Positions 1 through 64,000 of a stretch of DNA of 64,000 nt are shown here, in pieces; the stretch's first letter is position 1, and the number at the start of each line of letters is the position of its first letter. The stretch spans positions 32,001 to 96,000 of the forward strand of contig JBJFGS010000025.1 of NCBI GenBank assembly GCA_051892935.1, given 5' to 3'. The position numbers and the translations under genes were made by a program. The DNA comes from Candidatus Coprovivens sp. GTDB taxonomy: Bacteria; Bacillota_I; Bacilli_A; RF39; UBA660. Below the pieces are notes generated by a model. The model did not search any database. It was given only the letters and a program-made list of their open reading frames with translations, and was not told the DNA's origin.

Positions 1-1473
1 ACACTACCGGAGGAATGCTCTTTCCAAATAGAATCACATGATATAGAAAGAATAAAAAGAAATTATCATAAACAAAATAATTCATCTTTTATAAAAAGAT
101 TATTGCCTATATCAAAAAAAGAACTAATAAAAATAGCAAGAAACGAAAAATTGTCCAAACTATTATCTGAAAAACGAAGAATAGAACAAGAATTAACAAA
201 ACTAAAAGAAGTAAGAAATTCCATCACAAAATGTCAAAATAATGAAAAAATTTCCGATCCATCAGAAACAATTAAAAGACTATTTGCGTACTCATTAAAA
301 TCTTCAATAACAAGTAGAGAGCTATCAAAATTGTTAATTTTTATTCTAAAACATACCAAAAGCGATGAAAAAGAAGAGAACAAATTAATAAATCAAATAT
401 CATCTTTTTATAATGAAGATAACTATCTTGAAAGAAAAGATTCATATAGTGCACTAAAATTATTATATGAAAAATTATTTATGTTAATTTTCTCTAAAGA
501 TGAAGAAATATATTGTCAAATACCAATAAGAGAGATAATGGCAAATTTAAAAGTAGAAGCAACAAAAGAACCAAATACAAAAGAAGAACTTATAAAAGAA
601 AGAGAAAGTCTTAACAGACTTCGCTACTATATTGAAAACAATAGAATAATTAAAACAACAAAAACAATCGAAGAATTTAAAATCCTTCTAAAAGATGCTC
701 ATATTGATGAAAATACTTCAAGAGAACTAATAATAAAAATGCAAGAAGAAATCAAACGCCAAACAAGAATAAATTCTGAAATTGAAAAGAATCCTGAAGT
801 AAAAGAATACCTAAGTAGTGAAGAATTACTATATATTATAAGAGCAATAGAATTAGAATCAATAGTAGAAGGAAATATCAAATCTCTAATAAGTCGAACT
901 AAAAATGATGTCATTTCATCATGCAAATACATAAAATTAGTAGAAGGTACAAATGAATTCCATCCTGCTACAGAAATACTATCAAAAAGAATAGAGATTT
1001 TAGTAGAATTAATTACTAGTCTCGAAACTCCAACAAACGAACAAAATACTTTTTATTACCTTATTGATTCTGAACAAATGCCACTTGTCTTAAGAACAAT
1101 CGAAACAATAGATGTAACAGAATATAGTAATATATACGAACTACTAAAATTATTAGCAAGTCGTAAAGAAAAAGGAAAACTGATAAAGAATATAAACGGA
1201 ATCAATATATTTTCAATAGAAAGAGAAGGTTATTCCCTAGATTATACTATATCAAATAAAGACATTATAGTAATAAATATTCATAGCAAAGAACAAGAAA
1301 AACAAGATTTTCATTTAAGCAAAAAAGCTCTTTCAAATCTAAATGAACTAATCAACCAAGAAAAAACAAAAGAAATAAGAAGATTACATTCATATTATGA
1401 AAAGATGCTTTCAAAAGCAATAGATGTAGATTTAAATATCAAAACATTAAAACTAGCAAAGAAAGATAATTAA
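1..1473 (+). CDS. Large helical hypothetical protein, 5'-truncated by the window edge; possible degenerate RelE/ParE-like domain near the C-terminus
   Basis: Frame is open from position 1 through the listed 103..1473 ORF; followed by a terminator hairpin. Confidence 0.75.
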   Translation, partial: TLPEECSFQIESHDIERIKRNYHKQNNSSFIKRLLPISKKELIKIARNEKLSKLLSEKRRIEQELTKLKEVRNSITKCQNNEKISDPSETIKRLFAYSLKSSITSRELSKLLIFILKHTKSDEKEENKLINQISSFYNEDNYLERKDSYSALKLLYEKLFMLIFSKDEEIYCQIPIREIMANLKVEATKEPNTKEELIKERESLNRLRYYIENNRIIKTTKTIEEFKILLKDAHIDENTSRELIIKMQEEIKRQTRINSEIEKNPEVKEYLSSEELLYIIRAIELESIVEGNIKSLISRTKNDVISSCKYIKLVEGTNEFHPATEILSKRIEILVELITSLETPTNEQNTFYYLIDSEQMPLVLRTIETIDVTEYSNIYELLKLLASRKEKGKLIKNINGINIFSIEREGYSLDYTISNKDIIVINIHSKEQEKQDFHLSKKALSNLNELINQEKTKEIRRLHSYYEKMLSKAIDVDLNIKTLKLAKKDN

Positions 1474-1490
1474 AAGTATCTTTCTTTTTT
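1461..1490 (+). terminator. Intrinsic terminator
   Basis: gaaagata/tatctttc stem followed by a T run. Confidence 0.7.
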
Positions 1491-1949
1491 AAATACTTTT
1501 TGCCCTTAATTCTTAAATCTTCAAGAAAATCAAAAAAAATTATTAAAAAAATCTTTATTATCATTATGATAACTTATTTCAAACTTTACAATAATGTCAT
1601 TAAGTTCTAGGTCTTATTTCATGATGATTAATATCTAGTTCAAAATAATTCTAAAGTTAATATATTTCTTTAATTTTAACTATATTTCAAATTTATAAGC
1701 ACAAGCTAATCATACCAAAATATGAATATTTATCTTGATATTTTATCAATACTTACATATTGATAAAACCTTTATCATATAAAATATTTATACTTTTGAT
1801 AAACTACAGCGATAAATATAATATAGATTTTTATTTAATTCAAATCTCTTAGGATATTATATCTTTATACAATTAAATTTAAAATATATAACAAAAAATG
1901 TACTTTTAGCGGAATAAATGATATAATTTCAACAGATAGTAGGTGAGTT

Positions 1950-3998
1950 ATGCACAAAGAAACAGAATATGAAAAACTTTTAAGAGAAGGATATATTGAA
2001 GAAGGAACATTAGTAATCCATGTTGATGATTTATCAAAAATGGAAATTTCTGAACATGTTCATGAAGAAATGAAACAAGAAGGAGTAAAAGGCGAGCGTA
2101 AAGACAAATCAGTCGTTTTGGTTGATAATCAAGGCCGTAGAAAACGTGTAAGCCATCTTGCGTTCGGATATAATAAGCAAGGTGTTCAATTAAAAGATGG
2201 TAGTTTTATGAGAGCTGATGAACTATTAGCTGCCATGGAAGAAGCTGTTACTAAATTAGAACCCGGAACATTTGTGGTAGATCGCAAGGGAAGATTTTCC
2301 TCTCCTGAAGAACTATTGCAAGTAGTAATTCGAGCAGCCGGTAAAATTGTTATAGGAAAAGTTCCAGAAGGAATTAGAAATCATGGACGTCTAGTAGCGG
2401 TAGTAGGTGCTAATAGTGATGAGGTTCATAAAAAAGGAACAATGGTAATAGGTTCTAAAGAATTCGATATTAGTGAAGGAGATTATGTAAACTTAGATGA
2501 GTTTTTAGATGCTCTCGATGATTATGTAATTATGACACCAAAAAAAGAACCAGTTCCACCAGTACCACCAGTCACACCTCCAGAGAAAGAACAGGATAAA
2601 CCAATAGTGGTTAGAGTTGTTAGAAAATACAAGAATAAATTAACTGCTTGGTTAATCCTATTAGCGATGATTTCAACATTTTTAAGTGGCTTTAGAATTA
2701 ATGATAGAACAAGAATAGAAGAAGTTCCAATAGAAGTCCAAGAACAAATTATCCAAATGATTGAAAGAGACGATTTATTTTACCAAATCGAAGGTATGGA
2801 ATATGAAGATGTATTAGAAACATTAGAAGAAAGTGCCAAAAGATTCGTATCAGAATTAAGTACAGGTGATACGTTAGAACTTCGCGATGGTGATGAACTA
2901 TATGAGAATAGTGGACTTGGCGGTAGAAAAGTTGTAATTGGCCAAGGAATTAGACAAGCTGGTGACTATGAGATTACCGGGGTATCAATTGTTTATGAAG
3001 GAAAAATATATGCTTGGAATGTTGACTTAGCTGGTTCAAAACCAAGTGTTCAAATTGGCGATTTTATTAATTCAACAGTAGCCGAAAATAATCTAGATTA
3101 TGATAAAATAGAAGTTAGATTACATTTTGGTGGAACTAAAGATAATACTCAAACTGGATGGATTGATATTTCTGAACTTATTAAAGAAGATATGGTTGAA
3201 CAACAAGTTATAGACCAAGTAGCAGTAAAAGGAAGTACCTATGATGGAACTGTTAATGACTTTAAAGGTTCTACAATTACAATTGACACATTAGATGGCC
3301 CAGTAACAATTACAGTTGTAGATGAAAATGGCAATTTATTGCAACCAGGTACAAAGGTAATTGGTAGTGACGGAAAAGAATACATTATTTCAGATTTAAA
3401 TATTGAGAATTATACTACTGAAGAAACAGTAACAATAACTGAAACAAAAACGGTTGAACAAGAAGTCGTTGATGGTAAGAAACTTACTTGGCGAATTCAA
3501 GATTGTAACTTTGCTTTAGCCATTGCTCCATTATTAGGAGCTTTAGCTGCACACATGGCAACTAAAAAGAAAAATGATGAAGCAGAACAAAATCCAGATT
3601 TCTTTGAGTTTGAAAACGAAGAAGAATATCAACAATTTAAAAAAGAATTTTTAGAAGCACGAGAAAAATATGAGAAAACATCAGGATTTAGAAAAATGTT
3701 AAAAAATGTATTTTATCGTAGGGAAATTGATATATTACAACGATTAACAGAAGAACAAATACAAAAATTATATGCTGCAATTAGAAATTGGCATGATGGT
3801 GACTATAGTTATAATCCTAGTGATAAAATAGTATTTAAAAATGGTAAAATTTTAGTTATCTTTAAAGATGGAAGGACACAAGATATCACCGATATTGTAA
3901 TGCCAGCAATTGCTTCAATAGGAAGTGAAAATAAACCAGAAACTGAAGGTTTATTGGAAGAGATGGAGGAACAAAAAGATGGAATTCATCGAAGATAG
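1950..3998 (+). CDS. Acidic membrane-anchored hypothetical protein (Pro-rich linker, two predicted TM segments)
   Basis: 682-aa ORF; RBS aggtga; PVPPVPPVTPP linker; hydrophobic segments LTAWLILLAMISTFL and FALAIAPLLGALAA. Confidence 0.8.
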   Translation: MHKETEYEKLLREGYIEEGTLVIHVDDLSKMEISEHVHEEMKQEGVKGERKDKSVVLVDNQGRRKRVSHLAFGYNKQGVQLKDGSFMRADELLAAMEEAVTKLEPGTFVVDRKGRFSSPEELLQVVIRAAGKIVIGKVPEGIRNHGRLVAVVGANSDEVHKKGTMVIGSKEFDISEGDYVNLDEFLDALDDYVIMTPKKEPVPPVPPVTPPEKEQDKPIVVRVVRKYKNKLTAWLILLAMISTFLSGFRINDRTRIEEVPIEVQEQIIQMIERDDLFYQIEGMEYEDVLETLEESAKRFVSELSTGDTLELRDGDELYENSGLGGRKVVIGQGIRQAGDYEITGVSIVYEGKIYAWNVDLAGSKPSVQIGDFINSTVAENNLDYDKIEVRLHFGGTKDNTQTGWIDISELIKEDMVEQQVIDQVAVKGSTYDGTVNDFKGSTITIDTLDGPVTITVVDENGNLLQPGTKVIGSDGKEYIISDLNIENYTTEETVTITETKTVEQEVVDGKKLTWRIQDCNFALAIAPLLGALAAHMATKKKNDEAEQNPDFFEFENEEEYQQFKKEFLEAREKYEKTSGFRKMLKNVFYRREIDILQRLTEEQIQKLYAAIRNWHDGDYSYNPSDKIVFKNGKILVIFKDGRTQDITDIVMPAIASIGSENKPETEGLLEEMEEQKDGIHRR

Positions 3999-4272
3999 TA
4001 ATTTTGATGACTATATTAATAAATATAAAAATCTGTCATTGAAGGAAAAAAAAGAGTTAGTAGAACAACAAATAGAAGAATTATTAGTTGTATTAAAGGC
4101 ATTAAATGAACAATGTGGTAAAAAACCTAAAATACTATTTAATCGTGAAATATTAGATCTAAAAAGAGAAGGTGCAACTGAGGATGATTTTGTTGAAGCT
4201 ATGTTTGTGTATTCTTATTCAATTAAAGAGTTATTAGCATCTTTTGTAGAAAGTGTAAATATTAGGAGGTAA
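3979..4272 (+). CDS. Hypothetical protein (97 aa)
   Basis: ggagga RBS before ATG 3979 (MEFIEDS...); overlaps the upstream stop. Confidence 0.7.
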   Translation: MEFIEDSNFDDYINKYKNLSLKEKKELVEQQIEELLVVLKALNEQCGKKPKILFNREILDLKREGATEDDFVEAMFVYSYSIKELLASFVESVNIRR

Positions 4273-4274
4273 AA

Positions 4275-4514
4275 ATGGAAAAATTAGAATTTGGAGAAAC
4301 AGCTGTTTTAGAAAACGGAAAAGAATATGTTTGTTTTGCAAATTTAGAGGAAAATGGTGTTGATTATGTATACTTAGTTAGTAATTTTAAACCACTAGAG
4401 GTAAGATTTGCTAAGCAAGTAATGAATGGAGAAGAATTATTGTTAGAGATTGTTCAAGATCAAGCATTGAAAGAACATTTATTAGAACTATTTAAAGCTA
4501 AAATGGGAAAATAA
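4275..4514 (+). CDS. Small acidic DUF1292-like protein
   Basis: aggagg RBS; LENGKEY..F...EENGVDYVYL pattern resembles DUF1292-type proteins. Confidence 0.6.
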   Translation: MEKLEFGETAVLENGKEYVCFANLEENGVDYVYLVSNFKPLEVRFAKQVMNGEELLLEIVQDQALKEHLLELFKAKMGK

Positions 4515-4729
4515 GAAGTTGTATAAACTTCTTTTTTTTGTCCTTCTCAACAATGTGAAACAAAATTAATAAAAATTAATTCAGTATAATTTAAACCACT
4601 TTTTTATATAGAATTATTTCCTATCAATTGAATCATTACAATTAAAAGTATCTTTCTTTTTAAATTTTATTGAAAAAAAAACTAATATTAGATATAATAA
4701 AAAAGTAATATAGTATAGGAGGCTTATAT

Positions 4730-5125
4730 ATGGCATTTAGTATAAAGAATATCTTTGTTTCTGATGAAGAAGATGAAAGAATAGAGGGAGCTGAAGAAGA
4801 ATTTTATAATTCTGAAGCATCAAACATTGAAACTTCAAATAATAAAATGATTCTTTTAGAGCCAAGAGCATATTCTGAATCTCAACAAATAGCTGACCAT
4901 TTAAAAAATAGAAATAGTGTCGTTGTTAATTTAAAAAGAGTAACATCAGATCAAGCCAAAAGAATAATAGATTTCTTAAGTGGATGCATTTACGCTATTG
5001 GTGGAACAATGCAAAAAATAGGTGTTGGTATCTATCTTTGTACTCCAAAAAATGTAAATGTTCAAGGCAAAATAAGCGAAGATAACAAAGATACGGACAA
5101 ATCAGAAGAAAATCCAGAATGGTAA
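4730..5125 (+). CDS. sepF: Cell division protein SepF
   Basis: EPRAYSE...IADHLK...VVVNL...[15 protein letters not shown]...K.G..IYLCTP motif. Confidence 0.95.
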
Positions 5126-5157
5126 TATTATTATTTTCTTAAGTAAGAAGGTGAATC

Positions 5158-5589
5158 ATGCGACAATTTAATACAAGTCAAAACGGCTACAATAAAGAAG
5201 AAATTAATAATTTTGTTGCAGAAGTAACAAAAGAATACGAATTAATGTTAAATAAATTAAAATCCCGTGATCACGAAATAGCTATTCTAAAAGAAAAACT
5301 AGAACACTATAAAGACTTAGAAACAACATTAAATAAAGCAGTTTTAATTGCCGAAGATTCATCAAATCAAATTAAGAAAATTGCCCGCGACGAAGCAAAA
5401 TTAATAATAGCTGATGCCAAAAAAAATGCATCACATATAATTAACGATGCATTATTAAAAGCAGAGAAAACCGAAATTGAAGCAGATCAATTAAGAAGAA
5501 GTCTTAAAATATATAAAGCACGTATAAAACAAACAATAGAAGAACAATTATCAATGGTAGATGATGTTGATAATATAACTGAATCATAA
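5158..5589 (+). CDS. divIVA: DivIVA
   Basis: F.....GYNKEEINNFV N-terminal DivIVA motif plus coiled coil; follows sepF. Confidence 0.9.
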   Translation: MRQFNTSQNGYNKEEINNFVAEVTKEYELMLNKLKSRDHEIAILKEKLEHYKDLETTLNKAVLIAEDSSNQIKKIARDEAKLIIADAKKNASHIINDALLKAEKTEIEADQLRRSLKIYKARIKQTIEEQLSMVDDVDNITES

Positions 5590-5594
5590 AAGGA

Positions 5595-6296
5595 CTATAA
5601 GTCCTTTTTATTATGTTTATAAAACTCTTTATATAATTTTAATAAAGCTCTCTTTTCTAATCTAGAAACATAACTTCTAGATATATTCATCATCGAAGAT
5701 ATTTCCTTTTGCGTATATATATCACTATCAAATAAACCATACCTTAAAGTCAATATCTTTCTTTCTCTTTCATTAAGTATATCTAAATACTTTAAAAGCA
5801 ATTGTATATTATTATTCCTATGTATTACCGAAGCAAAATCTTCTTCATCACTAGGTATAACATCAATTAAATATATTTCATTACCATCTTTATCTATTCC
5901 TAAAGTATCATTTAAACTAACATCATTTCCCCGCCTTTTATTAGCTCTAAAATACATTAAAATTTCATTTTCAGCACATTTTGCTATATAAGTAGTAATC
6001 CTAATATTCTTATTAGGATTATAACTATCTATCCCTTTAATTAAACCAATCGTTCCAATACTAATTAAATCATCAGTAGAAACATCCTTATCTTCATATT
6101 TTTTTACAAGATGAGCTACTAATCTCAAATTATGTTCTATTAAAGTATTACGAGCCTCCTTATCTCCGTTCATCATTTTTAATATGCATAAATTTTCTTC
6201 TTTCTTAGAAAGAGGAGGTGGAAAAATGTTAACAGAATAACTACCTGTAAAAAAAGATAACCCCTTTAAAAGATTCAAAATCTTTAAAAACATCAA
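5595..6296 (-). CDS. sigK: Sporulation sigma factor (pro-)SigK, uninterrupted
   Basis: FPPPLS..EE, LIEHNLRLVAH..KKY, DDLISIGTIGLIK, ENEILMYFR, TQKEI...ISRSYVSRLEKRAL; N-terminal pro-sequence. Confidence 0.9.
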   Translation of the reverse strand: MMFLKILNLLKGLSFFTGSYSVNIFPPPLSKKEENLCILKMMNGDKEARNTLIEHNLRLVAHLVKKYEDKDVSTDDLISIGTIGLIKGIDSYNPNKNIRITTYIAKCAENEILMYFRANKRRGNDVSLNDTLGIDKDGNEIYLIDVIPSDEEDFASVIHRNNNIQLLLKYLDILNERERKILTLRYGLFDSDIYTQKEISSMMNISRSYVSRLEKRALLKLYKEFYKHNKKDL

Positions 6297-6362
6297 ATCA
6301 CCTAATAAATTATATTTAAAAGAAGTATTAAAAATGATATAATTTAAAAGGGATTTGATATA

Positions 6363-7253
6363 ATGAAAAAAATAAAAATATTATTAATATTACTTGTAGC
6401 ATTCTTCTTATGCTCATGTAACAAAAAAGAATACAAATTAATAGAGATAACCGGCGAAGAATTAGTTGAAAATTTAATAGTTAAACAAAATAATTTTATA
6501 TTTGCGATAATAGATTCATCAGAATCTGATTATGAAAATTTTTTTAAAGATTTAAATTCAATAGTAAAAAGTGCTAATATAAATATTTATTATGTAGATT
6601 ATCTTCATCTATCCAACGAGGCAGCTACAACATTATTCAATTACTATACAACAGATTTTACAACAAATGGTATCTTTGTTAATCAAAATAAATCATTAGT
6701 TGTTGCAGCAGAATATACAGATTTTAAAACAGCATACAGTTTAGTAAAAGATAAAGCATTTACTAATGAAGTATATTTTGTAGATGATAGTATAAAAAAA
6801 GAATACATTAAAGAAGCAAAAGAATTAATGGAAGAAAATAAAATAAGTGAAGCTCATGATAAACTAAATAAAGCATGGAATTTAAAAGAAGCCAAAGATG
6901 AGTATAATAGTAATAAATACTATAACTTAATAAATGCTTGGGAAAGAATAGAATATACTACCTCAATTCCAGAAAAAACAAAATATACATCAATTATTTT
7001 CTTTACAAATACAAATTATTATGCAGTTCAAAAAACAGAAGCATCATCTGAAGAATTTACAATACCTACAACTTTAGATGATTTTGAAACAATTTATTAT
7101 AAAGTAAAAGATGATATAATATATACAAGTAATAGAGAAAAAGGATATTACGAAAAAACTTATAAAATAAATGATATAAGTGACAAATATTTCCAATTAA
7201 CAGATATAAAAAACAATAAAAAAATGACCTTTACAAGGAGAAAAAATGTATGA
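6363..7253 (+). CDS. Lipoprotein with a possible thioredoxin-like N-domain
   Basis: Signal peptide with lipobox LCSC. Confidence 0.7.
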   Translation: MKKIKILLILLVAFFLCSCNKKEYKLIEITGEELVENLIVKQNNFIFAIIDSSESDYENFFKDLNSIVKSANINIYYVDYLHLSNEAATTLFNYYTTDFTTNGIFVNQNKSLVVAAEYTDFKTAYSLVKDKAFTNEVYFVDDSIKKEYIKEAKELMEENKISEAHDKLNKAWNLKEAKDEYNSNKYYNLINAWERIEYTTSIPEKTKYTSIIFFTNTNYYAVQKTEASSEEFTIPTTLDDFETIYYKVKDDIIYTSNREKGYYEKTYKINDISDKYFQLTDIKNNKKMTFTRRKNV

Positions 7254-7888
7254 AAAAGAAAAACATTATAATAGCATTAGCAATAATTACAATAGCACTA
7301 ATTATTATAGGTATTGTTATGTATAACAATAATATAAAAAAATATCAAGGATATTGGTGTAAATACAACGAAATATCTACAATAGTAGTTCTTTTAGAAA
7401 AAAACAATAAAGAATCAGAACGCAATAAAATAGAAGCTAAAATAGAAACATTCTCAAATGTTACAAGTGTTGAGTTCATATCACGAGAAGACTATGCCTC
7501 AGATTTTGGGATAGATCCATCAGAAATAGACATTTATGATACATATCGAATTTCATTAAATAGTCTAGACTCAATAGGTACATACATCGAAGAATTATCA
7601 AATCTAAATGGTGTTTTAAGAGCAGAACAAAACTATGCAAAAGCTAATCTATCTTTATTTAATATAAAACCTTGGGGAAAATATACATTCACAGATTCTG
7701 ATGAAGCAACAACAGAAGAATTAGAATATGGAAAATACCAAATGAAAAAAGGCGTTCTAACATTTAAACCAGAATCAAGTAAAGGTGAAACAAAACTATT
7801 ATATACTAAGGATGGCTACTTATGTGGAGATGCCGCTTGTACACAAATATATTCAAGAAGTAATTCTACATGTACAACTATTGAATAA
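7250..7888 (+). CDS. Membrane-anchored protein with an FtsX extracellular-domain-like insert
   Basis: N-terminal TM; VVLLEK...IEAKIETFSNVTSVEFISREDY resembles the FtsX ECD. Confidence 0.55.
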   Translation: MKKKNIIIALAIITIALIIIGIVMYNNNIKKYQGYWCKYNEISTIVVLLEKNNKESERNKIEAKIETFSNVTSVEFISREDYASDFGIDPSEIDIYDTYRISLNSLDSIGTYIEELSNLNGVLRAEQNYAKANLSLFNIKPWGKYTFTDSDEATTEELEYGKYQMKKGVLTFKPESSKGETKLLYTKDGYLCGDAACTQIYSRSNSTCTTIE

Positions 7889-7958
7889 AAACCAAATATT
7901 TGGTTTTTTATTTTCCTAAAATAAACTAAATAAGTTATAATATAAAAGAGGTTATTTT

Positions 7959-8474
7959 ATGAATAAAAATTATAAACCCAATATCTATATAAAAGACATC
8001 TATAGCATAAATTACAACAAACTTTTAAATAAAAATATTAATATATTACTATTCGATATAGATAACACAATTGGAGATTCAAAAGAAAAATTACCAAGTA
8101 TAAAAGCAATTAAACTATTTGAAGAGTTAAGAAATAAAGGCTTCACAATTTTCATCTTGTCAAACGCCTTAAAAGGTCGAGCAACAAAATATGGAAATCT
8201 ACTAAAAGCCAAAACATATTACTTTTCAGCTAAACCTCTTAAAAGGCAATACAAAAGAATAATAAAAGAAAATAATTTAAATAGCAAAAATATTGCTGCT
8301 ATCGGTGACCAAATATATACAGATATAAAAGGAGCAAACAACATGAATATTACAAGTATTTTAGTTGATCCTATATCTAAAAACGAATCAATAATTACAA
8401 AGATTAATCGTCTAAGAGAAAATAAATTAATAAAAAAATACCATATAATAGAAAGAGGAAACTACTATGAATAA
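7959..8474 (+). CDS. yqeG: HAD IIIA phosphatase YqeG
   Basis: FDIDNT, LSN, AKP and IGDQIYTDI.GAN motifs; precedes yqeH. Confidence 0.92.
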   Translation: MNKNYKPNIYIKDIYSINYNKLLNKNINILLFDIDNTIGDSKEKLPSIKAIKLFEELRNKGFTIFILSNALKGRATKYGNLLKAKTYYFSAKPLKRQYKRIIKENNLNSKNIAAIGDQIYTDIKGANNMNITSILVDPISKNESIITKINRLRENKLIKKYHIIERGNYYE

Positions 8475-9453
8475 AAAATGTATAGGATGTGGCTCAATCC
8501 TCCAAACAGAAAACCCAAAAGAAAAAGGTTATATAATAAAAGATAAAATAAAAGATTCAAAGTATTGTGAAAGATGTTTTAAAATAATACACTACAATGA
8601 AAAAATCATAACAGACTTAGAAAATATTAACGATTATATAATAAAAGAAGTAAACAAAAAAGCTAAATATGTTTATTTTCTAGTAGATTTTCTAAATATA
8701 AATAAAGAAACAATCAACGTATTTAAAAAAATAAAAGTACCCAAGTCATTAATAATAAGTAAACTAGATATAATACCTAAATCAATTAAAAAAAATAAAA
8801 TAACAACTTGGTTAAAAGAAGAATATGGTATCAAAGAAGAAATACTATTCCAAAGTTCTAAAAAAAATATAAATACTAAATCTTTATTAGCAAATTTAGA
8901 ATCTAAAAATATTAAAGAAGTCTATATTCTAGGATTTACAAACGCTGGTAAATCAACATTAATAAATAATTTAACTAGTGCAACAAACGAAAATAAAATA
9001 ACTACTAGTTCAATACCAAATACAACAATAGATTTTATTAATATAAAACTAGACAATATTACTATCATAGATTCTCCAGGGTTCACAAGCAATAACACCT
9101 TTTATGAACCTAATGAATTTGATTTAATAAAAAGAATAATGCCCCGTACATTTTTAAAACCAATTACATATCAAGTTAAACCAATATCATCAATTCTTAT
9201 CGAAGATAAATTAAGAATAACATCATCCATAAATAATAGTTTAACATTCTATATAAGCAATGATATTAAAGTTAATAGAGTTTTTAATAATAACAAAGAC
9301 TTATTAGGTTTAGAAAAAATAACTATTGAAGTACCAAATAACTCTGATTTAGTAATTAAATCACTTGGATTTATAAATGTTAAAAAAGCTTGTAAAATAA
9401 CGATTAATACTTCTAAAAAAGACTTAATAGAAGTAAGAAAATCACTATTCTAG
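8467..9453 (+). CDS. yqeH: Ribosome biogenesis GTPase YqeH
   Basis: CIGCG...CERCF Zn finger; circularly permuted G motifs SKLD, GFTNAGKST, DSPG. Confidence 0.92.
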   Translation: MNKKCIGCGSILQTENPKEKGYIIKDKIKDSKYCERCFKIIHYNEKIITDLENINDYIIKEVNKKAKYVYFLVDFLNINKETINVFKKIKVPKSLIISKLDIIPKSIKKNKITTWLKEEYGIKEEILFQSSKKNINTKSLLANLESKNIKEVYILGFTNAGKSTLINNLTSATNENKITTSSIPNTTIDFINIKLDNITIIDSPGFTSNNTFYEPNEFDLIKRIMPRTFLKPITYQVKPISSILIEDKLRITSSINNSLTFYISNDIKVNRVFNNNKDLLGLEKITIEVPNNSDLVIKSLGFINVKKACKITINTSKKDLIEVRKSLF

Positions 9454-9468
9454 AAAGGAAGTAGCAAC

Positions 9469-10317
9469 ATGGAAGAATTCCAAATCGCATCAACACTATT
9501 TTGGGAGGCTTTAATAACTATCCCTATATCATTATGTGTCTTTTTTCCTATAGCTAATATAATAAATAAAGGAAAGAAAAATCAAATATTTTGTATCTTA
9601 TTTATAATAAGAATAATATACCTAATAATAGGGAATATAACACTAGGTGGAATAATGGCCATTATAGATATAATGTCAGTGTTCTTTGGACTATTAATTT
9701 TAATTCCTGCCTTGGGGTGGATAAAATATACTTTTCCAAGTAGAGAATCTGCATACAAAGAATATAATGAAGTATCTGAAATTGAACTATCAAATCATGG
9801 TATTGAAGATAGACATCTTCTAGAACAAAAACTATTAAAACTATATCAAGACTATGAAAATGCTCGCAATAATTATGACAAAACAACTTTAAAAAAAATA
9901 TGTACAGAAAAACAATATAACGAAACAATATCTAATCTAGATTTATATAGTGAAGTAAACCAAAGAAAATACAATATAATAAATGAAATAATCGATGTTA
10001 AGACAGTTGATGTATCTCATTCACTAATATATACAACCATAACACTTTTAATTAAAGTATCGATGAACTCTTATGTTGAAGATAGTATAGGTAAAATAGT
10101 AAAAGGCAAAAAAAATAGAAAAATAATAAAAAAACAACGCTTAAAATTTATTAAAAAAATAACTAAGTCTTCCACCATAACAAATAAAAAATGTGATAGT
10201 TGTGGAGCACCTATAAAAGAAAATGATTTGGAGTGCACATATTGTGGCCTAAGTACTGGCCATACAGTTAGAAGCAAAGATTGGTTAATAGAAGATATTG
10301 ATCAATTAGTAAAGTAG
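9469..10317 (+). CDS. Membrane protein with a Tim44-like domain and C-terminal Zn ribbon
   Basis: Three N-terminal TMs; CDSCGAP...CTYCG; WLIEDI terminus. Confidence 0.7.
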   Translation: MEEFQIASTLFWEALITIPISLCVFFPIANIINKGKKNQIFCILFIIRIIYLIIGNITLGGIMAIIDIMSVFFGLLILIPALGWIKYTFPSRESAYKEYNEVSEIELSNHGIEDRHLLEQKLLKLYQDYENARNNYDKTTLKKICTEKQYNETISNLDLYSEVNQRKYNIINEIIDVKTVDVSHSLIYTTITLLIKVSMNSYVEDSIGKIVKGKKNRKIIKKQRLKFIKKITKSSTITNKKCDSCGAPIKENDLECTYCGLSTGHTVRSKDWLIEDIDQLVK

Positions 10318-10326
10318 GGGACAATA

Positions 10327-12090
10327 ATGGGAAAAATTAAAGTAATGAGCGAAAATCTAGCTAACAAAATAGCAGCTGGTGAAGTAGTAGAAAAATGTGC
10401 ATCAGTTGTAAAAGAACTAGTAGAAAATAGTATAGATGCAGAATCTACATCAGTTAAAATAGATTTACTAGATGGTGGATTAAAAGAAATAAAAATAACT
10501 GATAACGGAATAGGTATGGAAAGCGAAGATGCTTTACTTGCTTTCCAAAGACACGCTACCAGTAAATTAATAAGAGAAGATGATTTATTCTTTATAAATA
10601 CCTTAGGATTCCGTGGTGAAGCCTTACCATCAATCGCCTCCGTATCTGAAGTTGATTTAATTACCTGTGCAACTGATGTAGGAACTCATATTCATATCAA
10701 AGGTGGTAAGCTTGAAATAAACGAACCATCAGATGCTAGAAAAGGAACAATAATAACAATATCTAACTTATTTTATAATACACCAGCTAGATTGAAATAT
10801 CTAAAAAGTGAACAATACGAACTAGCTAATACAGTATCATTCATCGAAAAATTATCTTTATCATACCCTGAAATAAAATTTGAACTTACCAATAACGGAA
10901 AAACAATTGTTAAAACAAGTGGTTCAAACAACCTTTTAAAAACAATTCATGAAATATATGGCTTAAACGTATCTAGTAACATGCTCGAAGTAAAAGGTTC
11001 AACTGATGATTATGATATGTATGGTTATATCTGTAAACCAGAAGTATTAAAATCAAATAGAAATCACATGATAACTATAGTAAATGGTAGAGTAGTAAGA
11101 AATAATGAACTAAATAGAGCAATTAATGATGCATATTATACATACAAACCAGATATTAAATTTCCAATAGTAGTATTAAAATTCGAAACAGATCCAACAT
11201 TAATAGATGTTAATATTCATCCAACCAAGCAAGATATAAAACTTAGTAAAGAAAATGAACTATATAATATGATAGTAGATACAATTAAAAAGAAACTATA
11301 TCAAGAATTACTAATACCAAACGCCTTAAAAGAAGAAGCAGTAATAACATTACCAAGTACTATGATAAAAAATGAAATAGTAGAAGAAAAAACTAAAGAA
11401 ATAGAAAGTAAATCATTTCAAACAGAATTAGACTTAAGTGTTAAAGAAGAACCATTCGAATATGAAACAGAAGTAAAAGAAGTAATAATAAATCCCGAAT
11501 TAAAAAAACTTGTCCTATATCCAGTAGGACTAGCACTAGGTACATACATTATTGCTCAAAATGATGAGGGAGTATATTTAATTGATCAACACGCCGCTCA
11601 AGAACGAATAAACTACGATAAATATTTAAAAGCACTAAAAGAAGAAAAAACTACAACAATAGCTCCACTATTTCCAATCAATATTGAACTTAATAGTAGT
11701 GACTATCTAACTATAAAAGAAAACATTAATATCTTAACAAATCTAGGATTTGTAATAGAAGAATTTGGTCTAAATACATTTACTATAAAAGAACACCCTA
11801 CATGGTTAAAAAATGGCTATGAAGAAGAATCAATCCATAAAATATTTGATTCTATTATAAGTATTGGTTCACGCTTCGATAGAGTAAAATTTAATGAACA
11901 TATTGCTATAACATTAGCATGTAAAATGTCCATAAAAGCAAATACTAATATAAGTCATGAAGCTCAAGAAGAAATACTAAGAGAACTTGTAAATACTGAT
12001 AATCCATACAACTGCCCTCATGGGCGTCCAACTATTATTAAATTTTCTATTTATGATTTAGAAAAAATGTTTAAAAGAGCAATGAACTAA
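10327..12090 (+). CDS. mutL: DNA mismatch repair endonuclease MutL
   Basis: IAAGEVVE, GFRGEAL, DVNIHPTK, DQHAAQER, CPHGRP. Confidence 0.98.
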   Translation: MGKIKVMSENLANKIAAGEVVEKCASVVKELVENSIDAESTSVKIDLLDGGLKEIKITDNGIGMESEDALLAFQRHATSKLIREDDLFFINTLGFRGEALPSIASVSEVDLITCATDVGTHIHIKGGKLEINEPSDARKGTIITISNLFYNTPARLKYLKSEQYELANTVSFIEKLSLSYPEIKFELTNNGKTIVKTSGSNNLLKTIHEIYGLNVSSNMLEVKGSTDDYDMYGYICKPEVLKSNRNHMITIVNGRVVRNNELNRAINDAYYTYKPDIKFPIVVLKFETDPTLIDVNIHPTKQDIKLSKENELYNMIVDTIKKKLYQELLIPNALKEEAVITLPSTMIKNEIVEEKTKEIESKSFQTELDLSVKEEPFEYETEVKEVIINPELKKLVLYPVGLALGTYIIAQNDEGVYLIDQHAAQERINYDKYLKALKEEKTTTIAPLFPINIELNSSDYLTIKENINILTNLGFVIEEFGLNTFTIKEHPTWLKNGYEEESIHKIFDSIISIGSRFDRVKFNEHIAITLACKMSIKANTNISHEAQEEILRELVNTDNPYNCPHGRPTIIKFSIYDLEKMFKRAMN

Positions 12091-12127
12091 AAAAGAACTA
12101 TTTGTGATTCACTTCCAAAAGTTCTTT

Positions 12128-12988
12128 TTATTTTATTAAATTTCTAAACTCACTAATACCTATATCATATAAATAATCATCTTCTGTAAATAAAACATCT
12201 ATAAGTCTTTTTGTAGTACAACTACCAACCAAGACCATCTCTATATATTCTAAAGTAGTTTCCTTATCTTCTAAATACCTACTAAATAATTTCATCGCAT
12301 AGTAAAAAGAATTTAAATACATAATACATTTTCTATAACAAGTTGTAAATCCTATTATATCATCATCACATATATATCTTTTATCTTTAGTTAAGTTAAT
12401 ATATAAATCTGCAATATCCTTCATTAAATATTCACGTTTCTTAAAAACAGCAAAATCATTACTTTCAAAAGCACTAATTAACTCCAATGTTATAGGAATT
12501 ACTTCTTCATCGGTATAAACTCCTCTGCATTCCAAAGGATTAAGTTCTTTTAATATATGAGAAACTTCATGTTCTAAAAAATGTACAGAAGATAAAGAAA
12601 AGTAATCAGGAAGAATAATTGAATTAGGAACCTTATAGTAAGAATCTCCATTAAAAGCGATATCTGATATAACACTGAAATCAAAATCATACATACTTAA
12701 ATGCTTTTTATACTTAATACTTGATAAAATACTATTTACAGCACCACCTACATGAACAAAACCAACTCCCTGAGTACTAAAAAAATTCTTAGTATCAGCC
12801 ATTAATTTATCAAAAGAAATATCATTATCATCAATTAAAGAATTATTATTATAATGCGAAATAATATCACGAGTAACCAAATCACTATGTTTCAATTGAG
12901 TAGAATCTAAAGGATATGGCGAAAACAAAGCAAAAGACCTAGACAACTCATCATATCTTTTCTTATTTAAAGTGTCATAATAAAGCAT
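12128..12988 (-). CDS. Hypothetical protein with an HEXXH zinc-metallopeptidase-like motif
   Basis: LEHEVSHILKE plus downstream EE; likely start MLYYDT after agggg RBS. Confidence 0.6.
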   Translation of the reverse strand: MLYYDTLNKKRYDELSRSFALFSPYPLDSTQLKHSDLVTRDIISHYNNNSLIDDNDISFDKLMADTKNFFSTQGVGFVHVGGAVNSILSSIKYKKHLSMYDFDFSVISDIAFNGDSYYKVPNSIILPDYFSLSSVHFLEHEVSHILKELNPLECRGVYTDEEVIPITLELISAFESNDFAVFKKREYLMKDIADLYINLTKDKRYICDDDIIGFTTCYRKCIMYLNSFYYAMKLFSRYLEDKETTLEYIEMVLVGSCTTKRLIDVLFTEDDYLYDIGISEFRNLIK

Positions 12989-13088
12989 AAAAATCCCCCT
13001 TAATAAGAAAATTCTATCATAAAGATAATATATAATCAAAATTACCCCTTTATTTTAAAATAAATGCTATAATAATATTAAAGGGAAG

Positions 13089-13961
13089 ATGAGTATGATT
13101 ATATGTATAGTAGGACCTACTGGAGTAGGTAAAACGAAGTTATCAATAGAACTAGCAAAAAAATATAACGCAATCATTGTAAATTGTGATGCAATGCAAG
13201 TATATAAAGACCTTAATATTGGTACTGCTAAAGTAACAGAAGAAGAAAAAGAAAACATTCCTCATTACCTTTTTGATATAAAAGAAGTAGATGAAGATTA
13301 CACAGTATTTGATTATCAAAAAGACGCTCGGAATATTATCGAAAATAACAAAGATAAAAATATTATCTTTGTAGGAGGAACCGGCTTATATTTAAAAGCA
13401 ACACTTTTTGATTATCACTTCACTGAAGAAAACACTCCTAAAAAAGATTATTCAAGATACACAAATGAAGAACTATATAAAATGGTAAAAGAAAAAGACC
13501 AAAATACTCAAATTCACCCTAATAATAGAATAAGACTAGAAAGATTCTTAAATAAAGATGATATAAGCTATTATAAACCAATTAAATTATATAATCATTA
13601 TCTTATAGGATTAACAACAGATAGAACTATCTTATATGATAGAATAAACAAAAGAGTCGATACTATGATAGAAAATGGTCTTATTGAGGAAGTAAAACAC
13701 TTTTACGACAAAAACATAAGAACCAAACCATTAATAGGTGGAATAGGGTATAAAGAATTATACGAATACTTTGATAACAAAATTACTAAAGAAGAAGCGA
13801 TAGATAAAATAAAACAAAACTCTAGAAGATATGCTAAAAGACAATATACATTCTTTAATAATCAACTAGACGTTAAATGGTTTGATGTTGACTTTAATAA
13901 CTTTAATAATACAATTAAAAATGTTATAAATTATATAGAAGATGGTGAAAAAAATGATTGA
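13089..13961 (+). CDS. miaA: tRNA dimethylallyltransferase
   Basis: GPTGVGKT, DAMQVY..LNIGTAK, VGGTGLY, IGYKE, YAKRQ. Confidence 0.97.
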   Translation: MSMIICIVGPTGVGKTKLSIELAKKYNAIIVNCDAMQVYKDLNIGTAKVTEEEKENIPHYLFDIKEVDEDYTVFDYQKDARNIIENNKDKNIIFVGGTGLYLKATLFDYHFTEENTPKKDYSRYTNEELYKMVKEKDQNTQIHPNNRIRLERFLNKDDISYYKPIKLYNHYLIGLTTDRTILYDRINKRVDTMIENGLIEEVKHFYDKNIRTKPLIGGIGYKELYEYFDNKITKEEAIDKIKQNSRRYAKRQYTFFNNQLDVKWFDVDFNNFNNTIKNVINYIEDGEKND

Positions 13962-14709
13962 AATTAATAATGTATCAAAAAAATTTACAAAAATAATAAG
14001 TAAAAAAGAAAAAAAAGAATTCCTTGCCGATGATAATATCTCACTAATTGCCAAAGAAGGTGAAGTAGTAGGTATTCTAGGACCAAATGGAGCTGGTAAA
14101 ACAACACTTCTACGTATGATAGCTGGTATCATGACTCCTAATGAAGGAACTATAAAAATAGATAATCAAACATACAAAAATAATGCTGAAGAAATAAAAA
14201 GAAAAATATCATACTTATCAGGTAACACTAAATTATATAAAGATATTTCTCCATACGAATTGTTTAAAATGTGCTGTTCCTACTATAACGTTCCTAAAGA
14301 TATTGAAGAAAAAAGAATAAACGAAATATCAGAAAGATTTAATTTAACTGAATTACTTCATCAAAAAATTGGTAATCTTTCAACAGGTCAACTACAAAGA
14401 GTTAATATAGCTCGCTGTATAATTCATAATCCTAGTTATTACATCTTTGATGAAGCAACAAGTGGATTAGATATTATATCAAGCAAAGTAATAATCGACT
14501 TTATCAAAGAAGAAAAAAAGAATAATAAATGTATAATATATTCAACACACTATATGGAAGAGGCTGAAAACATATGTGATCGTGTAATACTAATACATCA
14601 AGGAAAAATCATCAAAGAAGGAACCCCAAAAGATATTATTAAAGAAACTAAAACAACCAACTTACGTGATGCCTTTTTCGAACTAATAGGAGGTGTTTCA
14701 AATGAATAA
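13954..14709 (+). CDS. ABC transporter ATP-binding protein (NatA-like)
   Basis: GPNGAGKTT, LSTGQ, FDEATSGLD, STH. Confidence 0.9.
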   Translation: MIEINNVSKKFTKIISKKEKKEFLADDNISLIAKEGEVVGILGPNGAGKTTLLRMIAGIMTPNEGTIKIDNQTYKNNAEEIKRKISYLSGNTKLYKDISPYELFKMCCSYYNVPKDIEEKRINEISERFNLTELLHQKIGNLSTGQLQRVNIARCIIHNPSYYIFDEATSGLDIISSKVIIDFIKEEKKNNKCIIYSTHYMEEAENICDRVILIHQGKIIKEGTPKDIIKETKTTNLRDAFFELIGGVSNE

Positions 14710-15850
14710 TATACTAGTAACTATAAAGAAAGAATTAAGAAGTATTCTAAGAGATAAAAAAACTATTGCCGTATTATTTATATACCCAATTATGATTCCT
14801 CTAATGGTCATATTATATGGTAATATATACGAAAACTTAGATACCGAAGTATCTGAATATACAATAGGTATTAATTATGAACCAAATGAGCAAGAAAAAA
14901 TTATACTAGATGAACTTCATTTAAATTATCAAATAAAAGAAAATACAGATGAACTAAAAGAATTATATAAAGAAAAAGAAATAACTGGATATATAGAATA
15001 TCAAGATTCTACAAACAACTATAATCTTTATATAGACACAAGTAATACAGCAGGAATTACAACAGCGGAATTAATATATGAATATCTAGATAGTTATAGC
15101 ACACTTATTACTAATAATTATCTTGTAAATGAAGGAATAGATCTAGAAAAAGCATATAACAACTTTACAATTTCAGAAAATGAAATAAGTAGTAACAATT
15201 ATGTTGTAGTCATATTACTTAGCATATCTATTACTTATATAATACTATCTATATGTATTTCAACAAGTAATATGGCTATTCAAACAACAGCAACAGAAAA
15301 AGAAAATGGTACTTTAGAAACAATCTTAACATTCCCAATTAAAAAGACTGAATTAATAGTTGGAAAATACTTATCATCAGTAATAATAGGTTTATCTAGT
15401 GCTTTATGTAGTCTAATGTTTATGGTTATTAGTTTCTATATTGGAAAAAATCAATATACAATATTTGAAAATTTAAACATTTCACTATCATTAAAAACAA
15501 TAATCGGAAGCATTATTATAGCAACCGCAGCATCAATCTTTATCGGAGGAATATCTTTACTATTAACTGCATCAGCTAAGTCATATAAAGAAGCCCAAGG
15601 TCAAAGCAGTTTAATAACATTAATAGCAACAATTCCGATGTTTGTTCAATTACTAGAAATAGATATTACAAAAGTATATTATATGATACCAATATGTAAT
15701 ATGACCCAAGTATTAAATGATTTATTTACTAATAATATAAATATAATAAATATTCTTATTACAACAATTTCAACACTATGTTATACAATAATCGTAATAA
15801 TCTATATTGTAAAAAGTTACAATAGTGAAAAAATCTTATTTTCAAACTAA
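14702..15850 (+). CDS. ABC-2 permease (NatB-like)
   Basis: KKELRSILRD, EKENGTLETILT.P, AKSYKEAQ. Confidence 0.85.
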   Translation: MNNILVTIKKELRSILRDKKTIAVLFIYPIMIPLMVILYGNIYENLDTEVSEYTIGINYEPNEQEKIILDELHLNYQIKENTDELKELYKEKEITGYIEYQDSTNNYNLYIDTSNTAGITTAELIYEYLDSYSTLITNNYLVNEGIDLEKAYNNFTISENEISSNNYVVVILLSISITYIILSICISTSNMAIQTTATEKENGTLETILTFPIKKTELIVGKYLSSVIIGLSSALCSLMFMVISFYIGKNQYTIFENLNISLSLKTIIGSIIIATAASIFIGGISLLLTASAKSYKEAQGQSSLITLIATIPMFVQLLEIDITKVYYMIPICNMTQVLNDLFTNNINIINILITTISTLCYTIIVIIYIVKSYNSEKILFSN

Positions 15851-15873
15851 AAAGAACTCATAGAGTTCTTTTT

Positions 15874-16794
15874 TTAATTCTTAAATTCTAAATAAAAATC
15901 AGCATCAAAAACATGTTCATTTTCTTTTTTATCTAATCTTAATAATTCTTCTGTATCTATTAAGAAATAAGTATGATCTAAAATATCTTTACCATTCAAA
16001 GTAACAGGATCATCCCAAGTTAAATCTAAGTGTAGCCACTTTCCATTAACAAAAACAGCGTTCCAAATATGATTACTACTAGCAATCTTAAAATTCTTAA
16101 TTCCTAACTTTTCTAACATAACAGCCATCGTATCCGTATAACCACTACAAACGGCATAATGTTCAAATAATAGACCAGTCATTCTCGAAGAATCATATAT
16201 ACTATCATCAGTTTCTTCACGCGTCTTATCATATTTAGTATTATTTATAATATAATTATGTAAAGTCTTTATTATTTCTACCTCATTCATATTAGAAGAA
16301 ATATTATTAGAAATAATTCTATTTATCTCATTATCTATTCTTACAATTTCTTCACTAGTATAAACATATTTAACATTAACCGTAATTTCACCAGTATCGT
16401 CATATAAAGTTTTTATAGTAGAATAACTATTATAAGGATGAACATAATTATTAATTTCCGATAATAAAACCTCATCATAACTAATTAAAGATACATCATT
16501 TAAACATTCAGCATATTCAACAGGACAATAAAAAGTAAAAGTTTCCCAACCCTGATTTAAAATACTATAAAAAATATTCACTAAATCTTCATAACTATAA
16601 GGGACATAAGTTGTTACTTGTTTTACTTTTATAAAATCACCATCTTTTTGATAACCATTCCCTGGATATATAACAACTTCTCTTTCTTTAAATAGATCAT
16701 CTAATCTATCAATAATAACATCTCTATTAATAAAGATAACACCTACAATAATAATAGTAACTAAAAAAGAAATAAGTTTCTTTATCTTTATCAT
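15874..16794 (-). CDS. Membrane-anchored transglutaminase-like protein
   Basis: VCSGY, HIWNAV, LDLTWDD catalytic triad motifs; N-terminal TM. Confidence 0.85.
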   Translation of the reverse strand: MIKIKKLISFLVTIIIVGVIFINRDVIIDRLDDLFKEREVVIYPGNGYQKDGDFIKVKQVTTYVPYSYEDLVNIFYSILNQGWETFTFYCPVEYAECLNDVSLISYDEVLLSEINNYVHPYNSYSTIKTLYDDTGEITVNVKYVYTSEEIVRIDNEINRIISNNISSNMNEVEIIKTLHNYIINNTKYDKTREETDDSIYDSSRMTGLLFEHYAVCSGYTDTMAVMLEKLGIKNFKIASSNHIWNAVFVNGKWLHLDLTWDDPVTLNGKDILDHTYFLIDTEELLRLDKKENEHVFDADFYLEFKN

Positions 16795-16844
16795 ATAATC
16801 ACCATAGATTAATTATATCATAACAAAAAAAAAATGAAGTAAAA

Positions 16845-17108
16845 TTACTTCATGTCTTTAACTTTTTTATTTAATCTTGATTTTTCTCTATCAGCAGCAT
16901 TCTTTTTCATAACGCCTTTGCTAACAGCTTTATCAATGTTCTTTTGTACTTTTTTAACAGCTTCAGTAGCAGCGGCTACATCTTTAGCAGCTATAGCTTT
17001 TTCGCATTCTTTAATAGTATTTTTTACTCTAGCTTTATAATCATGATTAGCTTCTGTCTTCTTTGCTATAACTTTGATTGCTTTTTTAGAACTCTTAATA
17101 TTAGCCAT
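16845..17108 (-). CDS. rpsT: 30S ribosomal protein S20
   Basis: MANIKSSKK...IDKAVSKG..KKNAADREKSRL. Confidence 0.97.
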   Translation of the reverse strand: MANIKSSKKAIKVIAKKTEANHDYKARVKNTIKECEKAIAAKDVAAATEAVKKVQKNIDKAVSKGVMKKNAADREKSRLNKKVKDMK

Positions 17109-17239
17109 CTTCGTCGCTCCTTCCCTTGAATACAAATAGAATTATACTAAATTATCAAGATAAATGCAAGCAAAAGTAAAAAAATCGACTTAATTTTAAA
17201 GAACATTTTCTTATACTCATCAAGAGGGAGAAATAATTT

Positions 17240-18145
17240 ATGAAAAAAAGATTTAAATCTCGTAAATTAAAGAAACTAAATATTATTAAATTATCTTTAA
17301 TAATCATTGTATTTATAATATCATTATATATTTCATATAATATACTTTACTACACATATTTATCAAAACTATCTAATTATGAAATAATAACTCACATTAT
17401 AGAAAATACTAAGAATACTAAATATGAAGGAACGCTAATCGATAATTACTTAAATCCCAAAAATATAATAAGCAACAATTTTAAAATAAAAGAGAATAAT
17501 TCAATTCCTGTAGATAGTAAAGTAAATAAAGATTCTATTATTTACATATATAGTACTCATGAAGGAGAATCATACCAAGATAAATATTTAGAACTATACA
17601 ATATAAGACCAACAGTCAAAACAATGTCTTTAATTCTTCAAGATTATCTAAATGATTATGGTATTTCTACAATAGTAGAGAATGATAGTATAACTGATAT
17701 TTTAAAAGAAAATAACTGGTCCTACAAATATAGCTATGATGCATCAAGAACACTCATAAAAAAAGTATTAGAAGAAAATACATCTTTAAAGCTAGTAATA
17801 GATTTACATCGTGATTCATCAAAATTAGAAAAAACTCTATTAGAATATAATAATAAAAAATATGCCAAAATACTTTTTGTCGTAGGCAAAGAACATAACG
17901 GATATGAAAAGAATTATCAGCTAGCAGAGCAATTAAAAAATATGTTAGAAGAAGAAATACCTGGTATAACAAGAGGAATAAGTTTAAAAAGTGGTCCAGG
18001 AGTTAATGGTATATATAATCAAGACCTAAGTCCTAAATGTATCTTAATCGAATTAGGAGGTCAATATAACGAAATAGAAGAGTTAAATAACTCAATAGAA
18101 ATATTATCAAAAGTATTCTTAAAATACATAGAAGGTGATATATGA
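17240..18145 (+). CDS. spoIIP: Stage II sporulation amidase SpoIIP
   Basis: IYIYSTHEGESY, DLHRDS, GIYNQDL, LIELGG..N; divergent from rpsT as in Bacillus. Confidence 0.9.
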   Translation: MKKRFKSRKLKKLNIIKLSLIIIVFIISLYISYNILYYTYLSKLSNYEIITHIIENTKNTKYEGTLIDNYLNPKNIISNNFKIKENNSIPVDSKVNKDSIIYIYSTHEGESYQDKYLELYNIRPTVKTMSLILQDYLNDYGISTIVENDSITDILKENNWSYKYSYDASRTLIKKVLEENTSLKLVIDLHRDSSKLEKTLLEYNNKKYAKILFVVGKEHNGYEKNYQLAEQLKNMLEEEIPGITRGISLKSGPGVNGIYNQDLSPKCILIELGGQYNEIEELNNSIEILSKVFLKYIEGDI

Positions 18146-18468
18146 AAAATTCTGTAAAAGCCTGGATTATCTTTCGTCGAATTCTTTTTATATTATTTAT
18201 CTTTTTTATAATAAACTACTTTCAAGCTGAAAGTAATAATAATCTCCTTACCAAAAAAACAATATTAACAGAAGAACAAATAAAAGAATTCGAAAGTGAT
18301 GTAAAAAATGGAAAGTTCGTTGATATAAAAGATTACACATCAATAAATACAGTCGACACATCGAATAGCATATCAAATATAGGATATGAACTAGGTAACG
18401 AAATAAGTGAATTCTTTGGCGTTAAAATAATTGATTTTATAGAATTTATTAGCAACTTTGTAACATAA
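18142..18468 (+). CDS. Small membrane protein (positional analogue of YqxA)
   Basis: Coupled to spoIIP; N-terminal TM. Confidence 0.6.
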   Translation: MKNSVKAWIIFRRILFILFIFFIINYFQAESNNNLLTKKTILTEEQIKEFESDVKNGKFVDIKDYTSINTVDTSNSISNIGYELGNEISEFFGVKIIDFIEFISNFVT

Positions 18469-18528
18469 AATAAAGATTGCAACAACAAATTCATTATGAT
18501 ATAATTCTTCTCTTAAGGAGGATTTTTT

Positions 18529-19110
18529 ATGGAAACAGACAATCGTCGCTATCTTTTAGTAATAAAAAGAAAAAACAATGACTTTCTTCCTATTGAATGG
18601 AATTTAACAAGATTCTATGCTGGTGAAGATTTAAATACACTTGAAGGAATAGATGCCTTTACAAGAAAAATAAATTATAAAGAATTAGTAAAAGAAATAG
18701 TTGATAAAAATCTTGCAGATCCAAATGAAGAATTTGAAAGCTTTGCAATAATATACATATCAAAAGGTAAAACAAGAGAATTAAAAGAAGGAACTTTCTT
18801 TAAAGAAGATAATATTATCTTTAGTGAAGATGACTTAATAAAACTTATAGTAAAAAATCGTACTAACAAAGAATTCTTAAATCATATATTCAATATATGT
18901 CATTTTAAAGATCAAGAAGAAAAAGTAACAGAATTCAAATTTATCATAAAAAACTTAGATATGTTTGAAGCCAAAGGAACAAATGGTATAATTGGTGCTT
19001 TATCAATATTTAAGTCAATAAGTTATGCCAAAAAAAGAACTATTATATTAAGAATAACCGATACTATATTAAAGAAAATGTCCGATGAAAGTATAACACT
19101 AAGTCAATAA
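18529..19110 (+). CDS. Hypothetical protein
   Basis: aggagg RBS; sigma-A-like promoter upstream. Confidence 0.75.
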   Translation: METDNRRYLLVIKRKNNDFLPIEWNLTRFYAGEDLNTLEGIDAFTRKINYKELVKEIVDKNLADPNEEFESFAIIYISKGKTRELKEGTFFKEDNIIFSEDDLIKLIVKNRTNKEFLNHIFNICHFKDQEEKVTEFKFIIKNLDMFEAKGTNGIIGALSIFKSISYAKKRTIILRITDTILKKMSDESITLSQ

Positions 19111-19163
19111 CATAATTGCATTAAATCAAAAAATATCTTATATTAATAATAGGAAGTGATATT

Positions 19164-19868
19164 ATGACTTTATCTGACAAAGAATATAGAAACATAATAG
19201 ATTTTTTAGAAGCAAATACAACTTATGATATTGGTGAATTAGTGACTAGAACAGATGGCCAATTATATAATATGAAAAAAAGAATTGAAGAAGCAATAAT
19301 TAAGTACCCAGAGGAAATATATAAATTCTATGAAGAACATCCTGATTATCACCCAAGACACACATTAGAAGAATTAAAAAAAATGAAATATAACGAATTA
19401 GCTAATATAAGGAAATCCCTAAAAATACGTAAAAGAAAGAAAGTAAAAAAAGTCGAAGAAGCACCTTCTACTGTTACTAAAGCACGTCAGGCTTTAAAAC
19501 AACAATCAACCATAGAAACTATAAAAAACATTGTAGCAAGCAATGTTGAATCAGAAGAAAAAGAACAAGATGAATATCAGTTCTTAACTAGAGCAGAAGC
19601 TACCGCAATGTACGGAGAAGATATAACAGATGAATACTTAGAAGAAAGAGGATTCAAACTGTATGAACCAATAGGTCGTATATATAATGAAAATGAAGAA
19701 AGATATTTACTAATAAGTTCTCTCGAAGGAATAGAACTATCATTAAACGGAACACCTATAACAAATAACGAATTACTTACATTAGATATAGATGAACTCC
19801 ATTACCTTTATCAAATAGCTACTAAATTAGAAGAAAAAATATCAGAAAAAAAAGGACTCAAATTATAA
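19164..19868 (+). CDS. Hypothetical protein with short helix-extension-helix-like motifs
   Basis: HTLEELKKMKYNELANIRKSLKI resembles a Rho-N/LEM-type motif. Confidence 0.65.
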   Translation: MTLSDKEYRNIIDFLEANTTYDIGELVTRTDGQLYNMKKRIEEAIIKYPEEIYKFYEEHPDYHPRHTLEELKKMKYNELANIRKSLKIRKRKKVKKVEEAPSTVTKARQALKQQSTIETIKNIVASNVESEEKEQDEYQFLTRAEATAMYGEDITDEYLEERGFKLYEPIGRIYNENEERYLLISSLEGIELSLNGTPITNNELLTLDIDELHYLYQIATKLEEKISEKKGLKL

Positions 19869-19907
19869 AAGAGTCCTTTTTATGTTATAATCTATATAGG
19901 TGATAAT

Positions 19908-20810
19908 ATGAGCAACTTAGACAATAATATAAAAGAATTTCTAAAATATCTGTCTAATGAAAAAAGATATCCTAACACAACTATCGAAAGTTACAAAAGA
20001 GATTTAGATAATTATTATAGTTATATTACTTTAAAAAAAATAAACTACAAAGAAATAAATAAAGACGAAATAAGAGATTACTTAAAATACTTAGATGATT
20101 TAAAGTATTCAAAGACAACTATTTCAAGAATACTAAGTACATTAAGACATTTCTATTCATATCTTGTAATACATAAAAAAATAGAAACAAATAACTTTAA
20201 ATTAATAAGAAATCCTAAGAAAGAAAAAAAATTACCAAACTTCTTACAAGGAGATGAACTAGAAAAAATATTTGATACCATAAATTTAGATACACCATTA
20301 GGTATAAGAAATCGTTTAATAATAGAATTACTATATGCATCAGGTATCAGAGTATCAGAACTAACCAATCTAAAATTACAAGATATAGACTTAAATAATA
20401 AAGAAATAAGAATAGTTGGTAAAGGTAATAAAGAAAGAATAGTATATTTTGGAGAATATGCCCAAAAATATTTAAAAATGTACCTAGAAGAATCAAGAAA
20501 CATCTTACTAAACAATAAACAGTCATCAAATCTTCTAATTAATCATTCTGGAGAACCCCTAACTACTAGAGGAGTAGAAATGATAATAGAAAACATTGTT
20601 AAAGAAGCATCTATCAAACACAATATCTCTCCTCATTCCCTAAGACACACATTTGCAACAGATCTTTTAAATAACGGAGCAGACTTAAAAAGTGTTCAAG
20701 AACTTCTTGGTCACTCATCATTATCTACTACTCAAATATATACACATATTACAAACGAAAGATTAAGAAGCGTTTATTTGCAAACTTTTCCAAGGCAAAA
20801 AGAAAAATAA
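19908..20810 (+). CDS. xerC: Tyrosine recombinase XerC/CodV
   Basis: GIRVSEL, GKGNKER, HSLRHTFATDLL, LLGH, TQIYTH; chromosomal context with dif in the window. Confidence 0.85.
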   Translation: MSNLDNNIKEFLKYLSNEKRYPNTTIESYKRDLDNYYSYITLKKINYKEINKDEIRDYLKYLDDLKYSKTTISRILSTLRHFYSYLVIHKKIETNNFKLIRNPKKEKKLPNFLQGDELEKIFDTINLDTPLGIRNRLIIELLYASGIRVSELTNLKLQDIDLNNKEIRIVGKGNKERIVYFGEYAQKYLKMYLEESRNILLNNKQSSNLLINHSGEPLTTRGVEMIIENIVKEASIKHNISPHSLRHTFATDLLNNGADLKSVQELLGHSSLSTTQIYTHITNERLRSVYLQTFPRQKEK

Positions 20811-20846
20811 TATGATATAATATATAAAATAGGAAGGAAGAAGAAA

Positions 20847-21668
20847 ATGGAAACAAAGAATGGAAAGTTTAAAATAATATTAGGAATAATATTAGGTATA
20901 GTTATTGGTGTAGCAATAACTTATATTTTAGTTCATAATAACGACTCAAAAAACGAAAAAAATGAGTTACCACTAACACTTCAAGAATATAAAAAATCTC
21001 AAGAATACAAAGAAAATATTATAATTGAAGCATTTAAAGATTATTACACATCAAAAGGATTTGTAATGATTAGCGATGTCAAATCTTGGGATATAACAAT
21101 CAAAGAAGAAAAAGAAGAATATGTTATATTAGAAAATAAATATACTTGTAATGATAATAGCGGAAGTTGTATTTATGTACCCCAAGAAATAGAAAAAGAT
21201 GGTAATTACATTTTTACAATAAGAGCAAATGGCAAATACGAAAATTATAAATACAATATAACTAGTATCACATCAACAGATACTACTTCTTCAGCAACAA
21301 ATCCTGAAGAGCAAACACCAGCAGAATCAGTTCCTAATCCAGTAAACACTGAATTAGATTGTGAAACATACTCAAAATTACTTCAAGAATATTTAACAAA
21401 TAAAGGATTAATTTTCGTACCAAACCTTTCATCATTCAAAGCAGAATCATTTGAATATAAAGGATACTACCCAGAAAAGCCAGATGAAAAATTATATGAA
21501 GTAAAAATATCTTATTCTTGTTTAGACGGTAATTCTGATTGTGTTTACCAACCTCAAAGTGAAGACGATATTAATGGAATATATAATTTTTCAATGATAA
21601 TAACTATTACTGATGGAAAAATCGTTAATATCAACGGAAATATATTAAGTCAAGAATTAGTTAAATAA
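20847..21668 (+). CDS. Membrane-anchored extracellular protein with two tandem Cys-pair repeats
   Basis: N-terminal TM; YTCNDNSGSCIYVPQ and YSCLDGNSDCVYQPQ. Confidence 0.75.
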   Translation: METKNGKFKIILGIILGIVIGVAITYILVHNNDSKNEKNELPLTLQEYKKSQEYKENIIIEAFKDYYTSKGFVMISDVKSWDITIKEEKEEYVILENKYTCNDNSGSCIYVPQEIEKDGNYIFTIRANGKYENYKYNITSITSTDTTSSATNPEEQTPAESVPNPVNTELDCETYSKLLQEYLTNKGLIFVPNLSSFKAESFEYKGYYPEKPDEKLYEVKISYSCLDGNSDCVYQPQSEDDINGIYNFSMIITITDGKIVNINGNILSQELVK

Positions 21669-21706
21669 AAAGTTTATTAACTATTCTCTCATTTTTAAAG
21701 AAAAAG

Positions 21707-21735
21707 TTGACAAAGAAAAATAAATATGCTATTTT
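21707..21735 (+). promoter_or_regulatory. Sigma-A promoter of the NTase-GNAT-ABC operon
   Basis: TTGACA, 17-bp spacer, TGc-TATTTT extended -10. Confidence 0.7.
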
Positions 21736-21742
21736 CTTATCA

Positions 21743-21833
21743 AGTGAGAGCACATAAGTTTATTAACGAGCTGTGCTGGGCGAAGAACCTACACGTATAT
21801 CGGAGTCACGAATGTTTTATTCGTGGCTTTTTT
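21743..21833 (+). ncRNA. Candidate cis-regulatory RNA (riboswitch/attenuator), copy 1, with terminator
   Basis: AGTGAG-[agcaca/tgtgct]-GGG..CCTACACG-TATATCGGAGTCAC followed by hairpin agtcacgaat/attcgtggct and a T run. Confidence 0.65.
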
Positions 21834-21878
21834 ATATCTTTAAAACACGAAGAAACAATAGAAAGAGAGGTGATACTT

Positions 21879-22007
21879 ATGATGTCAAAAAAAGACCTAT
21901 ACTTTAAAAAAACAAAAAAATTACAATTTATCGTACGATTTATTCCTCAGGCGGATATTATAACATCATTAAATATCACCCTCAAAGTAGGAATATCGTA
22001 CTCTTAG
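21879..22007 (+). CDS. Leader ORF (42 aa, MMSKKDLYFKK...), overlapping a long RNA hairpin
   Basis: gaggtga RBS before ATG 21879; stop codon abuts RNA motif copy 2. Confidence 0.55.
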   Translation: MMSKKDLYFKKTKKLQFIVRFIPQADIITSLNITLKVGISYS

Positions 22008-22091
22008 TGAGTATGTATCAAAGCTACATAGGGAACAATAATTCCTACACGATTTATATCGGAGTCACATCTTTATATGTGACTCTTTTTT
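22006..22091 (+). ncRNA. Candidate cis-regulatory RNA, copy 2, with terminator
   Basis: AGTGAG-[tatgta/tacata]-GGGAA..TTCCTACACG-att-TATATCGGAGTCAC followed by hairpin gagtcacat/atgtgactc and a T run. Confidence 0.65.
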
Positions 22092-22125
22092 GTTTCAAAA
22101 AATAAAAAAGAAAGGAAGTGCAAAA

Positions 22126-22263
22126 ATGAACTACGCAAAAGAAGATTTAAAATACTACAAAAAACAATTATACAGATACTTAAAAAAATACTATCAAGAT
22201 TATTTAGATTATTTGAAAGATTATTATGAATATAATTTAAATCTAAAATTAAAACGAAAATAA
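22126..22263 (+). CDS. Tyr-rich microprotein (45 aa, 12 Tyr): MNYAKEDLKYYKKQLYRYLKKYYQDYLDYLKDYYEYNLNLKLKRK
   Basis: aaagga RBS; sits between terminator 2 and the NTase gene; below the ORF-track cutoff. Confidence 0.65.
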   Translation: MNYAKEDLKYYKKQLYRYLKKYYQDYLDYLKDYYEYNLNLKLKRK

Positions 22264-22292
22264 AAATAATAAAGAAAAAGGAGGTAAACTAT

Positions 22293-23024
22293 ATGTGGAA
22301 ATTAGCATTAAACAATTTTATTAAGCCGTATAGAGAAGATAAAGAAGTAGAAGCTATTCTTTTAGTAGGTAGTTATGCAGTTGGTAATCAAAATGAATAT
22401 AGTGACATAGATGTATACATAGTATTAAACGATAATGCTAACTATCGCAAACGTGGTAACAAACTAGTAAATAATTACCTAATAGAATATTTTATCAATC
22501 CAATCCATAAAATAAAAGATTATATAAAAGAAGATAAACGAGGTCATGGTGGTAGTATGGCAAACATGTTATTAAATGGTCAAGTTCTATTAGATAAACA
22601 TGGAATAATAGAAAAACTAAAAGAAGAAGCACTAAAAGCAAAAGAAATACAACTAGAAAAAGATATTATGAAATACTATGCATGTTGGCATGCTTATGAT
22701 GAATACGAAGCAGCTATGTATCATAGCGAACTACAATACTATCTATGTTTAAAATACTTAGTAGATTGTTATCTATTTAATAATGGTTACGCAATGTTAC
22801 CAGAACAAAAAATAGAGCGTTTCTTTAAAGATCAAGAATATAGAGAAAAATACAATATCGGGAAATTCCCAAACAATAAATTTAATAACCTAGTAATTAA
22901 TTGTTTTGATAAACCATGTAAAAAGAATTTAAAAGTCTTATACGAATTTGTAATAGAAGACGGTAAATTCGATATAAATAATTTTGAATTAAAAAATAAA
23001 ATAGAACAAAAAAAGGAAGATTAA
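22293..23024 (+). CDS. Pol-beta-family nucleotidyltransferase with a helical C-domain (KNTase/MNT-like)
   Basis: LVGSYAVG.....SDIDVY motif. Confidence 0.85.
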   Translation: MWKLALNNFIKPYREDKEVEAILLVGSYAVGNQNEYSDIDVYIVLNDNANYRKRGNKLVNNYLIEYFINPIHKIKDYIKEDKRGHGGSMANMLLNGQVLLDKHGIIEKLKEEALKAKEIQLEKDIMKYYACWHAYDEYEAAMYHSELQYYLCLKYLVDCYLFNNGYAMLPEQKIERFFKDQEYREKYNIGKFPNNKFNNLVINCFDKPCKKNLKVLYEFVIEDGKFDINNFELKNKIEQKKED

Positions 23025-23025
23025 A

Positions 23026-23604
23026 ATGGAAAAATTAAGACACGTCGAACCCTCTATCGAATTAAAAGAACAAGGTATAGACTACATAAACGAACATTTA
23101 TTATGTAACTCCGAAATTAATGGCTCCGGAAGTTTACACAAATACTTAGATAACTACGAAGAATGGCTAATTAAGTTAGAAAGAGATCGAAATTGTATTC
23201 CTAACGAAGAACGAGTTCCAGCTGAAACTTACTACCTTGTAAACGAAAGCAATAGAATTATAGGAATGATAAATATACGTCTAGTACTTAATGAAAGACT
23301 AAGAAAATGTGGTGGCCATATTGGCTATGGAATAAGACCAAGCGAAAGACAAAAAGGCTACAATAAAATAAATCTTTATTTAGGACTATTACGTTGTCAA
23401 GAACTTGGTATTGAAGAAGTCATCTTAGATTGTGATGCTATTAATCTAGGATCATCTCGTACAATGGAAGCCCTAGGTGGAATAAGAATAGATGAATACT
23501 ATAGTGAAGAAGAACAATCATTAATATGGAGATACCAAATAAATGTCAATAACGCAATAAATAGCTATAAAGAAATATATGAACCTAAAATATTAAGAAA
23601 ATAA
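23026..23604 (+). CDS. GNAT acetyltransferase
   Basis: GGHIGYGIRPSERQKGY, N.GS..TME.LGG. Confidence 0.9.
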   Translation: MEKLRHVEPSIELKEQGIDYINEHLLCNSEINGSGSLHKYLDNYEEWLIKLERDRNCIPNEERVPAETYYLVNESNRIIGMINIRLVLNERLRKCGGHIGYGIRPSERQKGYNKINLYLGLLRCQELGIEEVILDCDAINLGSSRTMEALGGIRIDEYYSEEEQSLIWRYQINVNNAINSYKEIYEPKILRK

Positions 23605-23623
23605 AAAGTAAGGAGGTGACAAC

Positions 23624-24082
23624 ATGGTCATTCAAAAAGCAACCAAAGAAGATTTCCTTGGTATACACAAAATATTTCAGGAAGTGCACGATCACCACCT
23701 AAATGGTACTATAAATACATTTAAAGATATTGATCCATTTACAAAAGAAGAATTACTAGAATCCTTAAAAGATAAAAATACATTTATTTTAATAGCTAAA
23801 GAAAAAGAAATAGAAGGTTTCATTCTAGCAACAATAATAGAAAAAGAAGGAAGACATACTAAATTAAAAAAAACACTACATATAAATACAATAGGTACCA
23901 AAAAAGATTCACAAAACAAAGGAATAGGGACATTACTAATAAATGAAATAAAAAAGATTGCTAAAGAAAATAAATGTGATAACATTAATTTAAGTGTATG
24001 GGCATTTAATGATAATGCCATTAAATTTTACAAACACATAGGATTTAACAATAAAATAATAAATATGGAAATAACATTGTAG
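23624..24082 (+). CDS. GNAT acetyltransferase
   Basis: QNKGIGTLL, LSVWAFNDNAIKFYKHIGF. Confidence 0.9.
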   Translation: MVIQKATKEDFLGIHKIFQEVHDHHLNGTINTFKDIDPFTKEELLESLKDKNTFILIAKEKEIEGFILATIIEKEGRHTKLKKTLHINTIGTKKDSQNKGIGTLLINEIKKIAKENKCDNINLSVWAFNDNAIKFYKHIGFNNKIINMEITL

Positions 24083-24104
24083 AAAAAATAAAAGGAGGCT
24101 GAAT

Positions 24105-25085
24105 ATGAACGCAATAGAAGTAAAAGGCCTATCCAAAAAATTCAGAGTAAAACAAAAAGAAAAAGGTCTAATGGGAAGCTTAAAATCAATATTTAAACCA
24201 AAATATAAAGAAAAACTCGCCGTAAATAAAATAACCTTTACTATTGAAAAAGGAGAGATACTAGCATTCATTGGTCCCAATGGAGCCGGTAAATCAACTA
24301 CTATAAAAATGTTAACTGGTATCTTATTTCCTACAAAAGGAGAAATATCAGTAATGGGAATAAATCCTCAAAAAAATCGAAAAGAATTATCTTATAAAAT
24401 AGGTACAGTATTCGGTCAAAAAGAACAACTATGGATCCATTTAACACCATACGATAACTTCAAATTCTTTGGTGCCATCTACGACATCCCTGAATCAGTA
24501 GTAGAAAAACGTATTGAAGAGTATAAAACTATCTTCGAATTAGATGAATTTATAAATACCCCAGTAAGAGGATTATCCTTAGGTCAAAGAATGATCTGTG
24601 AAATAGTTGCATCTTTAATTCACGAACCAGAAATTCTTTTCTTAGATGAACCAACCATCGGTTTAGACCCAGTAGTTAAAGAAAAGATAAGAGTATTCAT
24701 CAAAAGATTAAATAAAGAAAAGAAAACTACTATCTTCCTAACTAGTCATGATGTAGGAGACATCGAAAAATTATGTAAAAGAGTTATCATCGTAAACGAT
24801 GGTACAATAGTATTAGATGATTCAATGGAAAACTTAAAATATCACTACTTAAACAAGAAAATTGTTGAAGCAAAAATGAATACTAAAATCAATTTAGATG
24901 ATGTAGAAGGAATTACTATCTTAAAAGACAAAGACTATAACTTAAAATTAGAAGTAGACTTAACTAAAAAAACTATCAGTGATGCTATAAAACTATTAGA
25001 TCCAGATAAAATAATTGACATCAATATTTCAAATACACCATTAGAAACAATTATAAGTTCTATCTATAAAGGAAATAAAAAATGA
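24105..25085 (+). CDS. ABC transporter ATP-binding protein (DrrA-like exporter)
   Basis: GPNGAGKST, LSLGQRM, LDEPTIGLD, TSH. Confidence 0.92.
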   Translation: MNAIEVKGLSKKFRVKQKEKGLMGSLKSIFKPKYKEKLAVNKITFTIEKGEILAFIGPNGAGKSTTIKMLTGILFPTKGEISVMGINPQKNRKELSYKIGTVFGQKEQLWIHLTPYDNFKFFGAIYDIPESVVEKRIEEYKTIFELDEFINTPVRGLSLGQRMICEIVASLIHEPEILFLDEPTIGLDPVVKEKIRVFIKRLNKEKKTTIFLTSHDVGDIEKLCKRVIIVNDGTIVLDDSMENLKYHYLNKKIVEAKMNTKINLDDVEGITILKDKDYNLKLEVDLTKKTISDAIKLLDPDKIIDINISNTPLETIISSIYKGNKK

Positions 25086-25873
25086 AAAAATACTTATATA
25101 TAATGAAAACTACATTCAAAGACACCTTACAATATTCATCAAGCTTAATATTTAGGTTTATCGGCTTTGCTGTAGTTATGTCAGTATTAATTAGTTTATG
25201 GAACTTCTTATATAGTGAACCAGGTAGTACCATTAACGGCTATACATTTAACCAAATGATTTGGTACTTATTATTAGCCGAAATAATCACCTTCGGTAGC
25301 GGTAGTAAAGTAGCTACTAATGAAATCAGAAATACTATTAAAAGCGGAAACATTGCTTACCAAGTAACAAAACCATATAACTATATCAGTTTTACTATCT
25401 GTAAATTCTTAGCAGATACTATAATAAGATTCTTCTTATTCTTAATAGTTGCTGTTATATTAGGTTTAATCTTTGCAGGTCCAATAGAAAACTTTAACTT
25501 AATCTCGTTAATACCAGCTACTACAGTATTCTTACTAGCTATTCTTATAACAGGTATGATAAAGATATTAGTCAGCTTATCTGCCTTCTGGGTAGAAGAC
25601 TCTAATCCATTCCAAATGGTATATAGTAAGATAGTTTTAATATTTGGCGTATTATTCCCATTAGAAATGTTTCCAAAAATCATTCAAACTATTATAAAAT
25701 TCACTCCAGTATATGGAGTAAGCTATGGACCTGCTAAACTGATTATTAATTTCAACTCTAGTATTTTAACAAACGTATTATTATCTCAAGTAATTACAAT
25801 TATAGTGGTAACAATATTATTAAAAATCGTATACGAAAGAGGGGTGAAGAAATTAAATGTTAACGGCGGTTAA
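25082..25873 (+). CDS. ABC-2 family permease
   Basis: Six TMs; IKSGNIAY...KP motif. Confidence 0.85.
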   Translation: MKKYLYIMKTTFKDTLQYSSSLIFRFIGFAVVMSVLISLWNFLYSEPGSTINGYTFNQMIWYLLLAEIITFGSGSKVATNEIRNTIKSGNIAYQVTKPYNYISFTICKFLADTIIRFFLFLIVAVILGLIFAGPIENFNLISLIPATTVFLLAILITGMIKILVSLSAFWVEDSNPFQMVYSKIVLIFGVLFPLEMFPKIIQTIIKFTPVYGVSYGPAKLIINFNSSILTNVLLSQVITIIVVTILLKIVYERGVKKLNVNGG

Positions 25874-26651
25874 AGGAAACTTAAAAATAATGTTTCTTAG
25901 TATCAAGTACAACTTAATGAAATGTATGGAAAACAACGTAGCATTTGCTACCTCCATAATAATGATGATTTTCAATAATGCTACATTCATTATCCAGTGG
26001 TTAACTATATTTGCAATAAAAGAATCAATAGGTGGATATACTTTGAATAACGTCATGTTATTCTGGGCTATCTCTAGTGGAGCTTATGGCCTAGCACATA
26101 TCTTCTTTAATGGCGTAAACAAACTACCAGAATATATCGAAGAAGGTAAATTAGATGCCTTCCTAACAGTACCTAAAAATCCATTATGTTATGTAGCAAC
26201 ATCCAGTACTGAGCCATCAGCTTGGGGAGATTTAATATATGGCTACATCGCTTTAATAATATTTAACTTTAGTATTAAAAACATTTTATTATATACATTG
26301 TTAATTATATCAGGAGCATTGATTTATGCTAGTACAATCTGTATCTTCAATACATTAACATTCGTATTCTATAAATCTAGTGATTTCACAGAAGTTATAA
26401 AATCAGCATTATTAAATTCATCTTTATATCCAGATGTAATATTTGAAAGAGCAGTTAAAATTATCTTCTTCACCTTAGTACCTAGTGGATTTGCTTGTTG
26501 GCTACCAGTACATTTAATTATGAGTTTTAATCCAATTAATTTATTAATATTAATCGTAACTACCATTATCTACGTATCATTAGCATTCATCTTATTCCAT
26601 AAAGGATTAAAACACTATTCTTCAAGTAACTTGATGGGAGCAAGAAGTTAA
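25857..26651 (+). CDS. ABC-2 family permease
   Basis: IEEGKLDAFLTVP; C-terminal GLKHYSSS. Confidence 0.85.
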   Translation: MLTAVKGNLKIMFLSIKYNLMKCMENNVAFATSIIMMIFNNATFIIQWLTIFAIKESIGGYTLNNVMLFWAISSGAYGLAHIFFNGVNKLPEYIEEGKLDAFLTVPKNPLCYVATSSTEPSAWGDLIYGYIALIIFNFSIKNILLYTLLIISGALIYASTICIFNTLTFVFYKSSDFTEVIKSALLNSSLYPDVIFERAVKIIFFTLVPSGFACWLPVHLIMSFNPINLLILIVTTIIYVSLAFILFHKGLKHYSSSNLMGARS

Positions 26652-26676
26652 TATATATAAGAAAAGAGGGCAAAAT

Positions 26677-27177
26677 ATGATATTTTTAAAAAAAGCTAAT
26701 CTCGAAGATATCGAAGAAGAATACAATTTTCTAAGTAAAATGCCTAGTATAAACGGTTTTGAAAACGAATATGAAAACCTTCCTAGAGAAAATTTTGAAC
26801 AACATATCAAAGCATTAATTGATCACTCAGAAGGAAAAAAACTAAAAGAAGGATACGTACCAGATACATACTTTTTCCTATGGGATGATAATAAAATAGT
26901 TGGAGTATTCAAACTAAGACATTACTTAAATGATTGGTTAAGAAAAAATGCAGGACACCTAGGTTACGGAATATTACCAGAAGAAAATGGTAAAGGTTAT
27001 GCGACTAAAGGTCTAGCTCTTATGAAAAAAGAAGCAGCTAAGATAATAAAAGAAAACGAAATTTATTTATCTGTTCATAAAGACAACAAAGCATCATTAA
27101 AAGTTCAACAAAAAAATGGTGCTTACATAGTAAAAGAAACTGAAAATGAATACTTAACAAGAATAAAAATAAGATAA
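26677..27177 (+). CDS. GNAT acetyltransferase
   Basis: GHLGYGI.PEENGKGYAT, N.ASLKV..KNG. Confidence 0.9.
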   Translation: MIFLKKANLEDIEEEYNFLSKMPSINGFENEYENLPRENFEQHIKALIDHSEGKKLKEGYVPDTYFFLWDDNKIVGVFKLRHYLNDWLRKNAGHLGYGILPEENGKGYATKGLALMKKEAAKIIKENEIYLSVHKDNKASLKVQQKNGAYIVKETENEYLTRIKIR

Positions 27178-27359
27178 AAAGACTTTGATAAAAGTTAATT
27201 TTATAGTTCTAAAAAAAAAATTTATAAAGTAAATGTAAAACTAAAAAACAAAAGTATTTATTAAATGTAAAGTTTAAGAAAAACAAGAGTTTATGTCTCT
27301 TGTTTTTACTTTTTATGATAAAATATCTTTGTGACATAATATGCGAAGGAGGAATCATT

Positions 27360-29990
27360 GTGCACAAATATGTATATTTATTTACTGAAGGTAATGCAGA
27401 TATGCGAAACTTATTAGGTGGTAAAGGTGCAAACTTAGCAGAAATGACAAATATTGGTCTTCCTGTTCCTCAAGGTTTTACAATTACTACTGAAGCATGT
27501 ACTCAATACTATGAAGATGGTAGAGAAATCAACGAAGAAATACAATCTCAAATTAATGAGTACATCGTAAAAATGGAAGAAATTACTGGAAAGAAATTCG
27601 GAGATAAAGAAAATCCTTTATTAGTTTCAGTAAGATCAGGTGCTAGAGCTTCAATGCCTGGTATGATGGATACAATCCTTAACTTAGGTTTAAACGAAGA
27701 AGTTGTTGAAGTATTAGCAGAAAAATCAAATAACCCAAGATGGGCTTGGGATTGCTACAGAAGATTTATTCAAATGTATTCAGATGTAGTTATGGAAGTC
27801 GGCAAAAAATACTTTGAAGAATTAATCGACAAAATGAAAGAAGAAAAAGGTGTTAAACAAGACGTTGAATTAACAGCTGAAGATTTAAAAGAATTAGCTG
27901 CACAATTTAAAGCCGAATACAAAGCAAAAATAGGTACTGACTTCCCAAGCGATCCAAAAGAACAATTAATGGGAGCTATTAAAGCAGTATTCCGTTCATG
28001 GGATAACCCAAGAGCAAATGTATATAGAAGAGATAACGACATTCCTTATTCATGGGGAACTGCTGTTAACGTTCAATCAATGGCATTCGGTAACATGGGT
28101 GATGATTGTGGTACAGGTGTTGCATTTACTCGTGACCCAGCTACTGGAGAAAAAGGCCTATTTGGTGAATTCTTAACAAACGCTCAAGGTGAAGACGTTG
28201 TTGCAGGTGTTCGTACACCAATGAAAATAGCTGAAATGGAACAAAAATTTCCAGAAGCATTTGAACAATTTAAAGAAGTATGCAAAACTCTAGAAGAACA
28301 TTATAGAGACATGCAAGACATGGAATTTACTGTAGAACATGGTAAATTATATATGCTACAAACTAGAAATGGTAAAAGAACTGCTCAAGCAGCATTAAAA
28401 ATTGCTTGTGATTTAGTAGATGAAGGAATGCGTACAGAAGAAGAAGCTGTAGCAATGATTGATCCAAGAAACCTAGATACATTACTACATCCTCAATTTG
28501 ATGTTAAAGTATTAAAAGAAGCTAAACCAATAGGAAAAGGTTTAGGAGCATCTCCAGGTGCTGCATGTGGCCAAATCGTATTTACAGCAGAAGATGCAGA
28601 AAAATGGGCAGCAAATGGTAAAAAAGTAGTTCTAGTTAGACTTGAAACATCTCCAGAAGATATAACTGGTATGAAAGCATCTCAGGGTATCTTAACAGTA
28701 CGTGGTGGTATGACTTCACATGCTGCAGTAGTAGCACGTGGTATGGGTACTTGCTGTGTTTCTGGATGTGGCGAAATCATAATGGATGAAGCAAACAAGA
28801 AATTTACATTAGCAGGTAAAACATTCAACGAAGGAGATGAAATATCTATCGATGGTACAACTGGTAACATTTATGATGGCATTATTCCTACAGTTCCTGC
28901 AACTATAGCCGGAGAATTTGGTCGTGTTATGGAATGGGCAGACAAATATAGAACATTAGGAGTTAGAACAAATGCTGACAATCCAACTGATACTGCAAAA
29001 GCAATCGAATTAGGAGCAGAAGGCATTGGATTATGTCGTACAGAACACATGTTCTTCGAAGAAGAAAGAATACCAGCAATAAGAAAAATGATTCTTGCTG
29101 ATACTGTAGAAGAAAGAGAAAAAGCTTTAGAAGCATTAATTCCTTTCCAAAAGGGTGACTTCAAAGCTATGTACAAAGAATTAAAAGGATTACCAATGAC
29201 AGTTCGTTACTTAGATCCACCTCTACATGAATTCTTACCTAAAGAAGAAGCAGATATCAAAGCCCTAGCTAAAGATATGGGTGTTACCGTTAAACATTTA
29301 AAAAACAAATGTGATGAATTACATGAATTCAATCCAATGATGGGACATAGAGGATGCCGTCTAGCTGTTACTTATCCAGAAATCGCTAGAATGCAAACAA
29401 GAGCTTTAATGGAAGCAGCTATTGAAGTAAAAGAAGAAGAAGGATACGATATTGTTCCTGAAATAATGATTCCACTAGTAGGAGAAGTTAAAGAATTAAA
29501 ATTCGTTAAAGACATAGTAGTAGAAACAGCAGAACAAGTTAAGAAAGAAAAAGGTTCAGACATGGAATACCATATTGGTACTATGATAGAAATTCCAAGA
29601 GCAGCAATTACTGCAGATGCTATTGCAAAAGAAGCAGAATTCTTCTCATTCGGAACTAACGACTTAACTCAAATGACATTCGGTTTCTCACGTGATGATG
29701 CAGGTAAGTTCCTTGGATCATACTATGAAACTAAAATATATGAACAAGATCCATTCGCAAGAATTGATCAAACAGGTGTAGGAGAACTTGTTAAAATTGC
29801 AGTAGAAAAAGGAAAATCTACAAGACCAAATATTAAACTTGGTATTTGTGGAGAGCACGGTGGAGATCCATCAAGTGTTGAATTCTGCCATAATGCTGGA
29901 TTAACATATGTTTCTTGCTCACCATTTAGAGTTCCTATTGCTAGATTAGCTGCTGCACAAGCCGCAATCAAAGCAAAAAATAATAAATAA
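27360..29990 (+). CDS. ppdK: Pyruvate, phosphate dikinase
   Basis: LLGGKGANLAEM, SVRSGARASMPGMMDT, GGMTSHAAVVAR, FGTNDLTQ, GICGEHGG; GTG start after ggagga. Confidence 0.98.
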   Translation: MHKYVYLFTEGNADMRNLLGGKGANLAEMTNIGLPVPQGFTITTEACTQYYEDGREINEEIQSQINEYIVKMEEITGKKFGDKENPLLVSVRSGARASMPGMMDTILNLGLNEEVVEVLAEKSNNPRWAWDCYRRFIQMYSDVVMEVGKKYFEELIDKMKEEKGVKQDVELTAEDLKELAAQFKAEYKAKIGTDFPSDPKEQLMGAIKAVFRSWDNPRANVYRRDNDIPYSWGTAVNVQSMAFGNMGDDCGTGVAFTRDPATGEKGLFGEFLTNAQGEDVVAGVRTPMKIAEMEQKFPEAFEQFKEVCKTLEEHYRDMQDMEFTVEHGKLYMLQTRNGKRTAQAALKIACDLVDEGMRTEEEAVAMIDPRNLDTLLHPQFDVKVLKEAKPIGKGLGASPGAACGQIVFTAEDAEKWAANGKKVVLVRLETSPEDITGMKASQGILTVRGGMTSHAAVVARGMGTCCVSGCGEIIMDEANKKFTLAGKTFNEGDEISIDGTTGNIYDGIIPTVPATIAGEFGRVMEWADKYRTLGVRTNADNPTDTAKAIELGAEGIGLCRTEHMFFEEERIPAIRKMILADTVEEREKALEALIPFQKGDFKAMYKELKGLPMTVRYLDPPLHEFLPKEEADIKALAKDMGVTVKHLKNKCDELHEFNPMMGHRGCRLAVTYPEIARMQTRALMEAAIEVKEEEGYDIVPEIMIPLVGEVKELKFVKDIVVETAEQVKKEKGSDMEYHIGTMIEIPRAAITADAIAKEAEFFSFGTNDLTQMTFGFSRDDAGKFLGSYYETKIYEQDPFARIDQTGVGELVKIAVEKGKSTRPNIKLGICGEHGGDPSSVEFCHNAGLTYVSCSPFRVPIARLAAAQAAIKAKNNK

Positions 29991-30004
29991 TAAAATATAT
30001 ATAC

Positions 30005-30042
30005 AAAAGACTAAGAATTTCAACACAGCTTAGTCTTTTTTT
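30005..30042 (+). terminator. ppdK terminator (AAAGAC...GTCTTT hairpin family, copy 1)
   Basis: aaagactaag/cttagtcttt stem plus T run. Confidence 0.8.
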
Positions 30043-30104
30043 ATCTAAAGATGGTAAAAAAGCACACTATATGGTATAATATAAATAGTTTTAAGGTGAT
30101 ATAA

Positions 30105-30713
30105 ATGTTAGATAATAAATTAGGAATAACAAATGAAATCGAACTTGCTCATGAAGAAGAAAGAATAACTAAATTAAAAGCGTTAGAGTTATTTGATACT
30201 AACAAAATTAATGAATTTGAAGTTGGAACTATCAAAGGATTATCAAGTATACATAAATACTTATTTTCTGATATTTATGAATTTGCCGGGGAGATTAGAG
30301 ATGTCAATATTGCTAAAGGTAATTTTAGATTTGCACCTTCTATGTATTTAAAAGAAGCATTAAACAAAATTGATAATATGCCTGAAGATACATTTGATAA
30401 TATTATAAAAAAATATATTGAAATGAATGTAGCTCATCCATTTAGAGAAGGTAATGGTAGAAGTACAAGAATTTGGCTTGATATGATTTTAAAAAAAGAA
30501 TTAGGTAAAGTAGTTGATTGGAGTAAAGTAGATAAAGAAGAATATTTGTTAGCTATGGAAAGAAGCCCTATCAAAGATACTGAAATTAACATACTACTTA
30601 AAAATTCACTTACTGATAAAGTTAATAATAGAGAAGTATATATGAAAGGTATAGATACAAGTTATAAATACGAAGGATATAATAACTATACAATGGCCGA
30701 ATTAGACAGTTAA
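30105..30713 (+). CDS. fic: Class III Fic protein (AMPylase)
   Basis: [12 protein letters not shown] catalytic motif; C-terminal SYKYEG matches the (S/T)xxxE(G/N) autoinhibitory motif. Confidence 0.92.
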
Positions 30714-39863: not shown

Positions 39864-40769
39864 ATGATAAAAGCCATATGCTTAGGAAGAGTTACATATG
39901 ATATAAATTTAGTCGTAGACAAGTTACCATCAGATGGCTCCAAAAATGAGTTTTTTGAAAAAAACGGCAATGTTGGAGGAGAAGCAGCACTAGTATCATG
40001 TTGTTTTTCAAAATGGGGTATTAATACTACATTCGCCGGTGTATTAGGAAATGATGTTAACGGAACAAGAATTAGGAAAATATTTGATAAATTACACATT
40101 GATACAAGATACATAGAACCATCTTTTGATAACGATACACCTATGACAATAGTATTAATTAATAAAAGTACTCAAAACTACACTGTAATTAACATATCTG
40201 ATAAATACGTAGGATTAAAAAAATGTGATTTCGATTTTACACCTGATTTAATCTTCGTAGATGGATACGATGCAGTACAAGCTAAGAACTTATTAGAAAG
40301 ATACCCTAAAAGTCTTTCAGTAATCGATGCAAGCTTAGTAACTAGTTCAGTAATTGACTTAGTAAAAAAAGCCAAATACGCTGTATGTAGTAGAGAATTT
40401 GCCGAATCAGTATCCGGAGAAAAAATCGACTTTCAAGTGCCATCTAGTATCATTAAAGCATATCAAAAATTAAAAAAGAAATATCTAAATACAGAAATAA
40501 TAATAACGTTAGGTGAAAGAGGAGCCTTATATTGCATAAATAATCAAATAAAAATAACTCCATCATTAAAAGTTAAAGTTGAAGATACACATGGCTGTGG
40601 ACCTATTTTTAGAGCAGCCATTGCTCATACATTAATAGGTGGTGGAGATATCGAAAAAGCAGTGAAAATTGGTTGTATTGCAGGAAGCCTAGCTGCAACA
40701 AAAGTAGGTGCTCTAGATTCAATTCCTACGCTAGAAGAAATAAAAAATATATATGAGCAAAACTATTAA
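39864..40769 (+). CDS. PfkB-family carbohydrate kinase with an atypical catalytic motif
   Basis: GG, G.LGND..G, ITLGERGA; DTHGCGP in place of DTxGAGD. Confidence 0.82.
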   Translation: MIKAICLGRVTYDINLVVDKLPSDGSKNEFFEKNGNVGGEAALVSCCFSKWGINTTFAGVLGNDVNGTRIRKIFDKLHIDTRYIEPSFDNDTPMTIVLINKSTQNYTVINISDKYVGLKKCDFDFTPDLIFVDGYDAVQAKNLLERYPKSLSVIDASLVTSSVIDLVKKAKYAVCSREFAESVSGEKIDFQVPSSIIKAYQKLKKKYLNTEIIITLGERGALYCINNQIKITPSLKVKVEDTHGCGPIFRAAIAHTLIGGGDIEKAVKIGCIAGSLAATKVGALDSIPTLEEIKNIYEQNY

Positions 40770-41022
40770 AGATCCATTTACTTATTTCTTTCCCCAACTT
40801 GATATACATGGAGAAACAACTTTAACATGTAATGCAGTAATAAATTCTTTTATAAAAGATAACATTAAATTAAAAAGAAAAAATATTATAATCATTCATG
40901 GCAAAGGAAGCGGAGCCTTAAGAAAAGCTACACATGAATATTTAAAGCACAACAAAAATGTAGAAAAGTATTATATTGATGGTCTTAATGATGGTCAAAC
41001 AATAGTTGAACTAAAATTATAG
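40753..41022 (+). CDS. Stand-alone Smr domain protein
   Basis: LDIHG, IIHGKGSGALR, N.G.T.VEL. Confidence 0.9.
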   Translation: MSKTIKDPFTYFFPQLDIHGETTLTCNAVINSFIKDNIKLKRKNIIIIHGKGSGALRKATHEYLKHNKNVEKYYIDGLNDGQTIVELKL

Positions 41023-41197
41023 ATAGTTTTTAAACAAAAACATTAAAAAATGTTTAAAAACTCTTGCAAAACATCCCCATAATTGCTATAATAATGCACA
41101 AACCATTGAAAATTGAGCACAAAAAGTGAGCAAAATTTGACGGTTTTCTCTAGTAGTGTTAGAATTAAAGCACGAAAAGGAAATAGGGGGTATAATT

Positions 41198-41617
41198 ATG
41201 AAAGGATATGTTTTAGATTATATTAACGAAAATGAATTTAAAAAACTAGAAAGAGCATTAAAAAAATATAATATGCTAGCTTATAAAAAATTAAATTTTG
41301 AATATTATCCTGCATTAAGAAATGGTAAATTCGTTGGTAAAATGACTAGTCAAAATAAAAAAGCTGGTACTGAAACATACGAACTTAAATTACCAAGTGA
41401 TAACATGTTTACTCAAGTTCATGGTGACGTTAAATTAATATATACTGTATATGTAAAAGAACAAACAATTATGTTAAATACTATTACTCCATCTGATATA
41501 TTATTAGAAGGACACAAATCTGAATTAACAACATATAAAGGTATTATGATATCAAAACAAAACGCATCTAAAGATATGTTTAAAATAGACTTATTAAAAA
41601 TGTTACAAGACAAATAA
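41198..41617 (+). CDS. Hypothetical protein, possible RelE-like fold
   Basis: ggggg RBS before ATG 41198; strong promoter upstream and terminator downstream. Confidence 0.7.
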   Translation: MKGYVLDYINENEFKKLERALKKYNMLAYKKLNFEYYPALRNGKFVGKMTSQNKKAGTETYELKLPSDNMFTQVHGDVKLIYTVYVKEQTIMLNTITPSDILLEGHKSELTTYKGIMISKQNASKDMFKIDLLKMLQDK

Positions 41618-41700
41618 GAGTATAAAATACTCTTTTTTTATGTCTAAATTTGCCAAAATAAACATAATATAATAAGATATAAAACCAAAGAAGGGGTAAT

Positions 41701-42312
41701 ATGATAAAAAAATATACATTAGAATCCTTAAATATCTATATATTAATACTTAGTTCAATAATATATATAATAGGTTTATTTACAATCGATTTATTTCCTA
41801 AAACAACCAAAGCATTAATAATAGTAGGTATATTAACAATGATAATCATATCATTATATTGTTATTTAAATAAGAAAAATACAATATATAATATCGGAAT
41901 ATTTCTAACATTACTATTAAATGTAGTAATAATATATAATATAATTAACTTAAATAATAGATACGATTACATAACAAATGTCATAACAAAAAAGTATGAA
42001 TATAAAGAATATGACATATATGTTCTTAAAAAAAATCCCAAATATAATGAACTAGAAAAACTAAATAACAAAACAATTGGTATATTAAATGAAAACAATG
42101 AAAACTTTTGCAATCAAATAAACAATGATATAGAAATAAAATGCTTATACTATAGTTCATTAGATGAAATAGAAGAATCAATTAAAACAGGAATAATCCA
42201 ATCTTTTGCACTATCAAAAGAAGAACAACTAATATTAAATCAAAGTAGCTTAGATATAAAAAAACAAAGTAGAATAATAAAAACTATCAAAATAAAAGAT
42301 TCTATTAATTAG
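41701..42312 (+). CDS. Three-TM protein with a PBP-like accessory domain (LCP/CpsA N-part-like)
   Basis: Y.IYVLK...Y..LEKLNNKTIG pattern after the TMs. Confidence 0.55.
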   Translation: MIKKYTLESLNIYILILSSIIYIIGLFTIDLFPKTTKALIIVGILTMIIISLYCYLNKKNTIYNIGIFLTLLLNVVIIYNIINLNNRYDYITNVITKKYEYKEYDIYVLKKNPKYNELEKLNNKTIGILNENNENFCNQINNDIEIKCLYYSSLDEIEESIKTGIIQSFALSKEEQLILNQSSLDIKKQSRIIKTIKIKDSIN

Positions 42313-42318
42313 AATCTT

Positions 42319-43305
42319 TTATCGTTTTAAATTCTTAACAGCTGTATCCAAATCGGTTATAGATAAATTAGCCATTAAATCAATATTATTATTTTTATAA
42401 GGTAAAGCACAAGATTCATATATAGAATATAAAGAATTATTAATAACCGTGGTTTGTTCAATCATATTAGGTGCTTCTATAGTAACATAATTTAAAGAAG
42501 GATCGTTATAATCCAAAATATTTTCATCATATTTATAAATTTGTAAAATAGAAGGCATATTTTTACCAAAAGAACGACTAAATATTATATAATCGAGACC
42601 ATCAACATTATAAATAGTAACACCTTGTACCTTATCAGGTATAGAAAATTTTCTAACATAACCAAGAGTTAAAACACGCGTATTCGAATCAATTGATATA
42701 TCATACTCCTTAATAAAACCCAAACCATTCAAACTAAAATTTCCCACAAATAAATGATTATTATATACAGATAAAAAAGAAATAGAATTTAAAAATGGAT
42801 TTCTATAATTAATCAATCCACTACCTACATCAACATCAGAGTATTTCGGGAAAACATTGGAATTATGTAATATAGAATCAAAATCAAAAGCACTAACACA
42901 GCCATCAAGAGAAGCAACCCACACCAAGTTATTTTCTTTATCATAAGATAAACCACCAACATGCGATTTATTATCCAAATAAGCAGTATTCACAATAGAA
43001 CCATCATTATTTAAAGTATATACGCAAGAATTACTATTTTTAGAATAATCATAAGAAGAAATCAAAAAATATTCGCCAGTATAACATAAACCTTGAGGAA
43101 CCATTTCATCAACAATCGGTATTTTAACATCAGACATTTGAATCAAACTATCTCCCTCTGCAATTGTTGAAGAAGAAACATCATAAAGTGCACATAATGA
43201 AAAATTAGAATTTAAAACATCAGTACCATAAGAAGAACAAACAATTGCTCCCGTAAGTAAACTTAAAAAAGCAACTTTATTTTTCATTTTCATAATAATC
43301 ACCAT
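42319..43305 (-). CDS. Secreted beta-propeller-like protein
   Basis: Signal peptide; VPQGLC, SHVGGLSY and KVQGVT repeats. Confidence 0.7.
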   Translation of the reverse strand: MVIIMKMKNKVAFLSLLTGAIVCSSYGTDVLNSNFSLCALYDVSSSTIAEGDSLIQMSDVKIPIVDEMVPQGLCYTGEYFLISSYDYSKNSNSCVYTLNNDGSIVNTAYLDNKSHVGGLSYDKENNLVWVASLDGCVSAFDFDSILHNSNVFPKYSDVDVGSGLINYRNPFLNSISFLSVYNNHLFVGNFSLNGLGFIKEYDISIDSNTRVLTLGYVRKFSIPDKVQGVTIYNVDGLDYIIFSRSFGKNMPSILQIYKYDENILDYNDPSLNYVTIEAPNMIEQTTVINNSLYSIYESCALPYKNNNIDLMANLSITDLDTAVKNLKR

Positions 43306-43404
43306 AGAAAAAGTATATCAAAAAAAATCACAAAAAACATTATTAGACCTTTTATTTTAAAAAAAATATGATATATTATTATTGTTAATTTGGAGTGATA
43401 AAAA

Positions 43405-44433
43405 ATGGTGAAAAAAAAGTCAAAAACACAAAAGTATAAGAAAAATCAAAAGAAAAAAATACAAAAAGTACAAACATCTAAGAAAAATAATCAAAATAAA
43501 ATACCAAAGGAAACAAAAAAACAAAATAGTAATCAACTAGTATCAAAAGAGAATGTAAAATACAATGTAGTTTTAAATAAAATAGTTCAAAATAATACAA
43601 AAAAACAGCAAAATAATCAAACAAATACAGAAAATAAAAAAACAAGCAATAATATAATATCTAAAATTAAAAACAAAATAACTATTCTTTGTAAAAAACA
43701 AGAAAAAAAGCAATCACCAAAATCATATAATTCAAAAAGAAAAAAAGTATCACATAAAATTGAAAAAGAAATTAAAAAGTCATTGCCTTCACTAAAAACA
43801 GAACAAGATCTAAAGAAAAAAAACATTTTCATTAGACTTTTTTACGAAATTAAAAATAACACACACATAATATTTAATACCATACTAATAATTACTTTCA
43901 TAACATTATTAATAGGGCTCATAAGAATTAATGTTTTTAAAACAGGTACTATAGTATATATAAGTTGTATAATAATCTTCCTAATGATTGTTGCAATATC
44001 ATACAATAAATACATAAGTGGAAAAATTTTTACTATTATAATAACAGCAGGAATGTTCGTTGGTATATACTACATGCAATATACATACGACTATATAAGA
44101 AATTTAAATTCTAATATATACGAATATAAAACATATTATGTTGTTGCATTCGACACAACAATAAATAGAAGCATATATACAATAAATAATAAAAAAGTAG
44201 GATTACTAAAAGAAAACTGCATTAATATTGAAAGAAAACTAAATACCAAGTTAGATAAAGTAAATTATATAGAATACGAAAATATAAACGATTTATTTGA
44301 AGATTTTTACAACAGTAAATTTAAAGCAATATTAGTTAATGAAAATCAATACAATTATTTAAAAAATAAAATAGAACCAAATAGTAGAGATATAAAAATA
44401 CTATACGAATTTAAAGTAAATGCTAAAAAGTAG
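43405..44433 (+). CDS. Three-TM protein with a Lys/Gln-rich disordered N-terminus and PBP-like domain (paralogue of 41701..42312)
   Basis: YYVVA......SIYTINNKKVG pattern. Confidence 0.6.
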   Translation: MVKKKSKTQKYKKNQKKKIQKVQTSKKNNQNKIPKETKKQNSNQLVSKENVKYNVVLNKIVQNNTKKQQNNQTNTENKKTSNNIISKIKNKITILCKKQEKKQSPKSYNSKRKKVSHKIEKEIKKSLPSLKTEQDLKKKNIFIRLFYEIKNNTHIIFNTILIITFITLLIGLIRINVFKTGTIVYISCIIIFLMIVAISYNKYISGKIFTIIITAGMFVGIYYMQYTYDYIRNLNSNIYEYKTYYVVAFDTTINRSIYTINNKKVGLLKENCINIERKLNTKLDKVNYIEYENINDLFEDFYNSKFKAILVNENQYNYLKNKIEPNSRDIKILYEFKVNAKK

Positions 44434-44579
44434 TTTTTAAAAAACTACTTTTTTAAATACTTTACACATAATATAAATAAGCAACAAATAAATCGAACAA
44501 ATGATTGATTAAAAAGAAATACGAATTTATAATATATATAGAATAAAGGTAGAGTATTATTCTTAGAAAGAAGGTAAAT

Positions 44580-44681
44580 ATGAATAGTATAGAAGCATGG
44601 GAAATTTTTAAAAACACTGGAAATATAATCGATTATCTAGTATATATAAAAATTAAAAATTTTGAAATTAAAAAAAATTAA
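44580..44681 (+). CDS. YqzL-like small protein (33 aa)
   Basis: MNSIEAWEIFKNTGNIIDYLVY matches the W..F..TG.I..YL.Y pattern; aaggt RBS. Confidence 0.75.
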   Translation: MNSIEAWEIFKNTGNIIDYLVYIKIKNFEIKKN

Positions 44682-44728
44682 TATATTTAATTCAAAACTT
44701 CTGATATAATACAAAAGAAGGTGATAAA

Positions 44729-45307
44729 ATGAAAATAAAAAGAATAGTAGCTTATATAATAGATTTCTTCATCGTAAGTATTATATCATCATTGATATTC
44801 TGTTTACCATTTTTTAATAAATATAATAATGAATATCAAGAAATTACATCAGAATACCTAAAATTAATAGCTAATAGCGGCTCAGAAGAAATAGACTACG
44901 ATATAGAAAGTCAACTATTATACGATATGAGTAAATCCAGTCAACCACTATCAATAATCAATTGTGGAACGATAATACTATATTTTGGAATACTTTCATT
45001 CATATTAAATGGACAAACGCTTGGTAAAAAGATAATGAAAATAAAAGTAGCACCATTAGAAGGAAATAAGCTTAATCCCAATTTATATATGATAAGAGAA
45101 ATAATTGTAACGAATCTTATTCCCAAAATATTATCCATAATAGCATTAGCGTTCTTAAGTAAATCAAACTGGTTAATAGCTCAAAATATTATAGGATACT
45201 TGTCAAACATAACTCTTTTCCTAATTATTGGCTTTATGATCTTTAGAGATGATGAAAGAGGATTACACGACATCATATGTAAAACAAACGTTATCGAAGT
45301 AAAATAA
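44729..45307 (+). CDS. RDD family membrane protein
   Basis: KRIVAYIID, GQTLGK.IMKIKV, RGLHDII.KT.V. Confidence 0.9.
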   Translation: MKIKRIVAYIIDFFIVSIISSLIFCLPFFNKYNNEYQEITSEYLKLIANSGSEEIDYDIESQLLYDMSKSSQPLSIINCGTIILYFGILSFILNGQTLGKKIMKIKVAPLEGNKLNPNLYMIREIIVTNLIPKILSIIALAFLSKSNWLIAQNIIGYLSNITLFLIIGFMIFRDDERGLHDIICKTNVIEVK

Positions 45308-45331
45308 AACTACAAAAATAGTTTTATTTTT

Positions 45332-45523
45332 CAGAGTGTTGACAAACTACTTATCTCAAAAAATTAGAAAATTTAGTTTTGTAATAGTGGGAGTAGTTTA
45401 TCAAATTTAGAGTAATTTTAGGTTTTAAGAGTCTAAAAATTGCTCTTTTTATATATTAAAGTGGGGATTATAAAAAGCCGTATGACAAAGCCGGTTTTAA
45501 ATACCGACTTTGTCAACGGCCTG
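45332..45523. mobile_element. 192-bp MITE / internally deleted IS1182-like element
   Basis: Terminal IRs cagagtgttgacaaa / tttgtcaacggcctg; 32-bp direct repeat at 45300-45331 and 45524-45555. Confidence 0.75.
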
Positions 45524-45620
45524 TAAAATAAAACTACAAAAATAGTTTTATTTTTTTTTAAAAGTTTCTTTTCATAAACAAACATTTATATTATAATAAA
45601 AAAGAATAGGAGTATACTTT

Positions 45621-46940
45621 ATGGAAATCAAAAGAAATAAAAACTTCATAAATACATATGAAAACGAAATCAAACCATATAGAGAAAAGTATTACAAAGA
45701 CATTCTAAAATATTCAAAAGATGAAAAAAAATACCCAATCATTTCAATATATTTAATACCAATAATAACTTCAATAGTTACATTGCTAATTACAAATTTT
45801 AATATAACGGGATATATAATTTCATTCATAGAAATATTCATAATAAACTATTTAATAAAAATAGTTTTAAAATATCTAAAAATAGAACAAAATAATGAAT
45901 ATTTAGAAATCTTAAAGAAAAAAGGCTATTACTCGATTGAAGACTATGAAAAAAAACTAAAAAGTATAATAACTGGACCAAATGGATATTATCAAAAGTT
46001 GTTAAATGAATTAATAGAAAAATATAAAATAAATGAAACAACAAGAAAAGTTACAACAACATCAGGAGAAGAATACTATTATTGGACAAATACAAATCGC
46101 GATAAAATAATGCTACTAAATACAAAATATAATAAAAAACCAGAAATAAAAGCAATACATATATCTAACATAAGATATTATCGAATAGACAATGAAAAAA
46201 AATCTATTATAATAAATACATCAACAGAAATATATTCATTTAAAATAGAAAGCTCAAAAATATTCAACGAAATAATAAAAGAGAAAAAACTAGAAAATAT
46301 TACAGCTTTTAATCCAGCAACATATATAGATGATTTTGAAATATATATGCATAGTATAAAAAGCGAAGATAATAAAAAAAATCTCGAAAATTCACAAAGA
46401 ATAACTAAAAGCGTTAATTACATTATAATATTTTCAATAATCTATTTAATAATAAGTTTATTAATATTTATATTAAAAAAATATCTTTTATTATTAAATA
46501 TACTAAATGTGATAAGTATATGTATAATAAGTATAAACCTACAAATAGCGCTATCCACTAATAGAAAATACAATAAAACAGATACAGAATACATAAAAGA
46601 ATTAAACACAAATCCAGAATGTATAACTAGATTTGAAGAATTGAAATATGTTTTGGGAATAAAACCAACATATGACAACGTATACACCCCAGAAGGAGTA
46701 GAATATAAAACATGGCTAGCAAATGGATATTTTCACGTTTTCTTAAACTTAATATATTTTAATACAGTATATATGTCAGTTAAAATATCGGATGTAGCAT
46801 ATTATAAAAAAGAAGATAATGAATGTATTGTAAAATTAAAAGATAAAACCTTAGTATTTACAAGTGATTCCGAAGAGGTTTTTAGAAAAATACTACCAAA
46901 TAAAGATTATTATTGGTTAAAAGGTTATCAAAAAAAATAA
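45621..46940 (+). CDS. Membrane protein with a duplicated (2TM + PH-like) module
   Basis: ISNIRYY...F..II.EK and ISDVAYY...F.KILPNK repeats, each after two TMs. Confidence 0.7.
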   Translation: MEIKRNKNFINTYENEIKPYREKYYKDILKYSKDEKKYPIISIYLIPIITSIVTLLITNFNITGYIISFIEIFIINYLIKIVLKYLKIEQNNEYLEILKKKGYYSIEDYEKKLKSIITGPNGYYQKLLNELIEKYKINETTRKVTTTSGEEYYYWTNTNRDKIMLLNTKYNKKPEIKAIHISNIRYYRIDNEKKSIIINTSTEIYSFKIESSKIFNEIIKEKKLENITAFNPATYIDDFEIYMHSIKSEDNKKNLENSQRITKSVNYIIIFSIIYLIISLLIFILKKYLLLLNILNVISICIISINLQIALSTNRKYNKTDTEYIKELNTNPECITRFEELKYVLGIKPTYDNVYTPEGVEYKTWLANGYFHVFLNLIYFNTVYMSVKISDVAYYKKEDNECIVKLKDKTLVFTSDSEEVFRKILPNKDYYWLKGYQKK

Positions 46941-46980
46941 AATGTGATATAATAAAAAAGATAAAAGGATGTGACCAAAT

Positions 46981-48540
46981 ATGGTAAGAGAATGTACAGG
47001 AAAAGAAGTAAATAGTGAATTCTTAAGAATAATCGATCAAAGAATATCAAATTTTGTAAATAGCAAAAGTATATCAGAAGAATTAATAACAGATTATAGC
47101 GCAGTAATAGAAGCATACGATCCAGTAGAGAAACAAACAAAAATGATTTATGCAGACAAAGAAGATGAATACAAAAGCATATGCGACTTTAGAAATTATA
47201 TAAATTTTAATAGAACAACAAGCGATAATGTTTACGAAATACCAGGAATAAAAATAAAAAATGAAGACAACCCAAGCGAAGAAACAAAAATTACTATTTA
47301 TTTACCAATTGAAAATATTAAAAACATTGTCAAAATATTAATTGAAAAGAAAGATTTATTTAATGGTATAGAATTTCCACAGGAATTATATCAAATATAT
47401 TACGATAATATAATACCAGGAACAGAATACGAAGGAATCTATGCTCCACTACCTAAAAAATTAAGCGAAACAGATGAAGAATACGAAGCAGGAATGGAAC
47501 AACATTATAGAGAACATGGCATAAATAGAGAAGAACTAGAAACTTACAGGAAACCATATCCTCATGAAAATGTAGACTATAGAGATTCGATAGGACCAAT
47601 AATGACTGATACACCAAGAGAAAGCTACATTAGACGAGTAGCTACAGCTATTCCAAGAGAAATAGCTGAACCAGAAGAAGAAACTCGTGAAGGCGAAAGA
47701 AGAAGAGTTGTAGATATAGATTTAACAATCGGTCAAATATTACGTCAAGCATACCTAGGAATAAAAGGAGTAAAAGAATCAAAAGACTCTATTAAAAAAA
47801 TAGCATCAATGGTAGGAGGAACAATAATAGTAGGTTTTTCTTTGGTTAATTTTCCAATAATAACACTTGGATTGCTAGGTAGTTCCGCGGCAATCGCTGG
47901 TCTAGGTCTAGGATATAAAAACAGTAAAAATCGTGGAAAACTAATAAAAGCAATTAAGAAAAAATTTAAAGACTTTTTCAAAGGTAAACCATTAGAAGAA
48001 GTTCCAGAAAATGGCGAAGAAACCCAAACATTAGGAGAGGGCGACAGCTCACCTGCATTTGAAGAAGAGTATGATTACGATGATTATGATGAAGAGTTAG
48101 ACGAAGAAGACCTAGGACATCCTGGCGAAGGAACAACCACAACTGAAGAAGGTGAAGGCTCATCTACATCAGAAGAAGATGAAGAAGAACTAGGGCATTC
48201 AGGAGAAGGAACAACTCCACCAGGAGGAAGTGAAGAAACACCTATATCAGAAGATACATATACACCAGAAGAGCCAAGCCAATCAATTTCTGATGATCTC
48301 GAAGTTTTATTTGGTGAATTGGAATTTGAATTTAATGAAATTAAAGGAATTGAAGCAATAATAAAAAAAGAAAGATACATACTAGAGAGTATGGCAGATG
48401 ACAATCCACATAAATCAGAAGTACTAGAAAATTTACAAAAAATGGAAAATGAATTAAGAGATTATTATTTAAGATGCTACGATATGATTCAACAATATGT
48501 TGCTGGAAAATCAAAAACTATAGGAGGACCAACACAATGA
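46981..48540 (+). CDS. Acidic membrane-associated hypothetical protein
   Basis: Gly-rich hydrophobic hairpin; E/D-rich tail with LGHPGEGTT / LGHSGEGTT repeat. Confidence 0.75.
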   Translation: MVRECTGKEVNSEFLRIIDQRISNFVNSKSISEELITDYSAVIEAYDPVEKQTKMIYADKEDEYKSICDFRNYINFNRTTSDNVYEIPGIKIKNEDNPSEETKITIYLPIENIKNIVKILIEKKDLFNGIEFPQELYQIYYDNIIPGTEYEGIYAPLPKKLSETDEEYEAGMEQHYREHGINREELETYRKPYPHENVDYRDSIGPIMTDTPRESYIRRVATAIPREIAEPEEETREGERRRVVDIDLTIGQILRQAYLGIKGVKESKDSIKKIASMVGGTIIVGFSLVNFPIITLGLLGSSAAIAGLGLGYKNSKNRGKLIKAIKKKFKDFFKGKPLEEVPENGEETQTLGEGDSSPAFEEEYDYDDYDEELDEEDLGHPGEGTTTTEEGEGSSTSEEDEEELGHSGEGTTPPGGSEETPISEDTYTPEEPSQSISDDLEVLFGELEFEFNEIKGIEAIIKKERYILESMADDNPHKSEVLENLQKMENELRDYYLRCYDMIQQYVAGKSKTIGGPTQ

Positions 48541-48860
48541 TTATAGAAGAAGAAACAACAATAATACTAGATAATGGAGTTCGCTATCTATTACTTGAAG
48601 AACTTGGAGAGATAGACGGATACCCAGGAAAAACATACTACTATGCTGCTGGAATAACAAAAAACGATAAAATAAACACTAATGATATTTGTTTCGTCGA
48701 AATAGAAAAAGAAAACAACGAAATATACGCAACAAAAGTAAAAAAAGATTCTGAATTATACGAGATCTTAGCATCACTTGAAGCCGTATCATTAGCAATA
48801 GGAGAAAATCCACAACTTATAAACGAATTAGAACAAAGAATAGAAGAACTTTCAGAATAA
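48537..48860 (+). CDS. Small acidic DUF1292-like protein
   Basis: aggagg RBS; ATGA overlap with the upstream stop; ILDNGVRYLLL...YYY pattern. Confidence 0.6.
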   Translation: MIIEEETTIILDNGVRYLLLEELGEIDGYPGKTYYYAAGITKNDKINTNDICFVEIEKENNEIYATKVKKDSELYEILASLEAVSLAIGENPQLINELEQRIEELSE

Positions 48861-48920
48861 AAAATAAAGAATGTAGCTTAATGCTACATTTTTTTGTATA
48901 ATAAAAAAGGTGATTTATAA

Positions 48921-51107
48921 ATGAAAAAAGCAGAGCTACTAATACCTGTTGGAAATCAAGAATGCTTAATAGCAGCAATTCATAATGGAGCCGATGCAGT
49001 ATACCTTGGTGGAAAAAAATTTGGAGCAAGAGCATATTCAAACAATTTCAATGAAGAAGAAATGGTAAAAGCAATAAAATTATGTCATCTATACGGAGTA
49101 AAAATATATGTAACAGTAAACACAATGATTTATAATGAAGAAATAAAAGAAGTATTAAACTATCTAAATTTTCTTTACATTAATAATGTTGATGCCGTAA
49201 TAATGCAAGATAATGGGTTAATAGAACTAGCAAGAAAATTAATACCTAATTTAGAAATACACGTTTCAACACAGGCTCATAATCATAACTCTCCAGCAAT
49301 ACAGCACTACAAAGAAATAGGATGTACTAGAGTAGTATTTGATCGAGAATCATCACTAGAATCAATAGCTAATATAACTGTAGACATAGAAAAAGAAGTC
49401 TTTATATATGGAGCACTATGTATTTGCTACTCAGGAAACTGCTTATTTAGCGCCTTAAACGGCGGTAGAAGTGCTAATAGAGGAATGTGTGTAGGTTCAT
49501 GTCGTCTACCATATACTTTATACAAAAATAACCAAAAACAAAAAGAAGGATACTTACTAAGTACAAAAGACTTAAATACACTTCCTAATCTTAAAGAAAT
49601 ACTAGATAAAAAGATTGATTCTTTAAAAGTAGAAGGTCGTATGAAAAGCAAAGAATACGTAGCAATAGTAACAAAAACATTCCGTAAACTAATTGATGAC
49701 TACTACAACAAAAAAGAAATAATCTTTACACAAGAAGATAATGAAAAACTATTACAAACATATAATAGAGAATTTACAAAAGGATACCTATTTAATGAAG
49801 ATAATATAATAAATAATAAAACATCAAATCACCAAGGAATAAAAATAGGTACAGTAATTGGCGTAAATAACAAAAAAATAACTATTAAGTTAGATAAAGA
49901 TTTATATCAAAACGATGCAATTAGATTTGATAAACCAAATAAAGGTATGTATGTAAATACCCTATATAATAATAAAGGACTACTAGTATCAAATATAGCC
50001 AAAGGAAACATATGCCAAGTAGACAATAAAGAAAGAATTATGATTAAAGACCTACTAGGCAGTAACGTTCTAAAAACAATAGATACAAAACTTAATGAAG
50101 AACTAAATCAAATAACAGAAAAGAAAATACCTATCAATATAACATTTAAAGCCAAAATAGACGCAAATAGCACACTTTCCATAACAGATAATACAAATAC
50201 CATAGAAATAGAAGGAACAATAACAGAAGAAGCTAAATCATCCCCTATAACAAAAGAACGTATTATAGAACAAATTACTAAACTAGGATCAACACCATTT
50301 ACACCAAATCAAATATTAGTAGATATAGATAGAAATATATTTATTAATATAAAAGAACTAAACGAACTAAGAAGACAAGCAGTAGAAAAACTAATAAATA
50401 AAAAAGAAGGACATTCCAAATCAGAAATACACCTTAGCATTCCATCTCCAATAGAAAAAATAAGTAATAATCCTAAAATAAGTATCTTAGTAAGAAACGA
50501 AGAACAATTAAATATAGCACTAAGAAATAATATAGACTATATATATGTAACAGAAGAAAAAATATACCAAAAATATAAAACATATAAAAATATTTATTTA
50601 AGACTAAACAGAGTAATAGAAAATCACCCAGACTATGAAAACGAAAGACTTCTATGTACAGAATTTGGTTCTATAATAAAATATAATAAAAATAATAGCA
50701 TAAGAACAGATTATTATCTAAATGTTGCAAACGATTATACCATAAACAAACTTATTAAATTAAACAGTAATTCTATTACTTTGAGTGTAGAATTATCAAT
50801 AGAACAACTAAAAAATATAAAAAATAAAGAAAAATCAGAAATATTAATATATGGAACACCAGAATGTATGATTATTAAAAATAATATATTTAATATAAAA
50901 GAAGAAAATGCCTACTTATTAGATAATAAGAACAATAAATATCCTATAATATATGATAATTATACTCATATCTTCAATCATACCAAAATTAATTTAATAG
51001 ATAAAATTCCTATATTAAAAAACTTTGGCACATATAGAATAGAATTATTAAACGAAAATATAATAGAAACACAAACAATTATAAATAAAATAAAAGATAT
51101 GTTATAA
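48921..51107 (+). CDS. U32-family protein (RlhA-like RNA hydroxylase, long form)
   Basis: ELLIP.G, GADAVYLG, HVSTQ, LCICYSGNC, SANRGMC...CR, SLKVEGRMK. Confidence 0.88.
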   Translation: MKKAELLIPVGNQECLIAAIHNGADAVYLGGKKFGARAYSNNFNEEEMVKAIKLCHLYGVKIYVTVNTMIYNEEIKEVLNYLNFLYINNVDAVIMQDNGLIELARKLIPNLEIHVSTQAHNHNSPAIQHYKEIGCTRVVFDRESSLESIANITVDIEKEVFIYGALCICYSGNCLFSALNGGRSANRGMCVGSCRLPYTLYKNNQKQKEGYLLSTKDLNTLPNLKEILDKKIDSLKVEGRMKSKEYVAIVTKTFRKLIDDYYNKKEIIFTQEDNEKLLQTYNREFTKGYLFNEDNIINNKTSNHQGIKIGTVIGVNNKKITIKLDKDLYQNDAIRFDKPNKGMYVNTLYNNKGLLVSNIAKGNICQVDNKERIMIKDLLGSNVLKTIDTKLNEELNQITEKKIPINITFKAKIDANSTLSITDNTNTIEIEGTITEEAKSSPITKERIIEQITKLGSTPFTPNQILVDIDRNIFINIKELNELRRQAVEKLINKKEGHSKSEIHLSIPSPIEKISNNPKISILVRNEEQLNIALRNNIDYIYVTEEKIYQKYKTYKNIYLRLNRVIENHPDYENERLLCTEFGSIIKYNKNNSIRTDYYLNVANDYTINKLIKLNSNSITLSVELSIEQLKNIKNKEKSEILIYGTPECMIIKNNIFNIKEENAYLLDNKNNKYPIIYDNYTHIFNHTKINLIDKIPILKNFGTYRIELLNENIIETQTIINKIKDML

Positions 51108-51124
51108 TAAAAATAGGTGATAGT

Positions 51125-51745
51125 ATGATAGATTTAAAAACTTGTAAAACAAAAGATCTAGACGATATATTCTATGCAACAAAAGAAAGTCAAGGAACTG
51201 AAAATGCTATATCAGCAATTAAATATGTTTTATTCGATGATGATTCTGTATTAGAAGGAAAAAAACCTGAAGATAATAAATACTTATATATATCATCTAC
51301 AAATAATGCCCGAAAAAAAGCTATGTTAATGCAACAAGACGATATAACACATATTTTAATAAAGTATTGCATGTCTACGTTTGGCTTAAGAGGAAAAGAT
51401 TTTATTGTAAACGAAGAAGAATTACTATTAAATCTTCAACGTATAGAAAGACTAGAACTAAGTGCTTATGAAATGATTGAACAAATAGCCTATGCAGCAA
51501 TAGGAAATATTTATAATGCCATAGATCTTCTATATGGCAATCAAAATATTTTTAACGAAATAGTAGATTACATGTTATCAGAAAGATATATCTCAGAGTA
51601 CAAAGATTCACTTGACAATTTTTCAGGAATTATTGATAATAATAACATTGATTCAGAAAAACGTTTTGCTTTTTATGATGCATATTGCAATATAGACAAA
51701 ACATTCGAAGAAATAAAAAGAAACAATCCAGATTATATAAAATAG
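51125..51745 (+). CDS. Hypothetical protein
   Basis: aggtga RBS; 206-aa ORF. Confidence 0.7.
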   Translation: MIDLKTCKTKDLDDIFYATKESQGTENAISAIKYVLFDDDSVLEGKKPEDNKYLYISSTNNARKKAMLMQQDDITHILIKYCMSTFGLRGKDFIVNEEELLLNLQRIERLELSAYEMIEQIAYAAIGNIYNAIDLLYGNQNIFNEIVDYMLSERYISEYKDSLDNFSGIIDNNNIDSEKRFAFYDAYCNIDKTFEEIKRNNPDYIK

Positions 51746-51760
51746 AAAAGAGTAGAGTTT

Positions 51761-52225
51761 ATGAAAAAAAATAAAAAAGAACTTGATATAAAAGAAAATT
51801 TAAAAGATTTAGGCAAAAAAAGTAATGGATTTTTATCAGAATTTAAGAAATTTATTGCTCGTGGAAACGTAATGGATCTTGCCGTTGGTGTAATTGTTGG
51901 AACAGCATTTACAAGTATAGTAACAAGTCTATCGAATAATATTTTACTCCCTTTAATAGGAATTGTTATTGGTGGATTTAATTTTAAAGAACTTTCACTT
52001 GAATTTACAGCTTGGGGAAATCCAGTCACATTAAATTATGGTTTATTTATTCAAAGTACTGTAGACTTCCTAATAACAGCATTTTGTGTTTTCGTAATAG
52101 TAAAAGTATTAAACAACTTATTTAGTAAAAAAGAAAAAAAAGAAGAACCCAAAGCTCCTGTTAAATCAGATGAAGTTAAGTTATTAGAAGAAATTAGAGA
52201 TTTATTAAAAGAATCAAATAAATAA
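51761..52225 (+). CDS. mscL: Large-conductance mechanosensitive channel
   Basis: EFKKFIARGNVMDLAVGVIVG, YGLFIQ..VDFLI, LLEEIRDLLK. Confidence 0.97.
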   Translation: MKKNKKELDIKENLKDLGKKSNGFLSEFKKFIARGNVMDLAVGVIVGTAFTSIVTSLSNNILLPLIGIVIGGFNFKELSLEFTAWGNPVTLNYGLFIQSTVDFLITAFCVFVIVKVLNNLFSKKEKKEEPKAPVKSDEVKLLEEIRDLLKESNK

Positions 52226-52283
52226 AAAGTAGATAGAGTAATATGAACTGAACCCCAAAAGTTGGACAGTTTATAAATAGTTT

Positions 52284-53134
52284 CTAATTAGAGGATTGTA
52301 ACCTGTAATTCACGGGAGACAGTCCTTTTAATTTTACTTTAATTCTATCGTAATTATAATAATAAATATAGTCATCAATCGCTTTTATCAAATCATCTAA
52401 TGTTTTATAATTATCCTCTTGGTCATAAAACATTTCTGTTTTAAGTATACCAAAGAAATTTTCCATCATTCCATTATCCATACTATTTCCTTTTCTAGAC
52501 ATACTTTGTTTTATACCATTATTTTTTAATCTTTGCTGATAAGATTGATGTTGATATTGCCATCCTTGATCTGAATGAAATATTAATCCTTCTAAATTAT
52601 TATTTTTATTAAATGCTTTATTTAGCATATCATTAATTTGTTCTAAGTTTGGTGATTTAGAAGTATTATAAGAAATTACTTCGCCATTATATCCATCTAA
52701 TATTGGTGATAAATAACATTTTTCACCACGAAGATTAAATTCAGTAACATCTGTATACCATTTTTCATTTGGTTTGTCTGCATAAAAATTTCTATCGATT
52801 AAATTATCGGTAATTTTACCTATAGTTCCTTTATATGATGAATATTTTCTTTTATTTCTTTTTAACGGTTTTAAACCTAATTTAACCATTATTCTATAGA
52901 CTTTTTTATGGTTAACATTATAACCTTAATTTCTTAATTCTAATGTGATTCTACGATAACCATATCTTTCTTTATTATTAATAAATATTTCCTTTATTTT
53001 ATCATTATTTCCTTATTTTTATCATCTTTATCTATTTTAGATAAAGTATAATAATATACTGATTTAGCTAAACCAGATATTTTCAGAAGAATCACTAATG
53101 GATATATTAGCCGAAGTTCACTTACAACATTTAC
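52284..53134 (-). pseudogene. IS3 OrfB DDE transposase, disrupted
   Basis: W.TDVTEF, HSDQG.QY, DN..MENFFG; frameshift near 53000 and in-frame TAA at 52926-52928 (ITLELRN*GYNVNHKKV). Confidence 0.85.
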
Positions 53135-53637
53135 TTTTTCTTCTGTTGTTGATTCTTCCTTGCTTGAACAACGGCTCTCAATTTTTTTGAGTATTCTAGC
53201 TCCGCTTTTAAATATAAATTTTCTTCTTCCAATCTTTTTATTTTTTCTTTATCTGTTTCATTTTCTTTTTTCTTTGTTACTTTAGGCATAGTTGACCGTC
53301 CTCGCTTTCGTTCAACTATATTATAACCATTTTCTATATAATTTTTAATCCAATTTTGTAACATTCCATAACTTAGTAAACTCATATCCAAAGCAACAGA
53401 CCATACGGCCTCACCATTAATTAAAACTCTATCAATAGCTTCTTGTTTTTCGAATCTTGTATGATTTTTATTTTTACCAGCTCTTAAAATATCTATTCCG
53501 TGTTTATCAATTAGTGCAATTAGATAATTTATTAGACATTTTCTAACTTTATACTTATTTGATAAACTGCATATGGACATTCCATTCTTTTTATCATTAT
53601 ACAAATTTATTTTATCTTCATAAGTTAATTTTGACAT
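53131..53637 (-). CDS. IS3 OrfA (HTH)
   Basis: Double HTH; LEEENLYLKAE..Y.KKL zipper; A-rich frameshift window at the end. Confidence 0.85.
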   Translation of the reverse strand: MSKLTYEDKINLYNDKKNGMSICSLSNKYKVRKCLINYLIALIDKHGIDILRAGKNKNHTRFEKQEAIDRVLINGEAVWSVALDMSLLSYGMLQNWIKNYIENGYNIVERKRGRSTMPKVTKKKENETDKEKIKRLEEENLYLKAELEYSKKLRAVVQARKNQQQKKK

Positions 53638-53712
53638 ATAAAAACCTCGTTTCTATTTTGTCCAAGAAACGGGGTTCATATCAATACTCAAATCTACTTT
53701 TTTATTTAATAA

Positions 53713-54624
53713 TTAAACTTTTTCTACTAATTTAATAGATTTATCTACTAAGTAATTAATATTTTCATCTCTACATACTGTATCTTTTTTAGTATGAATT
53801 TTATCTATATATTCAAAATGCTTTCCTCTAATTACTGAACAAACACCTACACCATTAGTAAAATTAGCTTGATCAGATGGATAAATAGCTCCTTTAGTAA
53901 TCATATCAGTAATAACATTATTATCACTAGTATAAACATCTTTTAACAAATCTACATTTTTAATAGCTTTTTTATTAAAAATAAACATAATTTTATCTCC
54001 ATCAGAAACACAATCAAAATTAATTAGTAGCTTTTCTTTCATAACATCCTTATGCTTAGAAGCAAAAGATGCAGAACCTATAAGTCCAGATTCTTCTAAA
54101 TCAAACAAGATAAAAGCAACTTTATCTTTTAAATTATCAGGTATTTTATTAATCATTTCTAGAATAGTTAATACACCAGATGTGTTATCATTAACAGTAG
54201 ATTTATTTGCTGGACCAAACATTATTAAACAAACAAATAATATTATAATAAAATCATATATAAGTTCTAATAATAACTCATTAATTGGAAACAAAAATGA
54301 AATTCCAATAGTAATAAAAGCAGAAACAAATACAATTAAGAATAATAATAAAATTTGATATAAAACATAAATAAAAATATTTGTAGGTGTAATAAAATTA
54401 GGAACAGGTAATACAGCACAAGTATCATAATGAGCCGTAAATAAAACCTTAGCTTTACTAACATCACCAATAACTATATTTCTACTACCAAAATATCCTT
54501 TTTCAATTGATATGTCATATTTAGAATCTTTTAATTCCTCTTTAACATAACTAATAAACTCATTTTTTTGTTTTTTATTTTTTCTAACCATATACTTATT
54601 TAAAATAGTATCTTTATACTTCAT
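53713..54624 (-). CDS. M28 family peptidase (membrane)
   Basis: TAHYDT, NDNTSGV, DLEESGLIGS, INFDCVSDG, IHT; start MKYKD after ggagga. Confidence 0.88.
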   Translation of the reverse strand: MKYKDTILNKYMVRKNKKQKNEFISYVKEELKDSKYDISIEKGYFGSRNIVIGDVSKAKVLFTAHYDTCAVLPVPNFITPTNIFIYVLYQILLLFLIVFVSAFITIGISFLFPINELLLELIYDFIIILFVCLIMFGPANKSTVNDNTSGVLTILEMINKIPDNLKDKVAFILFDLEESGLIGSASFASKHKDVMKEKLLINFDCVSDGDKIMFIFNKKAIKNVDLLKDVYTSDNNVITDMITKGAIYPSDQANFTNGVGVCSVIRGKHFEYIDKIHTKKDTVCRDENINYLVDKSIKLVEKV

Positions 54625-54659
54625 ATAAACTTCCTCCAAAAAAAGAGCAATCATTGCTC

Positions 54660-54830
54660 TTAATAATATATTAACATTCCAAAAATAGATATCAAAGAAC
54701 CTAAAATCATAACAAGAGCCATAATCCAACCAACAATTTTCATTACTAATTTTCTTTTTTGATTGGCAGTCATTTTTTTCTTTTTAGGTTTAATTTTTTC
54801 TTCGACTTCATCTTTAATTTTTTTTGCCAT
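54660..54830 (-). CDS. Small C-terminal-TM protein (56 aa, MAKKIKDEVEE...LIYY)
   Basis: gaggtga RBS; charged N-terminus and one TM; below the ORF-track cutoff. Confidence 0.7.
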   Translation of the reverse strand: MAKKIKDEVEEKIKPKKKKMTANQKRKLVMKIVGWIMALVMILGSLISIFGMLIYY

Positions 54831-54905
54831 TTAAAATCACCTCTAACTATATAAACTAAATATAATTTATCATATTTTTCACCTTAAGTAAATAAATTTA
54901 ATCAG

Positions 54906-55481
54906 GTGAAAAATATGATAAGAATAATATCGAAGTATAAAAATATCTATATATTTCTAATAACACTAGCTATAATCGGTGCAATAAGTGGTTATCTATA
55001 TTATCAGATTCAACCAACTAAAACTAAAGAAGAAATAAAAACAAACGTCAACATCAAAGAAAGCATAAATTCAAGAGTAAATAACTTATCTAAAAACTTA
55101 AAAAATAATATAAAAATATTCTTTTATTCACTATTAATAATACCTATAATAATAAATATCTTTAATATATTTTATAAGCCTTTCGAAATAGGTTTTATTT
55201 TTAATTTATTATCAAAATATAATATTAAACTATCATTAATATATACAAACATATACTTAAATATTCCTTTTATAATAAGTATCATCCTAACTAGAATAAG
55301 TATAACTTTCATATATAATATAATAAAATACATTATAATAAGAGATAATAAATCAAAAGTATTAATAAAAAATACATTTAAAAAATACATTATAATAATA
55401 ATTATTTCAATACTATACGATATATTAATTATCATCACTAGTCCTTATATAAACAGATATTTAATGACATTTATTAAATAA
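54906..55481 (+). CDS. spoIIM: SpoIIM-like membrane protein
   Basis: Size and TM pattern (IIG.ISG.LYY; IP.I....FYK.F.IGF) resemble SpoIIM; sigK and spoIIP are in the window. Confidence 0.55.
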   Translation: MKNMIRIISKYKNIYIFLITLAIIGAISGYLYYQIQPTKTKEEIKTNVNIKESINSRVNNLSKNLKNNIKIFFYSLLIIPIIINIFNIFYKPFEIGFIFNLLSKYNIKLSLIYTNIYLNIPFIISIILTRISITFIYNIIKYIIIRDNKSKVLIKNTFKKYIIIIIISILYDILIIITSPYINRYLMTFIK

Positions 55482-55512
55482 TAATGTTATAATTAATAAT
55501 AGAGGTGATGAT

Positions 55513-57180
55513 ATGGAAGCACTAGCTATCAGCGCAGCAAATTTAAATACCATAGAAGAAAACTTAGGAGCAGTTGCCAAAGAATTATCTGGAGTCATAA
55601 ATAATGTTTCAACAGTAAATGATCAAGTAAATAAAGTAGAATCAAAAGTAGAAACACTTAATGACGAAGTAAAAAGCCTAGTTAAAGAAATAAGAGAAAC
55701 TACTATAATAACAAACGCTCGTCAATCTATTATGTATAACAACTCAGAAATAGAAAAAAAATATGGATACTACGATAAAGTAAGAAGAACAACTGAATCC
55801 CTATTAGATGCTATTGAAAACTCATCAATAAGAAAAAATTCTCTTCAAGAACTAAATCAAGAAATTATTTTAAATAATCCAAATTACTGGTTATCTTCTG
55901 CTTTAGCTGCATTATCATCATGGTTATTAAACGATCGTACAAATACCGAAAAAGAATTAAATAACGCATTAAAAAAAGATAATAAAAAAACAAGTCTTTT
56001 CTTCTGTTTGATAAATTTAAAATTACAAAGAACTCAAACATCTTTAAATTGGTTAAATAAATATCTATCTCTTCAAAATCCAACTAAATTAGATAAAGAT
56101 TTTATAACTATCCTTGATTTAATTGCAACAGGTACTTTTGGTGATGAAGCCAAAAATACAGTATTAAAAAAAATAAATTTCTGGTTTAATAGTCTTAACT
56201 CTGAAAAAGAAATACAAAACGAACAAAAAAGCATATGGAGCAATTTTTTAAAAACAAAACAAGATACCGATATAAGAATGCCAAATTTAGAAAACTATTC
56301 CCCAGATGTATTCAAACTAAAAAACAACTTAGCAATAACATCAACTTATATAAATGTCCTTAATCATTTAGAAAACATTATAAAAAGCGACACATCAAAT
56401 AAAGGAATAAACGAAATAATAAATAATTTAATATACGAATACGAATCAAATGAACAAATATATCAAAAAGACAATTTAAAAAATAATCTTATTATAGAAT
56501 GTAATGGTAATAGAGAAGAAGCCGAAAAACTATTTAAAAAACAAGAAAGTATTTATAACAATGAAACCAATCTTCTAACCCTTTTAAGCAACATTATAAT
56601 ATATAAAAATTCATACAGTATTAGTAATGAAACACAAAAAATAGCTTTATCACTAATGAAAGAATACATCCAAAACGCTATTGAAGAAATGAATGAAGAA
56701 ATAAGTAAAGATAACATCAATATATCAATAGACAAATTTAAAACAACAACCAAAGATGGAAGTAATTTAAAAGAAGCAAAACAAGACTTAGAAGCTTATC
56801 TAAGTACGATATTTAATGAAGAAGATAAAGATTTAATAATTACTCTTTTAATAATAAATATTCTAGGAATAATAGGAATATTCATAACTTTAAACAGCAA
56901 AATTCTTTGTACATTATTAATAATAATAATTCTATTAGGAAATTTCATTTTACTATTTAAATTAAATCAAAGAAATAGGCTAAGAACAAGAGAAAAAAAT
57001 AAATTGAGAATCAATATAGGAAATATCCTTGAAAGAGTCTTAGCAGAAACAACAGATTACAACAACTTAATGTTAGAAGACAACGAACATTATATAGAAT
57101 TAAAAACATATCTAAACAATCTAGAAGCTGAAAACTACACAAAAAGTAACGACGAAAGAAATATTAATATAGGAGAATAA
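55513..57180 (+). CDS. Coiled-coil / helical protein with two C-terminal TMs
   Basis: N-terminal heptads (VSTVNDQVNKVESKVETLNDEV); P.YWL..AL.AL..W; two TMs near the C-terminus. Confidence 0.8.
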   Translation: MEALAISAANLNTIEENLGAVAKELSGVINNVSTVNDQVNKVESKVETLNDEVKSLVKEIRETTIITNARQSIMYNNSEIEKKYGYYDKVRRTTESLLDAIENSSIRKNSLQELNQEIILNNPNYWLSSALAALSSWLLNDRTNTEKELNNALKKDNKKTSLFFCLINLKLQRTQTSLNWLNKYLSLQNPTKLDKDFITILDLIATGTFGDEAKNTVLKKINFWFNSLNSEKEIQNEQKSIWSNFLKTKQDTDIRMPNLENYSPDVFKLKNNLAITSTYINVLNHLENIIKSDTSNKGINEIINNLIYEYESNEQIYQKDNLKNNLIIECNGNREEAEKLFKKQESIYNNETNLLTLLSNIIIYKNSYSISNETQKIALSLMKEYIQNAIEEMNEEISKDNINISIDKFKTTTKDGSNLKEAKQDLEAYLSTIFNEEDKDLIITLLIINILGIIGIFITLNSKILCTLLIIIILLGNFILLFKLNQRNRLRTREKNKLRINIGNILERVLAETTDYNNLMLEDNEHYIELKTYLNNLEAENYTKSNDERNINIGE

Positions 57181-57182
57181 CT

Positions 57183-57359
57183 ATGAACGAAGAACAATTT
57201 AAAAAACTAGATATAGGCAATGAAATAAAAATAAAACCAGCTATTATTAATCTTCCAGAAAAAAAAGATAAAGATAATAAAAATGATGAAAAAATAATAG
57301 TCGAACTTCCAACATGGAACATAGAACCACCTATAGAAATAAAAAGAGGCGAACAATGA
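57183..57359 (+). CDS. Microprotein (58 aa) ending ...VELPTWNIEPPIEIKRGEQ
   Basis: aggaga RBS; starts 2 nt after the upstream stop; its stop overlaps the next ATG (ATGA). Confidence 0.7.
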   Translation: MNEEQFKKLDIGNEIKIKPAIINLPEKKDKDNKNDEKIIVELPTWNIEPPIEIKRGEQ

Positions 57360-57790
57360 CATACGAAGAATGGTTAAATACAATTGAAGAATTAAAACAC
57401 CCAAACCTAAGCATAGATAATCTAAATAAAATAAAAAACACCTCCTTAAATGAAAATATTAATCCTTTATTAATTCCTAAAATAGAAAATTTAGTTAAAG
57501 AAAGATTAAACAACAGCATAAATAAAATAATTTTAAATCTTAGTGAAATATTTAGCGATATAAACTACTTAGATCTAACACTACTAAATTTTAAAAAAGA
57601 AATAAACTATATATTAGAGATAATCTCTATAAAACAATTACCAGAAGAAAAACAAAAAGAATTAAAAGACATGATAAAAGCCGAAAGTAATAATGTAATA
57701 GAAATTCTAAATAAAGAAGCACAAAAGCTTGATTACACAGGTTCCTTATCATCAATAATAAATAACTATAGAATAAAATGGAGTGAATAA
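57356..57790 (+). CDS. Helical hypothetical protein (MTYEEW...)
   Basis: gagg RBS; coupled to both neighbours. Confidence 0.7.
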   Translation: MTYEEWLNTIEELKHPNLSIDNLNKIKNTSLNENINPLLIPKIENLVKERLNNSINKIILNLSEIFSDINYLDLTLLNFKKEINYILEIISIKQLPEEKQKELKDMIKAESNNVIEILNKEAQKLDYTGSLSSIINNYRIKWSE

Positions 57791-59288
57791 AATGAATTAC
57801 AATGAAGCAAAAGAATACTTAAAAAGATATTTAAAAGCAAGAATACCAGTTATTATAATTAATACAGCAGAAAAAAATCGTTCATTAAGATTAATTAAAG
57901 AAATTGCCAATGAAGCAAATATGAATTTTAATTTATATCAAATGTCTCAAGGAATATCTGATTTAAAAACAAATACAATAAAAAGCGAAGATAAAACAAT
58001 AATGAGTGCCATTGATTACATTGTAAACGAAATAAGACACCAAGAAAATAGTAATTTTATCATAAGTGATATATCAGATATATACGAATCAACCACCATT
58101 TCAAGGTACCTTGTAGATGTAATAGAAAAAGCAGAAACCATGTCTGGAGTAATAGTTTTAGTTACAAACGAACCAATTTGGTCAAATATTCAAAGATTAG
58201 GAATAACAATCAAACTAAACTACCCTACAGAATCAGAATTAAAAGAAACAATAATGAACACTATTTCTCCTTATAAAAACCAAATTGAAATAGAATGGGA
58301 TGAAATAGACTATGTAAATGCTGCAACATATCTTCAAGGATTAAGTGAAATGGAAGTAAAAAATATTATCTCATCATTAATTGTAAAAGGTTCAATAAAA
58401 AAAGAAGATTTAAAAGAACTAAAATATGCAAAACAAACTTTATTTAATGAAATAGCAGGGTTAGAAGCTATTGAAGTAGATGATGACTTTCAAATAGCTG
58501 GACTAGATAATTTAAAAGAATGGTTATATGAAAAGAAAACTTTAATGGATCCAGCAAAAAAAGAAGAGCTATCAAAAAGAGGAATTGCTGCTCCTCGAGG
58601 AATTCTACTAACTGGAGTACCAGGTTGCGGAAAAAGTCTTTGTTCAAAAGCAACAGCAAGTATCTTTAATATTCCCTTATATAGACTTGATTTAGCAACT
58701 GTTCAAGGTCAATACGTTGGTCAATCAGAAAAACAACTCAAAGAAGCTCTAGATACAGCAGAATACGTTTCCCCTTGTGTTCTTTGGATTGATGAAATAG
58801 AAAAAGGATTAAACGATTCAAATTCTAGTGTTACATCAAAAATGATTGGCCAATTCCTATTTTGGTTACAAGAATGTGAAAAGCCCGTATTCGTAATAGC
58901 ATCAGCTAATAGCGTTGAATCACTACCACCAGAACTAATAAGAAAAGGACGTTTTGATGAAATATTCTTCGTTGATTTACCAAACGCATCCGAAAGAAAA
59001 CAACTACTAAAATTATATTCAAATAAATATTTAAAAGTAGAAATAAGTGAAGAACTAAAAAACAAACTAGTCTCAATAACCGAAGGATTCGCAAGCGCTG
59101 ATATTGAGGCAACAATTCGTAATATAGCATATAAATTAATTGCCAATAAAGATATCGAATTAACAGAAAGACTTATAATAGAAGAATTATCAAAAGTAGT
59201 ATCACTATCCAAAACAAATCCAGAAAAAATAGAAAAAATACGAAAATGGGGACAAGAAAGAGCAACCAAAGCATCAAAAGATATATAG
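57783..59288 (+). CDS. AAA+ ATPase, Ycf46-like (degenerate first and active second AAA domain)
   Basis: GLDNLKEWL, GVPGCGKS, YVGQSE, LWIDEIEKG, LPPELIRKGRFDEIFFVDLP, IR.W..ERA..AS. Confidence 0.88.
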   Translation: MNKMNYNEAKEYLKRYLKARIPVIIINTAEKNRSLRLIKEIANEANMNFNLYQMSQGISDLKTNTIKSEDKTIMSAIDYIVNEIRHQENSNFIISDISDIYESTTISRYLVDVIEKAETMSGVIVLVTNEPIWSNIQRLGITIKLNYPTESELKETIMNTISPYKNQIEIEWDEIDYVNAATYLQGLSEMEVKNIISSLIVKGSIKKEDLKELKYAKQTLFNEIAGLEAIEVDDDFQIAGLDNLKEWLYEKKTLMDPAKKEELSKRGIAAPRGILLTGVPGCGKSLCSKATASIFNIPLYRLDLATVQGQYVGQSEKQLKEALDTAEYVSPCVLWIDEIEKGLNDSNSSVTSKMIGQFLFWLQECEKPVFVIASANSVESLPPELIRKGRFDEIFFVDLPNASERKQLLKLYSNKYLKVEISEELKNKLVSITEGFASADIEATIRNIAYKLIANKDIELTERLIIEELSKVVSLSKTNPEKIEKIRKWGQERATKASKDI

Positions 59289-59296
59289 GTGATAAA

Positions 59297-64000: not shown

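Follow-up and report, generated by a model that had tools for sequence, protein, structure and literature searches.

Among the leader RNAs of bacteria, the SAM-I, NiCo (czcD) and Mn2+ (yybP) riboswitches are built as four-helix junctions, and the tandem TPP riboswitches of Bacillus anthracis are said to have been described by Welz and Breaker in 2007 as complete units placed in series. In the accessible part of PMC9788692, guanidine-IV (mepA) and its variant Gd4v are presented as two hairpins joined by a pseudoknot, and their gene context is one of GNAT and exporter genes. The yjdF azaaromatic riboswitch, as far as the available text of PMC4793209 goes, is a leader RNA of Firmicutes that responds to toxic xenobiotic-like compounds. 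Furthermore, the portion of PMC5737381 that was consulted links multistem junctions, together with many conserved nucleotides and a wide phylogeny, to sophisticated RNA-only functions. In the present study, we analysed a leader region within a 64-kb stretch of DNA (the whole of this stretch is called the window), in which two copies of one 63-67 nt motif lie in front of an operon. On comparative sequence grounds, the motif probably represents a class of leader RNA that acts in cis and is missing from the catalogues; its most likely identity is a riboswitch-type transcriptional ON switch, which would be present here twice in series. The data show that the motif is conserved, covaries, follows a promoter, overlaps a terminator and is associated with certain genes, and the ON logic is inferred. 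What would be new is the aptamer class, and we rate the terminator/antiterminator logic and the serial tandem layout as familiar.

The coordinates of the features are collected in Table 1. The first-pass annotation had described the two copies and their conserved elements, and all of these were found again, letter for letter. In copy 1, the blocks follow one another as AGTGAG, a P2 stem with a loop ending in GAGC, GGG/CCT, ACACG, TATAT and CGGAGTCAC; in copy 2, the order is AGTGAG, a P2 stem with a loop ending in AGC, GGGAA/TTCCT, ACACG, ATTTATAT and again CGGAGTCAC. The common 3' block with its short gap occurs twice on the forward strand of the 1.81-Mb genome and not on the reverse strand, and the reversed control gave no match. 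Because the copies differ in length (67 and 63 nt), this block sits in different reading frames, as had been claimed at first sight of the letters.

Table 1. Features of the tandem leader region and of the genes behind it (positions in the window)
Feature	Position	Strand	Description
Sigma-70-type promoter	21707..21735	+	TTGACA-17 nt-TATTTT, TG before the -10; ends 7 nt before copy 1
Candidate aptamer, copy 1	21743..21809	+	67 nt; model R3 69.1 bits, E 1.9e-15 in whole genome
Copy 1 P1	21744-21747 with 21806-21809	+	
Copy 1 P2	21749-21754 with 21772-21777	+	Stem AGCACA/TGTGCT
Copy 1 P2 internal loop	21755-21757 and 21768-21771	+	UAA and GAGC; encloses P2b 21758-21767
Copy 1 P3	21778-21780 with 21788-21790	+	GGG/CCT
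Copy 1 ACA	21791-21793	+	
Copy 1 P4	21794-21795 with 21801-21802	+	CG-UAUAU-CG
Copy 1 GAG	21803-21805	+	
Intrinsic terminator 1	21802..21836	+	Hairpin 21802-21830; 13 pairs, loop 3, then TTTATATCTT; U tract
SD and 42-codon small ORF	21863..22007	+	ATG 21879, stop TAG 22005-22007; between copies
Candidate aptamer, copy 2	22006..22068	+	63 nt; model R3 71.3 bits, E 5.1e-16
Copy 2 P1	22007-22010 with 22065-22068	+	
Copy 2 P2	22012-22017 with 22025-22030	+	TATGTA/TACATA; terminal loop UCAAAGC, without P2b
Copy 2 P3	22031-22035 with 22042-22046	+	GGGAA/TTCCT
Copy 2 ACA	22047-22049	+	
Copy 2 P4	22050-22053 with 22058-22061	+	CGAU-UUAU-AUCG
Copy 2 GAG	22062-22064	+	
Intrinsic terminator 2	22061..22092	+	Hairpin 22061-22086; 10 pairs, loop 6, then TTTTTGTTTC; U tract
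Small ORF 2	22126..22263	+	45 aa, Tyr/Lys-rich, own SD; downstream of terminator 2; ORF 22090..22263
Putative controlled operon	22293..27177	+	ORFs; Pfam and NCBIfam
NTP_transf_2 nucleotidyltransferase	22293-23024	+	
GNAT	23026-23604	+	
GNAT	23624-24082	+	
DrrA-like ABC ATPase	24105-25085	+	
ABC2_membrane_6 permeases (two)	25082-25873, 25857-26651	+	
GNAT	26677-27177	+	

No model of Rfam 15 (4227 models) matched the 64-kb window at its gathering score. When the segment 21600-22350 was searched permissively, 13 matches were obtained with E 0.62-9.8, all of them to snoRNA, miRNA or sRNA models whose thresholds they miss by a wide margin, and RF01764 (yjdF) gave no match in this segment. In five motif-bearing clostridial loci, Rfam recognised only an unrelated T-box elsewhere in one of them (L139). 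A known Rfam family is ruled out by these scans of the window and of the five clostridial loci, and they agree with the first impression that the motif follows neither the T-box nor the common riboswitches. That the RNA is nevertheless a diverged form of a known riboswitch (guanidine, yjdF or NiCo type), or a published motif absent from the libraries searched, seems very improbable to us. Such a relationship would be suggested by the GNAT and exporter context, which resembles that of guanidine-IV/Gd4v in the accessible part of PMC9788692, and by the presence of the motif in cultured Clostridia covered by earlier screens; but no Rfam 15 match appeared even at E <=10, and guanidine-IV and Gd4v are described in that same text with their two hairpins and pseudoknot and not as a four-stem junction. 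A literature search that covered main-text passages, among them those of PMC9788692, PMC11109978, PMC8632094, PMC5737381 and PMC2965389, found no description of the motif. The main text of the discovery-screen papers likewise contained no acetyltransferase- or ABC exporter-linked motif of matching architecture.

Compared with guanidine-IV/Gd4v, to the extent that the available text of PMC9788692 describes them, the RNA would be alike in acting as a transcriptional ON switch that sets an aptamer against an intrinsic terminator. It is also alike in its association with GNAT N-acetyltransferases and exporters, in being common in gut metagenomes and in that the ligand of Gd4v is unknown too. It differs from what is described of them in its four-stem junction, in its other conserved nucleotides and in the lack of an Rfam match, and its exporters are of the ABC-2 type (PF06182), whereas those reported with guanidine-IV in the accessible text are MATE or SugE. 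Membership in guanidine-IV/Gd4v, with the family taken from its partial description in PMC9788692, was rejected on the four-stem architecture and the absence of an Rfam match. With yjdF, in the portion of its description available, the RNA shares the character of an orphan-type leader RNA in Firmicutes; yjdF RNAs stand almost only with the yjdF gene, whereas the present motif precedes many non-homologous genes. With the SAM-I, NiCo and Mn2+ riboswitches it would have in common a pocket expected at the four-way junction and a P1 contested by the expression platform. The present RNA is much smaller (63-86 nt across the class), has another consensus without an Rfam match and, unlike these riboswitches, has a gene context unrelated to SAM or metal homeostasis.

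The first-pass annotation had proposed a covariance-model search for further homologues, and these proved to be numerous: at least 176 distinct aptamer sequences were found in all, and the genes that follow them include those for acetyltransferases, nucleotidyltransferases and exporters. Model R1 was built on copy 2 together with the orthologous sequence of one sister genome; when the 27 genomes of the window's genus were searched with it, 16 gave strong matches. In each of the 16 loci taken from these genomes, model R2 recovered the copy pair (32 matches in total). With every position of these loci scored, the motif always occurred as a pair, the copies being 178-224 nt apart. Matches of R1 and R2 outside the genus were weak and AT-rich and are probably spurious, the models having been built from two near-identical sequences. 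Model R3 was built from the 32 genus sequences. It found the motif in 17 of the 150 other genera sampled in the family at E <=1.3e-8, with two weak matches in addition, and in 23 of the 150 genomes of the order sample; in a sample of 137 genomes that represents 25 further families of the class to which the window belongs, none matched at E <=0.01. In an even sample of the class around Clostridium tagluense, 8 of 149 further genomes were positive.

In addition, a degenerate pattern of the conserved blocks was run over one genome per species (185,579 species) and returned at least 120 stretches. Among the pattern-scan loci listed, R3 confirmed 78 of 80 with 40-76 bits, and the two unconfirmed ones are records of Verrucomicrobiia and Ilumatobacteraceae. 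The carriers among the matches listed include many uncultured Bacilli, 'Tenericutes' and Erysipelotrichaceae MAGs. In the Clostridia, they include Alkaliphilus transvaalensis, Thermoanaerobacterium saccharolyticum, Tissierella simiarum, Clostridium tagluense, Clostridium sp. ZS2-4, Lutispora and Syntrophomonas. Binning errors may account for a few matches in records named after other phyla (Muribaculaceae MAGs). The carrier genomes range from those of 0.8-Mb uncultured Bacilli to 5-Mb Clostridium, and a whole-genome search of five of them found 1-3 copies each.

The fold was evaluated on 76 sequences found without a fixed pattern (alignment A7). In this alignment 97.0% of the cells pair, against 81.0% in shuffles, values which are to be read with the alignments being model-fitted, so that paired counts are inflated, and with many rows being close kin and not independent. 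Slid-register controls on the same sequences gave 28-50% pairing. Changes on both sides were seen in 14 of the 18 pairs, namely six of six in P2, three of four in P3, four of four in P4 and one of four in P1, and RNAalifold returned the same four helices from this alignment. Conservation at the RNA level with compensatory stem changes, which had been claimed from the two copies of the window, is supported by these counts. Model-based alignments were used; MAFFT misaligned P2 and P3 because their loop lengths differ. The 97 pattern-scan matches have GTGAG and GGAGTCAC fixed by the pattern and therefore cannot show variation there.

P2 changes from AGCACA to UAUGUA to GAGAUA with its pairing kept. 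In most copies it has an internal loop, on which a short stem of variable sequence, P2b, forms the cap. The P2 loops (n=176) start with UAA in 126 sequences and end with GAGC in 124 and with AGC in 173, and the outer three positions of P2b are all paired in 98 of 131 sequences, where 11 would be expected. The P2 internal loop resembles a 'UAA/GAN' motif, a term for which the literature search returned no paper. The base of P3 is GGG/CCU and that of P4 is CG/CG. P4 is a hairpin between ACACG and CGGAG which covaries across the relatives (CGAU/AUCG, CGAA/UUCG, CGCA/UGCG, CGU/ACG, CA.../...UG) and is longer in Clostridia. As drawn, the junction segments are G for J1/2, ACA for J3/4 and GAG for J4/1, and about 25 near-invariant nucleotides are located in the junction and the P2 loop.

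P1 (GUGA/UCAC) is almost invariant. Among the 76 sequences, one of its pairs is U-A in 74, C-G in one and U-G in one, and the other three pairs are fixed, so that a single compensatory change speaks for the pairing and covariation by itself is insufficient to establish this helix. A three-way junction closed by GUG with the CAC of ACACG had been suggested before, in which the hairpin P4 was overlooked. It was rejected: no pair of this closure changes on both sides, and sequence L074 is mispaired. Under the GUGA/UCAC closure, L074 instead shows a compensatory change from U-A to C-G, and it is on this thin evidence that the four-stem junction was drawn. The pairing of GUGA with UCAC, already recognised in the first-pass annotation, stands, but not the role of alternative antiterminator given to it there; judged from the sequences, it is most likely the closing helix P1 of the aptamer junction. 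The closures GUGA/UCAC and GUG/CAC could also be alternative states. Overall, what was found is a conserved and structured 5'-leader aptamer with covariation, as is expected of a riboswitch.

The TTGACA promoter that had been noted directly upstream of copy 1 is in place (Table 1); this one promoter precedes the pair, and copy 2 is without one of its own. When a strong promoter was defined by at least 10 of 12 matches and a -10 ending 5-10 nt before the motif, it was present upstream of 106 of 139 single or first copies. Of the 39 downstream copies only 1 had such a promoter, and shuffled upstream regions gave 1 in 178. These positions indicate that the RNA begins at the transcript 5' end and that second copies depend on read-through of the first, which fits the double gate proposed earlier for this operon.

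Both terminators of the window have 5' arms that start within the conserved GGAGTCAC. The arm of terminator 1, GGAGTCACGAAT, includes J4/1 and the P1 3' strand of copy 1, and that of terminator 2, GGAGTCACAT, includes the same two parts of copy 2. A terminator scan on both strands of 21000-23200 (2.2 kb) returned 4 sites, against 0.3 expected. The full-length window RNAs fold into the terminators, with -24.8 kcal/mol for terminator 1 and -21.5 kcal/mol for terminator 2; therefore, termination is expected as the default and a stabilised aptamer is expected to give read-through. The window RNAs that end at the aptamer end fold into P1-P4, which for copy 2 is the minimum-energy structure, and the aptamer-only folds showed no gain of stability over shuffles (z 0.35 and -1.03). 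Among the 168 distinct copies with downstream sequence, 164 are followed by a hairpin and a U tract, and in 162 a terminator stem of <= -8 kcal/mol overlaps at least 6 nt of the aptamer 3' end. The overlap of the terminator 5' arm is 6-22 nt long and comprises the P1 3' strand and often that of P4 too. The fusion of each copy with a U-tailed terminator, as first noted in the window, is thus found in the relatives also, and the terminator of the expression platform shares its nucleotides with an aptamer helix, as is expected of a riboswitch.

We propose that each copy, situated at or next to the transcription start, would fold into a compact four-stem junction, in which the 3' strand of P1, in many copies together with the 3' strand of P4, would double as the 5' arm of the terminator. 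Without the signal, the more stable terminator would form and transcription would stop. If the aptamer were stabilised, presumably by a small molecule, P1 and P4 would hold the strand and RNA polymerase would read through. In the window, two complete switches would stand behind one promoter, and the operon would be made only if both were passed.

Two or more copies were present in 41 of 142 loci. The spacing is 45-98 nt in 13 pairs, which is merely the terminator and a short spacer, and 178-224 nt in 18 pairs (the window's genus and two records), and a further 10 pairs have an intervening gene. With tandems this frequent and at several spacings, the serial layout recurs across the class and is no accident of this genome. 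In the window, two complete aptamer-terminator units follow one promoter and thus form a tandem in series. This is like the arrangement reported for the TPP riboswitches of B. anthracis in that two same-class aptamer-plus-terminator units share one promoter and one operon, both units would have to be passed, and serial passage is expected to sharpen the response. The aptamer here is of another class, the units in the window's genus have a small ORF between them that ends inside the second aptamer, and a spacing of 45-98 nt separates the units found in other genera. The frequent tandems would make this RNA a natural case for serial riboswitch logic.

The small ORF bears on another explanation, ribosome-mediated attenuation, in which a leader peptide would sense translation stress, e.g. 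a ribosome-targeting antibiotic, and choose between terminator and antiterminator. In each of the 16 genus loci, the stretch between the copies contains a strong SD with an open frame (40-76 residues overall, 40-59 in 15 loci), and without exception this frame stops at copy 2 or extends into its 5' strand; in the window, its stop codon overlaps the first two bases of copy 2. The controlled genes also resemble resistance genes, as such a mechanism would suggest. But a leader-peptide attenuator would have a conserved short ORF overlapping the alternative structures, and this ORF, for which no Pfam family was found, is restricted to one genus; furthermore, the frame in which the conserved CGTACTCTT ahead of copy 2 would be translated differs from genome to genome. 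The aptamer at the transcript 5' end comes without an SD or a conserved ORF, and P2 changes its sequence with the pairing kept, which no peptide would conserve. The 13 tandem pairs 45-98 nt apart are too tight for an ORF of this kind, and single copies in other genera directly precede a terminator and a gene. For these reasons we consider ribosome-mediated attenuation hardly probable as the basis of the class, and the riboswitch-type switch is preferred. Since the genus ORF runs into copy 2, translation may also act on the second switch there. The peptide of small ORF 2, for which no Pfam family was found either, is conserved in three other genomes of the genus (L008, L017 and L019).

A drug-modification/efflux-type operon had been predicted downstream, and the genes identified in the window, i.e. 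a nucleotidyltransferase, three GNATs and an ABC-2 exporter, agree with it, similar genes being present in the relatives. The 138 distinct first downstream genes comprise 40 GNAT (PF00583), 31 ABC_tran, 8 NTP_transf_2 and 3 MFS_1 genes, and two each of Peptidase_S51, Peptidase_S66, PNP_UDP_1 and class I methyltransferases. The NCBIfam tally of the same genes was swamped by ABC ATPase models and is uninformative on GNATs. When 331 operon proteins were clustered, one GNAT cluster spanned 50 loci, and the ABC ATPase, accompanied by its two permeases, was present in 36. In a comparison with solved structures, the commonest GNAT was nearest to an uncharacterised GNAT and then to diamine/spermidine N-acetyltransferases (E 8e-12 to 1e-9), and the window nucleotidyltransferase gave one chance-level match only. 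The first genes of cultured Clostridia are GNATs and methyltransferases, and those of uncultured Bacilli are in many cases without a Pfam family. A theme of compound modification and export is plausible; because many downstream genes have no known family, the gene set names no ligand.

These genes also have to be considered for a protein-dependent antiterminator, in which the four-stem junction would be the site of a signal-sensing, trans-acting RNA-binding protein (PyrR-, LicT- or ANTAR-type). A conserved structure in competition with a terminator fits a protein effector equally well, and an invariant P1 and junction are as expected of a sequence-specific protein site. Some of the downstream genes encode putative regulators, e.g. 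a group of proteins without a Pfam family that is present in 12 loci. The structure predicted for this group is confident (pLDDT 81.7), and the PDB entries closest to it are those of the Spo0A DNA-binding domain (TM 0.70-0.76 on the target, Foldseek E only 0.07-0.26). Yet no RNA-binding protein family occurs among the tallied families of the 138 first genes, and none is shared in the clustered operons. The loops do not seem to fit an ANTAR or RAT consensus. Very different carrier genomes would all have to share one factor, from the 0.8-Mb Bacilli to the 5-Mb Clostridium, and a conserved multistem junction across classes is the signature which PMC5737381, in its available part, links to RNA-only functions. 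We therefore hold a protein effector to be a rather doubtful explanation, well behind direct sensing by the RNA.

If the RNA is a riboswitch, it would represent an orphan class that spans two Firmicutes classes and is common in uncultured small-genome gut Bacilli; its four-stem aptamer is unusually small and has about 25 near-invariant nucleotides. The SpeG-like GNATs, the nucleotidyl-/methyltransferases and the drug-type exporters suggest a toxic amine-bearing molecule, and our guess is that the putative ligand is to be sought among polyamines, biogenic amines and cationic antibiotics. A more specific and only tentative proposal, to which we give a low likelihood, is that a polycationic amine binds the RNA directly and thereby induces the genes for its own acetylation and export; the candidates could be polyamines or biogenic amines of the gut, such as spermidine, spermine, cadaverine or agmatine, or an aminoglycoside-type antibiotic. 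In that case it would be the first riboswitch known to us for such compounds, and two serial switches would give a steep, threshold-like response. The regulon would mark a detoxification pathway with GNATs, nucleotidyl-/methyltransferases, DrrA-like ABC-2 exporters, MFS pumps and many family-less proteins, and identification of the ligand would assign functions to these genes. Since the motif is present in cultured and non-pathogenic Clostridia (T. saccharolyticum, A. transvaalensis and C. tagluense), the proposal can be tested at the bench.

Two observations were made in sequencing runs. In DNA run X1, a joint that skips 21927-22251 was seen, one side of which, with only 21 letters at 85% likeness, does not permit an interpretation. 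In metatranscriptome run X20, a type of library that may hold DNA and in which contigs show no ends, so that it is evidence for neither transcription nor read-through, a single 155-nt contig corresponds to 21789-21943 at a likeness of at least 99%.

Between the two copies of the leader RNA motif, a small ORF with its own SD was found, and a small ORF is present in this position at all 16 loci of the window's genus. Its length in the relatives is 40-76 residues (40-59 at 15 of the 16 loci), and the SD is very strong and conserved throughout (16/16). At the 3' end of this ORF, the stop codon either shares bases with the very start of copy 2, or the frame stays open and continues into that copy. 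Immediately 5' of copy 2 lies CGTACTCTT, which may be an RNA element, because its nucleotides are conserved while the reading frame differs between genomes. We rejected a 93-aa ORF call (21726-22007) as an artefact: this frame crosses both aptamer 1 and terminator 1 before fusing with the genuine small ORF.

Features of the window and of related loci
Feature	Location	Strand	Remark
XerC/D-like tyrosine recombinase gene	window 19908-20810		upstream of the motif
273-aa ORF	window 20847-21668
Small ORF	window 21863-22007, including SD		42 codons; start at 21879; between the two copies
45-aa protein	window 22126-22263		own SD; 3' of terminator 2
~200-aa protein family	L169:662-1258, L064:2206-2802, L073:1651-2247		three of 12 loci
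Motif representative without terminator	L063:1501-1574	+
Weak match	L025:1485-1557	-	21-26 bits
Low-scoring copy	L064:2804-2866	+	23 bits
T-box leader	L139:4501-4729	+	107 bits

The protein downstream of terminator 2 is rich in Tyr and Lys (KEDLKYYKKQLYRYLKKYY...), its peptide is conserved in three more genomes of the genus (L008, L017 and L019), and Pfam gave no family for it. Upstream, in the sister genome L004, the promoter of the motif stands directly 3' of the recombinase gene; in the window the two are separated by an additional ORF of 273 aa, absent between them in L004, to which no Pfam family was assigned.

In other genomes, the first gene after the motif encodes a ~200-aa protein at 11 of the 12 loci of this family. 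The members have LGFPxxExGTYLYKDxI in common and no match in Pfam. The best match of their predicted fold was the Spo0A DNA-binding domain, and on the basis of this model some genomes may use the leader RNA to regulate a transcription factor. One representative (L063) was without a terminator and has the SD of the gene within ~20 nt 3' of the aptamer, an arrangement of the sequence which suggests translational and not transcriptional control in that genome.

A T-box leader in a Clostridium tagluense record, 2 kb 5' of the motif, has no relation to the motif finding. The weak match, located in one of the sister genomes on its second contig, is very AT-rich; it retains the loop UCAAAGC, with P2 and P3 paired by other letters, and is without GGAGTC. 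Either decay of a former copy or chance similarity could account for it. The low-scoring copy at L064, 3' of a 199-aa gene and followed by a hairpin, has an altered P1 (GUAA, with a deletion in UCAC) and is possibly a degenerating third unit.
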